Below, piece by piece: positions 1-64,000 of a stretch of DNA of 64,000 bases. The position numbers and the translations under genes were made by a program. The notes under the pieces were generated by a model. The model was not told the origin of the DNA. It ran no database searches and worked only from the letters and a program-made list of their open reading frames with translations. Numbering within the stretch: the stretch's first letter is position 1; every line of letters begins with the position of its first letter. The stretch covers positions 320,001-384,000 of the forward strand of contig JABCTZ010000036.1 in assembly GCA_018238155.1 (NCBI GenBank), in the 5' to 3' direction. The DNA is from Candidatus Heimdallarchaeota archaeon. Lineage in GTDB: Archaea; Asgardarchaeota; Heimdallarchaeia; JABLTI01.

Positions 1-2588
1 GATTCAATTATTCGCACTCTTTCTTGATAAATGGTTAATCCTGTGAAGTAGCTAACAAAAAGTAAAGTAAATGATGCTATTATTGTGAAGAGGAGCAAAT
101 TGTTACTTGTGAATTGATCAATTTTAGAGTAATAGTTGTCGAATAATTCTTCATTATCTAAAGCCGTTAAATTATATGCATTCAATTTAATTTTTATTAA
201 CGGTAACATCGATTCATTTACAGGTTTAATCAACTTGATATTTTGAACATTAATATCAGTTGAAACACTCATCCAACCAACAACATCACGAATAGTTTCT
301 TTTTTGCCAACAATTGAGAAAACATCCATTCCTGATACAAATAATTGTTTTTTAGGTATTGGTGTTAATGGAAAATACGAAAAGGAATTGATAAATGTTA
401 AATTGTTTGCATAACGAGTAAATGTTTCTGTTGAGAAATATTCTCCATAATCTAAACGTTGCTTTCGAGCAAATTTTTTATTCATTAGGATAGAGGAATT
501 ATTTTCCAATTTGAGAATGTCTTCTGCGGTTATTTTTGTACCCTTAAGGACAGACATATCACCAACTTCAATAAATTCTGAAACGTTTTCTAAAGCAAGC
601 ATACTGATTGAAAATGATTTCGGGTAACGTAAGTCTAGATTGTCATTAGAAATAATATAGATAGCTGCTTCAGTATGTCTTTCAATTTCAGTTATGTTGT
701 TTAGAACTTCATCCAATTCATCTCCACCATCTGACCAATTTGGAATAACTAAATTTGCTCCTGCAGTGAGCATGCTTATTTCTCCATTTAAATGCGATGA
801 GATGGAATTATCCATTGCAGCTCCCGGTAAAATAACTAATCCGAAAATCAATGCTCCAAGCATTGCAACTTGATAATTCTTAATTCCAACTGAAAGGTGC
901 TTGAGCGATAATGTAAATAGATTGAGTCTTTTCTTCCATAAACTAGTACTAATAATATTCCAGAAGAAAGTGATTAATCTGGCAATTAACAAGAAGACAA
1001 AAGTCATTAGAAAAGCAATGCTACAAGTTATCATGAACCAGATATACGTTAGATAAGTGATATTTGTCAGATTTGCTTCTCCCTCAGGGGTAGTTTGTTG
1101 AATTCTGAAATAGATTAAATAGAGCACTAATGAAATAATTGAAAATACTAAAGCTATAACGAATAGCTTAAATTCATTTGTGGAGAAGACTGATCTTATT
1201 TTTGTTCGTCTCAAACGATACTCTTCTGAAGTAGTTCTAGTAGTTTTTTTAGCAATTGCATTTTGGATGAAGAAACTAAGGGAGAAGAACCCAACAAAGA
1301 ATATACTCAAACTAATTACTAGTAGAGGTTCTTGCAAGAAATTAGCATAAAAATTTCCAGGTATGTCTACTACATTACCGGTAGCTAAATAACTAACACC
1401 AAAACCCAGAAGAGACCCACATATCAAACTAATTGTGGAAAAGAGAAAATTCTCAAGAAGAACCATACCTCTAATAGTACGGTAACTAAGGCCATACAAT
1501 TTCATTCGACGGAAGATTGTTTCTAATTCACTCGAGCCAATATTCAATGTTATTACACTTAACAATCCAATAATAAATAACAATGGAGCATTAATTGTTA
1601 AAATATTAGTTGTTTTTATTGCCCATAATTCACCAAAATCAATAAAGGCTACTTTCAAATCAGGACACAATTCAATGAAATTTTGCAAGATTTGAGAGGA
1701 AGCAAGAGAATTTCCTTTTGGTAATCCATTAATAATTTCGTTTAAATCATTGAGCTTCAGTGCAGAGCAATCATAATTAATATCTACTAAATGAGTAATA
1801 ACACCTGAATAGAAGGGGATGTTATTTGCTAATTCTTGAAATAAAGTTGTATTCGTTATGAATGTGTTATATTTGAAGTAATTGTAAAAGTCAAAGATAC
1901 TATCAAATGACCAATCAAAAATGTCTGCGGAAAGACTGGCATTGAGAAAAACCTCTTCAACATTTGCTAGAATACCAACGACTGTTAAATTGACCGTGTT
2001 TGCATGGAAATCTGTAAGAGGATAGAATGGTATTGTTTGATTTATTGTATAATTATATGCAGGATCATGATTGTAAACTACTAGTTCAGAAGCATTTTGG
2101 GGGAGTCTTCCAGATATAACACTCTTATTTAATATTTGAAAAGCAACATTATCAAGAGCCATGATCTCATGATTAATCCAAGGCTCACCACCTGTAAAAG
2201 GATCATGAATATAGATTTCAGCACTAATAGCTGATGTAATATTATCAACTAAAATATTTGGTATATATTCTTCAACTTTTGATAGGAACTCTGCTGTTAC
2301 ATTTTCCATAAGAAAATCGGGGATTCGAAATTGACTGGATCTAATATAATTAGTTCCTACACTGATTTTTCCATCATCATTCCAGTTGTAATTATCATTA
2401 TATGTTTGGAATACATTAAATCTATAAGTATAGACTACCATTACTAAACTTGTGACTGCAAGAAAAATAAGCGTTCCACATATAATTGAAAGAACAATTC
2501 TCTTTTGCCCTGTTTTAAGGAACATTTTAAATAATTGCTTTCTAGAAAAATTGTTGCTAATTTTTATTGGTGCTTCATCCGTGGACAT
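1..2588 (-). CDS. FtsX-like ABC transporter permease, 3' end runs off the window
   Basis: Not in the ORF track. Manual minus-strand translation from ATG at 2588 gives MSTDEAPIK...RIVLSIICGTLIFLAVTSLVMVV; an internal segment IFRRMKLYGLSYRTIRGMVLLENFLFSTISLICGSLLGFG resembles the FtsX motif; many TM stretches. Confidence 0.75.
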   Translation of the reverse strand, partial: MSTDEAPIKISNNFSRKQLFKMFLKTGQKRIVLSIICGTLIFLAVTSLVMVVYTYRFNVFQTYNDNYNWNDDGKISVGTNYIRSSQFRIPDFLMENVTAEFLSKVEEYIPNILVDNITSAISAEIYIHDPFTGGEPWINHEIMALDNVAFQILNKSVISGRLPQNASELVVYNHDPAYNYTINQTIPFYPLTDFHANTVNLTVVGILANVEEVFLNASLSADIFDWSFDSIFDFYNYFKYNTFITNTTLFQELANNIPFYSGVITHLVDINYDCSALKLNDLNEIINGLPKGNSLASSQILQNFIELCPDLKVAFIDFGELWAIKTTNILTINAPLLFIIGLLSVITLNIGSSELETIFRRMKLYGLSYRTIRGMVLLENFLFSTISLICGSLLGFGVSYLATGNVVDIPGNFYANFLQEPLLVISLSIFFVGFFSLSFFIQNAIAKKTTRTTSEEYRLRRTKIRSVFSTNEFKLFVIALVFSIISLVLYLIYFRIQQTTPEGEANLTNITYLTYIWFMITCSIAFLMTFVFLLIARLITFFWNIISTSLWKKRLNLFTLSLKHLSVGIKNYQVAMLGALIFGLVILPGAAMDNSISSHLNGEISMLTAGANLVIPNWSDGGDELDEVLNNITEIERHTEAAIYIISNDNLDLRYPKSFSISMLALENVSEFIEVGDMSVLKGTKITAEDILKLENNSSILMNKKFARKQRLDYGEYFSTETFTRYANNLTFINSFSYFPLTPIPKKQLFVSGMDVFSIVGKKETIRDVVGWMSVSTDINVQNIKLIKPVNESMLPLIKIKLNAYNLTALDNEELFDNYYSKIDQFTSNNLLLFTIIASFTLLFVSYFTGLTIYQERVRIIE

Positions 2589-2798
2589 ATTATTCCTTCC
2601 AGAAATACCTACAAACTATTTTTTAAATCATCTTTTGGGTTTATAAGCATTCATCAAGCTCTATTATCTTGAGAACACGTTCTCAAGCAGATAGGATTAT
2701 CATTCTTATTTTTCAATTATTAATAGAAAATAAATCAATTCAAGAAAAAAGGAGTAAAACTAAATAGAAAAATAAAAAAAGAAAGGAACAAGTCCTTT

Positions 2799-4898
2799 CT
2801 AAGTGTTTTTTACTTGTCTGTTTTTCTTGTAAAGTGCAAAAGCACCTATTGCAATTAAACCAAATGTACTAACAAAAATGGTAAATCCATTGATAAAACC
2901 TGGTGGTTCAGTACTCAATGAAAGTTTAAATGAACCCTGTCCATCGAAAGAATAGATATAAATGATATAGGTAACGGACTCAGATATAGTCAAAGTAATT
3001 GAATCTGAATCACCAACTTCTTCTGAACAATCAATTTCAATAAATGTTTCAGTCATTACATGCAAGTCAAAATCGACATAGTCACTATCATAGGTTAATT
3101 GTAAATAATATTCACCCGGAGTATCGAAAGTATATTGATAATAATGATTATATGTTTGTATAAAGTGATCATTCTCATCTCCTAATTGAGTTCCACTACT
3201 ACCTGTTACACTTTCCTCCATCGTTAAGGTGGTAAGAGTAATTTCATTAATTGTTAAATCGTAAGAGGATGCAACAAACCCCTTCACCTTAATAACATAG
3301 GTTCCCGGTTGGAAGTGTAATTGAATAGTTTCTGTGTGACCATCTTCAGGGTTGTATAGTTGACTAAAACCAAATAAAGTTAAATCAAACCCACCATAGA
3401 GTGTCAGATCTGCATCACCATTGGCTATAGTTGCAGAAATTTCGTAAATTCCATAGGTAGGGATGAAAAATTGATAGTAGTGATCTTCATCTTCTGCAAT
3501 AGATTGCATTTCAGTAGTAGTACCGAGTTCTAGAACATCATATGGTAAAACTCGTTCTCCAAAACCAGCTGTATAGAACTCATCTAGAAATTCATCCCAG
3601 AGAGTGTCACTTTGCCAATCTAACAAAGCATAGCTGTCTGTAACATCAAGATAATCTTGAATATATGGTTCATAAACAGGTGTATTCACAGACATGAAAA
3701 TTGTTATTCCATTAGCATTTGAAGAATAGCAGCTATGTTGATAGTTATCCACTATTAAATCTGCAAGAGCATATAGAAGATTGGTTGCACTAGTATCTAA
3801 AAGAGGATATGTTGTCATCAATGTAGAATTTGCTTGAATGTTTTCTATAAAATGGACTAAGTCAACAATAAAATAATTATAAAAGAATTGGTTTTCTATG
3901 AAAGCGGCATTTATTCCTCCTCCATACCCATCAGTTAAGACTGTAGAAAGATTACCGGCAAAATTATTTATTTCTTGTACTACAAGATCCATAATACTGA
4001 GATTAATCGTTGAGAGTGAAGTGTACTTGACAGGTGGGCTGCTGTAATAATTTTCATAACTGTCTACAATAAGGGTTGATAAAGTAATTGCATTCATAGT
4101 AGGTGTAGTATCAAGTGAAGAAATAATTGGTGCATAATCAAAACCTGCAAATGGTATAGAATCTTCAGAAGCAATAAAGTAATCAGCTTGATCTTTAAAT
4201 TCATAAGCAACTTCGATCATATTCATAAAACAAGCATCATGTGAAATGATATCAAAGGTTCTGCTGTGCTCATCAATATTAGTTTGAATTGCTACTTGCA
4301 TTTCGTCCATGGTAAGTCTATCAGCTGAAGCACTTTCATCCCAACAAATACCATCAATACCTCCACCATGATCCCAGATATTTAACCAGTACCTACTAGA
4401 ATTGTAATTTGTGAAACAATAGTCTATAAAATACTCTAATGTTTCCCCATTAGCCATGTTAAGCTCTCCTTCATCACTAAGTAAGGTGGAAGCTATTGTT
4501 GAGGTGCTATCTGAAACAATTTCGTAAATTCGGGTTCCTGTCCAATCACCATTTGATATATCATAACCATCAGCTCTATCTATTAGAACAATAACTTTGA
4601 TGTCGGTACTTGAACCGAGTCCAAGCTCCAATTCATTAAAGTCCTCAATTGCTACTTCTTCCAGATCATTATCTCCATCTAGATAAACCAGTACAACCCA
4701 TTCATAATCATAAGAAGTGGTACTTACACTTTGCTGTGAAGGTAAGCTTTCTTGTGAAGTGATTTGGTCATTTTGCACTCGTCCCTGATTTAGTAATAAA
4801 TTTGATGAACTAAACAACAATAATAAAATAAATGGCAGAATAAGTAATATATCCATTTTATGAATCTTTTTGACTTTTTTAATAAAAGAATTTAACAA
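2799..4898 (-). CDS. Clostripain-family (C11) cysteine peptidase with PPC-like domains and C-terminal membrane anchor
   Basis: WVVLVYLDGDNDLE, WDHGGG (His) and HDACFM (Cys) motifs; ASED; N-terminal hydrophobic signal; C-terminal TM plus basic tail. Confidence 0.88.
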   Translation of the reverse strand: MLNSFIKKVKKIHKMDILLILPFILLLLFSSSNLLLNQGRVQNDQITSQESLPSQQSVSTTSYDYEWVVLVYLDGDNDLEEVAIEDFNELELGLGSSTDIKVIVLIDRADGYDISNGDWTGTRIYEIVSDSTSTIASTLLSDEGELNMANGETLEYFIDYCFTNYNSSRYWLNIWDHGGGIDGICWDESASADRLTMDEMQVAIQTNIDEHSRTFDIISHDACFMNMIEVAYEFKDQADYFIASEDSIPFAGFDYAPIISSLDTTPTMNAITLSTLIVDSYENYYSSPPVKYTSLSTINLSIMDLVVQEINNFAGNLSTVLTDGYGGGINAAFIENQFFYNYFIVDLVHFIENIQANSTLMTTYPLLDTSATNLLYALADLIVDNYQHSCYSSNANGITIFMSVNTPVYEPYIQDYLDVTDSYALLDWQSDTLWDEFLDEFYTAGFGERVLPYDVLELGTTTEMQSIAEDEDHYYQFFIPTYGIYEISATIANGDADLTLYGGFDLTLFGFSQLYNPEDGHTETIQLHFQPGTYVIKVKGFVASSYDLTINEITLTTLTMEESVTGSSGTQLGDENDHFIQTYNHYYQYTFDTPGEYYLQLTYDSDYVDFDLHVMTETFIEIDCSEEVGDSDSITLTISESVTYIIYIYSFDGQGSFKLSLSTEPPGFINGFTIFVSTFGLIAIGAFALYKKNRQVKNT

Positions 4899-5066
4899 AT
4901 TTGTATCTCCTAAATATTAACTTTAAACCTAAAAATTAATTAGAAATCATCTCTATTAAACATATACATCTTAGCATTACTTTTTGATCTCAAATGATTT
5001 TCATAGTAAGAATTATTGATTCAAAAAATCTTTTTTTAGAAAGAGAAAAAAGAAAAAATAATGTTA

Positions 5067-5102
5067 TTGTTGTAGATTTGTTATTATTCCCCTCTACAAC
5101 AA
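5067..5102 (-). terminator. Putative terminator hairpin downstream of the small secreted peptide gene
   Basis: TTGTTGTAGA (5067-5076) and TCTACAACAA (5093-5102) form an inverted repeat, followed on the minus strand by T-rich tracts. Confidence 0.45.
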
Positions 5103-5143
5103 ATATAACGATTAATTAGTAATTTTGATTTAACAACTAGAAA

Positions 5144-5377
5144 TTAATTTTGTGAAAACCATACCGACTCTTGAATCAATATTGAATTAGTTCCTGGTGG
5201 TTTTGGGTCTACTTCTGGCTCTGGATTTAATCCTGGTCCAGGACTATTGCCACGATCATCTCCTCCACTTTCCGCAGGTGGGTCACTTGTTACCGGAGAA
5301 ATTAATTGACTGCTTGTGATGGCAATGAATCCCATTATTAATACAAGGCTTAATGCTATTTTTGCTTTGTTTTTCAT
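5144..5377 (-). CDS. Small secreted Pro/Gly/acidic peptide (~77 aa)
   Basis: Likely start MKNKAKIALSLVLIMGFIA (signal-peptide-like) followed by DPPAESGGDDRGNSPGPGLNPEPEVDPKPPG. Confidence 0.55.
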   Translation of the reverse strand: MKNKAKIALSLVLIMGFIAITSSQLISPVTSDPPAESGGDDRGNSPGPGLNPEPEVDPKPPGTNSILIQESVWFSQN

Positions 5378-5523
5378 TTTAATCAACTTTTGTTTAGTTT
5401 TTTTTAACAATAGTTTAATATAGTTTGAGTTATTTGTCAAAGACAAATAATATTTATATCAATAATATTAATAATCTAATATAAAAGTTATTCCTTATGA
5501 CTTAAACTTGAGGGTTCAATTGA

Positions 5524-6978
5524 GTGAGTACAAAAAACAAAAAAACGATAAAGATATCTCATCTAATGATAAAAGCTCCAGAGAGATATCAAGAGAAAGA
5601 TTACTCTAAACTCACTTTAAAACAATTTGAAAAATTAATGCCTAAAGAAGTACCACGAATAATAAAAGAAGATATAGCGTTATATTTCAATTACTTAAAT
5701 AATAATAGAAGCAAAAAAAGCTTGAAGCAATGGGAAACAGCTTCAGGATGTAAAGAGTCACCAAGTAGTTACAAAGCAGAGAACTATCGACCAATTTTTT
5801 CATTTCTGGACTATGATCGAATCACTGAGGGTCTCTTCTTACCTTTATTATTGAATAAAATAGATATTGCTACAGGAAACCATGGGGAAGATATGACTAT
5901 AGATGAATTTAATCAATTATGTCGCTCAACCCTTATTGGTTTTAAACCAAAAATCGATTCTTTCGATTTGAAAATATTACAAGCACTGTCAAAAGATCCA
6001 TCTATGGTCACTCAAACATTGACTAATGAAATCGGTCATTCATATGCAGCTGTTTATCATCATTTACAAAGCTTGAAAGGAAAAATGGGTTTAAGAATAA
6101 CTACTCGAGTGAATTGGGCAAAACTGGGTGTCCAGAGAATATTTCTTATTTCTGACGAAGAAAAGAGCTTGCAGACATTTAAAGAATTTAAACCATTTTT
6201 AGATGGTAAATCATCATTCCTCTGGGGAGGAACATATTATCTACATTATTATCTTTTGCGAAGTGAAATCAGAGATACATTCATAAAAAAATACCTAGGC
6301 TTATCGGAAAATCAAAAACAAAAAATGAAGCTATACGAACTATCTGCTGCACCAATATCCGGTTATAATTTTGATCTGTATAATTTAGATGAACAGAAGT
6401 GGGACTTTGATTTTGCTTCAACATTTCTAAAATCAAAAGTAAAAAAAATCGTCAAGGAAGATATTCGCGAACTTTTCTTAGATACATTCCCACCAGATAC
6501 TCTTTATGAATTGAATGAGTTAGAACAAAAAATAGTTAGTGAATTAGTAGCTAGTTATGCACTTGCACAAAAGGAAATTGCTAGTTCATTAGGAATTCAT
6601 CCTCCAAATTTATCAATAATTAAAAGCAAATTACAGAAAGATGCAATAGTTAAACCACAACTAATGGTGACAACATTTTTACCTCTTTATTGTATTTTAT
6701 GGTGTAGCTCTCATGAACAAAAAATTATTGATACACTGATTTCCTTGATGGATAAAATCCCTTATGCAAATATTTCTCCTGTTAATTCTCCTAAAGATAA
6801 GAAAACAAAACAACTAATTTGTATTCTACTTTTAGATGATGTTCTATACTACAGCCTTGTAACTTTCTTGATGAATTTGGTGAAAGAAAATCGATTGGAA
6901 GATTTTCGAATGGGGTTAATTACTGATGCTTATTTTAGCATGTCAAAGATAAGTGATGTATTAAATAAAGAAATTTAA
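5524..6978 (+). CDS. Transcriptional regulator with two Lrp/AsnC-like winged-HTH modules
   Basis: IDSFDLKILQALSKDP...EIGHSYAAVYHHLQSL and LNELEQKIVSEL...QKEIASSLGIHPPNLS. Confidence 0.7.
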   Translation: MSTKNKKTIKISHLMIKAPERYQEKDYSKLTLKQFEKLMPKEVPRIIKEDIALYFNYLNNNRSKKSLKQWETASGCKESPSSYKAENYRPIFSFLDYDRITEGLFLPLLLNKIDIATGNHGEDMTIDEFNQLCRSTLIGFKPKIDSFDLKILQALSKDPSMVTQTLTNEIGHSYAAVYHHLQSLKGKMGLRITTRVNWAKLGVQRIFLISDEEKSLQTFKEFKPFLDGKSSFLWGGTYYLHYYLLRSEIRDTFIKKYLGLSENQKQKMKLYELSAAPISGYNFDLYNLDEQKWDFDFASTFLKSKVKKIVKEDIRELFLDTFPPDTLYELNELEQKIVSELVASYALAQKEIASSLGIHPPNLSIIKSKLQKDAIVKPQLMVTTFLPLYCILWCSSHEQKIIDTLISLMDKIPYANISPVNSPKDKKTKQLICILLLDDVLYYSLVTFLMNLVKENRLEDFRMGLITDAYFSMSKISDVLNKEI

Positions 6979-7025
6979 AGGAATTAACTCATTCAATTTG
7001 GCATTTATTGAATGAAGAACTGTTT

Positions 7026-7865
7026 TTATTTCATTGAATCAAATTCATCAATATTTAATGTTTCAAGCTTTGTGTTCAGTTTTGCTAAATGATTAACAGC
7101 ATCATTGTAGTTATTCATACTATGCTGTAATTGAATCATACCTGTTCTCATTTGTTCAATAACTTCTCTTAAACCATGATTAACTTTCATTTGAAAGTCA
7201 CCAAATCTACAGGCAGCGCTATTTAATTTGATAAATCGATGTTGCATATTTATCATGAAAATAGTACTAAGCAAACCACTTGTATTTGTTGGAACAACAC
7301 CCATCTTTGCAAGCACCTGATATGTTGTTCCAGAAAGCACTCCATAAACAAAATCTGGGATGTACATTAAAACAAAATCAGTAGTTTCATGCGAATCAGT
7401 ATATTTGACAATTTCTTTTGCTCTCCTGATTACTTTTTTGTTCAATCCATCTATGGCTAATTTATCTAGTTGGAGTCCTTCATTTTCTTCGAAACCACTT
7501 GGTAAGATAAATTTACTGTCTATAGGAATTAACAAATCACTATTTGGTAATCTAACAACAAAATCAATTCTTCCTGAAATATCAGGTGGTTGGTATTGGG
7601 TTTTAACGGAATCATTTGGTAAATTTGAGAGTAATATCTCAACAATATTCTCTCCAAAACCACCTTTTGCTGTTGGTTTCATTTTAAGCAGATCAAAGAA
7701 TTTCTGCATCTCTCGAGTTGTTTGGTCTACTGCAAATTGCATTTGCTTTGAATACGTATTTGCTTCTCCCTTCTTTTTACTTTGAATGAATATTTGGTAA
7801 AAAACACTCACTAACCCTAACAAACAAGCTATCGAGATTAAAATGTACAACAATACATCTGCCAT
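7026..7865 (-). CDS. rmuC: RmuC-family protein (N-terminal TM, PD-(D/E)xK-like core)
   Basis: KGGFGE, RIDFVVRLP, IPIDSKF and TTDFVLMYIP motifs; coiled-coil C-terminus. Confidence 0.8.
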   Translation of the reverse strand: MADVLLYILISIACLLGLVSVFYQIFIQSKKKGEANTYSKQMQFAVDQTTREMQKFFDLLKMKPTAKGGFGENIVEILLSNLPNDSVKTQYQPPDISGRIDFVVRLPNSDLLIPIDSKFILPSGFEENEGLQLDKLAIDGLNKKVIRRAKEIVKYTDSHETTDFVLMYIPDFVYGVLSGTTYQVLAKMGVVPTNTSGLLSTIFMINMQHRFIKLNSAACRFGDFQMKVNHGLREVIEQMRTGMIQLQHSMNNYNDAVNHLAKLNTKLETLNIDEFDSMK

Positions 7866-8094
7866 CAGTCCTTCACACCTAATAGTTGCCTTGATAATTG
7901 GGCAATCAATCTTCTTATATTATAACAAGATGGTTTTTTATTTTTAAGGAAGCGTAATATAAACTACTTTTTTATTTTCGTCGAGAAATTTTCGTTTACT
8001 CATTCTGGTATTTTTTTCAAATGCTTTATATACTCTCTCGAATAATCTGTATCTGCGAATTCCATTATAAAATTAGAAATGGACTGGGTGTAAA

Positions 8095-9450
8095 ATGAAA
8101 TCAAAAATACTTACTTTGATATTAGTGGTATGTATTACCACACCAGGGTTCTTTGTTTTAGGAACTGAAGTTAGTAGTTTGCCTATTTTTGCAAATGAAA
8201 CTGAGTTCTTTGATATACAAGATGAACCTTATTTAGTAACGAGTGGAGACAGTCTAAGTACTGAAAAAACTGATTTACCATCAGTCATTCCTTATTGGCA
8301 TGATTTGGTTGATAAAGAAGAAGTACCAATGACTGGGAATGGAGTATATGTAGCAGTTTTAGATACTGGTCTGCTCCCAGACTATGAATTCATTTTTTCT
8401 GAAGCAGATATTGCAACTGAGCTTGGAATTGGTTTTTCCCATGATATCTATTGGGATGATACTATCGGCAATATAGTTATGAGTGATGTTGTTTCTGATC
8501 GTGGATTTTTAACTAACTACGCAAGTGGACATGGTACTCATGTTACAAGTACAATTGTAGGGTATAATTATGCAAATATTGCATGGATAGAAGGCATTGC
8601 TCCTGATGTAACTATTATCCCTGTTCTAGTATTGGATGCTTGGTTGATTGATACACCATTTGGACCTGTTGGTTTTAGTGGTGGAACAATGGAAATGATT
8701 GCTTCTGGAATATACTATATAGCTAATTTAGCTGAAAATTTGGATGGACCTGTTATTATAAATATGAGCCTCGGAGGACCAGGATATATGCCTCTTGTTG
8801 AAGCAGCAATTGATTATGCAATCAGTAAAGGTGTTATTATAGTTGCTTCTGCTGGAAATGAAGGCGAAGCAGGTATGGGTTATCCTGGTGCTTATAGTCA
8901 AGTGATTTCTGTTGCATCGTGTGGTTGGACAGATATGTTTAATCAAGGATGGACTGCTGATGTTCCTGAAAAACTCAATACAAATGATAGTTTAGGAAAT
9001 GACTATCAAGTATACCTTGCAGAATACAGTAGTAGACCAAACAGAACATTGGGACAAAAATATCGTGATCTTGATGTTATGGCTCCTGGTGATTGGATCG
9101 TTGGTCCATATAAATCTGCATGGGCTCCAGTTGAAGATTGGGGATACTATTATCTCTCTGGAACAAGTATGGCTTCTCCACATGTTTCTGCAATGGCTGC
9201 AATAATTATGCAAGTGTTTCCAATGTATGAGCAAAGAGATGTTGAATTTGTTCTAAAATTAGCTGCCAGTGGTGTAGGTAGAAATAGACGTAGAGGCTTC
9301 CCACGAACAGGTGAAGATGTTAAAGTTGCCTATTTTGGTGGTTTTTACTATACTGTTTCATGGGGAAGACATGATTATGGTCGTGGTTTCTTACAAGCAG
9401 ATTCAGCATTGTTTGTAGCTATGCTTTATTACTTCTTCATCTATTGCTAG
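8095..9450 (+). CDS. Secreted subtilisin-like S8 serine peptidase
   Basis: Catalytic triad motifs VAVLDTG, HGTHV, GTSMASPHV; ASAGNEG; signal peptide. Confidence 0.93.
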   Translation: MKSKILTLILVVCITTPGFFVLGTEVSSLPIFANETEFFDIQDEPYLVTSGDSLSTEKTDLPSVIPYWHDLVDKEEVPMTGNGVYVAVLDTGLLPDYEFIFSEADIATELGIGFSHDIYWDDTIGNIVMSDVVSDRGFLTNYASGHGTHVTSTIVGYNYANIAWIEGIAPDVTIIPVLVLDAWLIDTPFGPVGFSGGTMEMIASGIYYIANLAENLDGPVIINMSLGGPGYMPLVEAAIDYAISKGVIIVASAGNEGEAGMGYPGAYSQVISVASCGWTDMFNQGWTADVPEKLNTNDSLGNDYQVYLAEYSSRPNRTLGQKYRDLDVMAPGDWIVGPYKSAWAPVEDWGYYYLSGTSMASPHVSAMAAIIMQVFPMYEQRDVEFVLKLAASGVGRNRRRGFPRTGEDVKVAYFGGFYYTVSWGRHDYGRGFLQADSALFVAMLYYFFIYC

Positions 9451-9557
9451 ATTAAAAATCAGCTATAAGCTTCATTGCTAGCATAGAAAAAGAGAACTAG
9501 AAGTGAAGCATGTCTTCTTTTTTTTCGTTTAAAAGAGAAATTGAAACTCAACAATAT

Positions 9558-9974
9558 CTATTCTTTTGAAGTAAAATTGTCTTCGATATAAATGATATTT
9601 AGTGTTTTAGCATCTTCTTGTCGTTTGTTTCTCCCTGTTATTCCTATTATCGCAGTATTTCCAATTGGATTTTCGCCTGCTTCATCAGATAACTCTGTAA
9701 GATTAACAATATTAGCTATATCAGGGTGAGTGTAAGTAACCAACCACAATTGTTCATCATCAATATCCGCTACAGAAAAATCACCTAAATCTGTTCCTGG
9801 TACAACTGGACCCCATTTTTTAAGAATTTCTTTTGCTTGAGTTTTAATATCCACATTTGCTTCTTTAACAATAACGCAAGTTCCATGCTCAAAAATCACC
9901 CAGCTTGGTGGGTTATCTTTAATTTGTACTCGCCAAATTTTGACTAAATTTTCTAACTCTTCTTTCTTAGTCAT
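9558..9974 (-). CDS. Hypothetical protein (~138 aa)
   Basis: Likely start MTKKEEL at 9974 avoids overlap with the upstream gene; globular composition. Confidence 0.6.
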   Translation of the reverse strand: MTKKEELENLVKIWRVQIKDNPPSWVIFEHGTCVIVKEANVDIKTQAKEILKKWGPVVPGTDLGDFSVADIDDEQLWLVTYTHPDIANIVNLTELSDEAGENPIGNTAIIGITGRNKRQEDAKTLNIIYIEDNFTSKE

Positions 9975-10044
9975 TACAAATCTCTCGAATGTATTTCTAA
10001 ATTGAATTGTTATACTTACATGTCCATAAATGTTCATTAAACTG

Positions 10045-10467
10045 CTATTCTGATGGGATATAGACTTCATGAACATGAACCCATTCAACACCATTGATCA
10101 TTTTTTCATTTTTACGAAAGAGTGCCGAACTTAAACGAGCGGTAATTTTTCCATTAACTTCACCCCATTCTTCATAAGTAACTAAACATAGATTCCCTTC
10201 AGTTAATCGGCATTGAATGTTTTTAATCCACAAACGATATTTCTTTTCATCATCTTTTCGAGAACCATATCCGGCTTCAAGTTGTTGTAGTAATTTCCCT
10301 CGAGGTGATAATTCCCCTGTTGGAGCAATGAGTACAAATTGTTTGTCTAAAACATTCTCTAGTCGCGAAAAAACTTCACCATTGTTTTCGATTTCTGATC
10401 TAAACCACTGAGCAAAAAACTCATGCAGATCAATTACTTCTTTTTCACATTTTTTTTCCATTGTCAT
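10045..10467 (-). CDS. NTF2/SnoaL-like (DUF4440-type) protein
   Basis: EVIDLHEFFAQWF...FVLIAPTG...LVTYEEW...RLSSALF...WVHVHE pattern. Confidence 0.7.
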   Translation of the reverse strand: MTMEKKCEKEVIDLHEFFAQWFRSEIENNGEVFSRLENVLDKQFVLIAPTGELSPRGKLLQQLEAGYGSRKDDEKKYRLWIKNIQCRLTEGNLCLVTYEEWGEVNGKITARLSSALFRKNEKMINGVEWVHVHEVYIPSE

Positions 10468-10660
10468 TTATCTCCTATTGTATTCTCTAAAGAAAAAATA
10501 ATTCGTAACTCTTAAGTAATTATTGTTATCAATATTTATGTTTAGTTTCTATTTCAATTTTGAGTCTATTTGTTTGAACATGAATAATATTGCAATTTGA
10601 TATTTGGCTTTTACTATAAAATGAATTTTTTTATTTTTTTTAAATTAATATTATAATCAT

Positions 10661-11026
10661 CTAATCAACAAATGTGATATTTCTTTCTAGAAATTGCAAC
10701 AATCTTGAAGCTAACTCGTTTTTTTCTATTTTGGATATATTTTGAACTGATAATGCAAGACCGATATCTTCGATTGGAAATTTAATTCTTCCTAAATCAT
10801 ACAGTATCCAAAGAATAGTAATGTGATTTTGTAGCTCATTCATTTCAAAAGACCCTTCAGTAAGCATCTTTTTCAGTTTATCAATTGCTTCTTCAGGACA
10901 ACAATTTACGCGCTCAAGACAATCCTCTATAGATAAGCATGTACCTGACCGAGTGTTGGCTTTATTGACTAGTCCTTTAAATTCTTCTAAATCTATTTCA
11001 TTAGTTTTAACGTTCATATCAATCAC
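10661..11026 (-). CDS. Hypothetical protein
   Basis: 121-aa stand-alone ORF with normal composition. Confidence 0.5.
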   Translation of the reverse strand: MIDMNVKTNEIDLEEFKGLVNKANTRSGTCLSIEDCLERVNCCPEEAIDKLKKMLTEGSFEMNELQNHITILWILYDLGRIKFPIEDIGLALSVQNISKIEKNELASRLLQFLERNITFVD

Positions 11027-11242
11027 GAAAATGGATGAAATTTGATTTAATAGCTAAAATTATTCATGTTGTGGGAATTTAAAAGGTAATTGATAAAGGA
11101 AAATATTGATAAAAAATAATCCTGAAATTATGAAGATTGCCAAAAAAATTTGCCAAATCTATGTATTTTAATGTATTATTATGTAAAGTATAAATAGGGG
11201 GACTGAAATAAAACATCTAAGAATGAGAAATGGTGTACTTAA

Positions 11243-12214
11243 TTGAAAAAAGTGTCTATTACTGAAGAAGTTAGAAACTTAAAATCAAGTGACGTAGGTC
11301 TTCGAAAAAAAGCTGCTTGGTCTTTAGGAGATATTGGAGATAGAAGAGTTGTAGGACCTCTTGTAACTGCTCTAACAAAAGATCGCGATAGATTTGTTAG
11401 GAAAAATGCTGCAAAAGCGTTAGCAAAGATAGGAGACCCAAGAGCAAATAAAGCATTAAAATTTGTGAAACAGAAGGACAAGGATCCGAAAGTAAGAGAA
11501 GAAGCTGCTTATGCACTGTCAAGAATCAAAGAGTTAAATTCAAAAGCAAAAAAATCACAAGTAAAAGTTTCTCGAACAGTAGAAAAATTGCGTACAAAAA
11601 AACCTCCGTCAAAAAAGGAAATTTCACAAGTACACACAAAAAAACCGACCGTTAAAAAAAGAAAGAAAACTACAACAAGAACACCGGTAAAAAAGATTAC
11701 TAAACGACCTACTAGAGCAAGTTCAAAATCAAAAAGAACTTCATCGGTTAGAAGGAGCTCATCCAGTTCCTCAGTAAAGAGGAAACCATCTTCTAAAAAC
11801 AAAGTGAGAATAAAATCAAAATCAAGTCCGACTTCAAGAACAACAGTTAGAAGAACTGTATCAAGTAGTCAATCATCACGACCATCAACTTCAGTGAAAA
11901 GAACTTCTACTAAGCAATCTTCTACTAGAAGAGTAAGCAGTTCTGATAGACCAGTAATAAAAAGGAGTAGTAGTAGTTCATCAAAACCTGTTAAAAGAAC
12001 CTCGGGAAGTTCATCAAAACCTATCAGACGAACTTCAAGTAGCTCATCAAAAACAGTAGTTAGAACATCTAGTAGCAAACTTAAACCAAGACTTGTTAAG
12101 AAAGGAGTAAAAAAAGTCTCGACTTCTGCAAAGAAATCCTCTTCAACAAAAAAGAGAAGTAGTGATAAATCTCCTCGATCTGTTTCTTCAAAGAAGAAAA
12201 GAAGAAGAAGGTAA
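11243..12214 (+). CDS. HEAT/PBS-repeat protein with long Lys/Arg/Ser-rich low-complexity tail
   Basis: RKKAAWSLGDIGD, VRKNAAKALAKIGD and VREEAAYAL repeats, then ~225 aa dominated by K/R/S/T. Confidence 0.8.
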   Translation: MKKVSITEEVRNLKSSDVGLRKKAAWSLGDIGDRRVVGPLVTALTKDRDRFVRKNAAKALAKIGDPRANKALKFVKQKDKDPKVREEAAYALSRIKELNSKAKKSQVKVSRTVEKLRTKKPPSKKEISQVHTKKPTVKKRKKTTTRTPVKKITKRPTRASSKSKRTSSVRRSSSSSSVKRKPSSKNKVRIKSKSSPTSRTTVRRTVSSSQSSRPSTSVKRTSTKQSSTRRVSSSDRPVIKRSSSSSSKPVKRTSGSSSKPIRRTSSSSSKTVVRTSSSKLKPRLVKKGVKKVSTSAKKSSSTKKRSSDKSPRSVSSKKKRRRR

Positions 12215-12255
12215 GTTTGATTTTAAAAAAGAAAAATAAGCATTTTTGAATATGC

Positions 12256-14652
12256 TTATTCTATTATTGCCGCTGCTAACTGTAATTTTCTAAGCAAATT
12301 TACACTGGGTAAGGTCGAAAGAAATACGCTACCTAGAGCAAATCCAATAATCATTAGATAATCACCCCAGAAATGAACAGAATCCAGCTCGAAAAATAGT
12401 TTACTGATGAAATGCTGGATCAATCGACCTAAGCCTTCTCCACCAAGTGCAATTCCAATAAATACTGCGAAAATGATTAAAGTACCTATCTCTAAGAAAA
12501 TCTGGGCGAAAATTTGCTGCTTTCGAAATCCGAAAGTTCTTTGTAAGGCTATCTCTCGTGTTCGTTCAATTATTGAAATAAAAGCTGTCACAAAGATAAT
12601 CAGAAATGAAATTACCATCGCCAAAACAATTGTCACTTGTACTATGAATAGCTGAGTATTTACCATATGAACCATTCGAGCTTCATAAGTGTCTTTCATG
12701 ATTGCATATCGAATTTGAGTATTTTCATTTAAGTCTAAGAGTATTGAATCAATGGATGTTTTATCTAATGTGTCTATGTTATTTAATTTAATAAAGGCTC
12801 TATTAATTGCAGAAAATCCTAGTGTTTTCTCAATAGCAGGGATTAACATAAAGCATGAGTTAGGTATATCTAAATCTCGAGCAATGCCTACAATTTCAAT
12901 TTGAAATTCAACACCCAATAAGGAGAAGTTAAAGAAATCTCCAACAACTAAACCTAGAGGTTTTGCAGAATAACTCGAGATTATCCCTTCTTGAGCCGAT
13001 TCATTCGAAAACAATTTACCATCTTTAAGATTGATATTATATAAAGTTGAATTTGGCTGTAATCCTCTAAGATCCAGACTATATTCAGGCATGTCTGGCA
13101 TCTGTGTGTTTCCACTCAAATAGGGTTCATAACTTTTAATGAAATCATACTCATCAAGAATGTTTTGAATCTCAGTTTCTGTTTTATTGGAATCAAAACG
13201 AGTTTGTACATCCCAATGAACTTGATCATCAAAGTAATTATCAAATGTTGTGTTTATTGAAGTTTGGGTTTGAATTAAAGCAAAGGAAATTGCTATAGCA
13301 CTTATAAATGCACTAGTAATTAAAATACCCTTTAGACGATTTCGTGAAATATTTCGTAAAGGATATTTGAATGAAATTGGTAATAATGATGATTTCGGTT
13401 TTTTTGCATCAACCGAATTTGGTGCTTTCTTCATTCTTTTCTTTTTCTTTACTTTATATTCTGCTTTTCCTCGTATAGCTTCATATGGTGTCATTTTTAC
13501 ATTGCTTCGACAAGCAAAGAATGTAAAGAGTTGTGAAGAGAGAATGACGAGAGCAGGAACTACAATTAAGCCTATGATTGAGAACCGAGTCAATATCGTA
13601 GGTATCCCCCATCGGGAGACCAAGATATGAACCAAAATTTGTAAAAATCCATAAGAACCAAGGATTCCGAGAATAGTAGATAATATTGAGATAATTAGCG
13701 TTCTGAGCATGAATACGCGTAAAATAGTTTTAGCTTGATATCCAAAAGCATACAACATACCAGTCTGTTTTCTCTGTTCGGTTGCATATCGCTTAGTAAT
13801 CAAATAGATAACAATACCTGCACCCAAAATTATTGCACATGCCATAACAAAAAGTATCTGGGAGGTAAGATTAAGTACATCTTGGAAAAGAGAGCTAACA
13901 CTGAATTCTCGAATATACCATTCATAGAGAATTTGCGCTTCAATTGGATTGACTTCTTCACGCAAATCATCAGCAAAAGTTGTTACAAACTCAAGGTTGG
14001 GGTCACTTGGGAAATAAAAAGCTACACTGTTAAATTGAATTTCTGCCCAATCGTTAAATTCTTGGAAGGTTTTATAGTTAAGATAAATCGCTCCCTTTAA
14101 GGATAAATCATAACTTAAAAATTCAATTGATTTAACTAACCCAACTATTTCTACTTCTTTCACCCCAGTAAATGTATAAAGAGTGATCATATCTCCGATT
14201 CCAACGTCTAATTCCTTGGCAAAGGATTCCAAAATAAAAGCGGTATCATCTTCTAAAACTGAAAATTCTCTATCCAAACTGATTTGATTGACCTTCGGGG
14301 GAGCTGTAGTATTAATTCCAATAATACTCGTAAAGTACCATTTATTTGCATGATATAGTTGAAAACTACAAGAGGGTCGAACATCATATGAAATATCACT
14401 ATAATTTGTATTTGCATCGATTAAACTTTCAACACTGTTGTGAATTTCATTAACATTCCCTTGAAAGCCCATCTCCAAGTAAGATAATTTATATGATTCA
14501 TTACTTTCGAGAATAGAAGCATTTATGCTAGGATCAATTGAGAACATAGCTAGCGGAACTGAAACAATAACAAAGAAAACGAGAAATAATAAGAACGTGC
14601 GCCTCTTTTGAAAACGAAATTCTCGAAAAATGGTTTTATATATTTGTCGCAT
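12256..14652 (-). CDS. FtsX/MacB-type ABC transporter permease
   Basis: EQRKQTGMLYAFGY and ERTREIALQRTFGF motifs; likely start MRQIYK at 14652 overlapping the ATPase stop. Confidence 0.88.
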   Translation of the reverse strand: MRQIYKTIFREFRFQKRRTFLLFLVFFVIVSVPLAMFSIDPSINASILESNESYKLSYLEMGFQGNVNEIHNSVESLIDANTNYSDISYDVRPSCSFQLYHANKWYFTSIIGINTTAPPKVNQISLDREFSVLEDDTAFILESFAKELDVGIGDMITLYTFTGVKEVEIVGLVKSIEFLSYDLSLKGAIYLNYKTFQEFNDWAEIQFNSVAFYFPSDPNLEFVTTFADDLREEVNPIEAQILYEWYIREFSVSSLFQDVLNLTSQILFVMACAIILGAGIVIYLITKRYATEQRKQTGMLYAFGYQAKTILRVFMLRTLIISILSTILGILGSYGFLQILVHILVSRWGIPTILTRFSIIGLIVVPALVILSSQLFTFFACRSNVKMTPYEAIRGKAEYKVKKKKRMKKAPNSVDAKKPKSSLLPISFKYPLRNISRNRLKGILITSAFISAIAISFALIQTQTSINTTFDNYFDDQVHWDVQTRFDSNKTETEIQNILDEYDFIKSYEPYLSGNTQMPDMPEYSLDLRGLQPNSTLYNINLKDGKLFSNESAQEGIISSYSAKPLGLVVGDFFNFSLLGVEFQIEIVGIARDLDIPNSCFMLIPAIEKTLGFSAINRAFIKLNNIDTLDKTSIDSILLDLNENTQIRYAIMKDTYEARMVHMVNTQLFIVQVTIVLAMVISFLIIFVTAFISIIERTREIALQRTFGFRKQQIFAQIFLEIGTLIIFAVFIGIALGGEGLGRLIQHFISKLFFELDSVHFWGDYLMIIGFALGSVFLSTLPSVNLLRKLQLAAAIIE

Positions 14653-15394
14653 TTGATATTCTCCTGTCATCTGTTTGAGTGGGTAAAATTTTTGATTCAT
14701 CGGATAGAATTTGTCCGGAACGTAAAGTAATAACGCGATCAGCATAACATTCTAGTTCATGATCATGAGTAACCAATAGAACGGTTTTATTTTTCTCTTT
14801 GGCAATTTTTCGAATTAAATTAACGATATTATCACCTGTCGTCTGATCTAACTGACCTGTGGGTTCATCAATCAACAAGATATCCGGACTTTTGGCTAAG
14901 GCACGTGCAATAGCAACACGTTGACGCTCACCACCAGATAATTGAAAGGGAAAATTATCCATCCTGTTTTCCAACCCAACCAAAATAAGCTGTTCTTCAG
15001 CGAGTTTGCTAATATCTTTCCGTTTGCGAAGCGTTAATTCTAATACGAGTTCAACATTTTCCCTGGCTGTTAGTGTTGGAATTAGTGAATAAAACTGAAA
15101 TACGAATGCTAATCTTTTTTTGCGATAGAGAGTTAACTCTTTATCTGAATATTTAGCAATATCTTCTCCAAGAATTTCTATAGCTCCTCCCGTGGGATGA
15201 TCGATTCCACCTATAAGATTGATTAAAGTTGTTTTTCCCGAGCCTGATGGCCCCATAATAAAAACTATTTCTCCTGAATTAACTGTAAAGGAAACATTAT
15301 CCAAAGCACTAATAGATACACTGCCTAACTTGTAACACTTTGATAAATTTGTTATTTTAATGACTGAATTTAATTCTGTATTTTGATTAATCAT
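14636..15394 (-). CDS. ABC transporter ATP-binding protein (LolD/MacB-like)
   Basis: GPSGSGKT, LSGGERQR, LLIDEPTG, VTHD. Confidence 0.93.
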   Translation of the reverse strand: MINQNTELNSVIKITNLSKCYKLGSVSISALDNVSFTVNSGEIVFIMGPSGSGKTTLINLIGGIDHPTGGAIEILGEDIAKYSDKELTLYRKKRLAFVFQFYSLIPTLTARENVELVLELTLRKRKDISKLAEEQLILVGLENRMDNFPFQLSGGERQRVAIARALAKSPDILLIDEPTGQLDQTTGDNIVNLIRKIAKEKNKTVLLVTHDHELECYADRVITLRSGQILSDESKILPTQTDDRRISNATNI

Positions 15395-15581
15395 TTGTAT
15401 AGAAACTTTGGTTTTTATTTAAATTGAATCATTACTGCAATATTTATTGATTAATAGCTTAAAGATAGGTTTTTATCCCTTTTAAGCTAAAAAAATAAAA
15501 AATCAAATCGCCTATCACTGTTGATTATGCATTTTTAGTTAAGGAAAGAATTATTAGTTTTTAACCAATTGATAATGAGTT

Positions 15582-17225
15582 ATGGTAAATCAATCTAAAT
15601 GGTGGCAAAAAGCCGTTTTTTATCAGATCTATCCGCGTTCATTTAGTGATAGCACAAATAATGGTATCGGAGATCTTCAAGGGATAATAAATAAACTTGA
15701 TTATTTAGAAGCATTGGGCATTGACGGTATTTGGTTTTCACCATTTTTCCCATCACCTCAAGAAGATTACGGATATGATATATCTGATTTTGGTTCAATT
15801 AATCCTGAATATGGAACAATGAAGGATTTTGATGATTTATTAAAAAAATCACATAAAAAAGGTATCAAGATTATTTTAGACCTTTTACTAAATCATACTT
15901 CAACTCAACACCCATGGTTTCTTGAATCGAAAAAAGATCGAATAAATGAGAAAAGGGATTGGTATGTTTGGAGAGATGGTCGAGGAAAAAATGGTAAAAA
16001 AGAACCTAATAATTGGAATTCAATGGTTGGTGGTTCCGCATGGGAGTGGAGTGAAGAAAGAAAACAGTTTTATCTTCATCAATTCTTAACTTTTCAACCT
16101 GACCTCAATTGGAGAAATCCTGATGTTCAGATTGCCATGTTCAATCATATTCGATTTTGGCTTGAGAAAGGAGTAGATGGATTTAGACTTGATATAATCC
16201 AAACACTTTTTGAAGATAAGTATTTCAAAAATAATCCACCAAGCTGGCGATTTTTTCCATCTCATAATTCGAATGAAACAATGTTTCAGAAACCAAAATA
16301 CACTCAGTTTCTTCCTGAAACTATTGAATTATGCCAAAAACTAAGAGAGCTTGTAAATTCATATTCTCCGGAGCGAATGCTAGTTGGTGAAGCACAAGGT
16401 AATCTTCAGATGATAAAACCACTTTATGGAAAGAACAATGATGGATTACATCTCTCCTTCAATTTTAAATTCGGAGGACAATCATTTTCAGCTAGTAAAT
16501 TTAGAAGAGTATTAGAGGAAACGGAATTATTACTTGAAGAACCGTATTGGCCTTGTTATGTTTTTTCAAATCATGATACTGAACGTTTAATTTCACGTCA
16601 AAAGGATGATAAAGAGAAAGCAAAATTATTAGCTGTTTTACTTCTTACTATACGAGGAACACCCTTCATTTATTATGGTGAAGAAATTGGTATGTTGCAA
16701 ACTAAAGTACCTAAAGATAAGCAATTGGATCCCATTTCAAAGATTAAAATTTGGGGAATCCCCCTTGGTTTTCTTTATGGACGTGATGGTTGTAGAACAC
16801 CAATGCAATGGGATGATTCACCAATAAATGCTGGCTTTTCAAACGATCCAAAAATCGTCCCATGGTTGCCTATTGGACAGAATGAGAATAAGAATGTTAG
16901 AAATGAACTTCGTGATGAGAAATCAATGTTAACATTCTTCAAGAAATTGTTAAAAGTTAGAAAGCAAAATGAATCATTACAAATTGGGCAGTTATCTATT
17001 TCAAGAGATAGTAATTCAAATCTATTGATCTATGAACGATCTTTTCAAAAACAACAATTAACTATATTCTTGAATTTTAGCCGGAAAAAACAAAACATTG
17101 TAACACCAAATAAGAAATCTAAACAAATATTCTCAACAAAATTATTTGAAGAACAGAAAGAAATATCTGGAAAAATAACTCTCCAGCCTTATGAAGGTCT
17201 TATTATAGAAAGTATGAAGAAATAA
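15582..17225 (+). CDS. GH13 alpha-glucosidase / oligo-1,6-glucosidase
   Basis: WWQKAVFYQIYPRSF, DYGYDISD, NHTS, QPDLNW, GFRLD, NHD, YYGEEIG, RDGCRTPMQW. Confidence 0.93.
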   Translation: MVNQSKWWQKAVFYQIYPRSFSDSTNNGIGDLQGIINKLDYLEALGIDGIWFSPFFPSPQEDYGYDISDFGSINPEYGTMKDFDDLLKKSHKKGIKIILDLLLNHTSTQHPWFLESKKDRINEKRDWYVWRDGRGKNGKKEPNNWNSMVGGSAWEWSEERKQFYLHQFLTFQPDLNWRNPDVQIAMFNHIRFWLEKGVDGFRLDIIQTLFEDKYFKNNPPSWRFFPSHNSNETMFQKPKYTQFLPETIELCQKLRELVNSYSPERMLVGEAQGNLQMIKPLYGKNNDGLHLSFNFKFGGQSFSASKFRRVLEETELLLEEPYWPCYVFSNHDTERLISRQKDDKEKAKLLAVLLLTIRGTPFIYYGEEIGMLQTKVPKDKQLDPISKIKIWGIPLGFLYGRDGCRTPMQWDDSPINAGFSNDPKIVPWLPIGQNENKNVRNELRDEKSMLTFFKKLLKVRKQNESLQIGQLSISRDSNSNLLIYERSFQKQQLTIFLNFSRKKQNIVTPNKKSKQIFSTKLFEEQKEISGKITLQPYEGLIIESMKK

Positions 17226-17310
17226 GCATGGAAAATTAAGTGGATATCTTTCACATATACTATTTTGAATATGTGAATTAGTTTTCAATCGACGTAATGG
17301 TGAGTAGCAA

Positions 17311-17937
17311 ATGACCTCTGATGAAAAATCGAAGAAAGCATCATTATTAAATGAAAAGAGTTTGAAATCTTTGACTAATGGCAAAATAGATGAAGCAATA
17401 GCTTTCTTAGAAGAAGCAACTAAGTTAGATCCCACATTGGATCTTGCTTATGGAAATTTGGGAATTTGTTTTGCACAAAGAAGAGAATATGAAAAGGCAT
17501 TGACTTCTTACAAAAAAGCATTAACTATTGATTCAACTCGAATCGCTTATCATACAGGTATCGCAGCGATTTATCTTGATACAAAACAATATGATGATGC
17601 TCAAAAACATCTGGAAATAGCAAAAAAGATTAATCCAAAAAATCTAGCTTATTTACTAAACTACGGTTTATGGTTATTTGTAACAAATAGATATCAGGAA
17701 ACGATAAACTTTCATGAAGAATTTCTCAATTCGGGATTATTACCTGAAACCGATTTACGTAATAATGCTATTGCAAATTATCGACTGGCTTTTTCATATA
17801 TTGAAGTAAACAATGTTGGACGTGGGCTTGACATTGTTGAAGAATGTTTAAACTCTCCTTATATTGCGAATGATTTTCAATTATCTTTTGTTTTTCGACA
17901 AGTGAAAAATAAAGCCAAATATAAAATAGGGGGATAA
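17311..17937 (+). CDS. Tetratricopeptide repeat protein
   Basis: AYGNLGICF...YEKALTSYKKAL and YDDAQKHLEIAKKINP TPR units. Confidence 0.85.
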   Translation: MTSDEKSKKASLLNEKSLKSLTNGKIDEAIAFLEEATKLDPTLDLAYGNLGICFAQRREYEKALTSYKKALTIDSTRIAYHTGIAAIYLDTKQYDDAQKHLEIAKKINPKNLAYLLNYGLWLFVTNRYQETINFHEEFLNSGLLPETDLRNNAIANYRLAFSYIEVNNVGRGLDIVEECLNSPYIANDFQLSFVFRQVKNKAKYKIGG

Positions 17938-17977
17938 AAGTACTAAGTTTTATATCAAAGGAACAATATCTATTATT

Positions 17978-18958
17978 TTGGGAGAGCTAGAAATGTCAGT
18001 AATATACTGCTCACTAAAAAAATTCTCAAAAAAAGAAAAGGGGGAAATTTGTGCAATTTGCAGAAAAAGTCTGAAAAAAGATGACTTAATAATTCAATGC
18101 TCAAATTGTAGTACTTTTTTTCATCACAATCATCTACAAGAATGGTTGAATGCGAATTCTGAGTGTCCTGTTTGTAGAAACAATTTGATAATTTTGATTT
18201 CAGAAGATGAAGACATTAATAATAATGCTCTTCATTCAAAAAAAGATACTCTCGAAATTTCGAAAATAGATGGAGTGATAAAAGAAGACAATAAATTGGT
18301 TTTTTTTAATCCAATTTTAAAACCAAAAATATCATCAATTGTTTTACAAATCATAATATTGACAACGGGTTTTCTACTATTTAGCATTATTCTTATTGAT
18401 TTTACAATTGTAATCAGTGTAAACATACTTCAATTTGAATCAATCAGTTGGATGAATATTGTAATTGCATTACCGTTTTTATTAATCAGCATATTCATCA
18501 TAATTTTGGGAGTAGAGAATGATAAAATCACTTTTAGTAATAATTGGCAAAATTTAGAGCTGAATGATAACAAGATTGTTGTTACAAGTAAAAAATTACC
18601 AAAGGAAATTGAGCTATTTCCAAATAAAATAAAATCAATATTAATTGAAACATATGAAGATGAATTTGAAGAACATGAAGAAATATTAGAGGATTTGTAC
18701 TGCTTAAGATTAGAAATTAAATATGATGACGGAAAGAAATATCATTTCAGAAGGATCTTTGCAAATATTAGCTCTTCCAAAACTGAACGAGTAGCCCATG
18801 TGTTAGAAGAGTTCTTAATGGAAAAATATTCTATTCAAATATCAGTTTTTACAGAAGAAATGGAGAAAAAGAAGGAAAGAATAAGAATTCTTTGCATCTG
18901 TATAGGAGTAATTTTACTATTGAGTATCATCCTAACTCATACTAGGTTCTACTTCTAG
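17978..18958 (+). CDS. RING-finger-like protein with transmembrane segments (putative E3-like)
   Basis: CAIC-x12-CSNC-x4-HHNH..EW..CPVCR; about three hydrophobic helices. Confidence 0.75.
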   Translation: MGELEMSVIYCSLKKFSKKEKGEICAICRKSLKKDDLIIQCSNCSTFFHHNHLQEWLNANSECPVCRNNLIILISEDEDINNNALHSKKDTLEISKIDGVIKEDNKLVFFNPILKPKISSIVLQIIILTTGFLLFSIILIDFTIVISVNILQFESISWMNIVIALPFLLISIFIIILGVENDKITFSNNWQNLELNDNKIVVTSKKLPKEIELFPNKIKSILIETYEDEFEEHEEILEDLYCLRLEIKYDDGKKYHFRRIFANISSSKTERVAHVLEEFLMEKYSIQISVFTEEMEKKKERIRILCICIGVILLLSIILTHTRFYF

Positions 18959-19165
18959 TTTTTCTAAAAAAAAGAGATAAGAATTTTTAACTTATTCCAA
19001 GTTCATCTAGCTTATTGAGAGCGCTACCAATACGTCCTGCTATAGTGTTGAGAATAATTTCCATGCCGTCAATTATTATTCCAAAACGAGCTATATATTA
19101 TCACTGACTCATTATACCAATCTTTGATAATAAATATTATAGAAAATGAAGGGGGAAATTGATGA

Positions 19166-21514
19166 TTATTCGTCATCAATAAATATTTGATCGAAATATT
19201 TTTGCAATTCAAGATTATCTGTATCAGGTATTTCTATTTCTTTATCTTTAATAACAAGTTCACCCTCGCCTCTAATACTTAAAGGATACTCTTCTTCATC
19301 TCCTCTTACTTTTGGAGATTCTTCCACAGGTTGCCTTTTAAGATGACGCTTTCTAGAAAAAGCCAAATAAACTAATCCAATAGCTGCTAAGGCAACAAAT
19401 CCAACAATGGGGAAAATTAGATTTGATAAATTAATCATTAATGGTATTGAGTCTAAATGGGCAATAATCAAAGATATTTCAGAAGAAGTAATGAATATAT
19501 GATTATTGGCTATAAATAAATCTTGAATACCCACTATTCCACTTATTGTTCCTTCTAAAATTGGATTTGATTTATCATTGATATCCAGAGCATAAATTGA
19601 ATTTGTATAACTATTATAGATGTAGATGTAATTATTAGAAACACAAATCTTTCTATAATAATAGTAACTCTCTTCAAGTTCATGATTAATAATAGCTAAT
19701 TCAATTGGATTGAGTAAGTCGTGAATATCATATATTACCAATCCTTTTCCGCGTATAGAGGTATAAATGTAATTGTTCTTAACAACAATATATCGAATAT
19801 AGTGATCGAAAGCAATTATACTTGAATCATTAATAATATTCCCCGATTGATCTAAAGAGTAAATACTTAGCTCTCTTGATAAACGGTTCACGATATATAG
19901 ATAATCATTATTTACTTTAATTTGCTCTGCTCTATTTCCTATCAAAAATGTATTTTGTATAGTTAAATTATTAGGGTTTGCTAAATTAATGAGAGCTATC
20001 CCGCGTTCATAAAATAAACCATTATATATGAAATATTTAGTATATAATTTATCTTCAATAATTTCAATTGTTGAGAAATCAATAAAATAATCTTTATTTT
20101 TATACTGAAAGCGATTATTACATGTTCCAATTAATTGAGGATTATTGGGTTTGGAAATATCATATATGAGAATTTTGTATCTAATCTCATAGAAATAGCT
20201 AAAGGCAAACACGTATAGTTTATCTTCTTCAACGAATATTGATACCTCTTCAAATGGACACTCTATAAATGAGACAAATTTTGGTCTAGTTGGGTTTTTA
20301 ATATTTACAATAAAAATACCACACAAAAAAGTAGAATAAATAGCATAATTTCCTGAAACAATTACTTCTTTTGAAAGACTAGAAAAAAGAATTGTGTCTA
20401 TAAATTCTAATTCATTTGGATCATTAGTTGAATAGATTCTTATTCCAGTGAAAGAATCTAATACGATTAAATATTCACCTTTAAAAATCATATCTATTGA
20501 AAAGCTTGGTATTTTTACTTCACAAATAAGGATTATTTCTTCTGGGCTACTAATATCTGCTTTTACTAAGTGGTTGTTACTTGCTAAGAATAAGTAATCG
20601 TCTTTTACTGCTAAACAAGTAAATCCAAATGGTACATCAATATGCTTGGAAATTAACTTGAACTCTAGACTTAAATCAAAAATAGACAGCTGCATTTCCG
20701 AAGTTGAAAAAAGATAATTATCAATTATTTTCAAATTTCTTTCAGCAAGATTTTTTTCATAATAAACCATTTTAGCTTTTGGGTCTAAAATCGAAGAATA
20801 ATTATATTCTAACAAATAATCAGTAACGGATAGAATTATTTTATCAATATTATTATCTTTATAAAAAATGACATCATAGTAATTACTAACTCTAAATGTA
20901 ATCCGATTGACAAAAATAGGCTTCTCTATATTCTCTATATTGTAGATACGACAGCCTTTTAAATTATCAATTACAAAGAGTGCTGAATATCTAATCTTGA
21001 AACTTATATAGTATAGGTTTTCAATATAGATTTCGGATACTTTTTCTGGATTAAGAATATCTGAAAAATCATAAATTACTATTCCTCTCCTTAAAGCAAT
21101 TAAACAATAACTATCTTTGATAATTGTGCTAAAGACAAAAACAGTAAACTCTGAATCAAAGAAATCACCACTGAATTCTGCAATAAATTTTGGTTTTTTC
21201 ACATCTGAAAAATCAAATAATATTAATCCATCATAACCACATGAAAGGAATAATATATCTTGATTTCCAATTCGTGCTAATTTTAGCTCTCGAGGTTTAG
21301 CCTGTATAGTTGCAGAAAAAGTACTCAAAATACTACAATCAGTTAATACAACATCTTCTAAGGGTTTATCATTGGCAGTTGGAAAATCAGTCGAAATATT
21401 TTGAGCTGTCAAATCTTCTATTGAAGTGTAGATAAAAATAGTGTTTAATACTAAGAGCATCAAAATAGCTGTAGATAGTAATTTACCTTTATATTTTGTT
21501 TTTTGGACAAACAT
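19166..21514 (-). CDS. LVIVD-repeat beta-propeller surface protein with C-terminal TM
   Basis: Repeated GLILFDFSDVKKP / GIFIVNIKNPTRP / GLVIYDIHDLLNP units; signal peptide; TM plus acidic cytoplasmic tail. Confidence 0.82.
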   Translation of the reverse strand: MFVQKTKYKGKLLSTAILMLLVLNTIFIYTSIEDLTAQNISTDFPTANDKPLEDVVLTDCSILSTFSATIQAKPRELKLARIGNQDILFLSCGYDGLILFDFSDVKKPKFIAEFSGDFFDSEFTVFVFSTIIKDSYCLIALRRGIVIYDFSDILNPEKVSEIYIENLYYISFKIRYSALFVIDNLKGCRIYNIENIEKPIFVNRITFRVSNYYDVIFYKDNNIDKIILSVTDYLLEYNYSSILDPKAKMVYYEKNLAERNLKIIDNYLFSTSEMQLSIFDLSLEFKLISKHIDVPFGFTCLAVKDDYLFLASNNHLVKADISSPEEIILICEVKIPSFSIDMIFKGEYLIVLDSFTGIRIYSTNDPNELEFIDTILFSSLSKEVIVSGNYAIYSTFLCGIFIVNIKNPTRPKFVSFIECPFEEVSIFVEEDKLYVFAFSYFYEIRYKILIYDISKPNNPQLIGTCNNRFQYKNKDYFIDFSTIEIIEDKLYTKYFIYNGLFYERGIALINLANPNNLTIQNTFLIGNRAEQIKVNNDYLYIVNRLSRELSIYSLDQSGNIINDSSIIAFDHYIRYIVVKNNYIYTSIRGKGLVIYDIHDLLNPIELAIINHELEESYYYYRKICVSNNYIYIYNSYTNSIYALDINDKSNPILEGTISGIVGIQDLFIANNHIFITSSEISLIIAHLDSIPLMINLSNLIFPIVGFVALAAIGLVYLAFSRKRHLKRQPVEESPKVRGDEEEYPLSIRGEGELVIKDKEIEIPDTDNLELQKYFDQIFIDDE

Positions 21515-24252
21515 TATCTATTTCTCCTTCGATTTTTTCGACAACGATATATTATTGTAAGAGTGCTGAGAAAAATAATCAATAAGAATGTGAAGTTAAT
21601 AGAGGATTTAGCTTGAGTTTCATTGGGGTAATCATTAGGATCCATTGGATCAGTTCCCATCTCAATTTCAATCTTATCTGAAAAATTATCAAAATCGCTA
21701 TCACTTGAGTTTGGATAAGTTCCTAACAAGTATTCTTCATAATTTGTTAAACCATCCAAATCTAAATCTGTTAACATATCTTTAGGATCATTTGGATTCA
21801 GCTGATAGGTATATTCCCACCAATCATCCATTTCATCTTTGTCCGTATCATTTGATAATGGATTTGTTAAACTAAATAATATCTCTATTCCATCTAGTAG
21901 CTTGTCTTGATCTGTATCATTTATTATCGGATTAGTTGAGTGAAGAAATATCTCATTGTAATCAGTTAGCTGATCAGTATCTGTATCAACCAAATTTGGA
22001 TCTGTTTGATAATAGAATTCTTCAAAATCTGATAGGTTATCTGAATCTGTATCGATATCAAATGGGTCTGAAAATTGCAAAGATTCTTCATAATTAGATA
22101 AATTATCAAAATCATAATCCAAATCTCTATCTGATGAGTTTAATGGATTAAGGTCATAATAAGCTTCAAAGTAATCATTCATATTATCTTCGTCTGTATC
22201 CTGATTGGTTTTATTTGTGTTAAAATAATTATCTTCAAAACAATCAAGTAATTGATCATAATCAGTGTCTTTGCCAAAACTTGTTATCCCATTTGATGTT
22301 TTATAATAGAAAATTTCTTCATCGGTAAATATTATCTTATCGTAATAAGGATTTTTAATTAAGGTTTGACTCAGAACAGGAAAATTGTTAGTATCAATTT
22401 TGTAAACGTTGATAGTGATGTGAGTTTCTAATAGAAATAGGTAGTTTTCTATTATTACTAACTCAAAGATAGTTTTTAACACAACCAAGGTAAATTTTAG
22501 GGTTGGGTTTAATGGGTTTGATATATCATAAAACTTGATATTATTATTTTGATTTGAAAATATTAGTAAATTGTCAGCAAATACTATATCATTATAGTGA
22601 TTCAAATCTCCACAAGAAATTTCGGCTAATAATTGTATATCTTGTTTGTCTGAGTAATTATATAAAAATATTAAATCAGTATAGCCAGAGTAAACTGCAA
22701 TTGTATCATTATTTATAGCAAACTTCTCCATTGATCCATTCCAATCAATATTAAATATCTGAGTAGGATTTGAAATAATCTCAATATCAATAATTAGAAA
22801 TTCATTGTTAATTAGCAAGAATATTAAATCATTTTTAATCTCAAAATTACTAACTATATCATATTGATAATTCAATTTGTGGATTAACATAAGACTTGGT
22901 TGAAATGGGTTACTTAAGTTGTAGAAATAAAATCTAGAGTCAGATGATGATGCTACAATTAAATAATTATCAACAACAGCCATTTTTTGGATAGTATAGT
23001 TAAATAACAATGATTTTGTTAAATGCGGGTTAAATGGGTTCGAAACATTGAAAATCCGAATACCAGTAATATCGATGCTACTTGCATACATAAGATTTTG
23101 ATAAAAACAAATAGAATCAATATATCTTCCAATTATACTTGATACAATATTAAAATTACTTGATTCTGTTATGTTGACAATATAAATAATATCTTGATTT
23201 GTATACAAGAATAGAAAATTATCACAAAAATCTACTCCATCATAGTAATAATTATGTAAAGGTTCGCTTTCCCCAATGTTAATTGGATGTTCAGGGTCTA
23301 CTAAACTATAAATATCAATTATTTTGCTTTCATAGACTGTATATTGCTCTAAGTATAGGTGTTCATTTTCGAAAGCAATAATATGACGATAATTTACTCC
23401 AATTGCTGATAAAGTTTCAATTGAGGTAATATTCTCATAACTATAAATGGTTACCAAATTACTCTTTTCAATTATCAAGATATCATCTTTAGCAACGATA
23501 TCGCGCCATTCAAATGAAGAGCTTGTATCATCGTGATAGATTTTTATAAGTTCAATACTTTCACTATTCGAAACATCAAAAAAGAAAATGAAACACGAAT
23601 AGTGGTCTGCTAAAATTAAAGTATCATTATCTAATAATCCTCTAAAAAAACGAGGCATAATAATTGATTCATAATAAACCTCGATTGGGTTCTCAGAATT
23701 TGAGATATTGAAAACATAAACTCCATCATTATTTAAATAGAAAAATAACAAGTCATTCTTAATTTCAAACCAGAGTATAAATTTGTGAGAAAATTCAAAG
23801 ATTAGCTCAGGAAATTTCAGGTTAGAGATATTGTAAATGGCTAATGAGTTTCTTTTTACAATTGAGATATTAGGTTCTAATATTTCAAATTTAAATATAT
23901 CATCATTTGGGAATAAAACATCTTCAAACAGTATATTTGACATATTTTCACAATTGTAAATCATTATTCCTTCATCAGTACAAATATAAAGTAAATTATC
24001 TTGTTTGTATGAATGATAAGTTTTAGTAAAAAATTTGTCTTTAATCTCTAAGCCTTTTGCGAAATTTAAATCCTCTTCTTCTTTCTGAGAGAAATCATTA
24101 ATAATTCCCTTATCCAAATCGGTCTCATTTTCGCTAGATTGAGCTGAGTTTTCATAATTTATGAAATTGTTTATGCTTGAAGTTGAACCAATCAATAGTA
24201 TACAAATAATTAGTAAATTAAAGCAATAGTGAATAACTTTTTTGTTTAACAT
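21514..24252 (-). CDS. LVIVD-repeat protein with thrombospondin-type-3-like DxDxD calcium-binding repeats and C-terminal anchor
   Basis: GVYVFNISNSENP-type repeats, then many DTDxDxLxDxxE...TDP units; terminal TM plus basic residues. Confidence 0.85.
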   Translation of the reverse strand: MLNKKVIHYCFNLLIICILLIGSTSSINNFINYENSAQSSENETDLDKGIINDFSQKEEEDLNFAKGLEIKDKFFTKTYHSYKQDNLLYICTDEGIMIYNCENMSNILFEDVLFPNDDIFKFEILEPNISIVKRNSLAIYNISNLKFPELIFEFSHKFILWFEIKNDLLFFYLNNDGVYVFNISNSENPIEVYYESIIMPRFFRGLLDNDTLILADHYSCFIFFFDVSNSESIELIKIYHDDTSSSFEWRDIVAKDDILIIEKSNLVTIYSYENITSIETLSAIGVNYRHIIAFENEHLYLEQYTVYESKIIDIYSLVDPEHPINIGESEPLHNYYYDGVDFCDNFLFLYTNQDIIYIVNITESSNFNIVSSIIGRYIDSICFYQNLMYASSIDITGIRIFNVSNPFNPHLTKSLLFNYTIQKMAVVDNYLIVASSSDSRFYFYNLSNPFQPSLMLIHKLNYQYDIVSNFEIKNDLIFLLINNEFLIIDIEIISNPTQIFNIDWNGSMEKFAINNDTIAVYSGYTDLIFLYNYSDKQDIQLLAEISCGDLNHYNDIVFADNLLIFSNQNNNIKFYDISNPLNPTLKFTLVVLKTIFELVIIENYLFLLETHITINVYKIDTNNFPVLSQTLIKNPYYDKIIFTDEEIFYYKTSNGITSFGKDTDYDQLLDCFEDNYFNTNKTNQDTDEDNMNDYFEAYYDLNPLNSSDRDLDYDFDNLSNYEESLQFSDPFDIDTDSDNLSDFEEFYYQTDPNLVDTDTDQLTDYNEIFLHSTNPIINDTDQDKLLDGIEILFSLTNPLSNDTDKDEMDDWWEYTYQLNPNDPKDMLTDLDLDGLTNYEEYLLGTYPNSSDSDFDNFSDKIEIEMGTDPMDPNDYPNETQAKSSINFTFLLIIFLSTLTIIYRCRKNRRRNR

Positions 24253-24468
24253 AGTTGTCCCCTTTTGATTTACACAATATTTCTTTATTAAACATCCATC
24301 TCTTAGTTATTTCTTGGTTTTTTAATTATAAAAACAATAGCATTCAAATTGCATTCTATCGTTATAAAAAAATCAACCAGATATTTCACTTGTTTTAATT
24401 TCCACATCTGTGCAATTCTCAATCGTAACAGATTCAATTCCAAAATTGGAATATTCAATATTATCAAA

Positions 24469-25161
24469 TTACATATCATCGGTATCAATGAAGAATATAG
24501 CAATACAATCAATGATTAGAATTAACATCTCTGATGTTTGAGCTAGAGTTTGTAATACAGCATTGCTAGTAATTGCTTTCATAGAATAAAACACTGCGAA
24601 GAAAAGCAAAGCAATGAACACAATTATTGTAATTGCTAAATCTCGAAAGAAGGCTGGTGTTTTTTTAGGTTTTAGAGGACGATGTTTTCTAGTAAATCTC
24701 ATCATTTGCAATATGAAGTTGAGTATACCAAAACCGGCAATAAACATTGCTGCACCGATTCCATGGATAAGTCTTAAGGGTTGAGCACCTGCAGGTACAG
24801 CAGTTAAAATCGCTCCAATTGACATAATAAGGCTAAATATGCCTTTTATAATATTGTTTTCGAGATCTTTCTTCACAAAATATATTATTGCTATAACAAG
24901 AAAAATCACTCCACAGAGACAAAAACCAGTGCTAAAAATAATCAATGACGTTAAATTTGGCAGAGAATTTAGGCTCACAAATTTTCCAAGCTGACTCACA
25001 TATTCTTGAAAGAAGATGAATTTTTCCGGATAGAAAACCCATGAAAGAATAACGGTAAAAATTAGAATTGGTGCAATAGATATAATTAATCCTTGGAGAA
25101 ATTTCTGTGTATTTAGGCTGCCATTTTCCTTTTCAATTTTAGTTGGAGTTACTGATTGCAT
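24469..25161 (-). CDS. Integral membrane protein (DUF998-like)
   Basis: About six TM helices; YVSQLG and IHGIGAAMF motifs. Confidence 0.6.
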   Translation of the reverse strand: MQSVTPTKIEKENGSLNTQKFLQGLIISIAPILIFTVILSWVFYPEKFIFFQEYVSQLGKFVSLNSLPNLTSLIIFSTGFCLCGVIFLVIAIIYFVKKDLENNIIKGIFSLIMSIGAILTAVPAGAQPLRLIHGIGAAMFIAGFGILNFILQMMRFTRKHRPLKPKKTPAFFRDLAITIIVFIALLFFAVFYSMKAITSNAVLQTLAQTSEMLILIIDCIAIFFIDTDDM

Positions 25162-25403
25162 GTGTTATTCTAATCATTTGAACTTTATATATTTATATCC
25201 TAGTAAATCTTGCAATTTCTCATATTCCAAAAGCAACTACTAATTTTGTCATAATATAGTGCCTTTAGTTTATTTCATTAAAAATTTTATGTGTTTATTG
25301 TCGGTAAAAAGTGAATAAAGATGGAAAATAAAATTTGTAGATTAATAGTTTGGTTGACCATCTTTCTTCTATTATTTACCATTTAACTCTAACTAACATT
25401 CAC

Positions 25404-25688
25404 TTAGATTTGGTCAAAACTACTTTCTTTTGGAGGGGATGATTTTTCTCTTCTTCTCCTCACAAATTCCTTGATAACATTAATGGTGGTAATAATTGCA
25501 AATATTTCAAATGCTATAAACGCTAATGTGAACACGATTATACCAGATATCTGACCAGCACTCCAAGTGTAAATTAGGTCAAGAGAGAATGTGCCGTTTT
25601 TAAAGAAACCAGGAATTACTATAGTTTGTATTAACGCTACTGGAAAGCTTATTCCAAATAATAAAGCACCAAAAAGTAATATTATCAC
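25404..25688 (-). CDS. Small membrane protein
   Basis: Two hydrophobic helices followed by a basic tail. Confidence 0.5.
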   Translation of the reverse strand: MIILLFGALLFGISFPVALIQTIVIPGFFKNGTFSLDLIYTWSAGQISGIIVFTLAFIAFEIFAIITTINVIKEFVRRRREKSSPPKESSFDQI

Positions 25689-25776
25689 TCAAGGAAAATA
25701 ATGACTTGTGTTGATATCGTGCATCTAAAGTAAACAACTCTTTTTGTTTTGGAACTTGCTAGCTTATTGAAGCTTA

Positions 25777-26286
25777 TTATTTGTACAGTTCCCAATGAAC
25801 TAATTCTTCAAGCTGTTTTCTAGATGAATCACGTATTTGATCTGAATAACCAAGAGCAACCAAAGCCATAACATTTAGATGCTCAGGAATATTGAGGAGT
25901 TTTTTTATTTCCACTTCAAATGAGGTTCCAATAACACCTGCCCAACACGTTCCTAAACCCTCTGCATGAGCTTGAATCATAAAATGTAAAATGGTTAATG
26001 CAGTATCTGACATATGGTATTTTGAGTGAATTTCAGGATTTGTTAAAGGGATAAAAACTACTGGGCTTTCAGCAACGAATTTTGCATATGGATGAATTTC
26101 AGCAAATTTCTTTCTCATAACTTCATCTTTAACAATTAGGAATTCCCAGGGTTGCTTATTAGATGCGGAAGGAGCCCATCTTGCTGCTTCAAGGCATTTG
26201 TTCAACTTTTCTTCTTCTACTGGCTGGGATTTGTATTTTCTAATACTTCTCCTTGATTTCAATAATTCTAGTGTATCCATTTTCAA
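25777..26286 (-). CDS. Nitroreductase family protein
   Basis: RRSIRKY, WAPSASNKQPW, GLGTCW, VALGY. Confidence 0.92.
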   Translation of the reverse strand: MKMDTLELLKSRRSIRKYKSQPVEEEKLNKCLEAARWAPSASNKQPWEFLIVKDEVMRKKFAEIHPYAKFVAESPVVFIPLTNPEIHSKYHMSDTALTILHFMIQAHAEGLGTCWAGVIGTSFEVEIKKLLNIPEHLNVMALVALGYSDQIRDSSRKQLEELVHWELYK

Positions 26287-26493
26287 TCACCATTAGATCA
26301 TTAATTTAATCTAACTATCAATTTCTTATAAATGCTCTCAATGCGAAAACAAAGTAATATTTTTGATACGAGCTAACCATGAATCTTTCAATTAATCCCA
26401 TGAAATTACTTGAGATAAAGATTCCGGAAATAACAAGATTCCTTGTTAGAAAAATAATAATTACCAGAGTTTTTTATTCGAAAGTATCATTAT

Positions 26494-26865
26494 CTATTTC
26501 TTGGAATGTTTTTGAAACCATTTTTTTATTTCGTCAAAACTCATCTCCATTTTAGCTACTTTAATTGTCATAGAATAAACTTCACCTAAAGGTGGTGTAA
26601 AAACCAATCCATTTTTACTTAGAAAAATATAAGCTACTAAAATGCCTATTCGTTTATTACCATCAGCAAAGTAATGGTTTTCGACTAGTTCTTTGTAGAG
26701 AATTGTGACCTAATCCCAAATAGTTGGGTTATTTTGAAATGGTATTCCCCAACGAATTTTATGTAGTGTACTGCTTAATCCCTCACGATTCATTAAAGGA
26801 ACAGGTTTCTCAATATATTCTTCATATAAGGTAATAATATATTCCTTGGTAGGCATCCAAACCAT
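26494..26865 (-). pseudogene. Doc/Fic-family toxin interrupted by an in-frame TAG at codon 52
   Basis: Manual translation MVWMPTKEY...PTIWD*VTILYKELVENHYFADGNKRIG...KKWFQKHSKK*; Doc motif HxFxDGNKR; TAG at 26710-26712. Confidence 0.82.
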
Positions 26866-26867
26866 TT

Positions 26868-27125
26868 TTATTCACCAAGTTTTTGCCATTCGTTCCCATA
26901 TTTTCCCATAAATTTCTTAATGCGTTTCTTATCTTGTTTCACTTCTGATTTTGCATCTTTTTCAATTGATTCTAACTCTTCTTTAAAATAATATTGTATT
27001 AGAAAGCGAAATATTTCAGCATCATCTTCAATACCTAATTCTGCTTTAATTAATTCAAAACGTTTTGAAAGGATGCCTTTTAGTTCCATCTGGATTTTTT
27101 TTGACTCAGCCATTCTTTTCACCAA
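26868..27125 (-). CDS. Putative antitoxin of the Doc toxin
   Basis: 85-aa ORF ending 2 nt before the doc start; RHH-like N-terminal half; tail FMGKYGNEWQKLGE resembles Doc-antitoxin C-termini. Confidence 0.65.
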   Translation of the reverse strand: MVKRMAESKKIQMELKGILSKRFELIKAELGIEDDAEIFRFLIQYYFKEELESIEKDAKSEVKQDKKRIKKFMGKYGNEWQKLGE

Positions 27126-27259
27126 ATGTTTTGTATTTCATTCTCCTTTCCTTTATCTGCTTTAAGATATATTAGATTTTGTTATTAAATTCTAATTATA
27201 ATTGATGATTGAAAATTTATAAAATTTCTCGATTAATAAAAAAACAAGCTACTGTTTAT

Positions 27260-28225
27260 CTATTCTGAAGAATTTTCTATTATTTCTTGGAAAAGACTTT
27301 CATCGATATTTCCACCTGACATAATTGCCGCAACAACTCTATCTTTGAAAAGTGATTTGTTTTCTAATAATGGTGCCACAGCAGCAGCAGCTGCGCCTTC
27401 AACCCTGATATTATCTCTATGCCAGATAAGAGCAAGTGCTTTGCGTATAGTTTCTTCTTCTACAAGAATGACTTCATCAACAAATTGTTTGATAATATCA
27501 AATGTTATTGATCCAAGCTCGATACCACCGTACATTCCATCTGCGATAGAATCCTTCATTTCAACATCGATTATTTTACCCGCTTTAAGCGACTCATAAA
27601 ATACTGGACATGCAGAAGTTTGAACACCTATTATGTTAACATCAGGTTTTTTTGATTTAATTGCGATTGCAATGCCTGCCAATAATCCTCCCCCACCTAA
27701 AGGAACTAAAACATCAGTTATTGAAGGTTGTTGTTCCAAAAGTTCCAAGCCAATAGTACCTTGTCCTGCAACAATTAGTTCATCATTATAGCCCGAAACA
27801 AAAGTGGCAGATTCTTCTTTAGCTAGATTTCTTGCAAAAACTTCAGCTTCGTCATAGCTATTGCCTTCAAGAACTAGCTCAATCTTGTATTTTCTAATTT
27901 TGCTGATTTTGTTTTGTGGAGTACTTTTTGGAATAATGATTTTCGCATAAATCCCTAGTTGTTCTGCAACAGCGCCTACAGCTTGAGCATGATTTCCAGA
28001 TGAAACCGCCATTACTCCTTTTTCTATTTCATCTGACGAGAGACTCAACATCTTATTCAATGCTCCACGTATTTTGAAAGAATTCGTTATCTGTTGATTC
28101 TCTAATTTGAGAAATATTTTACCACCCGTGAGGTTGCTAAAATATTTAGATAAATGTAGTGGTGTTCTTTTGATAAAAGGTTTTATTTTTTCTCTAGCTT
28201 TTTCTATTGCTTTAATATTGACCAT
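27260..28225 (-). CDS. PLP-dependent threonine/serine dehydratase (TdcB/EutB-like, no ACT domain)
   Basis: KLENQQITNSFKIRGA, SSGNHAQA, PLGGGGL, SGGN. Confidence 0.9.
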   Translation of the reverse strand: MVNIKAIEKAREKIKPFIKRTPLHLSKYFSNLTGGKIFLKLENQQITNSFKIRGALNKMLSLSSDEIEKGVMAVSSGNHAQAVGAVAEQLGIYAKIIIPKSTPQNKISKIRKYKIELVLEGNSYDEAEVFARNLAKEESATFVSGYNDELIVAGQGTIGLELLEQQPSITDVLVPLGGGGLLAGIAIAIKSKKPDVNIIGVQTSACPVFYESLKAGKIIDVEMKDSIADGMYGGIELGSITFDIIKQFVDEVILVEEETIRKALALIWHRDNIRVEGAAAAAVAPLLENKSLFKDRVVAAIMSGGNIDESLFQEIIENSSE

Positions 28226-28353
28226 GAGAAACGGAAGACTCTATACAATTTATTACTTTTGTAAACATTTGAAAATAAAAAAAGAATACAGAATATTAAT
28301 TAGAAGTGAATCTACTTCTTCTATCAAGATAGATTGAATAATATTTTTGGTTC

Positions 28354-29316
28354 TTGGTGTTTGTATTGGCGATGAAAATTGTTACTCTGAAAGAAATAAT
28401 GGAAATTTTGGGAAAAATAGATCCAATTAAAGAGATAGAGGAAGGTTTCGTAGAATTTTCAAAAGGAAATGTTGTTGTTCCCCCCGTTGGTGAAATGTTA
28501 TTTAAAGATCCACCTGGCGACGTTCATATAAAGTATGGCTATATTAAAAATGACCTATTTTATGTGATAAAAATTGCTTCTGGTTTTTACGAGAATATCA
28601 ATTTAGGTCTTCCAAGTTATTCGGGGTTAATGCTATTATTCGCTCAAAAAACAGGAGAGTTACTCTGTATCCTCTTAGATGAAGGTCATTTAACGAATAT
28701 TCGCACTGCTGCTGCAGGAGCAGTTGCAGCAAAGTATCTTGCACCAAAGAAGGTAAAACGAATTGGCATTTTTGGAACAGGTGTACAAGCAAGATTGCAG
28801 CTCGAATACTTACAATCTATTATCAAATGTGAAGATGTTATCGTATGGGGTCGAAACGAAAAGAAATTAGCTTTATACAAAGAAGAAATGGAAACATTTG
28901 GGTTCAATGTTGAAACAACACTCAATACTGAAGATGTTACTTCTACTTGTAATTTTATTGTTACTTGTACTCCATCTACAATTCCATTAATTAATTTAGA
29001 TCAAGTGATGAAAGGAACACATATTACAGCAGTAGGATCAGATACACCGGAAAAACAAGAATTAGATGCTAAAATATTGCAAAAAGCTGATCGTGTGGTT
29101 GTTGATAGCATTAGTCAAGTTTTATCTCGAGGGGAGAGCTTTCATGCTATGGAAGATGGCTTAATCACAAAAGATGATTTAATTGAATTAGGAAATATGA
29201 TACAAGAAGAAAAACTACAAAGAACATCAGATGATGAAATAACAGTAGCAGATCTAACTGGAGTTGCGGTTCAAGATTTACAAATAGCAAAAGCAGTTTG
29301 GGGGAAAATCAACTAG
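28354..29316 (+). CDS. Ornithine cyclodeaminase / mu-crystallin family protein
   Basis: LTNIRTAAAG, GTGVQA, HITAVGSD, DLTGVAVQD. Confidence 0.9.
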   Translation: MVFVLAMKIVTLKEIMEILGKIDPIKEIEEGFVEFSKGNVVVPPVGEMLFKDPPGDVHIKYGYIKNDLFYVIKIASGFYENINLGLPSYSGLMLLFAQKTGELLCILLDEGHLTNIRTAAAGAVAAKYLAPKKVKRIGIFGTGVQARLQLEYLQSIIKCEDVIVWGRNEKKLALYKEEMETFGFNVETTLNTEDVTSTCNFIVTCTPSTIPLINLDQVMKGTHITAVGSDTPEKQELDAKILQKADRVVVDSISQVLSRGESFHAMEDGLITKDDLIELGNMIQEEKLQRTSDDEITVADLTGVAVQDLQIAKAVWGKIN

Positions 29317-29382
29317 AATAATCAGAGTAGAGAAATACAATGCTCATTAGAAATAGAAATGGCTCCATGGAGATGTTAGAAT

Positions 29383-30501
29383 TTGATAGTAGACGATTTT
29401 TTGGTAGAACTATTTATGGATAAATATGAAATGAATGTTGAGATAAACATTGCAGAAACATGTGTAGATCCTTTCACTCTTGGTGAGTTTCTTAAATTAG
29501 TAGAGTATGAGAACTTCTTCGAGGATTTCAAAAGTAAAAAATTAACATATGGACATATTAACGGTTCTCCAGAATTAAGGCAAGGTATAGCAAATTTATA
29601 CGAGACAATGAGTGCAAAGAATGTGCTTTTGAATGGCGGAGCAATTGGAGCGAATTTTCTTTCATTCTACAGCTTAATTGATCCAGGAGATACTGTCGTT
29701 TCTATTTTTCCGGCATATCAGCAATTGTATAGCGTAGCAAAATCATTTGGAGCTAATGTTAAATTATGGAAGCTGAAATGGGAAGAAAAGTGGCAACCAA
29801 ATATTGACGATTTAGCATCTCTGGTTGATAAGAAAACAAAAATGATCATCATAAATAACCCTCATAATCCTACGGGGTGTTTAATTAATAACAAACAACT
29901 CAAGCAAATATGTGAAATTGCAGAAGATTGTGATGCATACTTACACTATGATGAAGCTTACAAAGGGCTCTATCTAAATGATAACGACAAGATCACTTCA
30001 GCAGTAGATATTTATGACAAAGCAATTTCTTCAGGTTCTTTTTCAAAAGGTTTATCTCTAACAGGATTGCGCCTAGGATGGCTTGTTGCAAGTGAGGAGA
30101 TTATCAAAAGATTCGCTGGATACAGACAATATACAACAATCAGCAATGGAATGATAGACGATGCACTTGGAGCATTAGCAATGAAATATGTGGATCAAAT
30201 TTATGAAAGAAATATTGGTATTATAAAAACGAATTTCAAAATACTGTCTGAATTTATAGAGAATGAACCATTATTAGATTGGATCCCACCAAGAGCAGGA
30301 AGTGTAGGCTTTCTAAAACTCAATTTAGATATACCCACCGAAGATTTTTGTGTACAACTTATTGACCAGAAAAGCACTTTTCTTGTTCCTAGTACTTGTT
30401 TTGAAATGGAAGGTTTTCTACGAATAGGCTTTGGAAATAATACTGAAATTTTGAAAGATGGTTTAGGGCGGTTAAAAGAATTTCTTGATACAAAGAGGTA
30501 A
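29383..30501 (+). CDS. PLP-dependent aminotransferase class I/II
   Basis: NNPHNPTG, DEAY, SFSKGLSLTGLRLGW. Confidence 0.9.
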   Translation: MIVDDFLVELFMDKYEMNVEINIAETCVDPFTLGEFLKLVEYENFFEDFKSKKLTYGHINGSPELRQGIANLYETMSAKNVLLNGGAIGANFLSFYSLIDPGDTVVSIFPAYQQLYSVAKSFGANVKLWKLKWEEKWQPNIDDLASLVDKKTKMIIINNPHNPTGCLINNKQLKQICEIAEDCDAYLHYDEAYKGLYLNDNDKITSAVDIYDKAISSGSFSKGLSLTGLRLGWLVASEEIIKRFAGYRQYTTISNGMIDDALGALAMKYVDQIYERNIGIIKTNFKILSEFIENEPLLDWIPPRAGSVGFLKLNLDIPTEDFCVQLIDQKSTFLVPSTCFEMEGFLRIGFGNNTEILKDGLGRLKEFLDTKR

Positions 30502-30528
30502 TCAAAACAAACGAAAAACTGAAAATGA

Positions 30529-31422
30529 TTGATTGCCGGAAATGGATTGGTTGTAATGGAAGAACAAGAACTAATCCAATTATTTCCAACTATTTCTTCT
30601 CGAGAGAAATTCTATATAGAAATGGTTGATGATGCAAAAGTAATGGTATACAAGTTTTTACCAAACATAGAAAAAAAATCCGTAATAAGAGCACCAATAT
30701 TGTTTGTTCCAGGATTCACATCATATTTCAGCCAATGGAGTACAATAATCAACTATTTAGTAGAAAAAAAACACTCTGTGTATGTTTTTGAAAGTAGAGA
30801 GAAAAAAACTTCTACTTCAAAAGTATCTGACCCGCGTTTTGATACAGATGGGTTAATTGCAGATCTAAATGATGTAGTAGCACATCTTAAACTCCCTCAA
30901 CCATTTTTTATGATTGGAAATTCGCTTGGATCAGCAATGATTCTAAAACATGTTATTGATAATGAAAAAAATAGTTCTCAATTGCCAGACAAAATTGCAT
31001 TGCTTCAAGCTGTATACACTTCTGCACCTCTTCAACGATTTATAGATTTGGCAGAACGAAAAATACTCTTTCATATAGCAATGAGATTCATACTTACTTT
31101 TTCACCAATAATCTTCTGGAAGAGTAGAAGAGAGACTCCAAATTCATATCGAAATTCGCTAAATAATCTAAGAAATACTGAATTAGAAAAAATGCGAATT
31201 GGTTTGATTTGCTCTGTTAATTTAAAAATTATTGATGATTTGCCTAAAGTGAAATTACCTACATTAGCAATTGGTATTGGAAATGATAAGACACATCCAA
31301 AAGAACAAGCAATACTAATTTCTAAACAAGTAAAGAATGGCATCTATCATGAAATCCCTGATAAAGAGTATGTGGATACTGAATTAACTGCGAAGTTGAT
31401 CACGGATTTCCTAGAGAAATGA
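30529..31422 (+). CDS. Alpha/beta hydrolase
   Basis: ILFVPGF oxyanion motif and GNSLG nucleophile elbow. Confidence 0.8.
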   Translation: MIAGNGLVVMEEQELIQLFPTISSREKFYIEMVDDAKVMVYKFLPNIEKKSVIRAPILFVPGFTSYFSQWSTIINYLVEKKHSVYVFESREKKTSTSKVSDPRFDTDGLIADLNDVVAHLKLPQPFFMIGNSLGSAMILKHVIDNEKNSSQLPDKIALLQAVYTSAPLQRFIDLAERKILFHIAMRFILTFSPIIFWKSRRETPNSYRNSLNNLRNTELEKMRIGLICSVNLKIIDDLPKVKLPTLAIGIGNDKTHPKEQAILISKQVKNGIYHEIPDKEYVDTELTAKLITDFLEK

Positions 31423-31708
31423 GTTTTGACATTAGCAGCAAAATAATTTCTATTTCAGATTTTTTTCAAAATTGGTAACACTTTGCATAGTTTTGTAAAG
31501 CATCATCAAAATAACCAATCTGTAATAGTTGGTCGAATAATTAGTACCTTCATTTTTCTCACTTTTTTGAATATTAGCTTTTTACTTTAGCTTCTGCTTA
31601 ACATTTTTAGGAGATTTTAGCAATGAAAATACGCATATACTTGCAAAATATCTTTTCTTAATCACAAGGATTTTCTTTACGAATATTTTTATATTCGAGA
31701 ATGTTAGG

Positions 31709-32011
31709 TTGGCAATGGACCCTATAAACTGGATATACATTGGAATTGCTGTAGCCGTTGGTCAAATTATACCTTTTATAGTATATGGTATAGATAAAAG
31801 ACTAGCAATAGCAGGGAAGAGTAGAATATCTGAATTGAGTCTTCTAGTTCTAACCTTTATTTTCGGAATCTTTGGATCGTTCCTTGCAATGATTATATTC
31901 AGACACAAAACCATCAAAGGTTCGTTCAGAGCAAAGTTTGCTGGCGTTTCCATTGTACGCATACTGGTTCTTGGTGGTATAGTAGCCCTTTTGCTATTTG
32001 TCTTTAAATAA
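31709..32011 (+). CDS. DUF1294 family membrane protein
   Basis: YGIDKRLA...RISE...FRHKT.K..F. Confidence 0.85.
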   Translation: MAMDPINWIYIGIAVAVGQIIPFIVYGIDKRLAIAGKSRISELSLLVLTFIFGIFGSFLAMIIFRHKTIKGSFRAKFAGVSIVRILVLGGIVALLLFVFK

Positions 32012-32047
32012 ATTTCACCTTTACATCAAATTTAGGCGATTTTATTA

Positions 32048-32821
32048 ATGACAATTGCTGATATACTTAAGGTGATAAAAATAAGAGAAAAGCAGCCTAC
32101 TCTGAGATATATTATCTTTAGCTATAGAATATTACTAGCACTTTTTAGTTGGACCGTTTTAGGTATAATGTTTTATCGAAGTGTGATTAGACAATCAGAT
32201 ATAGCTGCAGGTATTTTAGCTGGAATCAGTTCCTATAGATATTACACTATGCAAACAAATCTTTTTGTTGCTTTGTGGTATAGCTTTGCAGTATTCTTTC
32301 AATTCAAGCCAGAACTTTTGAACAAAATACGAGGTGGACTTAAAGGAGCATTAGCACTCTATATTACTATCACATTCATTGTATTTGCTGTAATGTTAAG
32401 TGAATCCTATCAACCAACTGGCATTGATAGCTTCACCAATATTAGTTCACATTATATTGTACCAATTCTTTTCATTGTAGATTGGTTCTTAGCAGAATGG
32501 GATGTAAAATATCGATGGCTCTATTTGGCATTTTGGGTAATTTATCCTCTATGTTATTTGATATTCGCAGTTCTTCATGGAAACTATATCAGTTCTGGTA
32601 ACTATCTATACCCATTTCTCAATCTGCAAAATCTTGGTTGGGTCAAGTTTATCATTAGTGTGCTTGTACTCGTAGTTGTTTTCCTATCCTTGGGTTCATT
32701 ATATATCGGGATGAACAGAATAATTAGACTGATAATGACCAAAAAACAACAAGAGAATAACGAAAACAAAACAATGGTAGGGGATATTGAACAAAGTGAA
32801 GAAAGAGAGGAGGATCATTGA
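32048..32821 (+). CDS. Pr6Pr family membrane protein
   Basis: YYTMQTN, HYIVP...DW, YLYPFLN. Confidence 0.8.
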   Translation: MTIADILKVIKIREKQPTLRYIIFSYRILLALFSWTVLGIMFYRSVIRQSDIAAGILAGISSYRYYTMQTNLFVALWYSFAVFFQFKPELLNKIRGGLKGALALYITITFIVFAVMLSESYQPTGIDSFTNISSHYIVPILFIVDWFLAEWDVKYRWLYLAFWVIYPLCYLIFAVLHGNYISSGNYLYPFLNLQNLGWVKFIISVLVLVVVFLSLGSLYIGMNRIIRLIMTKKQQENNENKTMVGDIEQSEEREEDH

Positions 32822-33719
32822 TACTTTTTCTCTAAATCCTCTAATACAATACCTGCTCTTGCAATAGCTTCCGAATCATCAAGAATCATTTTGTAATTTT
32901 CTACCACACCTCTATGAGCGGGACTTGTACTAAGTGCCTTTTTCAAAGTTCGAAGAGAATTCTCAATCTGATCATCGTGGTAATAAAAAAGACCCAGATT
33001 GTTCATAAGATCTAGATTATCATTTTTGATATTGAGAGCTTTCAGTGTGTATTCAATAGCTTTCTTTTCTCTTATAAGAAGGCGTAACATTGTCCCAGTT
33101 GTCCTAGAACTTTACAATGAAGTGGATCTGTTGCAATAACTTTGTTAAATTCCACAATGGCTTCATTGTATTTTCATTCTTCAACCAAAAGTTCGCCATA
33201 CTCACTCAAAATTTCAACATCATCTCTGCCAAATTCTGTAAATGCTTTATTATAAACTTCAGGGGCCTTATCAAAGAAACCATATTTTCTATGTGTTGCA
33301 GCCAATTTGATGTAAGGTTCTTTGAATCTCTTCTCAATTTCAATCGCTCCCTCGAATACTATAACTTGTGGTTTATACTCAGTTTCAATTCGTAACAAAA
33401 AATGTGCTTCTTGTGATAATGGATTAATACTCAGAGCCTTTTCTAAACACATAATGGCAGTTGCAGATTGGTCCAAATTTTGATGAAACATCCCTAAAGC
33501 TATATAATCGTTTACATCATGCGGCATGCCTTCAGGACGATAATGTAAATATCTATCGTATGCATCTACAGCACCTTGATAATCTCCAAGTAGTGCTGAC
33601 ATATCACCAACTCCTTTCCAAGCAAAAGCATTACTTTCATCTTTAGTAGTGATTTGTCTATAAAGGTCCAAAGCTTCATCATATCTATTTAGAAATTGAA
33701 GTTTAGAAGCAATATCCAT
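32815..33719 (-). pseudogene. Decayed TPR protein gene
   Basis: ORF 33174-33719 stops at TGA, but the frame continues as TPR (KYNEAIVEFNKVIATDP...LGQCYAFL*), then shifts into ORF 32815-33090 (KAIEYTLKAL). Confidence 0.72.
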
Positions 33720-33885
33720 TAATTCATGAGGATCGGTTGCAACCCTGTTTGTTTCAATTCCTTCAGAGGTGGTTGGTAAAGGATTTGCATTGACTTTATT
33801 TCTTAATTTATTCTTGAAGATATCAATGGAAAAAAGTGTAACTCAATAGGAAAGAAATTGTCACTAAAATTATCTTAAAAATAGG

Positions 33886-34695
33886 CTAAAGATATGTTTC
33901 ATATAAATCGTATTGCTGATGATTTCGTGTTTGAAATGTCCAGATAGCATCTTGAGGGCAGAGATTTACACAACCATTACAGCCAACACAAAGAAGCTCA
34001 TTGAAACTTGGTGTATTGTTTTTATTCATAGATATTGCACCACTTGAGCATATTTTAGATGCACAGAGACGACAATGATTACACTTGGATTTATCAACAC
34101 GTTTGATTCCAACTGTAAATAACATTTGCCAACTCCAAGTGAAGAAAAGAGACCAAAAAACTATTCCAATACTATACGATGGAATCCAATTTTTATTTTG
34201 TTGCATCAAATTCGATGATAAATTTTCAAAACGTGTAATAATGGTTTTTGCGAATTTTTGTGCATTTGATAAATCGTAATTGTTTAATCCGGAGAGATTA
34301 GATTTTAATTCATTCTTAGGAGGCATCCATGATCGTAGATTTGTAGATCCAATTGCACTAGTATATCCTAAGCAAATTCCGCCTGTTCTTTTAGTTGCTT
34401 TAAATAAATTCCAAAGAGTATTTCCCGGCATCCCACCACTCGTACAAAAAACAAAGAGTGGTTTTTTTTCTAGCTTTGCTTTTCGCAGAAATCTTGTTAC
34501 CATTCTTGGGGCTCTAATAGAATAAGCCGGAGCACCAATTCCAATAATGTCATATATCGAGAAATCAATTTTCTTACCTCGTTTAATTCTTAGCAGATCA
34601 ACAGATACATGTAAATTTTCAAATTGTTTTCCTAATTCGGAAGCATATTTCGCTGTAACACCTGTTCCTGTAAAATAAAGCAAAGCAGCTTTCAT
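33886..34695 (-). CDS. EFR1-type flavodoxin-ferredoxin fusion
   Basis: YFTGTGVT N-terminus; CNHCRLCASKIC and CVGCNGCVNLCP 4Fe-4S motifs. Confidence 0.85.
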   Translation of the reverse strand: MKAALLYFTGTGVTAKYASELGKQFENLHVSVDLLRIKRGKKIDFSIYDIIGIGAPAYSIRAPRMVTRFLRKAKLEKKPLFVFCTSGGMPGNTLWNLFKATKRTGGICLGYTSAIGSTNLRSWMPPKNELKSNLSGLNNYDLSNAQKFAKTIITRFENLSSNLMQQNKNWIPSYSIGIVFWSLFFTWSWQMLFTVGIKRVDKSKCNHCRLCASKICSSGAISMNKNNTPSFNELLCVGCNGCVNLCPQDAIWTFQTRNHQQYDLYETYL

Positions 34696-34971
34696 ACTGA
34701 ATGTACTAGTATCAAATATTCAAAAGATTTTAGTTCTATCTCTTTTCTTATAGAAACAATCTTTCAAATCTGTCTTAGGCTGAAAAATGCTGGCAGCACT
34801 GTGACTAATTTATGTTCTTTTCGCATATTCTATCTATTTTTTCTTAGACTTGTGAAGAAAAACAATCTCAAAATCAATTCTGACTCTAAAATATTGGTTA
34901 TTCTTTGCTTTTACTCAAAGAATAAGAAAACTTTTATTAATCCTAAAAACCAAAAGAGTCTGTGGGAAAGC

Positions 34972-35739
34972 ATGAAAAGCGAAGATAGAAGTGATATGAT
35001 TATATTTACTTATAGGGTAATATTGGCTATTTTTAGTTGGCTTATTCTTGGGATCATGTTTTATCGAAACGTAGCAAGTCAGTCTAGTATATCCTCAGGA
35101 ATTGTAACTGCTATTGATTCCTACAAATATTATTCCAGACAAACTAATCTCTTTGTTGCATTGTGGTATAGCTTTGCCCTGATTTTTCACTCTAAACCAA
35201 TTATATTAAAGAAAATTCGAGGTATGCTCAAAGGAGCTATAACTGTTTATATTACTGTTACTTTTGCTGTTTTTGCTGTAATGTTAAGTAGTTTGTATCA
35301 CCCGACAGGTATAGATAGTTTCTTGAGTCTTTGTTCACATTATCTCATTCCTATTTTATTTGTTGCTGATTGGTTCTTATCTGAAACAGAAGTCGATTAT
35401 AAATGGCGATATCTGGGTTATTGGATCATTTATTTGCTTTCTTATTTGGTTTTTACAATTATTTATGCACAGATTACAAACAACTATCTCTATCCATTCC
35501 TCAATATTGAGAATCTAGGTTTGAGTAAATTTATTTTTAATACCTCTATATTGATATTCGTCGCTCTATTCTTTGGAACGCTATTTATTGCTACGAATAA
35601 AATTATCAGATCCTCTCTAGAAAGGAGAGGTCTAGATAAAATTAGTTTAGATTTTATCAATTTGAAATCCAAAAGAAAAAGTAGAAGAAAAGCTTCACAG
35701 AATTATTATGAGAGCCTTTGTATTGTGATTTCAACTTAA
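34972..35739 (+). CDS. Pr6Pr family membrane protein (paralog of 32048-32821)
   Basis: QTNLFVALWYSFA, HYLIP...DW, YLYPFLN; likely start at ATG 34972. Confidence 0.8.
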   Translation: MKSEDRSDMIIFTYRVILAIFSWLILGIMFYRNVASQSSISSGIVTAIDSYKYYSRQTNLFVALWYSFALIFHSKPIILKKIRGMLKGAITVYITVTFAVFAVMLSSLYHPTGIDSFLSLCSHYLIPILFVADWFLSETEVDYKWRYLGYWIIYLLSYLVFTIIYAQITNNYLYPFLNIENLGLSKFIFNTSILIFVALFFGTLFIATNKIIRSSLERRGLDKISLDFINLKSKRKSRRKASQNYYESLCIVIST

Positions 35740-35831
35740 ATTGTGTTGATAAATGTAAATTTATTACCTATTTATTTGATAGCGTTCTTCAACATGTTTA
35801 AAGAGAAGATATATCACCAAATTATTCTTTC

Positions 35832-36332
35832 TCACTTTTTCTTTGTAAATACTCTGATGAAAACAAAAAAGAACCAAGAAAAGATAAGTGTAAATGGGAT
35901 AATCGTTAAAACAGCAATAATGTTTTTAACAATAATATACTCGGAAGCAATTCCAAATATAAGCCCCGATGAAACCCCCAATGAAATTAGAAATGAAATC
36001 CCATAAATAATCAAGCTCTGTCTGTTTAAGAACCTTGATCTACTCTTTTTCTTTTCGGAGAGATTACTACTACCACATTTGATACAATATTGAGCTCCAG
36101 CAGGGTTGGCAAAAGAACAAACAATACAAACTTGATCAAATTGCCTCTTCGCTCTTGCTTCTAGTAGAATGGTATCCATATCTCGGTCGCATTCAAGGCA
36201 TAAACTAGTTTGTTCATGTAGACGCAGTTTGTTATCAGTTGTTGCACTGCAAAATGGACAAAAAATAATGTTCTGATATGCTCCTTTTTTTTGCGAATTA
36301 GGTTTTTCAATTATATCCTTTTCTGAAGTCAT
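35832..36332 (-). CDS. Zinc-ribbon membrane protein
   Basis: Four CxxC pairs (CPFC, CLEC, CIVC, CIKC) followed by two TM helices. Confidence 0.7.
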   Translation of the reverse strand: MTSEKDIIEKPNSQKKGAYQNIIFCPFCSATTDNKLRLHEQTSLCLECDRDMDTILLEARAKRQFDQVCIVCSFANPAGAQYCIKCGSSNLSEKKKSRSRFLNRQSLIIYGISFLISLGVSSGLIFGIASEYIIVKNIIAVLTIIPFTLIFSWFFFVFIRVFTKKK

Positions 36333-36453
36333 ACCAATCCTCGCTCTGTTATGTTATTGTTTGTTATTTAAGGGATTGTATTGAATAAAAGAAAAAAAAC
36401 CTCTTTGCAACTAATGGCAACATTTATTAGTATTTATTGCCAAATATTGTATA

Positions 36454-37659
36454 GTGCTTTATCTTGGTGAAGAAAAAATGAGTAAAACAATTGAAATTTT
36501 TGGAAAAGAGCAAAAGGAAATCAAGAAAAGAATAGAGTCAATTGAAAATGGTTTAATTCCTGTAGCAATTGAAGATAACCAACTTTCATATAAATGGAAT
36601 GAAAAGGCTAACATCGAGAAACGAATGAAAGTTTACAATGTTCCTGGTGTAAGTATTGCGTTCATTAATAATTTTGAAGTGGAATGGGCGAAAGCTTTTG
36701 GAGTAAGAGATACACGAACATCAGATATTGTTACACTTGATACTTTATTTGAATCGGGTTCAACAGCAAAATCATTTACAGCCTTAGCAACATTACAAAC
36801 AGTTAGAAAGAATTTACTGACTTTAGATGAGAATGTCAATAAGAAATTGAAAGCTTGGAAAATACCTGAGAATGATTTGACTAAAGAGGAAAAAGTAACA
36901 CTTAAACGTCTATTATCTCATACTGCAGGGATTAACAGACCTGATAGTATGTTTGGCTCAGAATCAGGTTCCATGTCAACAATTGAACACATCTTAAGTG
37001 GAGAGAAACCGGCTCTAAATGATCCAGTAAAAGTTGAATTCATACCAGGAACAGATCACCAATATTCTAATTTAGGATATATCATCATTGAGAAACTTTT
37101 AACTGAAATATACGGAAAATCTTTCGCTGATTTAATGAAAGAAACTATTCTTAAACCTCTCTCAATGAAACGTTCTACGTTTGAATACCCTGATGATGAA
37201 TTAGGAAAAAGGACTATTGTTCCACATGATCAAAATGGCGAGGCACAAGAAACAGGAATGATGCATGGGGCTGCAGCTCATTGTGGTCTTCTAACTACAC
37301 CTGTTGAGCTTGGTAAATTTGTAGTTGAATTAATGAAAGCATATCAAGGTAATTCCGAAATAATTTCTCAAGAAACCGCAAAGCAAATGTTAACTCCTAC
37401 ACTGCCTCTTGATCCGGCAAAATTTTTTGGTTTTACAGGGCAAGCACTAGGAATGTTTCTATTAGAAAAAGATGAAAATCTGTTTTTTACCCATCCCGGA
37501 ACAAATATGCCCGGAGCTGTGTGCTTGATGATTGGTAGTCCATCTGAAGGACAAGGGTTAGTTATCATGTCTAATGGCATTCAAGCAGAATTGCTTCATT
37601 TAGAAATTCTCTATGGAATAGCTAAAATATTTGATTGGCCATTTTGGCAAAAAGAATGA
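36454..37659 (+). CDS. Serine hydrolase, beta-lactamase class C-like family
   Basis: SGSTAK (SxxK), LLSHTAG, YSN, HPG. Confidence 0.88.
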   Translation: MLYLGEEKMSKTIEIFGKEQKEIKKRIESIENGLIPVAIEDNQLSYKWNEKANIEKRMKVYNVPGVSIAFINNFEVEWAKAFGVRDTRTSDIVTLDTLFESGSTAKSFTALATLQTVRKNLLTLDENVNKKLKAWKIPENDLTKEEKVTLKRLLSHTAGINRPDSMFGSESGSMSTIEHILSGEKPALNDPVKVEFIPGTDHQYSNLGYIIIEKLLTEIYGKSFADLMKETILKPLSMKRSTFEYPDDELGKRTIVPHDQNGEAQETGMMHGAAAHCGLLTTPVELGKFVVELMKAYQGNSEIISQETAKQMLTPTLPLDPAKFFGFTGQALGMFLLEKDENLFFTHPGTNMPGAVCLMIGSPSEGQGLVIMSNGIQAELLHLEILYGIAKIFDWPFWQKE

Positions 37660-37680
37660 GCGTATGAAAGTTTTGGAGAA

Positions 37681-38784
37681 GTGGCTAGTATGACTAATAA
37701 CAATATAGCTGAACTGGATGGTAACGATATACGTATTGTTAGTACACTTGACTCTCTTCCACATAAGAGCTCAACCAAAAGAATAAGTGAGGAATTGGAT
37801 ATTCCCTCACGTAGCATTCGTTATCGGTTGGCGAAATTAAAAGAAAGGGACATTTTGAAAGAACAAACAGTTATTACTCATGAAAGAAAGCTTGGCATTC
37901 GAGAATCATTTATTTTTATTGAAGAACGTCGAAATAGCAGAAAGACTTTTTGTAAAATCATTGAGGAGAATCCTGCTCTAAGTTGGTATGTCCCCACATC
38001 TGGAAAGTATCAAGGTTTTATTTTGCATGCAATAAATGCAATGAATGTGCCTGATTATCCTCGGCAATTACTAGAGCAAATGAAAGAGAAAGAGATAATT
38101 AATGATTATTTTATTTTTGAGATAATTGAGTATCAAGAATATGGTTGGAACTACAAATGTTTTAATGAAGATGGAAAATGGGTTTGGAATTGGAAAATAT
38201 GGGAAGATTATATTAAAAAAGAAGAGTATGGACAAGAAGTAGTCGAGTTCGAAGAAAATCCCAAAGTAACAAGCTTTGATTATATTGATATTCAAATTTT
38301 AAGGCATTTCATTCTTTTTGAAAATATAACGCAAAAGGAAATAGGAAAGAAATTAGCATTATCAGAATCACAAATTGGTCGAAGACTTCGATCGTTGGAA
38401 CAAAGTGAAATAATCCGCGGATATCGAACAGGTTTTACACCCTTCACGGAAACTCAAGCAGTACTATGTATGATAAAAACTAACAATTCACTGGAATGTA
38501 TTGTGAATATTCTAAAACAAATACCTTATCCAAAAACAATAGCATTTGAGAATAGACATTCGATTGGATTGGGCTTTGAAATTCCTACAAATGAAATTAA
38601 TGGATTTCTAAATGGACTTCATTGTTTGCGACCTCTCATCGATTCATACTTTGTTCAATATCAACTAAGCAGTCCAACTTTTAATCCACAGACATCATTT
38701 GATTTGTTTGATAAAGATTCAAATGACTTGAACCAAGTAGCAACTGAATATGAAAAAACACTAGAACAAATTAGAGCAATCTAA
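37681..38784 (+). CDS. Tandem winged-HTH Lrp/AsnC-like regulator
   Basis: ISEELDIPSRSIRYRLAKL and FDYIDIQIL...QKEIGKKLALSESQIGRRLRSLE. Confidence 0.8.
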   Translation: MASMTNNNIAELDGNDIRIVSTLDSLPHKSSTKRISEELDIPSRSIRYRLAKLKERDILKEQTVITHERKLGIRESFIFIEERRNSRKTFCKIIEENPALSWYVPTSGKYQGFILHAINAMNVPDYPRQLLEQMKEKEIINDYFIFEIIEYQEYGWNYKCFNEDGKWVWNWKIWEDYIKKEEYGQEVVEFEENPKVTSFDYIDIQILRHFILFENITQKEIGKKLALSESQIGRRLRSLEQSEIIRGYRTGFTPFTETQAVLCMIKTNNSLECIVNILKQIPYPKTIAFENRHSIGLGFEIPTNEINGFLNGLHCLRPLIDSYFVQYQLSSPTFNPQTSFDLFDKDSNDLNQVATEYEKTLEQIRAI

Positions 38785-39703
38785 ACAGAGGTTCAGTTTT
38801 TCGAAGGATTTCACCAAGCTCATTTGCACCATCCTTATTGAAGATTAACGCATCTAGACTGATTTTCTTTTTTGGTTTACCTATGTATTTCTCAGCTATT
38901 TCATCTAAGCCTACTAATGCATTATCGATAAGTTCTTTATAATTGCTCAATTTTCGAGCAGCAATAATCAATAAAAGATGGGATTCAATTTTTTCACCAA
39001 TCTTGATGCATTTTTTGAATGCTTTCGGTATTCGGATAAATAAAGTAAATGGCAAATTTTTATCAAATAGATATTCCATAATACTAATTAAATCTTGAAT
39101 ATCTCGAATTAAATAACTGGTTTTCGCTTTCTTTTTTGAATGAGTTTCTCCTTCGCTTTCAAAGCGTGAAATTAATAAGTAAATATTTAGAATTAGATCT
39201 TCGAAATTCTTTTCACTAAAATAAAACATCTTTTCATACTCAAAATTATTCTTTGAAATATAATCAGATGTACCAAAAATACCAGTATCAATATCATACA
39301 TGAATTTTTGATAATTGATTAAATGTTGAGCTGATTTACAGATATTTATTAGAATATCCAAAAAATGATCTGACGATAGGAGATTTAGTGAAGATTTTTT
39401 TATTTTCTTCTTTAAAGCCTTTAAATTTTGAATAACCAGTTTGATGTTCTCAACCACTATACTCGAGTAAGGAGATAAATATTTAATTTCCTTCAATATT
39501 TGTAGACATTCGCGAGTTTCAGATGCAATGAGGTTAATATTCTCTAGATCTGCTAAATGCAATTTTGTTAGTAGATGAGAATGTTCCTTAATATATTTCA
39601 AATACTCGATTTCTTGATAAACGCTTTCAACCATTTTTCTGATATCTCCTTGTGAAAATAATCTAATTGAATAACAATTATAATATTCAAAAGAATTGTC
39701 CAA
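38771..39703 (-). CDS. Hypothetical alpha-helical protein
   Basis: 310-aa ORF with no motif recognised; start uncertain. Confidence 0.55.
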   Translation of the reverse strand: MDNSFEYYNCYSIRLFSQGDIRKMVESVYQEIEYLKYIKEHSHLLTKLHLADLENINLIASETRECLQILKEIKYLSPYSSIVVENIKLVIQNLKALKKKIKKSSLNLLSSDHFLDILINICKSAQHLINYQKFMYDIDTGIFGTSDYISKNNFEYEKMFYFSEKNFEDLILNIYLLISRFESEGETHSKKKAKTSYLIRDIQDLISIMEYLFDKNLPFTLFIRIPKAFKKCIKIGEKIESHLLLIIAARKLSNYKELIDNALVGLDEIAEKYIGKPKKKISLDALIFNKDGANELGEILRKTEPLFRLL

Positions 39704-39829
39704 AAATAATTCTTTTCAATTAGCTTTTCGTTAAAGTCACTTATATACCTCTCTGAATTGGATAGGGTTTTTAAAAAAAGAAAATATATCATTCCACATA
39801 CAATATTACTACAATAAGGATGAATTAGG

Positions 39830-41329
39830 ATGATGGAAGAATATAGTATAGATCAAATTCAAGAAAAGATGGAAAATGGAGAACTATCTGCAAGAAAACT
39901 CGTTGAGGATTTTCTACATCGAATCGAAAAAATTGACCGACAGGGACCAAAAGTAAATGCGATCATAGAGATCAATCCTGATGCACTAGAAATTGCCGAA
40001 AATCTCGATAAGGAACGTAAAAACAAGAAAACGCGTGGACCCCTTCATGGCATTCCTGTTATTATTAAAGACAATATTGAAACCGCAGACAAAATGATGA
40101 CTACAGCTGGATCGCTCGCACTTGAAGGACATATTGCTTCGCAAGATTCATTTATTGTCCAAAAACTAAGAGATGCAGGAGCAATCATTTTAGCGAAAGC
40201 AAATCTGAGTGAATGGGCTAATTTTCGCTCAACACGTTCTTCCAGTGGCTGGAGTAGTCGTGGAGGACAAACGTTGAATCCATATGCTCTTAATAGAAGT
40301 CCTTGCGGTTCGAGCTCAGGTTCTGCAGTAGCTGTAGCAGCAAATCTCTGTTCGGTAGCAATCGGAACTGAAACAGATGGTTCTGTAATTTGCCCCGCTC
40401 AAATAAATTCTGTAGTGGGAATAAAACCCACGGTAGGATTAGTTAGTCGCTCTGGAATTATCCCAATAAGCCATACACAAGATACTGCAGGACCAATGGG
40501 AAGAACTGTTCGTGATGCAGTTATTTTATTAAATGCTATAGTCGGGAAAGACACTCGAGATACTGCCACGTTAGAACTTAAACAGAACATTCCCGAAGAT
40601 TACACTGAATTCTTGGATGAAGGCGGATTAAAAGGAACAAGAATTGGTGTTGCGCGAAATTACTTCGGTAAAAATGACAATGTGGACAAATTAATGGAAA
40701 AAGCAATTGAGACAATGAAAGAATTGGGAACAGAGATCATTGACCCAATAGAAATTACCACATTGAAAGATCTAAGAGATCCTGAATTCCAAGTACTCTT
40801 ATTTGATTTCAAAAATGATTTGAATGAATATTTAGCTACAACAAACTCTGAGTGCAAAAATCGAACACTGAAAGATATTATTGATTTCAACAAGGAAAAT
40901 AGTCGAAAAATGATGCCTTATTTTGGACAAGAGATATTACTAATGGCAGAAGAAAAAGGACCACTAACAAGTAAGGAATATCTAGAAGCATTGGAAAAAT
41001 GTGATACATATGCAAGACAAGAAGGCATAGATAAAATTTTAGCTGAAAACAAACTTGATGCCATTGTTGCCCCGAGCGGTGGAATAGCTTGGCCAATAGA
41101 TTGGGTGAATGGTGATCATTTCACAGGAGGAAGCTCTTCTGTTGCTGCTGTAGCAGGATACCCAAATATTACTGTTCCACTGGGTTTTATCTGGGGATTG
41201 CCAGTTGGTATCTCTTTCTTTAGTGGAGCATTTCAAGAACCGGTTCTAATAAAAATAGCTTATGCATTCGAACAAGCAACAACAGCACGACAACCACCGA
41301 AATTTTTGAAAGAAGTAAATTATAAATAA
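39830..41329 (+). CDS. Amidase signature family enzyme
   Basis: GPLHGIPVIIKDNI, GSSSGS, GTETDGS. Confidence 0.92.
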   Translation: MMEEYSIDQIQEKMENGELSARKLVEDFLHRIEKIDRQGPKVNAIIEINPDALEIAENLDKERKNKKTRGPLHGIPVIIKDNIETADKMMTTAGSLALEGHIASQDSFIVQKLRDAGAIILAKANLSEWANFRSTRSSSGWSSRGGQTLNPYALNRSPCGSSSGSAVAVAANLCSVAIGTETDGSVICPAQINSVVGIKPTVGLVSRSGIIPISHTQDTAGPMGRTVRDAVILLNAIVGKDTRDTATLELKQNIPEDYTEFLDEGGLKGTRIGVARNYFGKNDNVDKLMEKAIETMKELGTEIIDPIEITTLKDLRDPEFQVLLFDFKNDLNEYLATTNSECKNRTLKDIIDFNKENSRKMMPYFGQEILLMAEEKGPLTSKEYLEALEKCDTYARQEGIDKILAENKLDAIVAPSGGIAWPIDWVNGDHFTGGSSSVAAVAGYPNITVPLGFIWGLPVGISFFSGAFQEPVLIKIAYAFEQATTARQPPKFLKEVNYK

Positions 41330-41368
41330 ATAATAGCTAAAGAGTACATAATACATAAAATGCATTCC

Positions 41369-41395
41369 TGGATACTTTTTTGAAGAAAGTATCCA
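41369..41395 (+). terminator. Inverted repeat after the amidase gene (hairpin or operator)
   Basis: TGGATACTTT-N7-AAAGTATCCA. Confidence 0.4.
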
Positions 41396-41426
41396 ATATT
41401 TACAATCAACCACTCAAAAACCAACT

Positions 41427-41741
41427 GTGAATACTATGACAGATGAAATATATCGTTCAATAAGTGATAATATTATGAATAAAGAAATCACTTTTAGAGG
41501 CATTGCCATGGATGCAAAAGGTGGCGCAGTGATAATTCTATTCAAGGGAGAAATTATCTATTTACAAAATATGGATTGTTGGGATGATGCTATGCTCAAT
41601 AGAGGTGTTCTTGTAAAAGGGCTATTGGTTGAAAGGAAATTGATCCCAGATCCTGTTGTTGCTGAAGATGGGGCGATCAGTACAGGTGCGTATGGTACTC
41701 AATATGTTTTAGAAAATGTGATAATAATCCAGAAAGAATAA
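41427..41741 (+). CDS. Hypothetical protein
   Basis: 104-aa beta-rich ORF. Confidence 0.55.
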   Translation: MNTMTDEIYRSISDNIMNKEITFRGIAMDAKGGAVIILFKGEIIYLQNMDCWDDAMLNRGVLVKGLLVERKLIPDPVVAEDGAISTGAYGTQYVLENVIIIQKE

Positions 41742-42014
41742 TAAATTTTGATGTTCAGTATCTTTCCATTTATTTATGTTCATTTTCAGAAATAACTTGC
41801 TAAAGAGAAAAAATCAGTTCCAATATTCACACTTAAGCTTTATTCTTTGCAACGAATTTGAACAATCAAAACCAAGAAATACTGGTGCTTAGATGACAAT
41901 AGTTTGAAATAAGATTATTGGCATAATTTTATTTTCTTACTTCATTGCAAGTTCAGATAGCTCATTAATAACCTTTAAGTAATTTCAAAGCAATATTTTT
42001 GTATTATTCTAGTT

Positions 42015-43424
42015 GTGAGTTTGATGATTTTAAACAAGAAACTGTTATATGTCGGAATTCTTTGTCTAATACTTAGTCCAATGAACCTGGTTGAATTAAG
42101 CTCTGCAAATAGTCGTGATTATGAAGACGAATTGCCATCTGTTGTTCTTAATACTTTTCTAGTGGATTTAGACAAACTTTACCTGTATGATAATTTAACT
42201 ATGAGAAACAAACTCCTAAATGAGATAGGTAATGGTTCTTATGGCTGGCCCTTAACTCCTTATGGCGCTCATTTTGTTAGTCAACACATTGAAGGTGTTG
42301 ATCACGTATATTTCCATCCGTATAGAATCCTTCCAATGTTCGCACCTCATGATGGCGTTTTCGATTCATTCCAAAGTAACTTAGGAAATAAAACTGTAAT
42401 GCAGAATGGAACCGAGGTTATTGATGATAGTAAATTAGTAATAGATATAGGTGAAGGTTGTTATTTTCACATAAGTCACATTTCTCTTCTGAAATCAATA
42501 TATGATGTCATTCAAGATACAGGAAGCTATAGTTTTAGTGAAGGAGAAATAATTGGTTATAATCATGCAAATCCTTGGGGCAATTATGGATTTGAGATTT
42601 TTTATCATGCAGGTGGGATGGGATATGGAGGAGGATTCTTTTATCCACTAAAATATTTTAGTTCTACTATACAAGACAAGATTGAGGATTATTATAACCA
42701 GCTACTTCCCAGGGCAAAAATAGGTGGAGCTTTTCCAGAGGTAGCTATGTATAATGATATTTATGTTGCAATTGAAAGTAGTGTATGGGGTGTTTGGAAA
42801 TATAAAAGTGGCTACTTGGACTCTTATTTTGAAATAGGTTCTTTTACTGTGGTTGAGGGAAGGTATACTACTTTCTTCAATCGCAATTTTTCAAATACTG
42901 AGTACTATTATCGAGATCCGAAAAATCCCGACCTAAATATTACAGAAGATGTTTTGGGTATATTTGGTAATAGTCGAGGAACAACAATAATCGAAGAATT
43001 TAACATTACTACGCATGGTTTTCTAAAGACTGTTGAAGGTGATTTCTCCAATGGTATTATGGAAGTTGTTTTAAATTCTGAAGTTGATGATTGGGGGTTC
43101 GCGAATGATAGTATCTATGTTAGATATAATGTCGATTCCAACAGTACCGGTTTCAAAGATGATATCTTGACTGTTGAATGCTTTAAGGAACTTGCAAGTG
43201 CACAAGCCGGATTTACAGAATATAATCTCACGTATGCAAGATATATCCAGTCCTGGGAAATTAAGGATCCTAATCCTCAACCAACAGAAACACCAACTCC
43301 AACTACACCAACCACGCCTACAAATAGCTCAAATGGTTACTGGATAATTCCATTCACATCAGTACTTGTAGTGATGATAATAATAAGTAAGAGAAAGAAA
43401 TGGAGTGGAAATTACAAGAAATAA
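42015..43424 (+). CDS. Secreted, C-terminally anchored surface protein
   Basis: Signal peptide, PT-rich linker, terminal TM plus KRKK; weak M23-like pattern (MFAPHDG, HISH, GEIIG). Confidence 0.65.
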   Translation: MSLMILNKKLLYVGILCLILSPMNLVELSSANSRDYEDELPSVVLNTFLVDLDKLYLYDNLTMRNKLLNEIGNGSYGWPLTPYGAHFVSQHIEGVDHVYFHPYRILPMFAPHDGVFDSFQSNLGNKTVMQNGTEVIDDSKLVIDIGEGCYFHISHISLLKSIYDVIQDTGSYSFSEGEIIGYNHANPWGNYGFEIFYHAGGMGYGGGFFYPLKYFSSTIQDKIEDYYNQLLPRAKIGGAFPEVAMYNDIYVAIESSVWGVWKYKSGYLDSYFEIGSFTVVEGRYTTFFNRNFSNTEYYYRDPKNPDLNITEDVLGIFGNSRGTTIIEEFNITTHGFLKTVEGDFSNGIMEVVLNSEVDDWGFANDSIYVRYNVDSNSTGFKDDILTVECFKELASAQAGFTEYNLTYARYIQSWEIKDPNPQPTETPTPTTPTTPTNSSNGYWIIPFTSVLVVMIIISKRKKWSGNYKK

Positions 43425-43585
43425 AGTTACTAGTTTCTCAAAAAGCACTCTAGTCACATTGGTGGTATTTATCCAGAAGAACAAATGGGTAATAATTTCA
43501 CCATTGATATTAAGGATACTTTTTGGGACGTCTTGAGAATACCATTCTCTTTAAACATTTTTTCTTATTATATCTCTTTTTGGAT

Positions 43586-44617
43586 GTTTCAATACTCATA
43601 ATTGAGCTTTATTCTTTGCATCCCGATCTATTGACTCGTGATTTTGTAGCGACACAAGACGTTTCAATACTCATAATTGAGCTTTATTCTTTGCATCTTA
43701 CTAACCAATTGCTTCTTCTAGTTTCAGGTGAAAAACGTTTCAATACTCATAATTGAGCTTTATTCTTTGCATCCAAGCTAAAGCATCACGCAGTCGTCAT
43801 AGGAGCAACTCAGACGTTTCAATACTCATAATTGAGCTTTATTCTTTGCATCAAGTTTGTGATTTCTTATGGCTAAGTTACGCTATCAAGTTGTTTCAAT
43901 ACTCATAATTGAGCTTTATTCTTTGCATCACCAATGGCTTATCTGTGGATGGGAACAGCTTATTTTGTTTCAATACTCATAATTGAGCTTTATTCTTTGC
44001 ATCTTCATTTAGATCTGTTAGAACTTTTATCCATTTATCCTCGTTTCAATACTCATAATTGAGCTTTATTCTTTGCATCATTCCTTAATAAAAAGGTTAA
44101 CATCTCAGCAGTAAGATTGTTTCAATACTCATAATTGAGCTTTATTCTTTGCATCAAGTAATTTGGACGGTAATTTGTCAACTAACATTCTAAAGTTTCA
44201 ATACTCATAATTGAGCTTTATTCTTTGCATCCATAAATATCACCATCCTTAGTATCTTTCCATTCTAGGTTTGTTTCAATACTCATAATTGAGCTTTATT
44301 CTTTGCATCTACAAGTTTAACGACTCTAAAGCGCGCCTGGAGAGTAAGTTTCAATACTCATAATTGAGCTTTATTCTTTGCATCAATGAAAATTTCTCAG
44401 ATGATAAATGTCACTATTTGAGAGTAAGTTTCAATACTCATAATTGAGCTTTATTCTTTGCATCTGACTTGAAACACGCTAACTTGAGAGGCGCTAACTT
44501 GAGGTTTCAATACTCATAATTGAGCTTTATTCTTTGCATCACGATATAGACGCCACTAAAGGCGCAGGAAGTTTTTAATTGTTTCAATACTCATAATTGA
44601 GCTTTATTCTTTGCATC
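43586..44617 (-). CRISPR. CRISPR array: 14 identical 37-bp repeats and 13 spacers of 37-43 bp
   Basis: Plus-strand repeat GTTTCAATACTCATAATTGAGCTTTATTCTTTGCATC starts at 43586, 43661, 43737, 43816, 43893, 43967, 44043, 44119, 44195, 44273, 44348, 44428, 44504, 44581. The reverse complement ends in ATTGAAAC and contains a CTCA-ATTA-TGAG hairpin, so transcription is inferred on the minus strand. Confidence 0.99.
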
Positions 44618-44880
44618 TGACAGTTCTTAGGCGTCTAGGAGTTAAAAATCTTCTTCTCAAGGTTCTAGAACGATTTTTTCGATCAACAGCTTGGCGGGTG
44701 ACCAAAGTGGAACGAGCTTTAAAAAGACCCGCCAGATTTTAACTGTTTTTGAGGGAAAAGAAGGCAGGAGATGGGTTCTTTTACTGCTCAAACTGTCGGG
44801 TCTTCTCTCTAGCAAAGGTCTTAAATAGTACTTACGAAGACCCGCCACTCTCATAGACAGAAATGGGCTTATTTTTTGAA
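44618..44880 (-). promoter_or_regulatory. CRISPR leader
   Basis: Non-coding interval between the cas4 stop and the first repeat in transcription orientation; contains repeated ACCCG(C/A)CA motifs. Confidence 0.8.
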
Positions 44881-45447
44881 CTAAGCTCTCCAACATTGTA
44901 ACCAAAATTCGCAGTCTTGGCATTTTTTTTCATTTGGTGTGGGAGAAGGAATAATCTCTTTAGTTACAATTTGCAACATTATTGTATGCTGCTCCAAAGC
45001 ATCTATTTTATCTCGCAGTGTAATAGGAATCTCAATTCGTTTATCGGCACCATAACGAATTTCAGCTTTATTTACATCCGTTTGAAAGATATTTTCAAGG
45101 ATAATGGCTTGAATAACGAGCTGAATTAAATGGTGTTGAGGTATTGTAGAATAGATCTTACCTGTTTTAAACTCAATTGGGTAGTAATCATTATTAGATT
45201 CTACATAGGCATCAAAAAGAGCTGCTAAACCTAAATCCGGCTCGACAATGAAACGATTATAATAGATCGTTGATTTTTCCAGTTTAGTTTGAGTTTTCTT
45301 TCGTATCTTTGAATCATGATAATCAGCTCCCTTCCTCATTTTGTAAGATATTCTAGGAAAGATCTTCTTAACATATCTAAAATAGATTATTCTTGGGCAA
45401 TAAATGAACTGTCGGAAATCTTCTGCAGTAAATTCAATGTTAGTCAT
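44881..45447 (-). CDS. cas4: CRISPR-associated exonuclease Cas4
   Basis: YCPR, G..YH, FDAY, PIEFKTG, CQDCEFWLQC Fe-S cysteines. Confidence 0.92.
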   Translation of the reverse strand: MTNIEFTAEDFRQFIYCPRIIYFRYVKKIFPRISYKMRKGADYHDSKIRKKTQTKLEKSTIYYNRFIVEPDLGLAALFDAYVESNNDYYPIEFKTGKIYSTIPQHHLIQLVIQAIILENIFQTDVNKAEIRYGADKRIEIPITLRDKIDALEQHTIMLQIVTKEIIPSPTPNEKKCQDCEFWLQCWRA

Positions 45448-45761
45448 AAAATCACAACCTTTTCTTCTTCGAAACCAAACGCAGACTTCTGTTTGGTGAT
45501 CAATAGATCACTCATACCAATGTAGCTTATTTTTTCAAAACAACGAAAACATATTGGTATCACTACTACTTTCCCTAGTCTTTTTGCGAAAAGATCGCTT
45601 ATTTCCATGATGAGCATTTCAACCATATTTCTGGTTTGCTCTCCGGCAAAGACAGAAAATTGTATACGTTGGAAGCCATAGTTTTCACAAAGTTTGGCTG
45701 TTTTCGTTCGGAGAGAATCATTTGGGATGTCATAGCTTACAAGATAAAACAACAAAATCAC
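45444..45761 (-). CDS. cas2: CRISPR-associated Cas2
   Basis: LVSYDI...R...AKLCENYGFQRIQFSVF. Confidence 0.95.
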   Translation of the reverse strand: MILLFYLVSYDIPNDSLRTKTAKLCENYGFQRIQFSVFAGEQTRNMVEMLIMEISDLFAKRLGKVVVIPICFRCFEKISYIGMSDLLITKQKSAFGFEEEKVVIL

Positions 45762-46796
45762 CTACCTTTTCAGACTAAATGGTTGATAATTCTCTATGTC
45801 TCCTCTGAAGAATTTTCCTGCAGATCGAGCTTGATGTATGATATGTTGTTCAAATGACATATTTTTGTCTGTGTGTTGATTTGTTTCCTTTTGAGTAAAA
45901 GTTTTGATTAATTCTGAAAGGAAATGTTTTTTGAAATCATTCTTAAGCTTACAAAATTGACCTTGTATATCGAAATCATCAGGAGATACCTCAGACTTTC
46001 CTACAAGCCTGAGGATCAATCTATCTACAATTGGTTGTCTAAACTCCTCAATTATATCCAAAACAAAGGATGGTTTCCCGCTTCGGTCAGTATGTAAAAA
46101 ACCGGCATAGGGTTCTAAACCGGCGATTAATACTCCAGAAAGCACTTTCATCGTCAAAATTGCATAAGCATAACTGAGCATGCTATTAATAGGATCCTTG
46201 GGTGGGCGACGATTCCTGTTAGTAAAGGTAAATTCAGCGGGGATTAATTCCTTAAAAGCAGTAAAATAAGCATCTGCTGCTGCACCTTCAAAAGCAAAAA
46301 TACTTTCACGGTGAAAAGTAATTTTACGACTCATTTTTAATGATAAGTCTTTTTCCAAATAGCTTTCCAATTCTTTGCTTTTACTCTTTACTATTGAATT
46401 TGCTCGAACACTTAATTGTCTATTCTTCTGAATTCTTCGCAGAAGATTACGCTTATTTGTTATTGCACCCCTTAGAGCACTAAGAATAAACCTTGTTCCA
46501 ACAGATGATTCATATGCTAAAATCTGCGCTCTTCGTGTTGCTACCGTTCCATGAGCAACATAAGAATGTAAAATTCCAACAGGTTTTCCACCTCGGAAAA
46601 ATAATGCTGGAACACCATTTGCTGTTAACAAATCAATTGCACCTGATGTTAGTGTTGCTTTTGATTCGATAATTAACTGTTCAAGCTTCATTATTGGAAT
46701 ATAATTTTTAGCCAAGTCTTTGGAAGGATAAGTAACATAAAGTCTTTCACCTTCTTTGCCAATCTTAGCCCCATGCTCTGCAATAATAAGTATCAT
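45762..46796 (-). CDS. cas1: CRISPR-associated integrase Cas1
   Basis: FEGAAADAYF, RNRRPPKDPINSMLSYAY, GFLH, LDIIEEFRQPIVD. Confidence 0.97.
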   Translation of the reverse strand: MILIIAEHGAKIGKEGERLYVTYPSKDLAKNYIPIMKLEQLIIESKATLTSGAIDLLTANGVPALFFRGGKPVGILHSYVAHGTVATRRAQILAYESSVGTRFILSALRGAITNKRNLLRRIQKNRQLSVRANSIVKSKSKELESYLEKDLSLKMSRKITFHRESIFAFEGAAADAYFTAFKELIPAEFTFTNRNRRPPKDPINSMLSYAYAILTMKVLSGVLIAGLEPYAGFLHTDRSGKPSFVLDIIEEFRQPIVDRLILRLVGKSEVSPDDFDIQGQFCKLKNDFKKHFLSELIKTFTQKETNQHTDKNMSFEQHIIHQARSAGKFFRGDIENYQPFSLKR

Positions 46797-46824
46797 TTCT
46801 TACACCACATCTCCTCTAACTCAG

Positions 46825-47787
46825 TTAATCTGTTGTTAGAACCTCCAAGCCTTTCAAATGAGAAAGGTTGTATGCATAAACAACTTCTTCTGAAGTTTGT
46901 TGCTCTACAGGTTGCACTAGCACAATATTTCCACGAGAATAGACCACTTCACCGGCAAGCGTATTTGGGAATGAAACAGTTTTAATTTTGCGATTAGTTC
47001 CTATTTGCCCCCAAGTATCAAGTAAGTCTATATTGGTAATTTTACAATCAGGATAAAGTTCCAGTAATTGCTCCGCATAATCATAGAGTGAAACTATTTC
47101 AGAGGTTTTTTCATAGTTCGTTAGTAATTGTATCTTATCAGCAAAAGTAAGGAAAGTAGTTAGATGAAGCTGGTCAGCAATCATTGCTTCAGCAGCAAGA
47201 ACATTTTCTAAAGAACTAAATTTTGAGAGCACTAATGCTTCATCTAATCCTTGTTCAATTAAACGATAATATTTACCTTCACTTCTTCTACAATTGCTTA
47301 TCCCAACTTTGATTTTATTACCAAATCGACCAAGATAAAGATAATGATCACTATAGCATCTTGCATGCTTCCAAGCTAGTTGACAAGGATAACTTTCAAG
47401 AGTACACTTGACATCGAAAGGTTTACCTGGACCCTCGAAAATACACCTTTGACATTTATATATCAATGAATCTCTACAGAGATCACATATTGCATCTCGA
47501 GTTGCACGTGGTATAATTTCATCACAATACGAGCATCGCTTCAAACCAAACTCTAAGAAGAGAGTTCCATCTAAAGGTATGGTATAACTAAGTCCATCAC
47601 CTTGATCAACCAAAAGTTGCAAAGATTTAGACCCAACACCAAGCTTCCACAAATATCGTCGAATTATTGGTGAGTCACTTACACATATTTCTTCTCTAGA
47701 AGAAAGAACACGGTTATTTGATATTTTCCCTTTGATAATCACTTTGCTAACACCAAGTGATGTATAACAATGAAAATTAAAGAACAA
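46825..47787 (-). CDS. DUF2797-family protein (Cys-rich, GIY-YIG-like core)
   Basis: CSYC, CDLC, CQRC, then HYLYLGRFGNKIKVGIS...RLIEQG...E, matching the DUF2797 pattern HxVYLA...KVG...RWIDQGA; start uncertain. Confidence 0.78.
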   Translation of the reverse strand: MFFNFHCYTSLGVSKVIIKGKISNNRVLSSREEICVSDSPIIRRYLWKLGVGSKSLQLLVDQGDGLSYTIPLDGTLFLEFGLKRCSYCDEIIPRATRDAICDLCRDSLIYKCQRCIFEGPGKPFDVKCTLESYPCQLAWKHARCYSDHYLYLGRFGNKIKVGISNCRRSEGKYYRLIEQGLDEALVLSKFSSLENVLAAEAMIADQLHLTTFLTFADKIQLLTNYEKTSEIVSLYDYAEQLLELYPDCKITNIDLLDTWGQIGTNRKIKTVSFPNTLAGEVVYSRGNIVLVQPVEQQTSEEVVYAYNLSHLKGLEVLTTD

Positions 47788-47980
47788 GTTCTTCCAAAAA
47801 AAAGGCTTTTGAAAAATGATTTAAAAATTAAACAACTGTTTTAAAGGGTTGTTTTCATCTTTCAAGGACGGAGAATAGTCCTTAGTACACTTCTTGATCG
47901 AAAATACCAAACAGTAAAGAATAAATTCAGAATAGACAATGTAAACTGACAAGATAGAGATGTTACACGTTAGTCTATCT

Positions 47981-48005
47981 AGTAGAAGAACAAGTTTCTT
48001 CTACT
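47981..48005. promoter_or_regulatory. Palindromic candidate operator or hairpin
   Basis: AGTAGAAGAA-CAAGT-TTCTTCTACT, perfect 10-bp arms, 30 bp upstream of ATG 48036. Confidence 0.5.
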
Positions 48006-48035
48006 CACTATTTTATCTATTGAAAGGAAGAGGAA

Positions 48036-49595
48036 ATGTTGACAGGATATACACAAATACGATATAGCTGGTATATTCCTTTACCACAAATATTTACACA
48101 TGATACTTTAATAAATCAAGATTTTAGATGGATTATGAAGAATAACTTATCAAGTGAAGAAATTAAGACAAATCAAGCAATTATTAGAAATTTTGGAAAA
48201 TTACGTTTTGATAAGACAATGACTTTTCCACTTGTATCTCAAGATAATCAAGTTAGAACCTTTAAAGAAATTCCGTTTTCGCCCCTATGTTTCACTTCAA
48301 CAGAACAGAAAAAAACCGTTTTTGAATTTTGTAATTCACATTCGGAAAGTACTCAAACTGATATGAAAATTGAATCAGTCAAATTCTCAATTCAATTATA
48401 TCCAATTGGTTTTGGAGTAATTATTGCATATGTTAACTTTAGAGAAATAATTGAACCAGAAATAATTAATCATTTTGTTGATAAACTTAAATGTGGTAGA
48501 AAAAAGAAATCAATGACAAAATATGCTCATTACCTTAAAAAGCAGTTATTGAAAAGCCTTTTTCAAGAAAAAGAAATAGCCAATATTAGAACTGTTTGTC
48601 AAGGACCAAAGATTAGAGTAAACTTTATTGATCAATGTTTTTCCGAACAGAAATTTAATGACTATGCCAAAAAAATACTTGGCACTAAAAACTCTGAAAC
48701 AAAAATCCTTTTTAGATTTAATAAGAAAACAGATGATTTAACTGCTTTTTATAAAAAGGGGCTCGTGGTCTTTTCTAGCATGGACCTTTCTAGAGGAAGA
48801 AGAAGTTATTTTAGAAAAAACCTTGATTTTATAATGGATGTTTTTTATGGTGCAAATTTTCTTCTTCCGTTGATACCTTCAATAATTACTAAAGCTGATA
48901 GCATAAATAGATATGGCAAAATGAAAAAACTAATCTCTACTATCTTTTTAACGCTTAATCCACAAATATTAGAATCCAAAAATGAGCTTGATTCACTTCT
49001 TCCTACTGCAGGTTTACGATTGTGGTTTAGACTTTTTAATAAAATATTTCATTATACAGAAAATTACTCCCTGCATCTTGAAAAGATAATTGCACAAATA
49101 AATGAAATGCGTGTGGATAAATGGTATGAGCTTATTACTTCATCATTAAAGGAGAACATACCCATTGTTTCAGATCTCTTATTAAAAGATTTCAAAAAAC
49201 AAAACTATTCGATTAGAGAAATAATTACTCCAAAAATACAATTAGATGAAAGGAACAAAGAAATAATTGACTTTATGCTAGAAAGAATAACAGCTGATTT
49301 TACGAGTCGTTTTGGCTTTAATAGAAACACTCAGTTATCAAAGGATAAATTAGGATTTTGTACACTGAATGTCATTGAAAGAACTTTAGGCATTACAGGA
49401 AGAAAACATATGGAATTCAAAAATAGATTAGATCTACTTAGTAGAGTAGGTTTATTAGAAGCTGAAGCTTACAGAGGTCCTGGTTCAAGAAAAGATAGTG
49501 TGCAATATAGAGCATCACCTAGCCATCCTTATGTAGACACACATTTGAGAGTAAAATTAGCAAAAGAATCAATATCTGAACTCAAACTAAGATAG
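48036..49595 (+). CDS. Cas-locus protein with C-terminal winged HTH (putative regulator)
   Basis: C-terminal LDERNKEIIDFM...TLNVIERTLGITGRKHMEFKNRLDLLSRVGLLEAEAYRG...VQYRA; GGAAGAGG upstream of the ATG. Confidence 0.65.
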   Translation: MLTGYTQIRYSWYIPLPQIFTHDTLINQDFRWIMKNNLSSEEIKTNQAIIRNFGKLRFDKTMTFPLVSQDNQVRTFKEIPFSPLCFTSTEQKKTVFEFCNSHSESTQTDMKIESVKFSIQLYPIGFGVIIAYVNFREIIEPEIINHFVDKLKCGRKKKSMTKYAHYLKKQLLKSLFQEKEIANIRTVCQGPKIRVNFIDQCFSEQKFNDYAKKILGTKNSETKILFRFNKKTDDLTAFYKKGLVVFSSMDLSRGRRSYFRKNLDFIMDVFYGANFLLPLIPSIITKADSINRYGKMKKLISTIFLTLNPQILESKNELDSLLPTAGLRLWFRLFNKIFHYTENYSLHLEKIIAQINEMRVDKWYELITSSLKENIPIVSDLLLKDFKKQNYSIREIITPKIQLDERNKEIIDFMLERITADFTSRFGFNRNTQLSKDKLGFCTLNVIERTLGITGRKHMEFKNRLDLLSRVGLLEAEAYRGPGSRKDSVQYRASPSHPYVDTHLRVKLAKESISELKLR

Positions 49596-49654
49596 AAAAT
49601 AAGATTCCTCCTCGTTTAAAATGAGGAAACCTGCTGTCAAATCAAATGGTTTCT

Positions 49655-49705
49655 CTAAATAGCTATTTAGCGTTAATCTTTAGCAGTATGGGAATAGTTT
49701 ATATA
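49655..49705 (+). promoter_or_regulatory. Candidate promoter of the interference operon (palindrome plus TATA box)
   Basis: Perfect 16-bp palindrome CTAAATAGCTATTTAG (49655-49670) and TTTATATA (49698-49705). Confidence 0.5.
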
Positions 49706-49798
49706 ATGAAATGTTAAAAGTAGTTACAATATAAAAACAAATAAGAAATAAATTGATACTAATTGTTTCTTGGAAATAGGAATAAAGAAGTTAATATT

Positions 49799-49913
49799 AT
49801 GAAAACTGCATCATTATTCGATTTCACTGGAAATGCATTCGTCACTATACTGGAATAGCGACAATATGTGCGCTATTTAACAAAGAGAGTTTACAGGATT
49901 AAATATCGATGAT
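49799..49913 (+). pseudogene. Frameshifted relic of a Cst1/Cas8b1-type cas8 N-terminus
   Basis: With two frameshifts it reads MKTASLFDFTGNAFV/TGIATICALFNKESLQD/LNIDD. Confidence 0.6.
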
Positions 49914-49976
49914 CATAATGTCACATTAACTTTGTTTATGATATCTACTCTGAAAAACGATGGAGAGCAACTATTT

Positions 49977-51626
49977 ATGATTCTTAAAACTATAATGGAA
50001 ATCGGTAAGTCAATCAAGGAAGATGTTACAGATACTTTAGAAGAATTACAACGCCACTCCCCTAATTTAGGATCTGATATTATTCATTACATAAGAGAAG
50101 AGTATGGTTATTCAAAGAAGTGCAAAAATTATATTGTTGTAAAAATAGCAATTAACCCCTTCATTTCTAGGCTAAATGAATTCCTAGATAAATGTAGCAG
50201 AAACACAAATCTAACAGAATTAATCTCAGATGATTTGATAAAAATCAAATTGAATAAAAATAAACGACAAGAGATATTTGAGAGATTATACTCAAAAGTT
50301 GATCCAAATCTCATTATCGACTTGCAGCAAAAGGCAATTAAAGTTGAATTAAGAGATTTTGACTATAATGAATTTGATGATATAAAACTGTTGTTAGGAA
50401 ATCAGCATGGAACAACAATCTTTTATTCACCAGTCATGTATCAATCAGTTTCAAAAAGTTTAGTAACCGAGTTACCTATGTGGAAAATCAAACTCAGTAC
50501 AGAGGATAAAGTAAATTCTAGCTTTTTCGATAAACTTCCAACAATCACTGAGTATAATACAATAACTAAAATATCAAGTGAATGCATAAGGAAGGTGTTT
50601 ATCTCTGATATTTTTCTATCTGTAATAAATGATTATCTAAAGGATATAGGGCTTAAAAGTTCGAAGTATTACATAGTCTTTCTACTTGGAAAAGGTAATC
50701 TCCAAGAAGTTAAAGATTATCCTTATGAAATTGAATCATTTGTTGATTATTACAATTCCAAAATTTCAGGTACTGATGAAGGTCCGCGAGGTTTGTGTGA
50801 ACTATGCTTAGAAAAGAAGCCTGTTATACCTGGTCCTAAATCTAAGATTGGATTCTATACTGATGATCCAAAGGGAAATGTTCCTATCCACCTTAACAAT
50901 ACTTACACAATATGCAAAGAATGTAATTCTTATCTTATTGCAGGACGTAATTTCATAAAAAGTAACTTACGATTTAAGCTAGCAAATCGTGGTACTAAAA
51001 GGAAACCCAAAAATCCATTGTTTGCTTATTTTATTCCATACACAGATGATAATGATAATTTGTCAGAAATTTTGAATTTCTTTAAAATACTGGAAAAGAA
51101 GGATAAAGAGGGATTAGAAGGATTAGTTCGAAAAGAAATCATTACAAATGAATTTCTGTATGTAATGGAATCTCGAATGAATGAGGATGATCATCGAATA
51201 ATACAAGATAGTTTAGATTTTCTTATGATTCCATTCAAGTTACATTTCTCTTTACTAATAATCATCTTTTATCATCCGGAAGGACAAGCTAGTTCCTTCC
51301 ATAGCGTGAAGAGGATAATATATTTGAATTCAAATGATATTGACAGAATAAATAATGCTTATAAAAAATTGAAAGATAGAAATAGAACATTTTCTCTTAA
51401 ATCCCTTTTCTACCTATTTGGAGAGTATAAAATAGAGAAGTATATCTTATCGTTTCTGGAACTACGCAAGATGAATAAGCGTATACTATATAAAGATGCA
51501 TACATGATGCTGAAAAGGGGTTTCTTGAGAGATGCTTTAAATCCCGATAAAACATCAACTATAAGACCTACAATGTTTACTTTTACATCATTTTTATACT
51601 TGCTTAAGGAGTTGAAACTATTATGA
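49977..51626 (+). CDS. cas8b: Type I-B large subunit Cas8b (TM1802/Csh1-like), lacking the C-terminal Cas11-like domain
   Basis: Likely start MILKTIMEIGK after GGAGAG; GLCELC...FYTDDPKG...ICKEC...GRNFI zinc-finger pattern; ends FLYLLKELKLL. Confidence 0.85.
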   Translation: MILKTIMEIGKSIKEDVTDTLEELQRHSPNLGSDIIHYIREEYGYSKKCKNYIVVKIAINPFISRLNEFLDKCSRNTNLTELISDDLIKIKLNKNKRQEIFERLYSKVDPNLIIDLQQKAIKVELRDFDYNEFDDIKLLLGNQHGTTIFYSPVMYQSVSKSLVTELPMWKIKLSTEDKVNSSFFDKLPTITEYNTITKISSECIRKVFISDIFLSVINDYLKDIGLKSSKYYIVFLLGKGNLQEVKDYPYEIESFVDYYNSKISGTDEGPRGLCELCLEKKPVIPGPKSKIGFYTDDPKGNVPIHLNNTYTICKECNSYLIAGRNFIKSNLRFKLANRGTKRKPKNPLFAYFIPYTDDNDNLSEILNFFKILEKKDKEGLEGLVRKEIITNEFLYVMESRMNEDDHRIIQDSLDFLMIPFKLHFSLLIIIFYHPEGQASSFHSVKRIIYLNSNDIDRINNAYKKLKDRNRTFSLKSLFYLFGEYKIEKYILSFLELRKMNKRILYKDAYMMLKRGFLRDALNPDKTSTIRPTMFTFTSFLYLLKELKLL

Positions 51627-52921
51627 AAAAGGAGTCGAAACTACAACTACTAGGATCATTAGCAAGTAAATTGCAGAGCTTGGAGGATATAATACGTTCT
51701 AAGGTTATTACAAAGAATCTTTATAGTTTGCTCAAGATGGTTGAAATGGTAGAACGAGATCCCATAAAGATCGAAACAGTAACCAATTTCTTGGAAAAGA
51801 GGTTAAACAATCATTTTCCAAATAGAGCCATCAAAGTTCTTGAAAACAAATTAGAAAGGGAAATTTTAGATGATCTTGAAAAGCAAAAATTAAAAAAGCA
51901 AATCATTAGTGTAAAACGTTCTTACAAGCTTATAACTAAAATCAAAAATGATGATTTACTAACATTTAATTATACGCCTTTTTTTGATTTCATCATCGGT
52001 TATGATAATCTTTCAGAAAACAAGAAATTTCTGTTAAATGGTGATGGTGAGTCTTGGATAGAGAGATGGCATAGTTATCCCTATCTAAAAGAAAATCCTA
52101 ATAATTTCGTAGTTTTTTGTTTAGGTAGATACTATTCTCTTATGAGTATGAAGCAAATCGATAAGCTAACTGAAACTATTCTCTTAAGGAAAAGCACTAG
52201 TTGGTATAAAAACCTAAACTTTAGCAAACTGCTGAAAATCTTTGCTGAAATCACTAAAGCAGGAGCTCTCATTTCTCTGAATGAGAGTAAAGAGAAGGAA
52301 AAAGAGGAAAACAGTAATGAGAGTTCTAAAGAACACAATCTAATCCCTTTTAGGAGATTTAGACAATTTATTGAGTATTATTTACTTACTGAATATTTTG
52401 AAAATAACAATCAAGGATTTGATCAAAACATAAATACATTTCTATTTGGTGCAGGATTTTTTCTACAGAAAAAACCAGAAAAAGTCGATTTGAAAATTTC
52501 AACCATTTTAGAAATGGTTAAGTGGGATAAACCCAATCAAATAGCTGGATTCCTACTTGGCAAGTTGTTCTCTATATACTCCTATTCTGAGTTTGAGGAT
52601 TTAAATACTCGTTCCTACAAGAAGTTAGCTAAAAAAATTCAACTAGCTGAAATAGGCAATCACCCAGAAATAATGTCTTACATTTTTATGATTGCTTTCA
52701 GAATACTTGCGAAAAAAGATGCAAAGATGGAAAAGGAAACCAAAGGGACGAATAAGAACCATTGGTTATATACAAATGTAAAATACCTAAGTCATATCGA
52801 ATATTACATGAAACTCGTAATAAAAAATGACCTTCTCGAAAATATGAATGATAAATACGAAGATGCATTAACGTTTATGACAGGTTATCAATACTATAAA
52901 AAGAGTGATGAAAATGACTGA
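51623..52921 (+). CDS. Small-subunit protein with three tandem Cas11/Cas8b-CTD-like units
   Basis: ATGA overlap with cas8b; three LG...FxxG(Y/F) motif pairs. Confidence 0.65.
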   Translation: MKKESKLQLLGSLASKLQSLEDIIRSKVITKNLYSLLKMVEMVERDPIKIETVTNFLEKRLNNHFPNRAIKVLENKLEREILDDLEKQKLKKQIISVKRSYKLITKIKNDDLLTFNYTPFFDFIIGYDNLSENKKFLLNGDGESWIERWHSYPYLKENPNNFVVFCLGRYYSLMSMKQIDKLTETILLRKSTSWYKNLNFSKLLKIFAEITKAGALISLNESKEKEKEENSNESSKEHNLIPFRRFRQFIEYYLLTEYFENNNQGFDQNINTFLFGAGFFLQKKPEKVDLKISTILEMVKWDKPNQIAGFLLGKLFSIYSYSEFEDLNTRSYKKLAKKIQLAEIGNHPEIMSYIFMIAFRILAKKDAKMEKETKGTNKNHWLYTNVKYLSHIEYYMKLVIKNDLLENMNDKYEDALTFMTGYQYYKKSDEND

Positions 52922-53861
52922 AAAAGACAATGAAAAAATAATTGAAAAAAGAAAGGAATTAATCTTTCTATATTCTGTTAAGGATGCAAATCCAAATGGC
53001 GACCCAGATGACGAGAACCGTCCTAGGACTGATCTTAATGGATATAACATCGTTTCTGATGTACGGTTAAAACGAACAATTCGAGATTATCTCATTGATA
53101 ACGGTGAATCAGTAATAATAAGACGAAAATACACAAATGAAAATAAAGTCAAGAATATTGAAGGTCTTATTACTGATTTTCTTCAGAAAGAAATTACACG
53201 TGAAAAGATTCTAGATAAAATACCAAAGGAATTTATTGATGTGAGATTATTTGGCTTAATGGCAGCAGTAGAAAATGCCAGTTGTGCTATTACAGGACCT
53301 GTCCAATTTGCCATCGGAAAGTCTTTGAATATTCCCGATATATCAACTCATTCAATAACTTCGGTAATGGCTGCAGGTACTGGTAAAGGTGGTGGAGCTA
53401 TGGGTTCATTCCATGTAGTTGATTACTCTCTGATTGCATTCGAAGGAGTTGTATGTCCAAATTTAGCAAAGATATCAAAGTTAACTCATAGTGATGTCTG
53501 TAAGCTCTTTAAAGCGATCTGGATGGGAACAAAGACAATTAATACAAGAAGCAAATTTAATCATATACCTCAATTGCTTATTTCTGTTAATTCAAATAAT
53601 AGTGAATTCCTTATTGGGGATTTAGCTTATCGATTAAAAATCGATGGAGAAAAACCGAACTTTAGAATTAAGCTTGATGATTTCATCAGTCGCATAAGTA
53701 AATTCGCTGAAGATGGAAAATCACAAATCGAATCAATAAGTTATTGCCAAGATCCTGATCTAATATTAAGTTTTGATGGAAAAGAAGATACTTTCGAAAA
53801 TATTATAGCTAAAATAAAAATTCCTGTCGAAAAAATGACTTTTAACTGTGGTGCTAAGTAA
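52905..53861 (+). CDS. cas7: Type I-B Cas7 (Csh2)
   Basis: NPNGDPDDENRPR, SDVRLKRTIRDY, IDVRLFG, ITGPVQF, TRSK. Confidence 0.95.
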   Translation: MMKMTEKDNEKIIEKRKELIFLYSVKDANPNGDPDDENRPRTDLNGYNIVSDVRLKRTIRDYLIDNGESVIIRRKYTNENKVKNIEGLITDFLQKEITREKILDKIPKEFIDVRLFGLMAAVENASCAITGPVQFAIGKSLNIPDISTHSITSVMAAGTGKGGGAMGSFHVVDYSLIAFEGVVCPNLAKISKLTHSDVCKLFKAIWMGTKTINTRSKFNHIPQLLISVNSNNSEFLIGDLAYRLKIDGEKPNFRIKLDDFISRISKFAEDGKSQIESISYCQDPDLILSFDGKEDTFENIIAKIKIPVEKMTFNCGAK

Positions 53862-54640
53862 TTACTACAAAAGTCATTTGTTTTGATATTTGTGCTCCAT
53901 TTGCTACCTTTCGAACACCAGATACGACAAGGGGATATTTAACATTCCCTTTTCCTCCCCGAACAGCTATAGTTGGTTTCCTTGGAGCCATCATGGGTAC
54001 AAAGAAAAGAAATGCTATCTATTCTAGTAAACACTATTTGTCTAAAACAAGAATTGCTTTGCAAGTAGTAAAGAAACCAAGGATGTTAGCTTATAAGACT
54101 AACTATTTTCGTACAAAAAAAATCATGAATATATCAAAAGGTGCTAAAATATACATTCCAATGGATGTTGAAGACAGAGGCGTACGATCTCCTGTAAATA
54201 TTACCCTTTTACAAGATGTTCACTACAGGTTATTCATAGATATGCCTAAAGAAAAGTATGAAGAACTCAAACGTCGCTTGATAAATCATGAAACCGTTTT
54301 CCCAGTATATCTTGGTCATGCAAATATGAGAGCCTATTTCAATTATATTGGTGAAATCGAAATTAAAGAGAATAACGATAACGAAGTTGAATTATTAAGC
54401 TTGTCTAGAGCTGAGCAAATTAAAAACCTTCAACAAGGTGAATTTACAATTATAATGAGTGTACCATTCGATTATGATTACATAGAGAAAAATGACCGAA
54501 TAGAATTATCTCAATTAGCCAATGTTGTTTATCATATCGAGCCTATAAAAGTAAAATTAGCAATTGCTCCTCAAGAATCTTATAAGATTGTAAAGTCACC
54601 AATTGAAGAACAGCTAAACAAATCATTGGTTTTTATTTGA
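53861..54640 (+). CDS. cas5: Type I-B Cas5
   Basis: Frame extends upstream of the ORF-track ATG through KVICFDICAPFATFRTPDTTRGYLTFPFPPRTAIVGFLGAIMG; VYLG motif; probable ATT start at 53861. Confidence 0.9.
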   Translation: MTTKVICFDICAPFATFRTPDTTRGYLTFPFPPRTAIVGFLGAIMGTKKRNAIYSSKHYLSKTRIALQVVKKPRMLAYKTNYFRTKKIMNISKGAKIYIPMDVEDRGVRSPVNITLLQDVHYRLFIDMPKEKYEELKRRLINHETVFPVYLGHANMRAYFNYIGEIEIKENNDNEVELLSLSRAEQIKNLQQGEFTIIMSVPFDYDYIEKNDRIELSQLANVVYHIEPIKVKLAIAPQESYKIVKSPIEEQLNKSLVFI

Positions 54641-54646
54641 ACAGAA

Positions 54647-57232
54647 ATGGGATTGCTAATGTTTGAAGTTGATACGAATAATGTCGAAAGTTTAAAAGAA
54701 ATTATCTCAATGTTGCTTGAGAACACAAAGATTAAATTAGACCTAGCAGCACCATGTCAAACACTAGTTGAACATACAACTAACATGCTGAAAGCATTCA
54801 AAAGTAATAGTAAGCACTTGATACCAAATTCACATATAATAGATGATGAGTTATGGGTTAAATTAATGCAAATAACAATTATTTTTCATGATATTGGCAA
54901 ACTAAACCTTTTTTTTCAACTCTTTATAATTTCAAAAAGAAAGGATTATGATGAAATAAAGGGAGAGTTTAAAACTATAATCCAAGCTAAAGATAGTTAC
55001 GAGCATCTTTTAGATGTGCGCTTCAATAAAAAATACAGAAGACATACGATAGAATCTGCAATCTTAGCTTACTACTTTCTAACCGAGATTTGCAATAAAT
55101 TATTCAAAGATAAAAACATCATTAGAGTTTTTATGAATGCAATTCTGACACATCATTCAGGGCATATGAAATTACCAGAAAAAATGTCTGATTTAAGATT
55201 TTATTTAACTCGTTTAAGAAGCGGAAATCAGAAAGAACTATGGTCCCTTTTCTACACATTCTTGAAAAAGTCATCTTACCTAATGGATATAGCTAATATA
55301 ATTACCGATATAGAATTAAAGAATCTATTTGAGGAATTCCATGAACGTATTGAGAATGACAGCTCCTTAGAGAGCTATTTTCTTAGGAATGGAATTAAAG
55401 AAATAATAAGAGATATGTTCTTTGATGGAACATGCATCTCTCAAAGCAATAATAGTTCGTTCATACATCTAGTACAATATACTTCATCAGTACTATACGA
55501 TCTTGATGAATGGGATGCAATTACAAATAGGAATACTAACTTGGATTCTATGGAAATTTCTTTCGATATCACTAGAAAAGAAACTAATCAACGTTTAATT
55601 GATGATTACATAAAAGAAAATACAAATGATTCTCCTTTGAATCCAATAAGAGAATCTTTTTTGAAAAACACTCGAGCTCAATTCAGCACAATCAAGATTG
55701 AAGAGAAGAGAATTTTTCGGATGATTGCTCCAACAGGAGCTGGTAAAACACTTAATCTTCTATCCGCGGCATTTAGTTTAAAGGAACAAGTTCATTCAAA
55801 TTACGGTTTTTATCCAAAGATAATCTACGCATTACCATTTATTTCTATTTGTGATCAGATTGAAATGATTCTATCTGAATTGCTAGAAACAACTTCTCAA
55901 ACATCAGAGCTCACAGTTCATCACTATCTCAGTAATTTTCAAAAAGATAGAAGTAATGATATGGAAGACGAATACGATTTCTTATCTCCATATGAAATTC
56001 GGCTTTGGAGGTCAGATTTTATTGTCACAACAACTATTAAGCTTTTCTACACCATTTTGCACTTTTACAAAAACAAAGTTAAAAGATTTCATCGTTTGTG
56101 TAATTCAATAATTATTATTGATGAGTATCATTCATTGCCAATAAAGTACCAGAATTTAGTTAAGAAAGTTATAGAGAATCTTACAAGAAACTTTAATGTT
56201 TACTTCATTATAGCAACAGCAACAGCTCCAGCAATATTTGAAAATACCGAATGCAAGGATTTAGTTGACAACAAACTCTTCATGGAATTGAATAGATATT
56301 GGATAAATTACATCAAAGAACCAAAAACACCGAGTGAGTTTTTCGATTATGTTTCTAATCAGATAAAGATGCATCAAAATGAAAATATAATGATTGTTGT
56401 TAACACACGGAATCTCGCTCGAAACCTATTTCTTCATTTGCAGGGATTAAGTAGCGATGAAACGATTGATAGCGATAACTTATTGCATCTATCCGGTAAT
56501 ATGCTACCGAATCACAGAAAAAGAACTATCAGCGAAGAAATTTTACCTAGATTAAAGAATAGAAAAAATACCATATTAGTTACCACGCAATTAATTGAAG
56601 CAGGTATCGATATTGATTTTGATTACATTATAAGAGAATTATCACCATTTAGCTCGATTGTTCAAACAGCAGGTAGATGTAATCGTCATAATAAGAAAAA
56701 TGAAGATGAAATTCCTGAAATAAGTTTGGTCAAAGTAAAAGATGTACCAAATCCTTATGATCCAATAGATCTTGGGGTTACAATAGAGACACTAGATAAT
56801 CTAAAAGGATTATGTAGTAGCACAAAACTAACTGAAAATTTCATTAGAAAGAACTATCAAGTTTATACTAATGCATTAAACAAAAGAAGAGCAAAGTCTG
56901 ATTTGCTTGTTGAATATAAAGATTGTGAATATGAAGAATTATCTGATAGATTCAAGTTAATCAATGATAGCAATCGTTATCCTCTTGTTATTATCCCCAA
57001 AGAGCAAGGGGCAGATGAAGTAGTTTCAGCTATTCAAAAAGTCAAAGATAAACGTTACATATCGAAAGTAATCTGGGTTAATTCTATATCAATTAGTAAA
57101 AGTCAATTAGTAGATAGATTTAGGAAAAACTTAGAGATGATTGAAGATAAAGACATTGTACTATATATCTTGGATTTACGTAAAAATGAGGATTTCTACC
57201 GAAATGATATCGGATTATATATTGAAACATGA
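54647..57232 (+). CDS. cas3: Cas3 HD nuclease-helicase
   Basis: LVEH, FHDIGK, RH, THH; APTGAGKT, DEYH, TQLIEAGIDID, QTAGRCNR. Confidence 0.96.
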   Translation: MGLLMFEVDTNNVESLKEIISMLLENTKIKLDLAAPCQTLVEHTTNMLKAFKSNSKHLIPNSHIIDDELWVKLMQITIIFHDIGKLNLFFQLFIISKRKDYDEIKGEFKTIIQAKDSYEHLLDVRFNKKYRRHTIESAILAYYFLTEICNKLFKDKNIIRVFMNAILTHHSGHMKLPEKMSDLRFYLTRLRSGNQKELWSLFYTFLKKSSYLMDIANIITDIELKNLFEEFHERIENDSSLESYFLRNGIKEIIRDMFFDGTCISQSNNSSFIHLVQYTSSVLYDLDEWDAITNRNTNLDSMEISFDITRKETNQRLIDDYIKENTNDSPLNPIRESFLKNTRAQFSTIKIEEKRIFRMIAPTGAGKTLNLLSAAFSLKEQVHSNYGFYPKIIYALPFISICDQIEMILSELLETTSQTSELTVHHYLSNFQKDRSNDMEDEYDFLSPYEIRLWRSDFIVTTTIKLFYTILHFYKNKVKRFHRLCNSIIIIDEYHSLPIKYQNLVKKVIENLTRNFNVYFIIATATAPAIFENTECKDLVDNKLFMELNRYWINYIKEPKTPSEFFDYVSNQIKMHQNENIMIVVNTRNLARNLFLHLQGLSSDETIDSDNLLHLSGNMLPNHRKRTISEEILPRLKNRKNTILVTTQLIEAGIDIDFDYIIRELSPFSSIVQTAGRCNRHNKKNEDEIPEISLVKVKDVPNPYDPIDLGVTIETLDNLKGLCSSTKLTENFIRKNYQVYTNALNKRRAKSDLLVEYKDCEYEELSDRFKLINDSNRYPLVIIPKEQGADEVVSAIQKVKDKRYISKVIWVNSISISKSQLVDRFRKNLEMIEDKDIVLYILDLRKNEDFYRNDIGLYIET

Positions 57233-58340
57233 GTTCCCAATAATTGCAGAGAAAATTGATGGGAATTGGTGTTTTTGGTCAATAGAAAACATAACAACCA
57301 AAATTTGTGAAATTGTCGATGAGTTTCCCCATTTAAATGGTTTAGATGAGTCATTAATGAAAGATCTCACTGAGCAATTTAGACTTTTTAACTATATAAT
57401 AAAACCGGATAGAGTAACTAGAGAATATATTCTGGATTGTTGCGACTTGGATTTTTTAAAAAATGAACAAGTAAAAAACGAAGAAGGAATTATAATACCC
57501 TTTCAAGATTTCAAAGATCAACTAAAAGATTATGAAATCAGTAAGTATACAAACCCAGTATATTTAGAGTGTGATTATTTTTGTATAGAAATTATTCCAA
57601 ACTCAGAATCAATTATTTGCAAATATCTAATATTCACAAAATCTAGACAATTATGTAATAATGAATTTAATTGTGATAAGGTTCAATGTATGAATCTCTC
57701 ACTCATATTGGGAATACAATATATCCAAGTGGAGTTTATGTATCAACTTTTTAAAGTTTTTTTTAATCTAAACTTTGAGTTATTTTATAGAATAACTGGT
57801 TATTTTCTAACAGAAAATAAAGAATATCAATCAATATCTTCTGAGGATGACTATGAAGTATTAAAAAATTCAATTGAAAACTTGCCCGATGTTATTTGGG
57901 ATAAAAGCAAGTTTCGGTATGGTTTCCTAGCAGGATACTATTGGCGAGATCAAATAAAGCTACTAAAGCATATATTAGAAATCTTATTATCGATATTTGA
58001 AGAAAAAGAAAAAGAATCGAAACCCACTCAATTTATAATTGAAGCAATAACTGAATTTACTGATAAGATCAACAGTTTTAATGATTTAGAAGAGCTCCAA
58101 AATAAAAGGAACAATCACGCACACATTATATTCGAAATTAACAGTATGTCAGAGTTAAAAGAGACATTGCCTAATAATAACACAAAAGAGATATTTATTG
58201 AGTTTTGTAAAAAACGGGAGTTAAAAGTACAATTACTAGAACTTATTAAGACAATATCAAACAAGCTTTTTAGGAATGACAAACAAGGATTACTTATTAA
58301 ACTTATACAAAAATGTTTACAAAAAAAAGGGACAGTATAA
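57186..58340 (+). CDS. Hypothetical protein with HEPN-like RxxxxH motif
   Basis: LEELQNKRNNHAH with R..H at 58107-58124; start overlaps the cas3 3' end (exact start uncertain); stop lies 3 nt before the cas6 ATG. Confidence 0.6.
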   Translation: MRISTEMISDYILKHEFPIIAEKIDGNWCFWSIENITTKICEIVDEFPHLNGLDESLMKDLTEQFRLFNYIIKPDRVTREYILDCCDLDFLKNEQVKNEEGIIIPFQDFKDQLKDYEISKYTNPVYLECDYFCIEIIPNSESIICKYLIFTKSRQLCNNEFNCDKVQCMNLSLILGIQYIQVEFMYQLFKVFFNLNFELFYRITGYFLTENKEYQSISSEDDYEVLKNSIENLPDVIWDKSKFRYGFLAGYYWRDQIKLLKHILEILLSIFEEKEKESKPTQFIIEAITEFTDKINSFNDLEELQNKRNNHAHIIFEINSMSELKETLPNNNTKEIFIEFCKKRELKVQLLELIKTISNKLFRNDKQGLLIKLIQKCLQKKGTV

Positions 58341-58343
58341 ACC

Positions 58344-59144
58344 ATGTACAATTTTATATTCATGTTGGAAACAAAATCGAATTGTTTACTACCATCTTTT
58401 ACAGGGCAAATAATTCGAGGAGCTTTACTTAGCACGATAAATGAATTTGATGCAACATTTGCAGAAAAACTCCACAAAGGGAATGATATTAGACCCTATG
58501 CTGTTTCACCTCTCATGGGTCATGAGGGAAGATTAAATCGAACAAGAAGAAATGAAATCATTGTTAGCAAAGATAGAACCTATAAGTTTCGCATGGGTAT
58601 TCTTTCAAGTGATTTAGCTGAACAAATGATTAAGATTTCTTTGCAAAATGATAAAATGCGATTGCAACTTGCTGATGCTAAGTTCACTGTTTCGAGTATC
58701 GAAATTAAGAAAAAAACTATAAAAGAACTACTTGACTGTGATGACCAACAATCAAAATTTATTGAACTTTCTTTCCTTACACCCTCATGTTTCAATATAG
58801 CTGGTAAGGATTTTCCCATGAGATTTCCTGATCCTAGATTTCTTTTTATGAACCTAGCTACTTTGTGGAACACTTTCAATGAAGAACAAGTTTTTATAGA
58901 TAGGTCTGAATTTTTTACTTGGCTTGAAAGCAATATTTCAATTAACAGATATAAATTAAGCACTCATAGGGTCTATACAGCTAAGAATACTCCCAAAATT
59001 GGTTTTAAGGGGTTTATTCGATACAGACTTTCAGATGACAATAAATATCAATCATGGATTCATGCACTCGCACAGTATGCAGAATTTAGTAATGTAGGAT
59101 CCAATAGAACTGCAGGGTTAGGGTGTGTTAAGTATATTCGATAA
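58344..59144 (+). CDS. cas6: crRNA-processing endoribonuclease Cas6
   Basis: LH...RPYAVS, FLTP, GFKG, C-terminal glycine loop VGSNRTAGLG. Confidence 0.93.
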   Translation: MYNFIFMLETKSNCLLPSFTGQIIRGALLSTINEFDATFAEKLHKGNDIRPYAVSPLMGHEGRLNRTRRNEIIVSKDRTYKFRMGILSSDLAEQMIKISLQNDKMRLQLADAKFTVSSIEIKKKTIKELLDCDDQQSKFIELSFLTPSCFNIAGKDFPMRFPDPRFLFMNLATLWNTFNEEQVFIDRSEFFTWLESNISINRYKLSTHRVYTAKNTPKIGFKGFIRYRLSDDNKYQSWIHALAQYAEFSNVGSNRTAGLGCVKYIR

Positions 59145-59189
59145 AAAGCAAAAATGAGAACTGAATCAGCAGATGATTAATCGTTTTTT

Positions 59190-59726
59190 CGCTAAACTAC
59201 TCATACAAACTGGTTAAACTTTCATAATTGTTTTCTTGATCTTTCTGCCTGTCTATTAGAAATGCCGTTATGTATTTCTTAAAGAAAATTATCACCTCTT
59301 CTCTTCCAAGCAATTCATCTATAACTTGGAATTTAAAAATATCTTAGATAGAGAAATGAGCGAAGATAATCCCCATTTGTTACAGTTACTTTTTCACTTA
59401 ACCAATCTGTTTCATTTGGTAGATTCAACAACGTCAGATAATAATTAAGATAATTTCTTACTAGTTCAGTTTGTTCCTTTAAATTCTCTAAACTTGGAAA
59501 ATTTATTAATTCTTTACCTAGGAAATCTTTGACAGCTAAATTCTTATATTTTGAATTCAATTTTTGGAATAATTCTTCTTTGAAGTTAGTGTCATTTTCT
59601 CCAATGTATCTAATAAAAAAAATTCATTCTCTTTAAGGCATTTCTCTTTTCATCTTCAAATGATTGAATTTCCCGTTTAATTTCAAGTGCTCTAGGGTTT
59701 CTTTTTCCTTTTTGAATAATTCTCAT
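59190..59726 (-). pseudogene. Frameshifted, truncated host gene next to cas6
   Basis: MRIIQKGKRNPRALE...NFF / IRYIGEND...RSFLYLRYF / KFQVIDELLGREEVIIFFKKY...SLYE*; both shifts fall in T runs. Confidence 0.6.
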
Positions 59727-59940
59727 TTTATCAACTCAGTAAGCATTATAATTGGCAAGAATTGTATAAATCGTTTTTTCTTTCCTAAATTAAGAGGTAT
59801 TTTATATTTCAAGCAAAAAACATTTTGATCTTCACTTGAATTTGAGAAAAAAAGTATTTATTTTTTTCATATATAGTTCAAGATATCATTGTTATCCAAT
59901 TATTTGCATTATTTCGATTTACTTTTTTTGTCTTATTAGT

Positions 59941-61752
59941 TCATTCTTCCTCTTCTTCAGAGTCATTACTGTTTTCTAAATCTCCTTCCCAAAGTTTTTG
60001 CATCTCTTCATTGGTGTGTAGTAATTCTTTCAAAGTCCCTTGAGCTTCTATTTGTCCGTTCTTCATCACAATAACATTGTCTGCTTTGTGTAGAGCAATT
60101 GGTCTATGTGATACTGCTAAACAAGTGGCTCTTTTGTTTTTGGAGAATATTCTTGCCCACAGCTCTTGTTCTGTTTCGACATCTAAAGCACTGGATAAAT
60201 CATCAAATACCAGTAACTCTGGTTCTCGTATGAACATTCTCGCTGCGGCTAATCTTTGTTTTTGTCCTCCTGACAGTCTGACACCCTTTGGTCCAACGAT
60301 AGTATCTAATTCATCATCAAAAGTTGCAATTTCATCTTCAAAGACAGCTAATTTTACTGCTTCATCAATATCAACAGATTCTTTTGGAACATTCAGCAAA
60401 ATATTATCTCGTAATGTTTCACTGAAGAGATAGGGGATTTGAGGTGTGTAAGCTACTTTTGGTGTTTGCATAAAACCGGTTGCGATTGGTACTTCTTTAT
60501 CATTCCAAAGGATTTTTCCACTATCTACTGGAACTAGCCCAAGGAGTGCTCGTAAAAGAGTTGTTTTTCCGGAGCCAATTCGCCCTGTAACTACAGTAAC
60601 TGATCCTTTCTGTATTGTCATAGTAATATCTTTGATTCCCTTCTCAGTTCCAGGATAATTAAAGGAGAGATTTCTTGTTGATAATGATATTAATTTGTCC
60701 TCATCAGTTCTCGTTATTGGTTTAAATTTCTCAAAATCTTTTTTAACATAGATTGGTCCTGGAACAATAATGTCATCAAACTTGACACTGTCTTCTTGAT
60801 CTTGCATGAGATTTTGTATGCGTTCGTAAGATACTTTTGATTGTTGATAAAGTGCAACGATATCTCCCATAAACCAGAGAAAATCGCCGATCCACCATAG
60901 TTGTGCTTGGAAGAAATAGAGATTCCCAATAGAGAAAGCACCAAGGTTCAATTCTCGACCAACGATAATTAATATGATACCCAATCCAATTGATACTGAA
61001 ATTAGATAGATAGAATTTACAAATGAAAGGAAGGTTTGCTCTTTGACTAGTGCTTTTCTTCTAGTATCACATTTAGATCTAAAATGTTCTATAATATTTT
61101 TCTCTGTACTAGTAACTTTGAATGTTTGAATTGACCCGAAAATTTTCCCCAAAGTAGAAGTAACTTCTGAAGTTGCACTCCTGCTATTCTTCCTTAATTT
61201 CTCAAATTGTTTTCTCCAAGCTAACCCTACGGCTAGAATGAGTGCAAATGGAATGAAGATGAAAATGGTTGCTTTCCAATTTATGAAAAACATGAAAGTG
61301 ATACTAGCAATAGCATAGATGATGTATCCTGATCGAAATGCTAATGTTGAAGCAAACCAAGAACCATTGAAAACATCTCCCCGGAAGCGTGAGATGGATT
61401 CTCCAGATGTAAATGGTAAAGATTGTGTTCCCGGTTTTTTAAGTAAAGATTCCATCATATTTTTTCGTATTAGTATTTCTGCTGAATTAAAGAAAAATGA
61501 AAATACAACATCCATGATTGATTTAAACACCAATCCAAGTATATAGAATACTGCTAGAAGAATGAAGAGCATTTTTAGATCTAAATTCAAGAAAGAACCC
61601 TGTGCTGTAGGAAAGATCGTATCAATTAATTCTTGGATAGCAAAATCTCTGAGAAAAATGGTTACTAACCATAGTATCGTTGATGAGATTGTTATTAGCC
61701 AGAACTTTAAACGAAATTTGATAAGTTTGCCGGTTAGATTCCAAGTATTCAT
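59941..61752 (-). CDS. ABC exporter half-transporter (TMD plus NBD), degenerate Walker B
   Basis: GRIGSGKT, LSGGQ, LLVFDD. Confidence 0.9.
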   Translation of the reverse strand: MNTWNLTGKLIKFRLKFWLITISSTILWLVTIFLRDFAIQELIDTIFPTAQGSFLNLDLKMLFILLAVFYILGLVFKSIMDVVFSFFFNSAEILIRKNMMESLLKKPGTQSLPFTSGESISRFRGDVFNGSWFASTLAFRSGYIIYAIASITFMFFINWKATIFIFIPFALILAVGLAWRKQFEKLRKNSRSATSEVTSTLGKIFGSIQTFKVTSTEKNIIEHFRSKCDTRRKALVKEQTFLSFVNSIYLISVSIGLGIILIIVGRELNLGAFSIGNLYFFQAQLWWIGDFLWFMGDIVALYQQSKVSYERIQNLMQDQEDSVKFDDIIVPGPIYVKKDFEKFKPITRTDEDKLISLSTRNLSFNYPGTEKGIKDITMTIQKGSVTVVTGRIGSGKTTLLRALLGLVPVDSGKILWNDKEVPIATGFMQTPKVAYTPQIPYLFSETLRDNILLNVPKESVDIDEAVKLAVFEDEIATFDDELDTIVGPKGVRLSGGQKQRLAAARMFIREPELLVFDDLSSALDVETEQELWARIFSKNKRATCLAVSHRPIALHKADNVIVMKNGQIEAQGTLKELLHTNEEMQKLWEGDLENSNDSEEEEE

Positions 61753-63521
61753 TGTAAATAACCTTCCATACCTTTCTGTAATAATTCTGAAAAGAGGGAT
61801 TGTGGATTTTTCACTAATTCCGCTCTTGACCCTGCTTCAATTATTTTTCCTTTCCCAAGAATGATGATATCATCGACTTTTTCTAATGTTGGCAGTCGAT
61901 GTGCGATAATAATTGCACTTCTTCCTTGTAGGAGCTTTTCAAGTGCTTGGTCAACTTGTCGTTCTGTTGCAGGATCGAGTCTTGAGGAAGCTTCATCAAG
62001 GATGACTATTTTTGGATCCTTCAAAAATGCTCGAGTAAGTGCCAGTAATTGTTCCTCACCTGCAGAGAGTCCCAACTCATCTGAGTAGACAATCGTTTCA
62101 AGACCATTTGGTAAGCTTTCATACCATTCTTTTAACCCTAATTCATGTATAACATCAATAATCTCTTCATCAGAGATTTCTTTGTTGAAGAAAGTAATAT
62201 TATCTTTAATGGATGCCTTAAAGAGCTCAACATCTTGAGTGACGTAAGCAATATTTTTTCGTAATTCATGAAGTGGGAATTCTGCTACCTTGAAACCATT
62301 GACAGTTATGTTTCCTTCATTTGGTTCATATAATCGAAAAATCAAACGAGCAATGGTTGTTTTACCACTCCCTGTTTTTCCAACCAAACCGATTTTTTTC
62401 CCTGGTTGTAAGTCAAAATTGATGCCTTGTAAAACTAGGTTCTCTTCTTTGTAACCAAAGGATAATTTTTCAAAGGTAAGATTGACATTCTTCTCTGGAA
62501 AAGAGCGTTCTCCCAGATTCTCTATTTTACTTTTGATATCGAAAAATTCCTTTATACGGTCAATATTTGCAATTGAATTTTGCATCATATCAATTTGCCA
62601 AATTATTAGACGGATGGGCCAAATAAGTGTGGCTGCATAGGATAAGAGAAGGTACAATTGACCAATGTCTGCTCCTAACGGGACAGCGAAATAAGCAAAA
62701 GCAACGAGAATTGCAATATTAATTACTGCTCTCATTAAAACCACTAAGAGAAAATAAACACGAGAATAGAGTGTAGAATTAATTCTATCTGTATAATTAA
62801 CTTTGGAATGATCAAGGAACCGTTTCATAATATAGCTACTACCTGCATTTGGTTGAATGTCTTCTAAACCAGATACATTTTCTTCAACATTGCCAAATAA
62901 TGCTGTAGTAGATTCTCGAACCTTTTTCCAATAGGGTGCAACAACATTTCGTACCAAAAATATCGCAATAAATGCGATAAAAGTATAGGCTAGAAAAATG
63001 ACTCCATAAATCCATCCTTCTATGAAGATTGCAATGATTATCCCAATAATGATAAGAAAACTTCCAAGGAAAAAAATACTGAAAGTACTAAAGAACTCGG
63101 ATAAGGTAGTCGCATCACCATCAATTCGCTCAATCATTTCGCCGGTTTTTTTCTGGTTGTGAAAAGTCATATCTAAATTAATACAATGGAAAGCTAAGTC
63201 TACTCGTAAATCGTTTGTTGTCAACCAAGCTAATTTTATGCTAACAAATCGAATGAAAACCATCAAGCTTCTATACAAAAGGCTAACTCCAATATAAATT
63301 AGGGATATTGTTAAGAGAAATTGAAAATCAAGTGTACTTGATAGTGCAGCATTAATGTAGGTTCTAAGAATTTGAGGAAGAAAGATATTCAATACATTAT
63401 ACACAATGATTGTTAGAGATAAAATTACTACTAATTTTACATAGGGTTTCAAGTACTTTTTTAGTAACGACATTGTGTACTTCATTGTTGGCGACATGTT
63501 TTTTTCTTCCTTATTTAGCAT
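61749..63521 (-). CDS. ABC exporter half-transporter (TMD plus NBD), partner subunit
   Basis: GKTGSGKT, LSAGEEQ, ILDEA, IAHR; 4-nt overlap with the next gene. Confidence 0.9.
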   Translation of the reverse strand: MLNKEEKNMSPTMKYTMSLLKKYLKPYVKLVVILSLTIIVYNVLNIFLPQILRTYINAALSSTLDFQFLLTISLIYIGVSLLYRSLMVFIRFVSIKLAWLTTNDLRVDLAFHCINLDMTFHNQKKTGEMIERIDGDATTLSEFFSTFSIFFLGSFLIIIGIIIAIFIEGWIYGVIFLAYTFIAFIAIFLVRNVVAPYWKKVRESTTALFGNVEENVSGLEDIQPNAGSSYIMKRFLDHSKVNYTDRINSTLYSRVYFLLVVLMRAVINIAILVAFAYFAVPLGADIGQLYLLLSYAATLIWPIRLIIWQIDMMQNSIANIDRIKEFFDIKSKIENLGERSFPEKNVNLTFEKLSFGYKEENLVLQGINFDLQPGKKIGLVGKTGSGKTTIARLIFRLYEPNEGNITVNGFKVAEFPLHELRKNIAYVTQDVELFKASIKDNITFFNKEISDEEIIDVIHELGLKEWYESLPNGLETIVYSDELGLSAGEEQLLALTRAFLKDPKIVILDEASSRLDPATERQVDQALEKLLQGRSAIIIAHRLPTLEKVDDIIILGKGKIIEAGSRAELVKNPQSLFSELLQKGMEGYLQ

Positions 63522-63703
63522 AGTTCTCTTAAGATTGTTACTTAAGACAAATTGATGACGAAAGAAACGTCTTTTTTTCTAAAAGAAACCAATCTTGTTT
63601 TAATAATTTTGGTTTGTGTCATAAGGTTAAAGCATTATGTTAGATATGATAATTTTGCAAAGATCATTTAACACAAACATTAGCTTTAAGATTTGACCAA
63701 TAT

Positions 63704-64000
63704 TCAATCAGAAGTTTTCTTTATTTTAATAACCTTTTTTTTCTTAGTGATATTTCTCCGCGTATAGGAGGTTTTTCTTGTTTTCGGATAGATGCCTGAT
63801 GTAGTTTTAACCTTATTTTGTAATAAATCAAACGCAAAAGCTGAAGTAGAGAAAGTAGTTGCATCAATTGTTTTAGCAATTTCTGCTAATTCTTCATCAA
63901 ACATTCGTACAAATAATTCGATGTGAGGATATTTCTTCTTAACTGCCACAGTTAGAATGATTGCATCTGAGAATAGTTCTTCTGTGTTCCAACAGATATA
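63704..64000 (-). CDS. C-terminal part of a TrkA-N/RCK-domain protein (5' end outside window)
   Basis: ...AIILTVAVKKKYPHIELFVRMFDEELAEIA...ATTFSTS resembles the end of an RCK domain. Confidence 0.55.
   Translation of the reverse strand, partial: YICWNTEELFSDAIILTVAVKKKYPHIELFVRMFDEELAEIAKTIDATTFSTSAFAFDLLQNKVKTTSGIYPKTRKTSYTRRNITKKKKVIKIKKTSD

Follow-up and report, generated by a model that had tools for sequence, protein, structure and literature searches.

Collateral damage to RNA is known from type III CRISPR-Cas systems, through Csm6 and Csx1 enzymes activated by cyclic oligoadenylate (cOA), and from type VI systems, where Cas13 is responsible; the prevailing view of type I systems is that they depend on the shredding of DNA by Cas3. 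Csm6 and Csx1 form dimers that cleave RNA collaterally (PMC8730458), and in HEPN toxins of the abortive-infection (Abi) and toxin-antitoxin (TA) type an N-terminal domain is suggested to detect infection and to keep the toxin in check (PMC3710099). The nuclease-gaining type I variants described so far gained DNases, namely, HNH in I-E2 and I-F4, and PD-(D/E)xK fused to Cas11 in I-E3; no HEPN addition to type I is found in the passages of the classification considered here (PMC12669027). Here we analyze a 64,000-nucleotide stretch of DNA, hereafter the window, from an Asgard archaeon, a group whose defence systems have seen very little testing, in which an additional gene, termed gene X, lies between cas3 and cas6.

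A complete type I-B locus with an additional gene

The host locus is a complete type I-B CRISPR-Cas system, in which Cas8b, Cas7 (Csh2), Cas5b, an HD-bearing Cas3, Cas6, an adaptation module and an array are all present. Its interference genes follow the order cas8b, an ORF of 432 amino acids, cas7, cas5, cas3, gene X and cas6, and the features of the locus, in coordinates of the window, are as follows.

43586-44617, + strand: CRISPR array of 14 identical 37-nt repeats, found by pattern search and also by TRF
44881-47787, - strand: divergent adaptation module comprising cas4, cas2, cas1 and a DUF2797 gene
44881-45447, - strand: cas4 (Pfam Cas_Cas4)
45444-45761, - strand: cas2 (Pfam CRISPR_Cas2)
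45762-46796, - strand: cas1 (Pfam Cas_Cas1, E 1.2e-74)
46825-47787, - strand: DUF2797 gene (Pfam DUF2797)
49932-51626, + strand: cas8b (PADLOC Cas8b, E 1.5e-13)
51623-52921, + strand: 432-aa ORF after cas8b, an unexplained extra gene
52905-53861, + strand: cas7/Csh2 (TIGR02590 Csh2, E 1.5e-59, above its cut-off)
53993-54640, + strand: cas5b (TIGR02592 Cas5h, E 2.2e-15)
54647-57232, + strand: cas3, HD nuclease and SF2 helicase, 861 aa (TIGR01587 cas3_core, E 3.3e-39; TIGR01596 cas3_HD, E 1e-14; Pfam Cas3-like_C_2)
57186-58340, + strand: gene X; 384 aa with the start at ATG 57186, although ATG 57204, for 378 aa, is the likelier start
58344-59144, + strand: cas6, 266 aa (TIGR01877 cas6, E 4.8e-21; Pfam CRISPR_Cas6, E 1.7e-13)

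The repeat pattern search returned 14 exact copies, where none is expected by chance. The HD motif of Cas3 (H81-D82) is invariant in an alignment of three Cas3 sequences, and therefore gene X supplements the DNA nuclease and does not replace Cas3. Among the genes scanned at 42-64 kb of the window there is no cas10, CARF or SAVED, in agreement with an earlier, sequence-only reading of this DNA. A type III-C operon with Cas10c, the only Cas10 detected there, is encoded on another contig of the genome, with no cas6 or array in the 16 kb examined around it. By simple pattern search this Cas10c has no GGDD-type motif, which is the usual situation for III-C, and therefore no cOA is expected from it.

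Gene X starts within the end of cas3

The forward frame at 57186-58340 is open throughout and translates to 384 aa, the longest frame opening at TTG 57141. Its stop codon, TAA 58338-58340, leaves a gap of 3 nt before the ATG of cas6 at 58344, and cas3 ends at 57232; thus, the coordinates bear out both the overlap with cas3 and the 3-nt distance to cas6 given in the sequence-only reading. Because M-x-S-D-Y is conserved at the beginning of the homologs and the protein in the public annotation (P0002) has 378 aa, the true start is likely ATG 57204 (residue M7), which would give an overlap with cas3 of 29 nt.

57204-57232, + strand: dual-coding cas3/X overlap, the last 29 nt of cas3

Within this overlap the M-I-S-D-Y frame of X runs one base off the C-terminal D-I-G-L-Y-I-E-T of Cas3. 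An overlap of 26-32 nt is found in all four loci; a start codon placed in this way points to translational coupling with Cas3, X being probably translated together with cas3. Since the G-L motif at the C-terminus of Cas3 is kept also at locus L006, from which X is missing, the invariant S-D-Y of X may be partly imposed by the coding of Cas3.

A small family found only after cas3

A search of 1.84 billion cluster representatives returned only three relatives of X, at 23-35% identity; the family thus amounts to four members or clusters, one of them truncated, and the conservation statistics are thin for this reason. Members have lengths of 378-402 aa, and word-indexed homolog searches found the window's own protein and P0005 only. 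The sequence-only reading had made its proposal dependent on cas linkage of the homologs, and each one was indeed found in a cas operon directly after cas3 (3/3 relatives' loci). All four loci are of type I with cas3 upstream, and the downstream neighbour is cas6 in L003 and L004 and a RAMP-family ORF in L002, with 3-14 nt separating X from cas6 in L003, L004 and the window. Pairwise identities are 26-37% for X, 42-60% for Cas3 and 32% for Cas6. The identities of X rank as those of Cas3 do, which makes X an old resident of the operon, and are similar in level to those of Cas6.

No member was found in 60 genomes of relatives, in 400 genomes of the phylum, in IMG/VR, or at 80 metagenomic loci with a Cas3 of 22-28% identity, and no metagenome contigs bearing X patterns were recovered. 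The weak matches in the 400 phylum genomes were to two genes, one resembling aconitase and the other endonuclease III, and were rejected. More distant Asgard Cas3 and I-B loci are without X, which is therefore an accessory of a narrow subclade. P0004 was considered as a natural short form and rejected: an in-frame TAG stands at a Tyr position of the others, after which its contig turns back along its own sequence, as a hairpin-like end of the assembly.

Gene X has no sequence match in Pfam, NCBIfam, PADLOC, PHROG or PDB, in family scans covering X, its homologs and their halves at permissive thresholds, including E<=10, and PDB searches with X as a single sequence and as a profile returned nothing. 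Hits to DUF2738 (E 0.0017, P0005 only), phrog_6696 and phrog_14287 were discounted, none being common to several members.

An invariant R-N-x-x-A-H motif

The segment LEELQNKRNNHAH, residues 301-313 (window 58086-58124), contains R308 and H313, and two conserved blocks stand out in the C-terminal half of the protein.

58107-58124, + strand: R-N-N-H-A-H (R308...H313), candidate HEPN catalytic motif
57921-57953, + strand: G-F-L-x-G..W..Q block, residues 246-256, ~55 residues before RNxxAH

The HEPN motif consists of Rx4-6H with a polar residue (N/D/H) directly following R (PMC3710099), as is found in R308-N-N-H-A-H313. Conservation of RNxxxH, another point on which the sequence-only reading had made itself dependent, is seen in every full-length homolog, the motif column reading RNNHAH, RNDFAH and RNKLAH in the three full-length members. 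Each protein has one Rx4-6H motif, RNxxAH(I), located in its all-helical C-terminal half. This is the tightest conserved block of the alignment, followed by the G-F-L-x-G block, in or near which F243, G246, F247, L248, G250, W253 and Q256 are invariant; E231, located before that block, is also invariant. Since RNxxAH is invariant at 23-35% identity in proteins where its residues are scarce (Ala 1% and His 1.3% in X), its conservation goes beyond chance. The other hallmark of HEPN proteins, an acidic residue of helix 2 within Ex3[KR], was not identified in X.

The Cys-rich region pointed out in the sequence-only reading, namely, ECDYFC (residues 128-133) and LCNNEFNCDKVQC (residues 156-168), is present in the protein of the window, but is conserved in no homolog. 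A Zn-binding or Cys-rich domain was rejected accordingly, with zero cysteines conserved across the alignment.

Domain architecture and the putative HEPN assignment

Two domains are predicted in X.

57204-57662, + strand: N-terminal domain, residues ~7-159, mixed alpha/beta by prediction, opening with an invariant S-D-Y...F-P
57663-58337, + strand: C-terminal all-helical domain, residues 160-384, candidate HEPN

Both AlphaFold2 models of X are of low confidence (pLDDT 57 and 66). The N-terminal domain, with pLDDT mostly 24-71, is predicted at low confidence as a hairpin followed by four helices, and not as beta-alpha-beta, and the model of the C-terminal domain has nine helices (pLDDT 66, pTM 0.68), with RNNHAH where a confident helix passes into a low-confidence loop, before a long helix. 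Foldseek-PDB, VIA-align wide and an Atlas shape search returned generic helical bundles only. The HEPN entries 2hsb, 3o10 and 4nqf appeared in VIA-align with Z 5.3-5.5 at ranks 36-49, amid many unrelated rows, and were absent from the listing for the C-terminal domain model.

Language-model comparison of the C-terminal ~145 residues placed P0001 near Csm6_HEPN, DUF4145, Cas02710, MtlR, RiboL-PSP-HEPN, Cas13a and RnlA DBD, and P0005 near Csm6_HEPN, Cas02710, HEPN_Apea, HEPN_AbiU2 and RiboL-PSP. These two proteins are ~25% identical, and in both the nearest named clusters are nearly all HEPN families; the scores, 0.77-0.87, are under the tool's trust level of 0.9, and may be no more than an echo of the RNxxAH motif. 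Aligned with hhalign against ten Asgard RiboL-PSP HEPN sequences, X has its motif in register (P 0.006, probability 6%, 17 columns), in an alignment that covers the motif alone. No HEPN family HMM was significant against X even at E<=10, and hmmsearch with home-made RiboL-PSP and TIGR02710 HMMs gave about 0-3 bits.

The HEPN assignment, drawn from one conserved motif and weak language-model evidence in a family of four known members, is thus putative, and a HEPN fold of the C-terminal domain is likely. Of the HEPN RNase proposed in the sequence-only reading, the conserved motif and the cas linkage have held; the fold searches gave it nothing more specific than helical bundles, and the language-model neighbours of two divergent members support it indirectly.

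Proposed role of X and its alternatives

The explanation that we prefer, although we give it slightly less than an even chance, is that X is a Cas3-coupled HEPN RNase without a recognizable CARF domain, accessory to a narrow Asgard I-B subclade. X would be made from a cas3-X-cas6 message, and its C-terminal helical domain would be an RNase of the HEPN type; since each protein has one R-N-x-x-A-H motif, two copies would need to pair to form the usual two-motif active site. We infer that the N-terminal domain restrains the RNase or docks it to Cas3 or Cascade. Once interference is engaged or blocked the RNase would be freed, without any cOA signal, and non-specific RNA cutting would back up DNA shredding with dormancy or abortive infection. 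The link of X to Cas3 or Cascade is drawn from gene order, and the trigger put forward in the sequence-only reading, namely, the state of Cascade or Cas3, or an anti-anti-CRISPR role, is purely inferred. The stronger claim of a type I system with its own collateral HEPN RNase, activated by contact with Cas3 or Cascade and not by a cyclic-oligonucleotide messenger, we hold to be unlikely; R-loop formation, Cas3 stalling or anti-CRISPR blockade would be possible triggers under such contact.

The lack of any significant HEPN model or fold match would also be expected if X were a non-catalytic structural or regulatory I-B subunit, for example a factor for the recruitment, loading or inhibition of Cas3, whose RNxxAH block binds nucleic acid or protein and is not a HEPN active site. 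The cas3 overlap conserved in the four loci fits such a stoichiometric partner, and the operon already holds another unexplained gene, the ORF after cas8b. However, an invariant motif of rare residues at this level of divergence resembles a catalytic site, the language-model clusters of two divergent members are almost exclusively HEPN, and related Asgard I-B loci function without X, which is thus no core structural part; we regard this explanation as unlikely. Were X instead a HEPN RNase for RNA processing, either trimming or maturing crRNA with Cas6 or controlling cas and CRISPR transcripts, and no suicide effector, its position just upstream of cas6 would be natural, HEPN enzymes being RNases; and crRNA supply may be shared with the III-C operon, since no cas6 or array accompanies it in the 16 kb examined. 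Against this, Cas6 is here a normal full-length match to Cas6 models, related I-B loci do without X, the large N-terminal domain is more sensor- or adaptor-like, and no type I system is known to mature crRNA with a HEPN enzyme, all of which makes this role quite unlikely.

HEPN toxins are frequent in defence islands (PMC3710099), and X could be an unrelated captured toxin or defence gene (Abi- or TA-like), benefiting from co-expression with the cas genes or guarding them as an addiction module, and mechanistically unconnected to Cascade or Cas3; its absence from more distant I-B loci agrees with a capture. But X occurs solely at the cas3-X-cas6 position, as judged from the 400 phylum genomes, IMG/VR and the 1.84-billion library, it co-diverges with Cas3, and no MNT or antitoxin-like gene adjoins it, its neighbours being cas3 and cas6 in every locus. 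The independent defence gene that the sequence-only reading had offered as an option is thus disfavoured, and we consider it very unlikely. Least probable, to a degree that we would call remote, is a very diverged CARF-HEPN protein of the Csm6, Csx1 or TIGR02710 kind that answers to the III-C system elsewhere in the genome. Its size of ~380 aa, alpha/beta N-terminus, helical linker and C-terminal Rx4H do resemble the TIGR02710/Csm6 type, its top language-model matches are Csm6_HEPN and Cas02710, and the genome encodes Cas10c. Yet hhalign against 14 Asgard TIGR02710 proteins indicated no relationship (probability 1.3%), these proteins carry Rx6H (RNxS-I-L-A-H) where X carries Rx4H, neither X nor its homologs match any CARF, Csm6, Csx1 or TIGR02710 model, Cas10c showed no GGDD-type motif in the simple pattern search, and X sits in a type I and not in a type III operon.

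If the stronger claim held, type I immunity would possess an arm for abortive infection, as types III and VI do. A stand-alone HEPN RNase co-evolving with cas3 would represent a different coupling of DNA targeting to dormancy or suicide, and a new logic of HEPN activation, involving neither a CARF domain nor a second messenger. At ~380 aa, X is small enough for direct biochemistry.

Comparison with known systems

The Csm6 and Csx1 enzymes of type III are, like X, proteins of two parts linked to CRISPR, in which a helical domain with Rx4-6H forms the C-terminus, and two X members have the Csm6_HEPN cluster as their top language-model neighbour. X differs from them in that neither a CARF domain nor any HMM match was detected in it, in that it lies between cas3 and cas6 of a type I-B interference operon and not beside cas10, and in that no source of cOA is evident for it. 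With AbiJ, RnlA/LsoA, RiboL-PSP-HEPN and HEPN_Apea, X shares a single C-terminal HEPN, putative in its case, with the RNxxAH form of the motif, and Asgard RiboL-PSP members carry the same R-N-x-x-A-H; the RnlA DBD, RiboL-PSP, Apea and AbiU2 clusters are among its language-model neighbours. Unlike these Abi/TA toxins, however, X is never found free-standing or by an antitoxin, and is tied to cas3.

As in the Cas13 and Csx28 systems of type VI, the output of X in the proposed mechanism would be HEPN-based RNA damage without cOA, and the Cas13a cluster is among its weak language-model neighbours. In contrast, Cas13 has ~1000 aa or more, two HEPN motifs in one large protein and its own crRNA, whereas X has 384 aa and one motif. 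The I-E2, I-F4 and I-E3 systems resemble the locus of X in being rare type I sublineages with an extra nuclease module in the interference operon; there the added nuclease is a DNase, joined to Cas5, Cas8 or Cas11, and often takes the place of Cas3 (PMC12669027). X, by comparison, is a gene of its own that probably encodes an RNase, alongside an intact HD-helicase Cas3.

The type I-B locus around X

X, the gene between cas3 and cas6 (57186-58340, + strand), is surrounded by a complete type I-B system in an Asgard archaeon host, whose features are as follows.

Features of the type I-B locus around X.
43586-44617, + strand: CRISPR array of 14 identical 37-nt repeats (repeat pattern search)
44881-47787, - strand: cas4, cas2, cas1 and a DUF2797 gene (Pfam)
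48036-49595, + strand: 519-aa ORF of no family (no Pfam, NCBIfam or PADLOC match)
49932-51626, + strand: Cas8b (PADLOC, E 1.5e-13)
51623-52921, + strand: 432-aa ORF of no family (no family match)
52905-53861, + strand: Cas7/Csh2 (profile matches)
53993-54640, + strand: Cas5b (profile matches)
54647-59144, + strand: Cas3, X and Cas6 (profile matches for Cas3 and Cas6)

Cas3 combines HD and helicase domains (TIGR01587, E 3.3e-39; TIGR01596, E 1e-14), and the cas6 gene, from 58344, matches TIGR01877 (E 4.8e-21). Since the HD motif is kept in this Cas3, X is no substitute for a lost DNA nuclease. The identity of all 14 repeats, together with our failure to find a degenerate terminal repeat in the array when allowing three mismatches, suggests an array that was recently active or recently homogenised.

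Other genes of the locus also deserve mention. The 519-aa ORF lies in the gap from which the adaptation and interference modules diverge, and the 432-aa ORF, which begins within the end of cas8b and is followed by cas7, occupies the expected site of a Cas11-like small subunit; two related Asgard loci have a 461-aa ORF (L006:1707-3092) and a 163-aa ORF (L007:2182-2673) in the same place. The DUF2797 gene (46825-47787, - strand; Pfam E 3e-11) immediately precedes cas1-cas2-cas4 in the same orientation, and it is unusual for an adaptation module to be led by such a gene.

Reading frame and overlap with cas3

The X frame is open throughout and translates into 384 residues, numbered here from ATG 57186. 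The sequence-only reading had it overlapping the end of cas3 and stopping 3 nt before cas6, and both statements hold: the gene for the 861-aa Cas3 spans 54647-57232, and the X stop codon (TAA, 58338-58340) is followed by the cas6 ATG at 58344. Given that M-x-S-D-Y is conserved at the start of the aligned homologs, and that the public gene call for X has 378 aa, the true start is probably ATG 57204, with a 29-nt overlap with cas3. This overlap (57204-57232) is dual-coding, with the S-D-Y of X and the C-terminal G-L(-Y) of Cas3 encoded by the same bases, as is also the case in three metagenomic X loci (L002, L004 and L005). Because the G-L(-Y) motif is also found in the Cas3 of L006, a locus devoid of X, the invariance of S-D-Y may be imposed by Cas3. 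A GAGG-like stretch some 10 nt before the conserved Met, seen in three of four loci and lying inside cas3, is a possible ribosome-binding site for X.

A rare family linked to cas3

X has no match in Pfam, NCBIfam, PADLOC, PHROGs or PDB sequences, and when 1.84 billion cluster representatives were searched exhaustively with phmmer, only three relatives emerged, all of them metagenomic.

Metagenomic relatives of X.
P0003: 402 aa, 34% identity to X
P0004: 251 aa, truncated record
P0005: 378 aa, 23% identity to X

P0004 was ruled out as a natural short form. In its contig (L005:2600-2798) the final codon of the G-F-L-A-G-Y block, which encodes Tyr in the other members, is an in-frame TAG; beyond it comes a fold-back assembly artefact, the contig ending in the reverse complement of the sequence just before.

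The proposed survey for recurring linkage to cas3 gave a uniform answer, namely, that all three relatives are encoded directly downstream of cas3, overlapping it by 26-32 nt. The next gene is cas6 in L003 (the P0005 contig) and L004; in L002 it is a RAMP-family ORF. Ranked by pairwise identity, X (26-37%) and the adjacent Cas3 (42-60%) give the same order, and the identity of Cas6 (32%) is comparable to that of X, so X has diverged along with its operon and is no recent insertion. X was absent from 60 related genomes, from 400 genomes of the phylum (where weak matches were unrelated genes), from IMG/VR, from 80 metagenomic loci whose Cas3 is more distant, and from two Asgard I-B loci where Cas3 is 30-32% identical and cas3 is followed by cas6 or a regulator gene. 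This distribution marks X as an accessory of a narrow I-B subclade, not a core component.

The setting of P0005 looks like a defence island, with a methyltransferase-like 474-aa ORF after cas3-X-cas6, and then an MjaI-type restriction enzyme and an N6/N4 methylase (L003:5870-7629); no CRISPR array was detected in this 13-kb stretch.

Domain architecture and the HEPN-type motif

Residues ~7-159 of X are predicted, with low confidence, to be mixed alpha/beta (AlphaFold2 and the alignment of X members), and residues 160-384 to be all-helical (domain model, pLDDT 66, pTM 0.68). The three full-length members, namely X, P0003 and P0005, share 46 invariant positions, with the tightest blocks being S-D-Y...F-P at the very start, G-F-L-x-G..W..Q (246-256) and R308-N-x-x-A-H-I314; the stretch that carries R308 and H313, LEELQNKRNNHAH, spans residues 301-313. 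Each family protein has exactly one Rx4-6H motif. Of the Cys-rich region remarked upon in the sequence-only reading, the Cys-containing stretches are there (residues 128-133 and 156-168), but none of the noted cysteines is conserved in the homologs.

We consider it fairly probable that the C-terminal domain is of HEPN type, the assignment depending on a single motif, on weak evidence from embeddings and on a family of four sequences. The RNxxxH signature first recognised in X alone proved invariant in the three full-length members, at 23-35% identity, and conforms to the canonical Rx4H, its Arg being followed by a polar Asn; moreover, R-N-x-x-A-H is built from residues that are scarce in X (1% Ala, 1.3% His). 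HEPN motifs are described as lying where one helix ends and the loop leading to the following helix begins (PMC3710099); in both AlphaFold2 models the motif sits at the transition from a confidently modelled helix to a low-confidence loop, beyond which comes a long helix. Language-model searches, whose scores (0.77-0.87) all fell under the trust level of the tool, placed X residues 240-384 nearest to the named clusters Csm6_HEPN, DUF4145, Cas02710, MtlR, RiboL-PSP-HEPN, Cas13a and RnlA DBD, and the equivalent part of P0005 (~25% identical) nearest to Csm6_HEPN, Cas02710, HEPN_Apea, HEPN_AbiU2 and RiboL-PSP, with the ten best family matches of P0005 all in one clan. Asgard RiboL-PSP HEPN proteins have the same R-N-x-x-A-H form, and hhalign set their motif in register with that of X (P 0.006, over 17 columns only, probability 6%). 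No HEPN HMM matched X significantly, and fold searches with the X models never ranked HEPN structures ahead of generic helical bundles: with the full-length model, HEPN entries reached Z 5.3-5.5 at best (ranks 36-49), and with the domain model no HEPN entry was listed.

Proposed function and alternatives

The fixed place of X between cas3 and cas6, its conserved overlap with cas3 and its co-divergence with the operon suggest that X is a functional partner of Cas3 or Cascade. With one HEPN motif only, a protein has to pair up to build the usual composite site. In single-HEPN toxins such as AbiJ and RnlA, the large N-terminal domain is proposed to detect infection and to keep the RNase in check (PMC3710099). 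Taken together, these considerations make a Cas3-coupled, CARF-less HEPN RNase the best-supported reading of X; such an enzyme would add collateral RNA cleavage to type I-B DNA interference, leading to dormancy or abortive infection. The linkage to cas3 could also be that of a non-catalytic partner or regulator of Cas3, a reading to be weighed against the invariant motif, and the adjacency to cas6 that of an RNA-processing factor beside Cas6. A captured toxin, mechanistically independent, is a further alternative, and has the evidence for partnership against it.

The least likely alternative makes X a very diverged CARF-HEPN protein. The window has no cas10 among the genes scanned (42-64 kb), as had been noted; elsewhere in the source genome, contig C26 encodes a type III-C effector operon of Cmr1, Cmr6, Cas10c, Cmr4, Cmr5 and Cmr3 (L035:3677-10865), which X might serve on this view. 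Its 1041-aa Cas10c (PADLOC E 4.5e-184) has an HD motif. No GGDD-type motif turned up in a simple pattern search of this protein, which argues against cOA signalling by this system; the absence of this motif is usual for III-C. As judged from its sequence, X is no recognisable CARF-HEPN protein: CARF, Csm6, Csx1 and TIGR02710 models gave no match, and hhalign against 14 Asgard TIGR02710 proteins gave a probability of ~1%. These proteins have Rx6H (RNxS-I-L-A-H), whereas X has Rx4H.

UvrD-like helicase genes flank the III-C operon, and neither cas6 nor an array was found in the 16 kb examined around it. Another contig of this genome (C43:32206-32661, L059) has a weak, sub-threshold match to TIGR02710, a CARF-HEPN family (N-terminal part only, E 1.9e-6, 27.6 bits).

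Comparison with known CRISPR-linked HEPN proteins

In the portion of the 2025 CRISPR-Cas classification considered here, the type I variants have gained HNH or PD-(D/E)xK DNases, with HEPN not among the additions (PMC12669027). The 2013 HEPN survey mentions CARF-HEPN proteins in the neighbourhood of type I as well as type III loci, in every case with CARF (PMC3710099), and in the reviews and surveys consulted, CRISPR HEPN enzymes appear solely among type III ancillary proteins and in type VI. Set against DNase-only additions in type I, and HEPN elsewhere in type III or VI or with CARF, X would thus be a CRISPR-linked HEPN effector that is new both in its architecture and in the system that hosts it.
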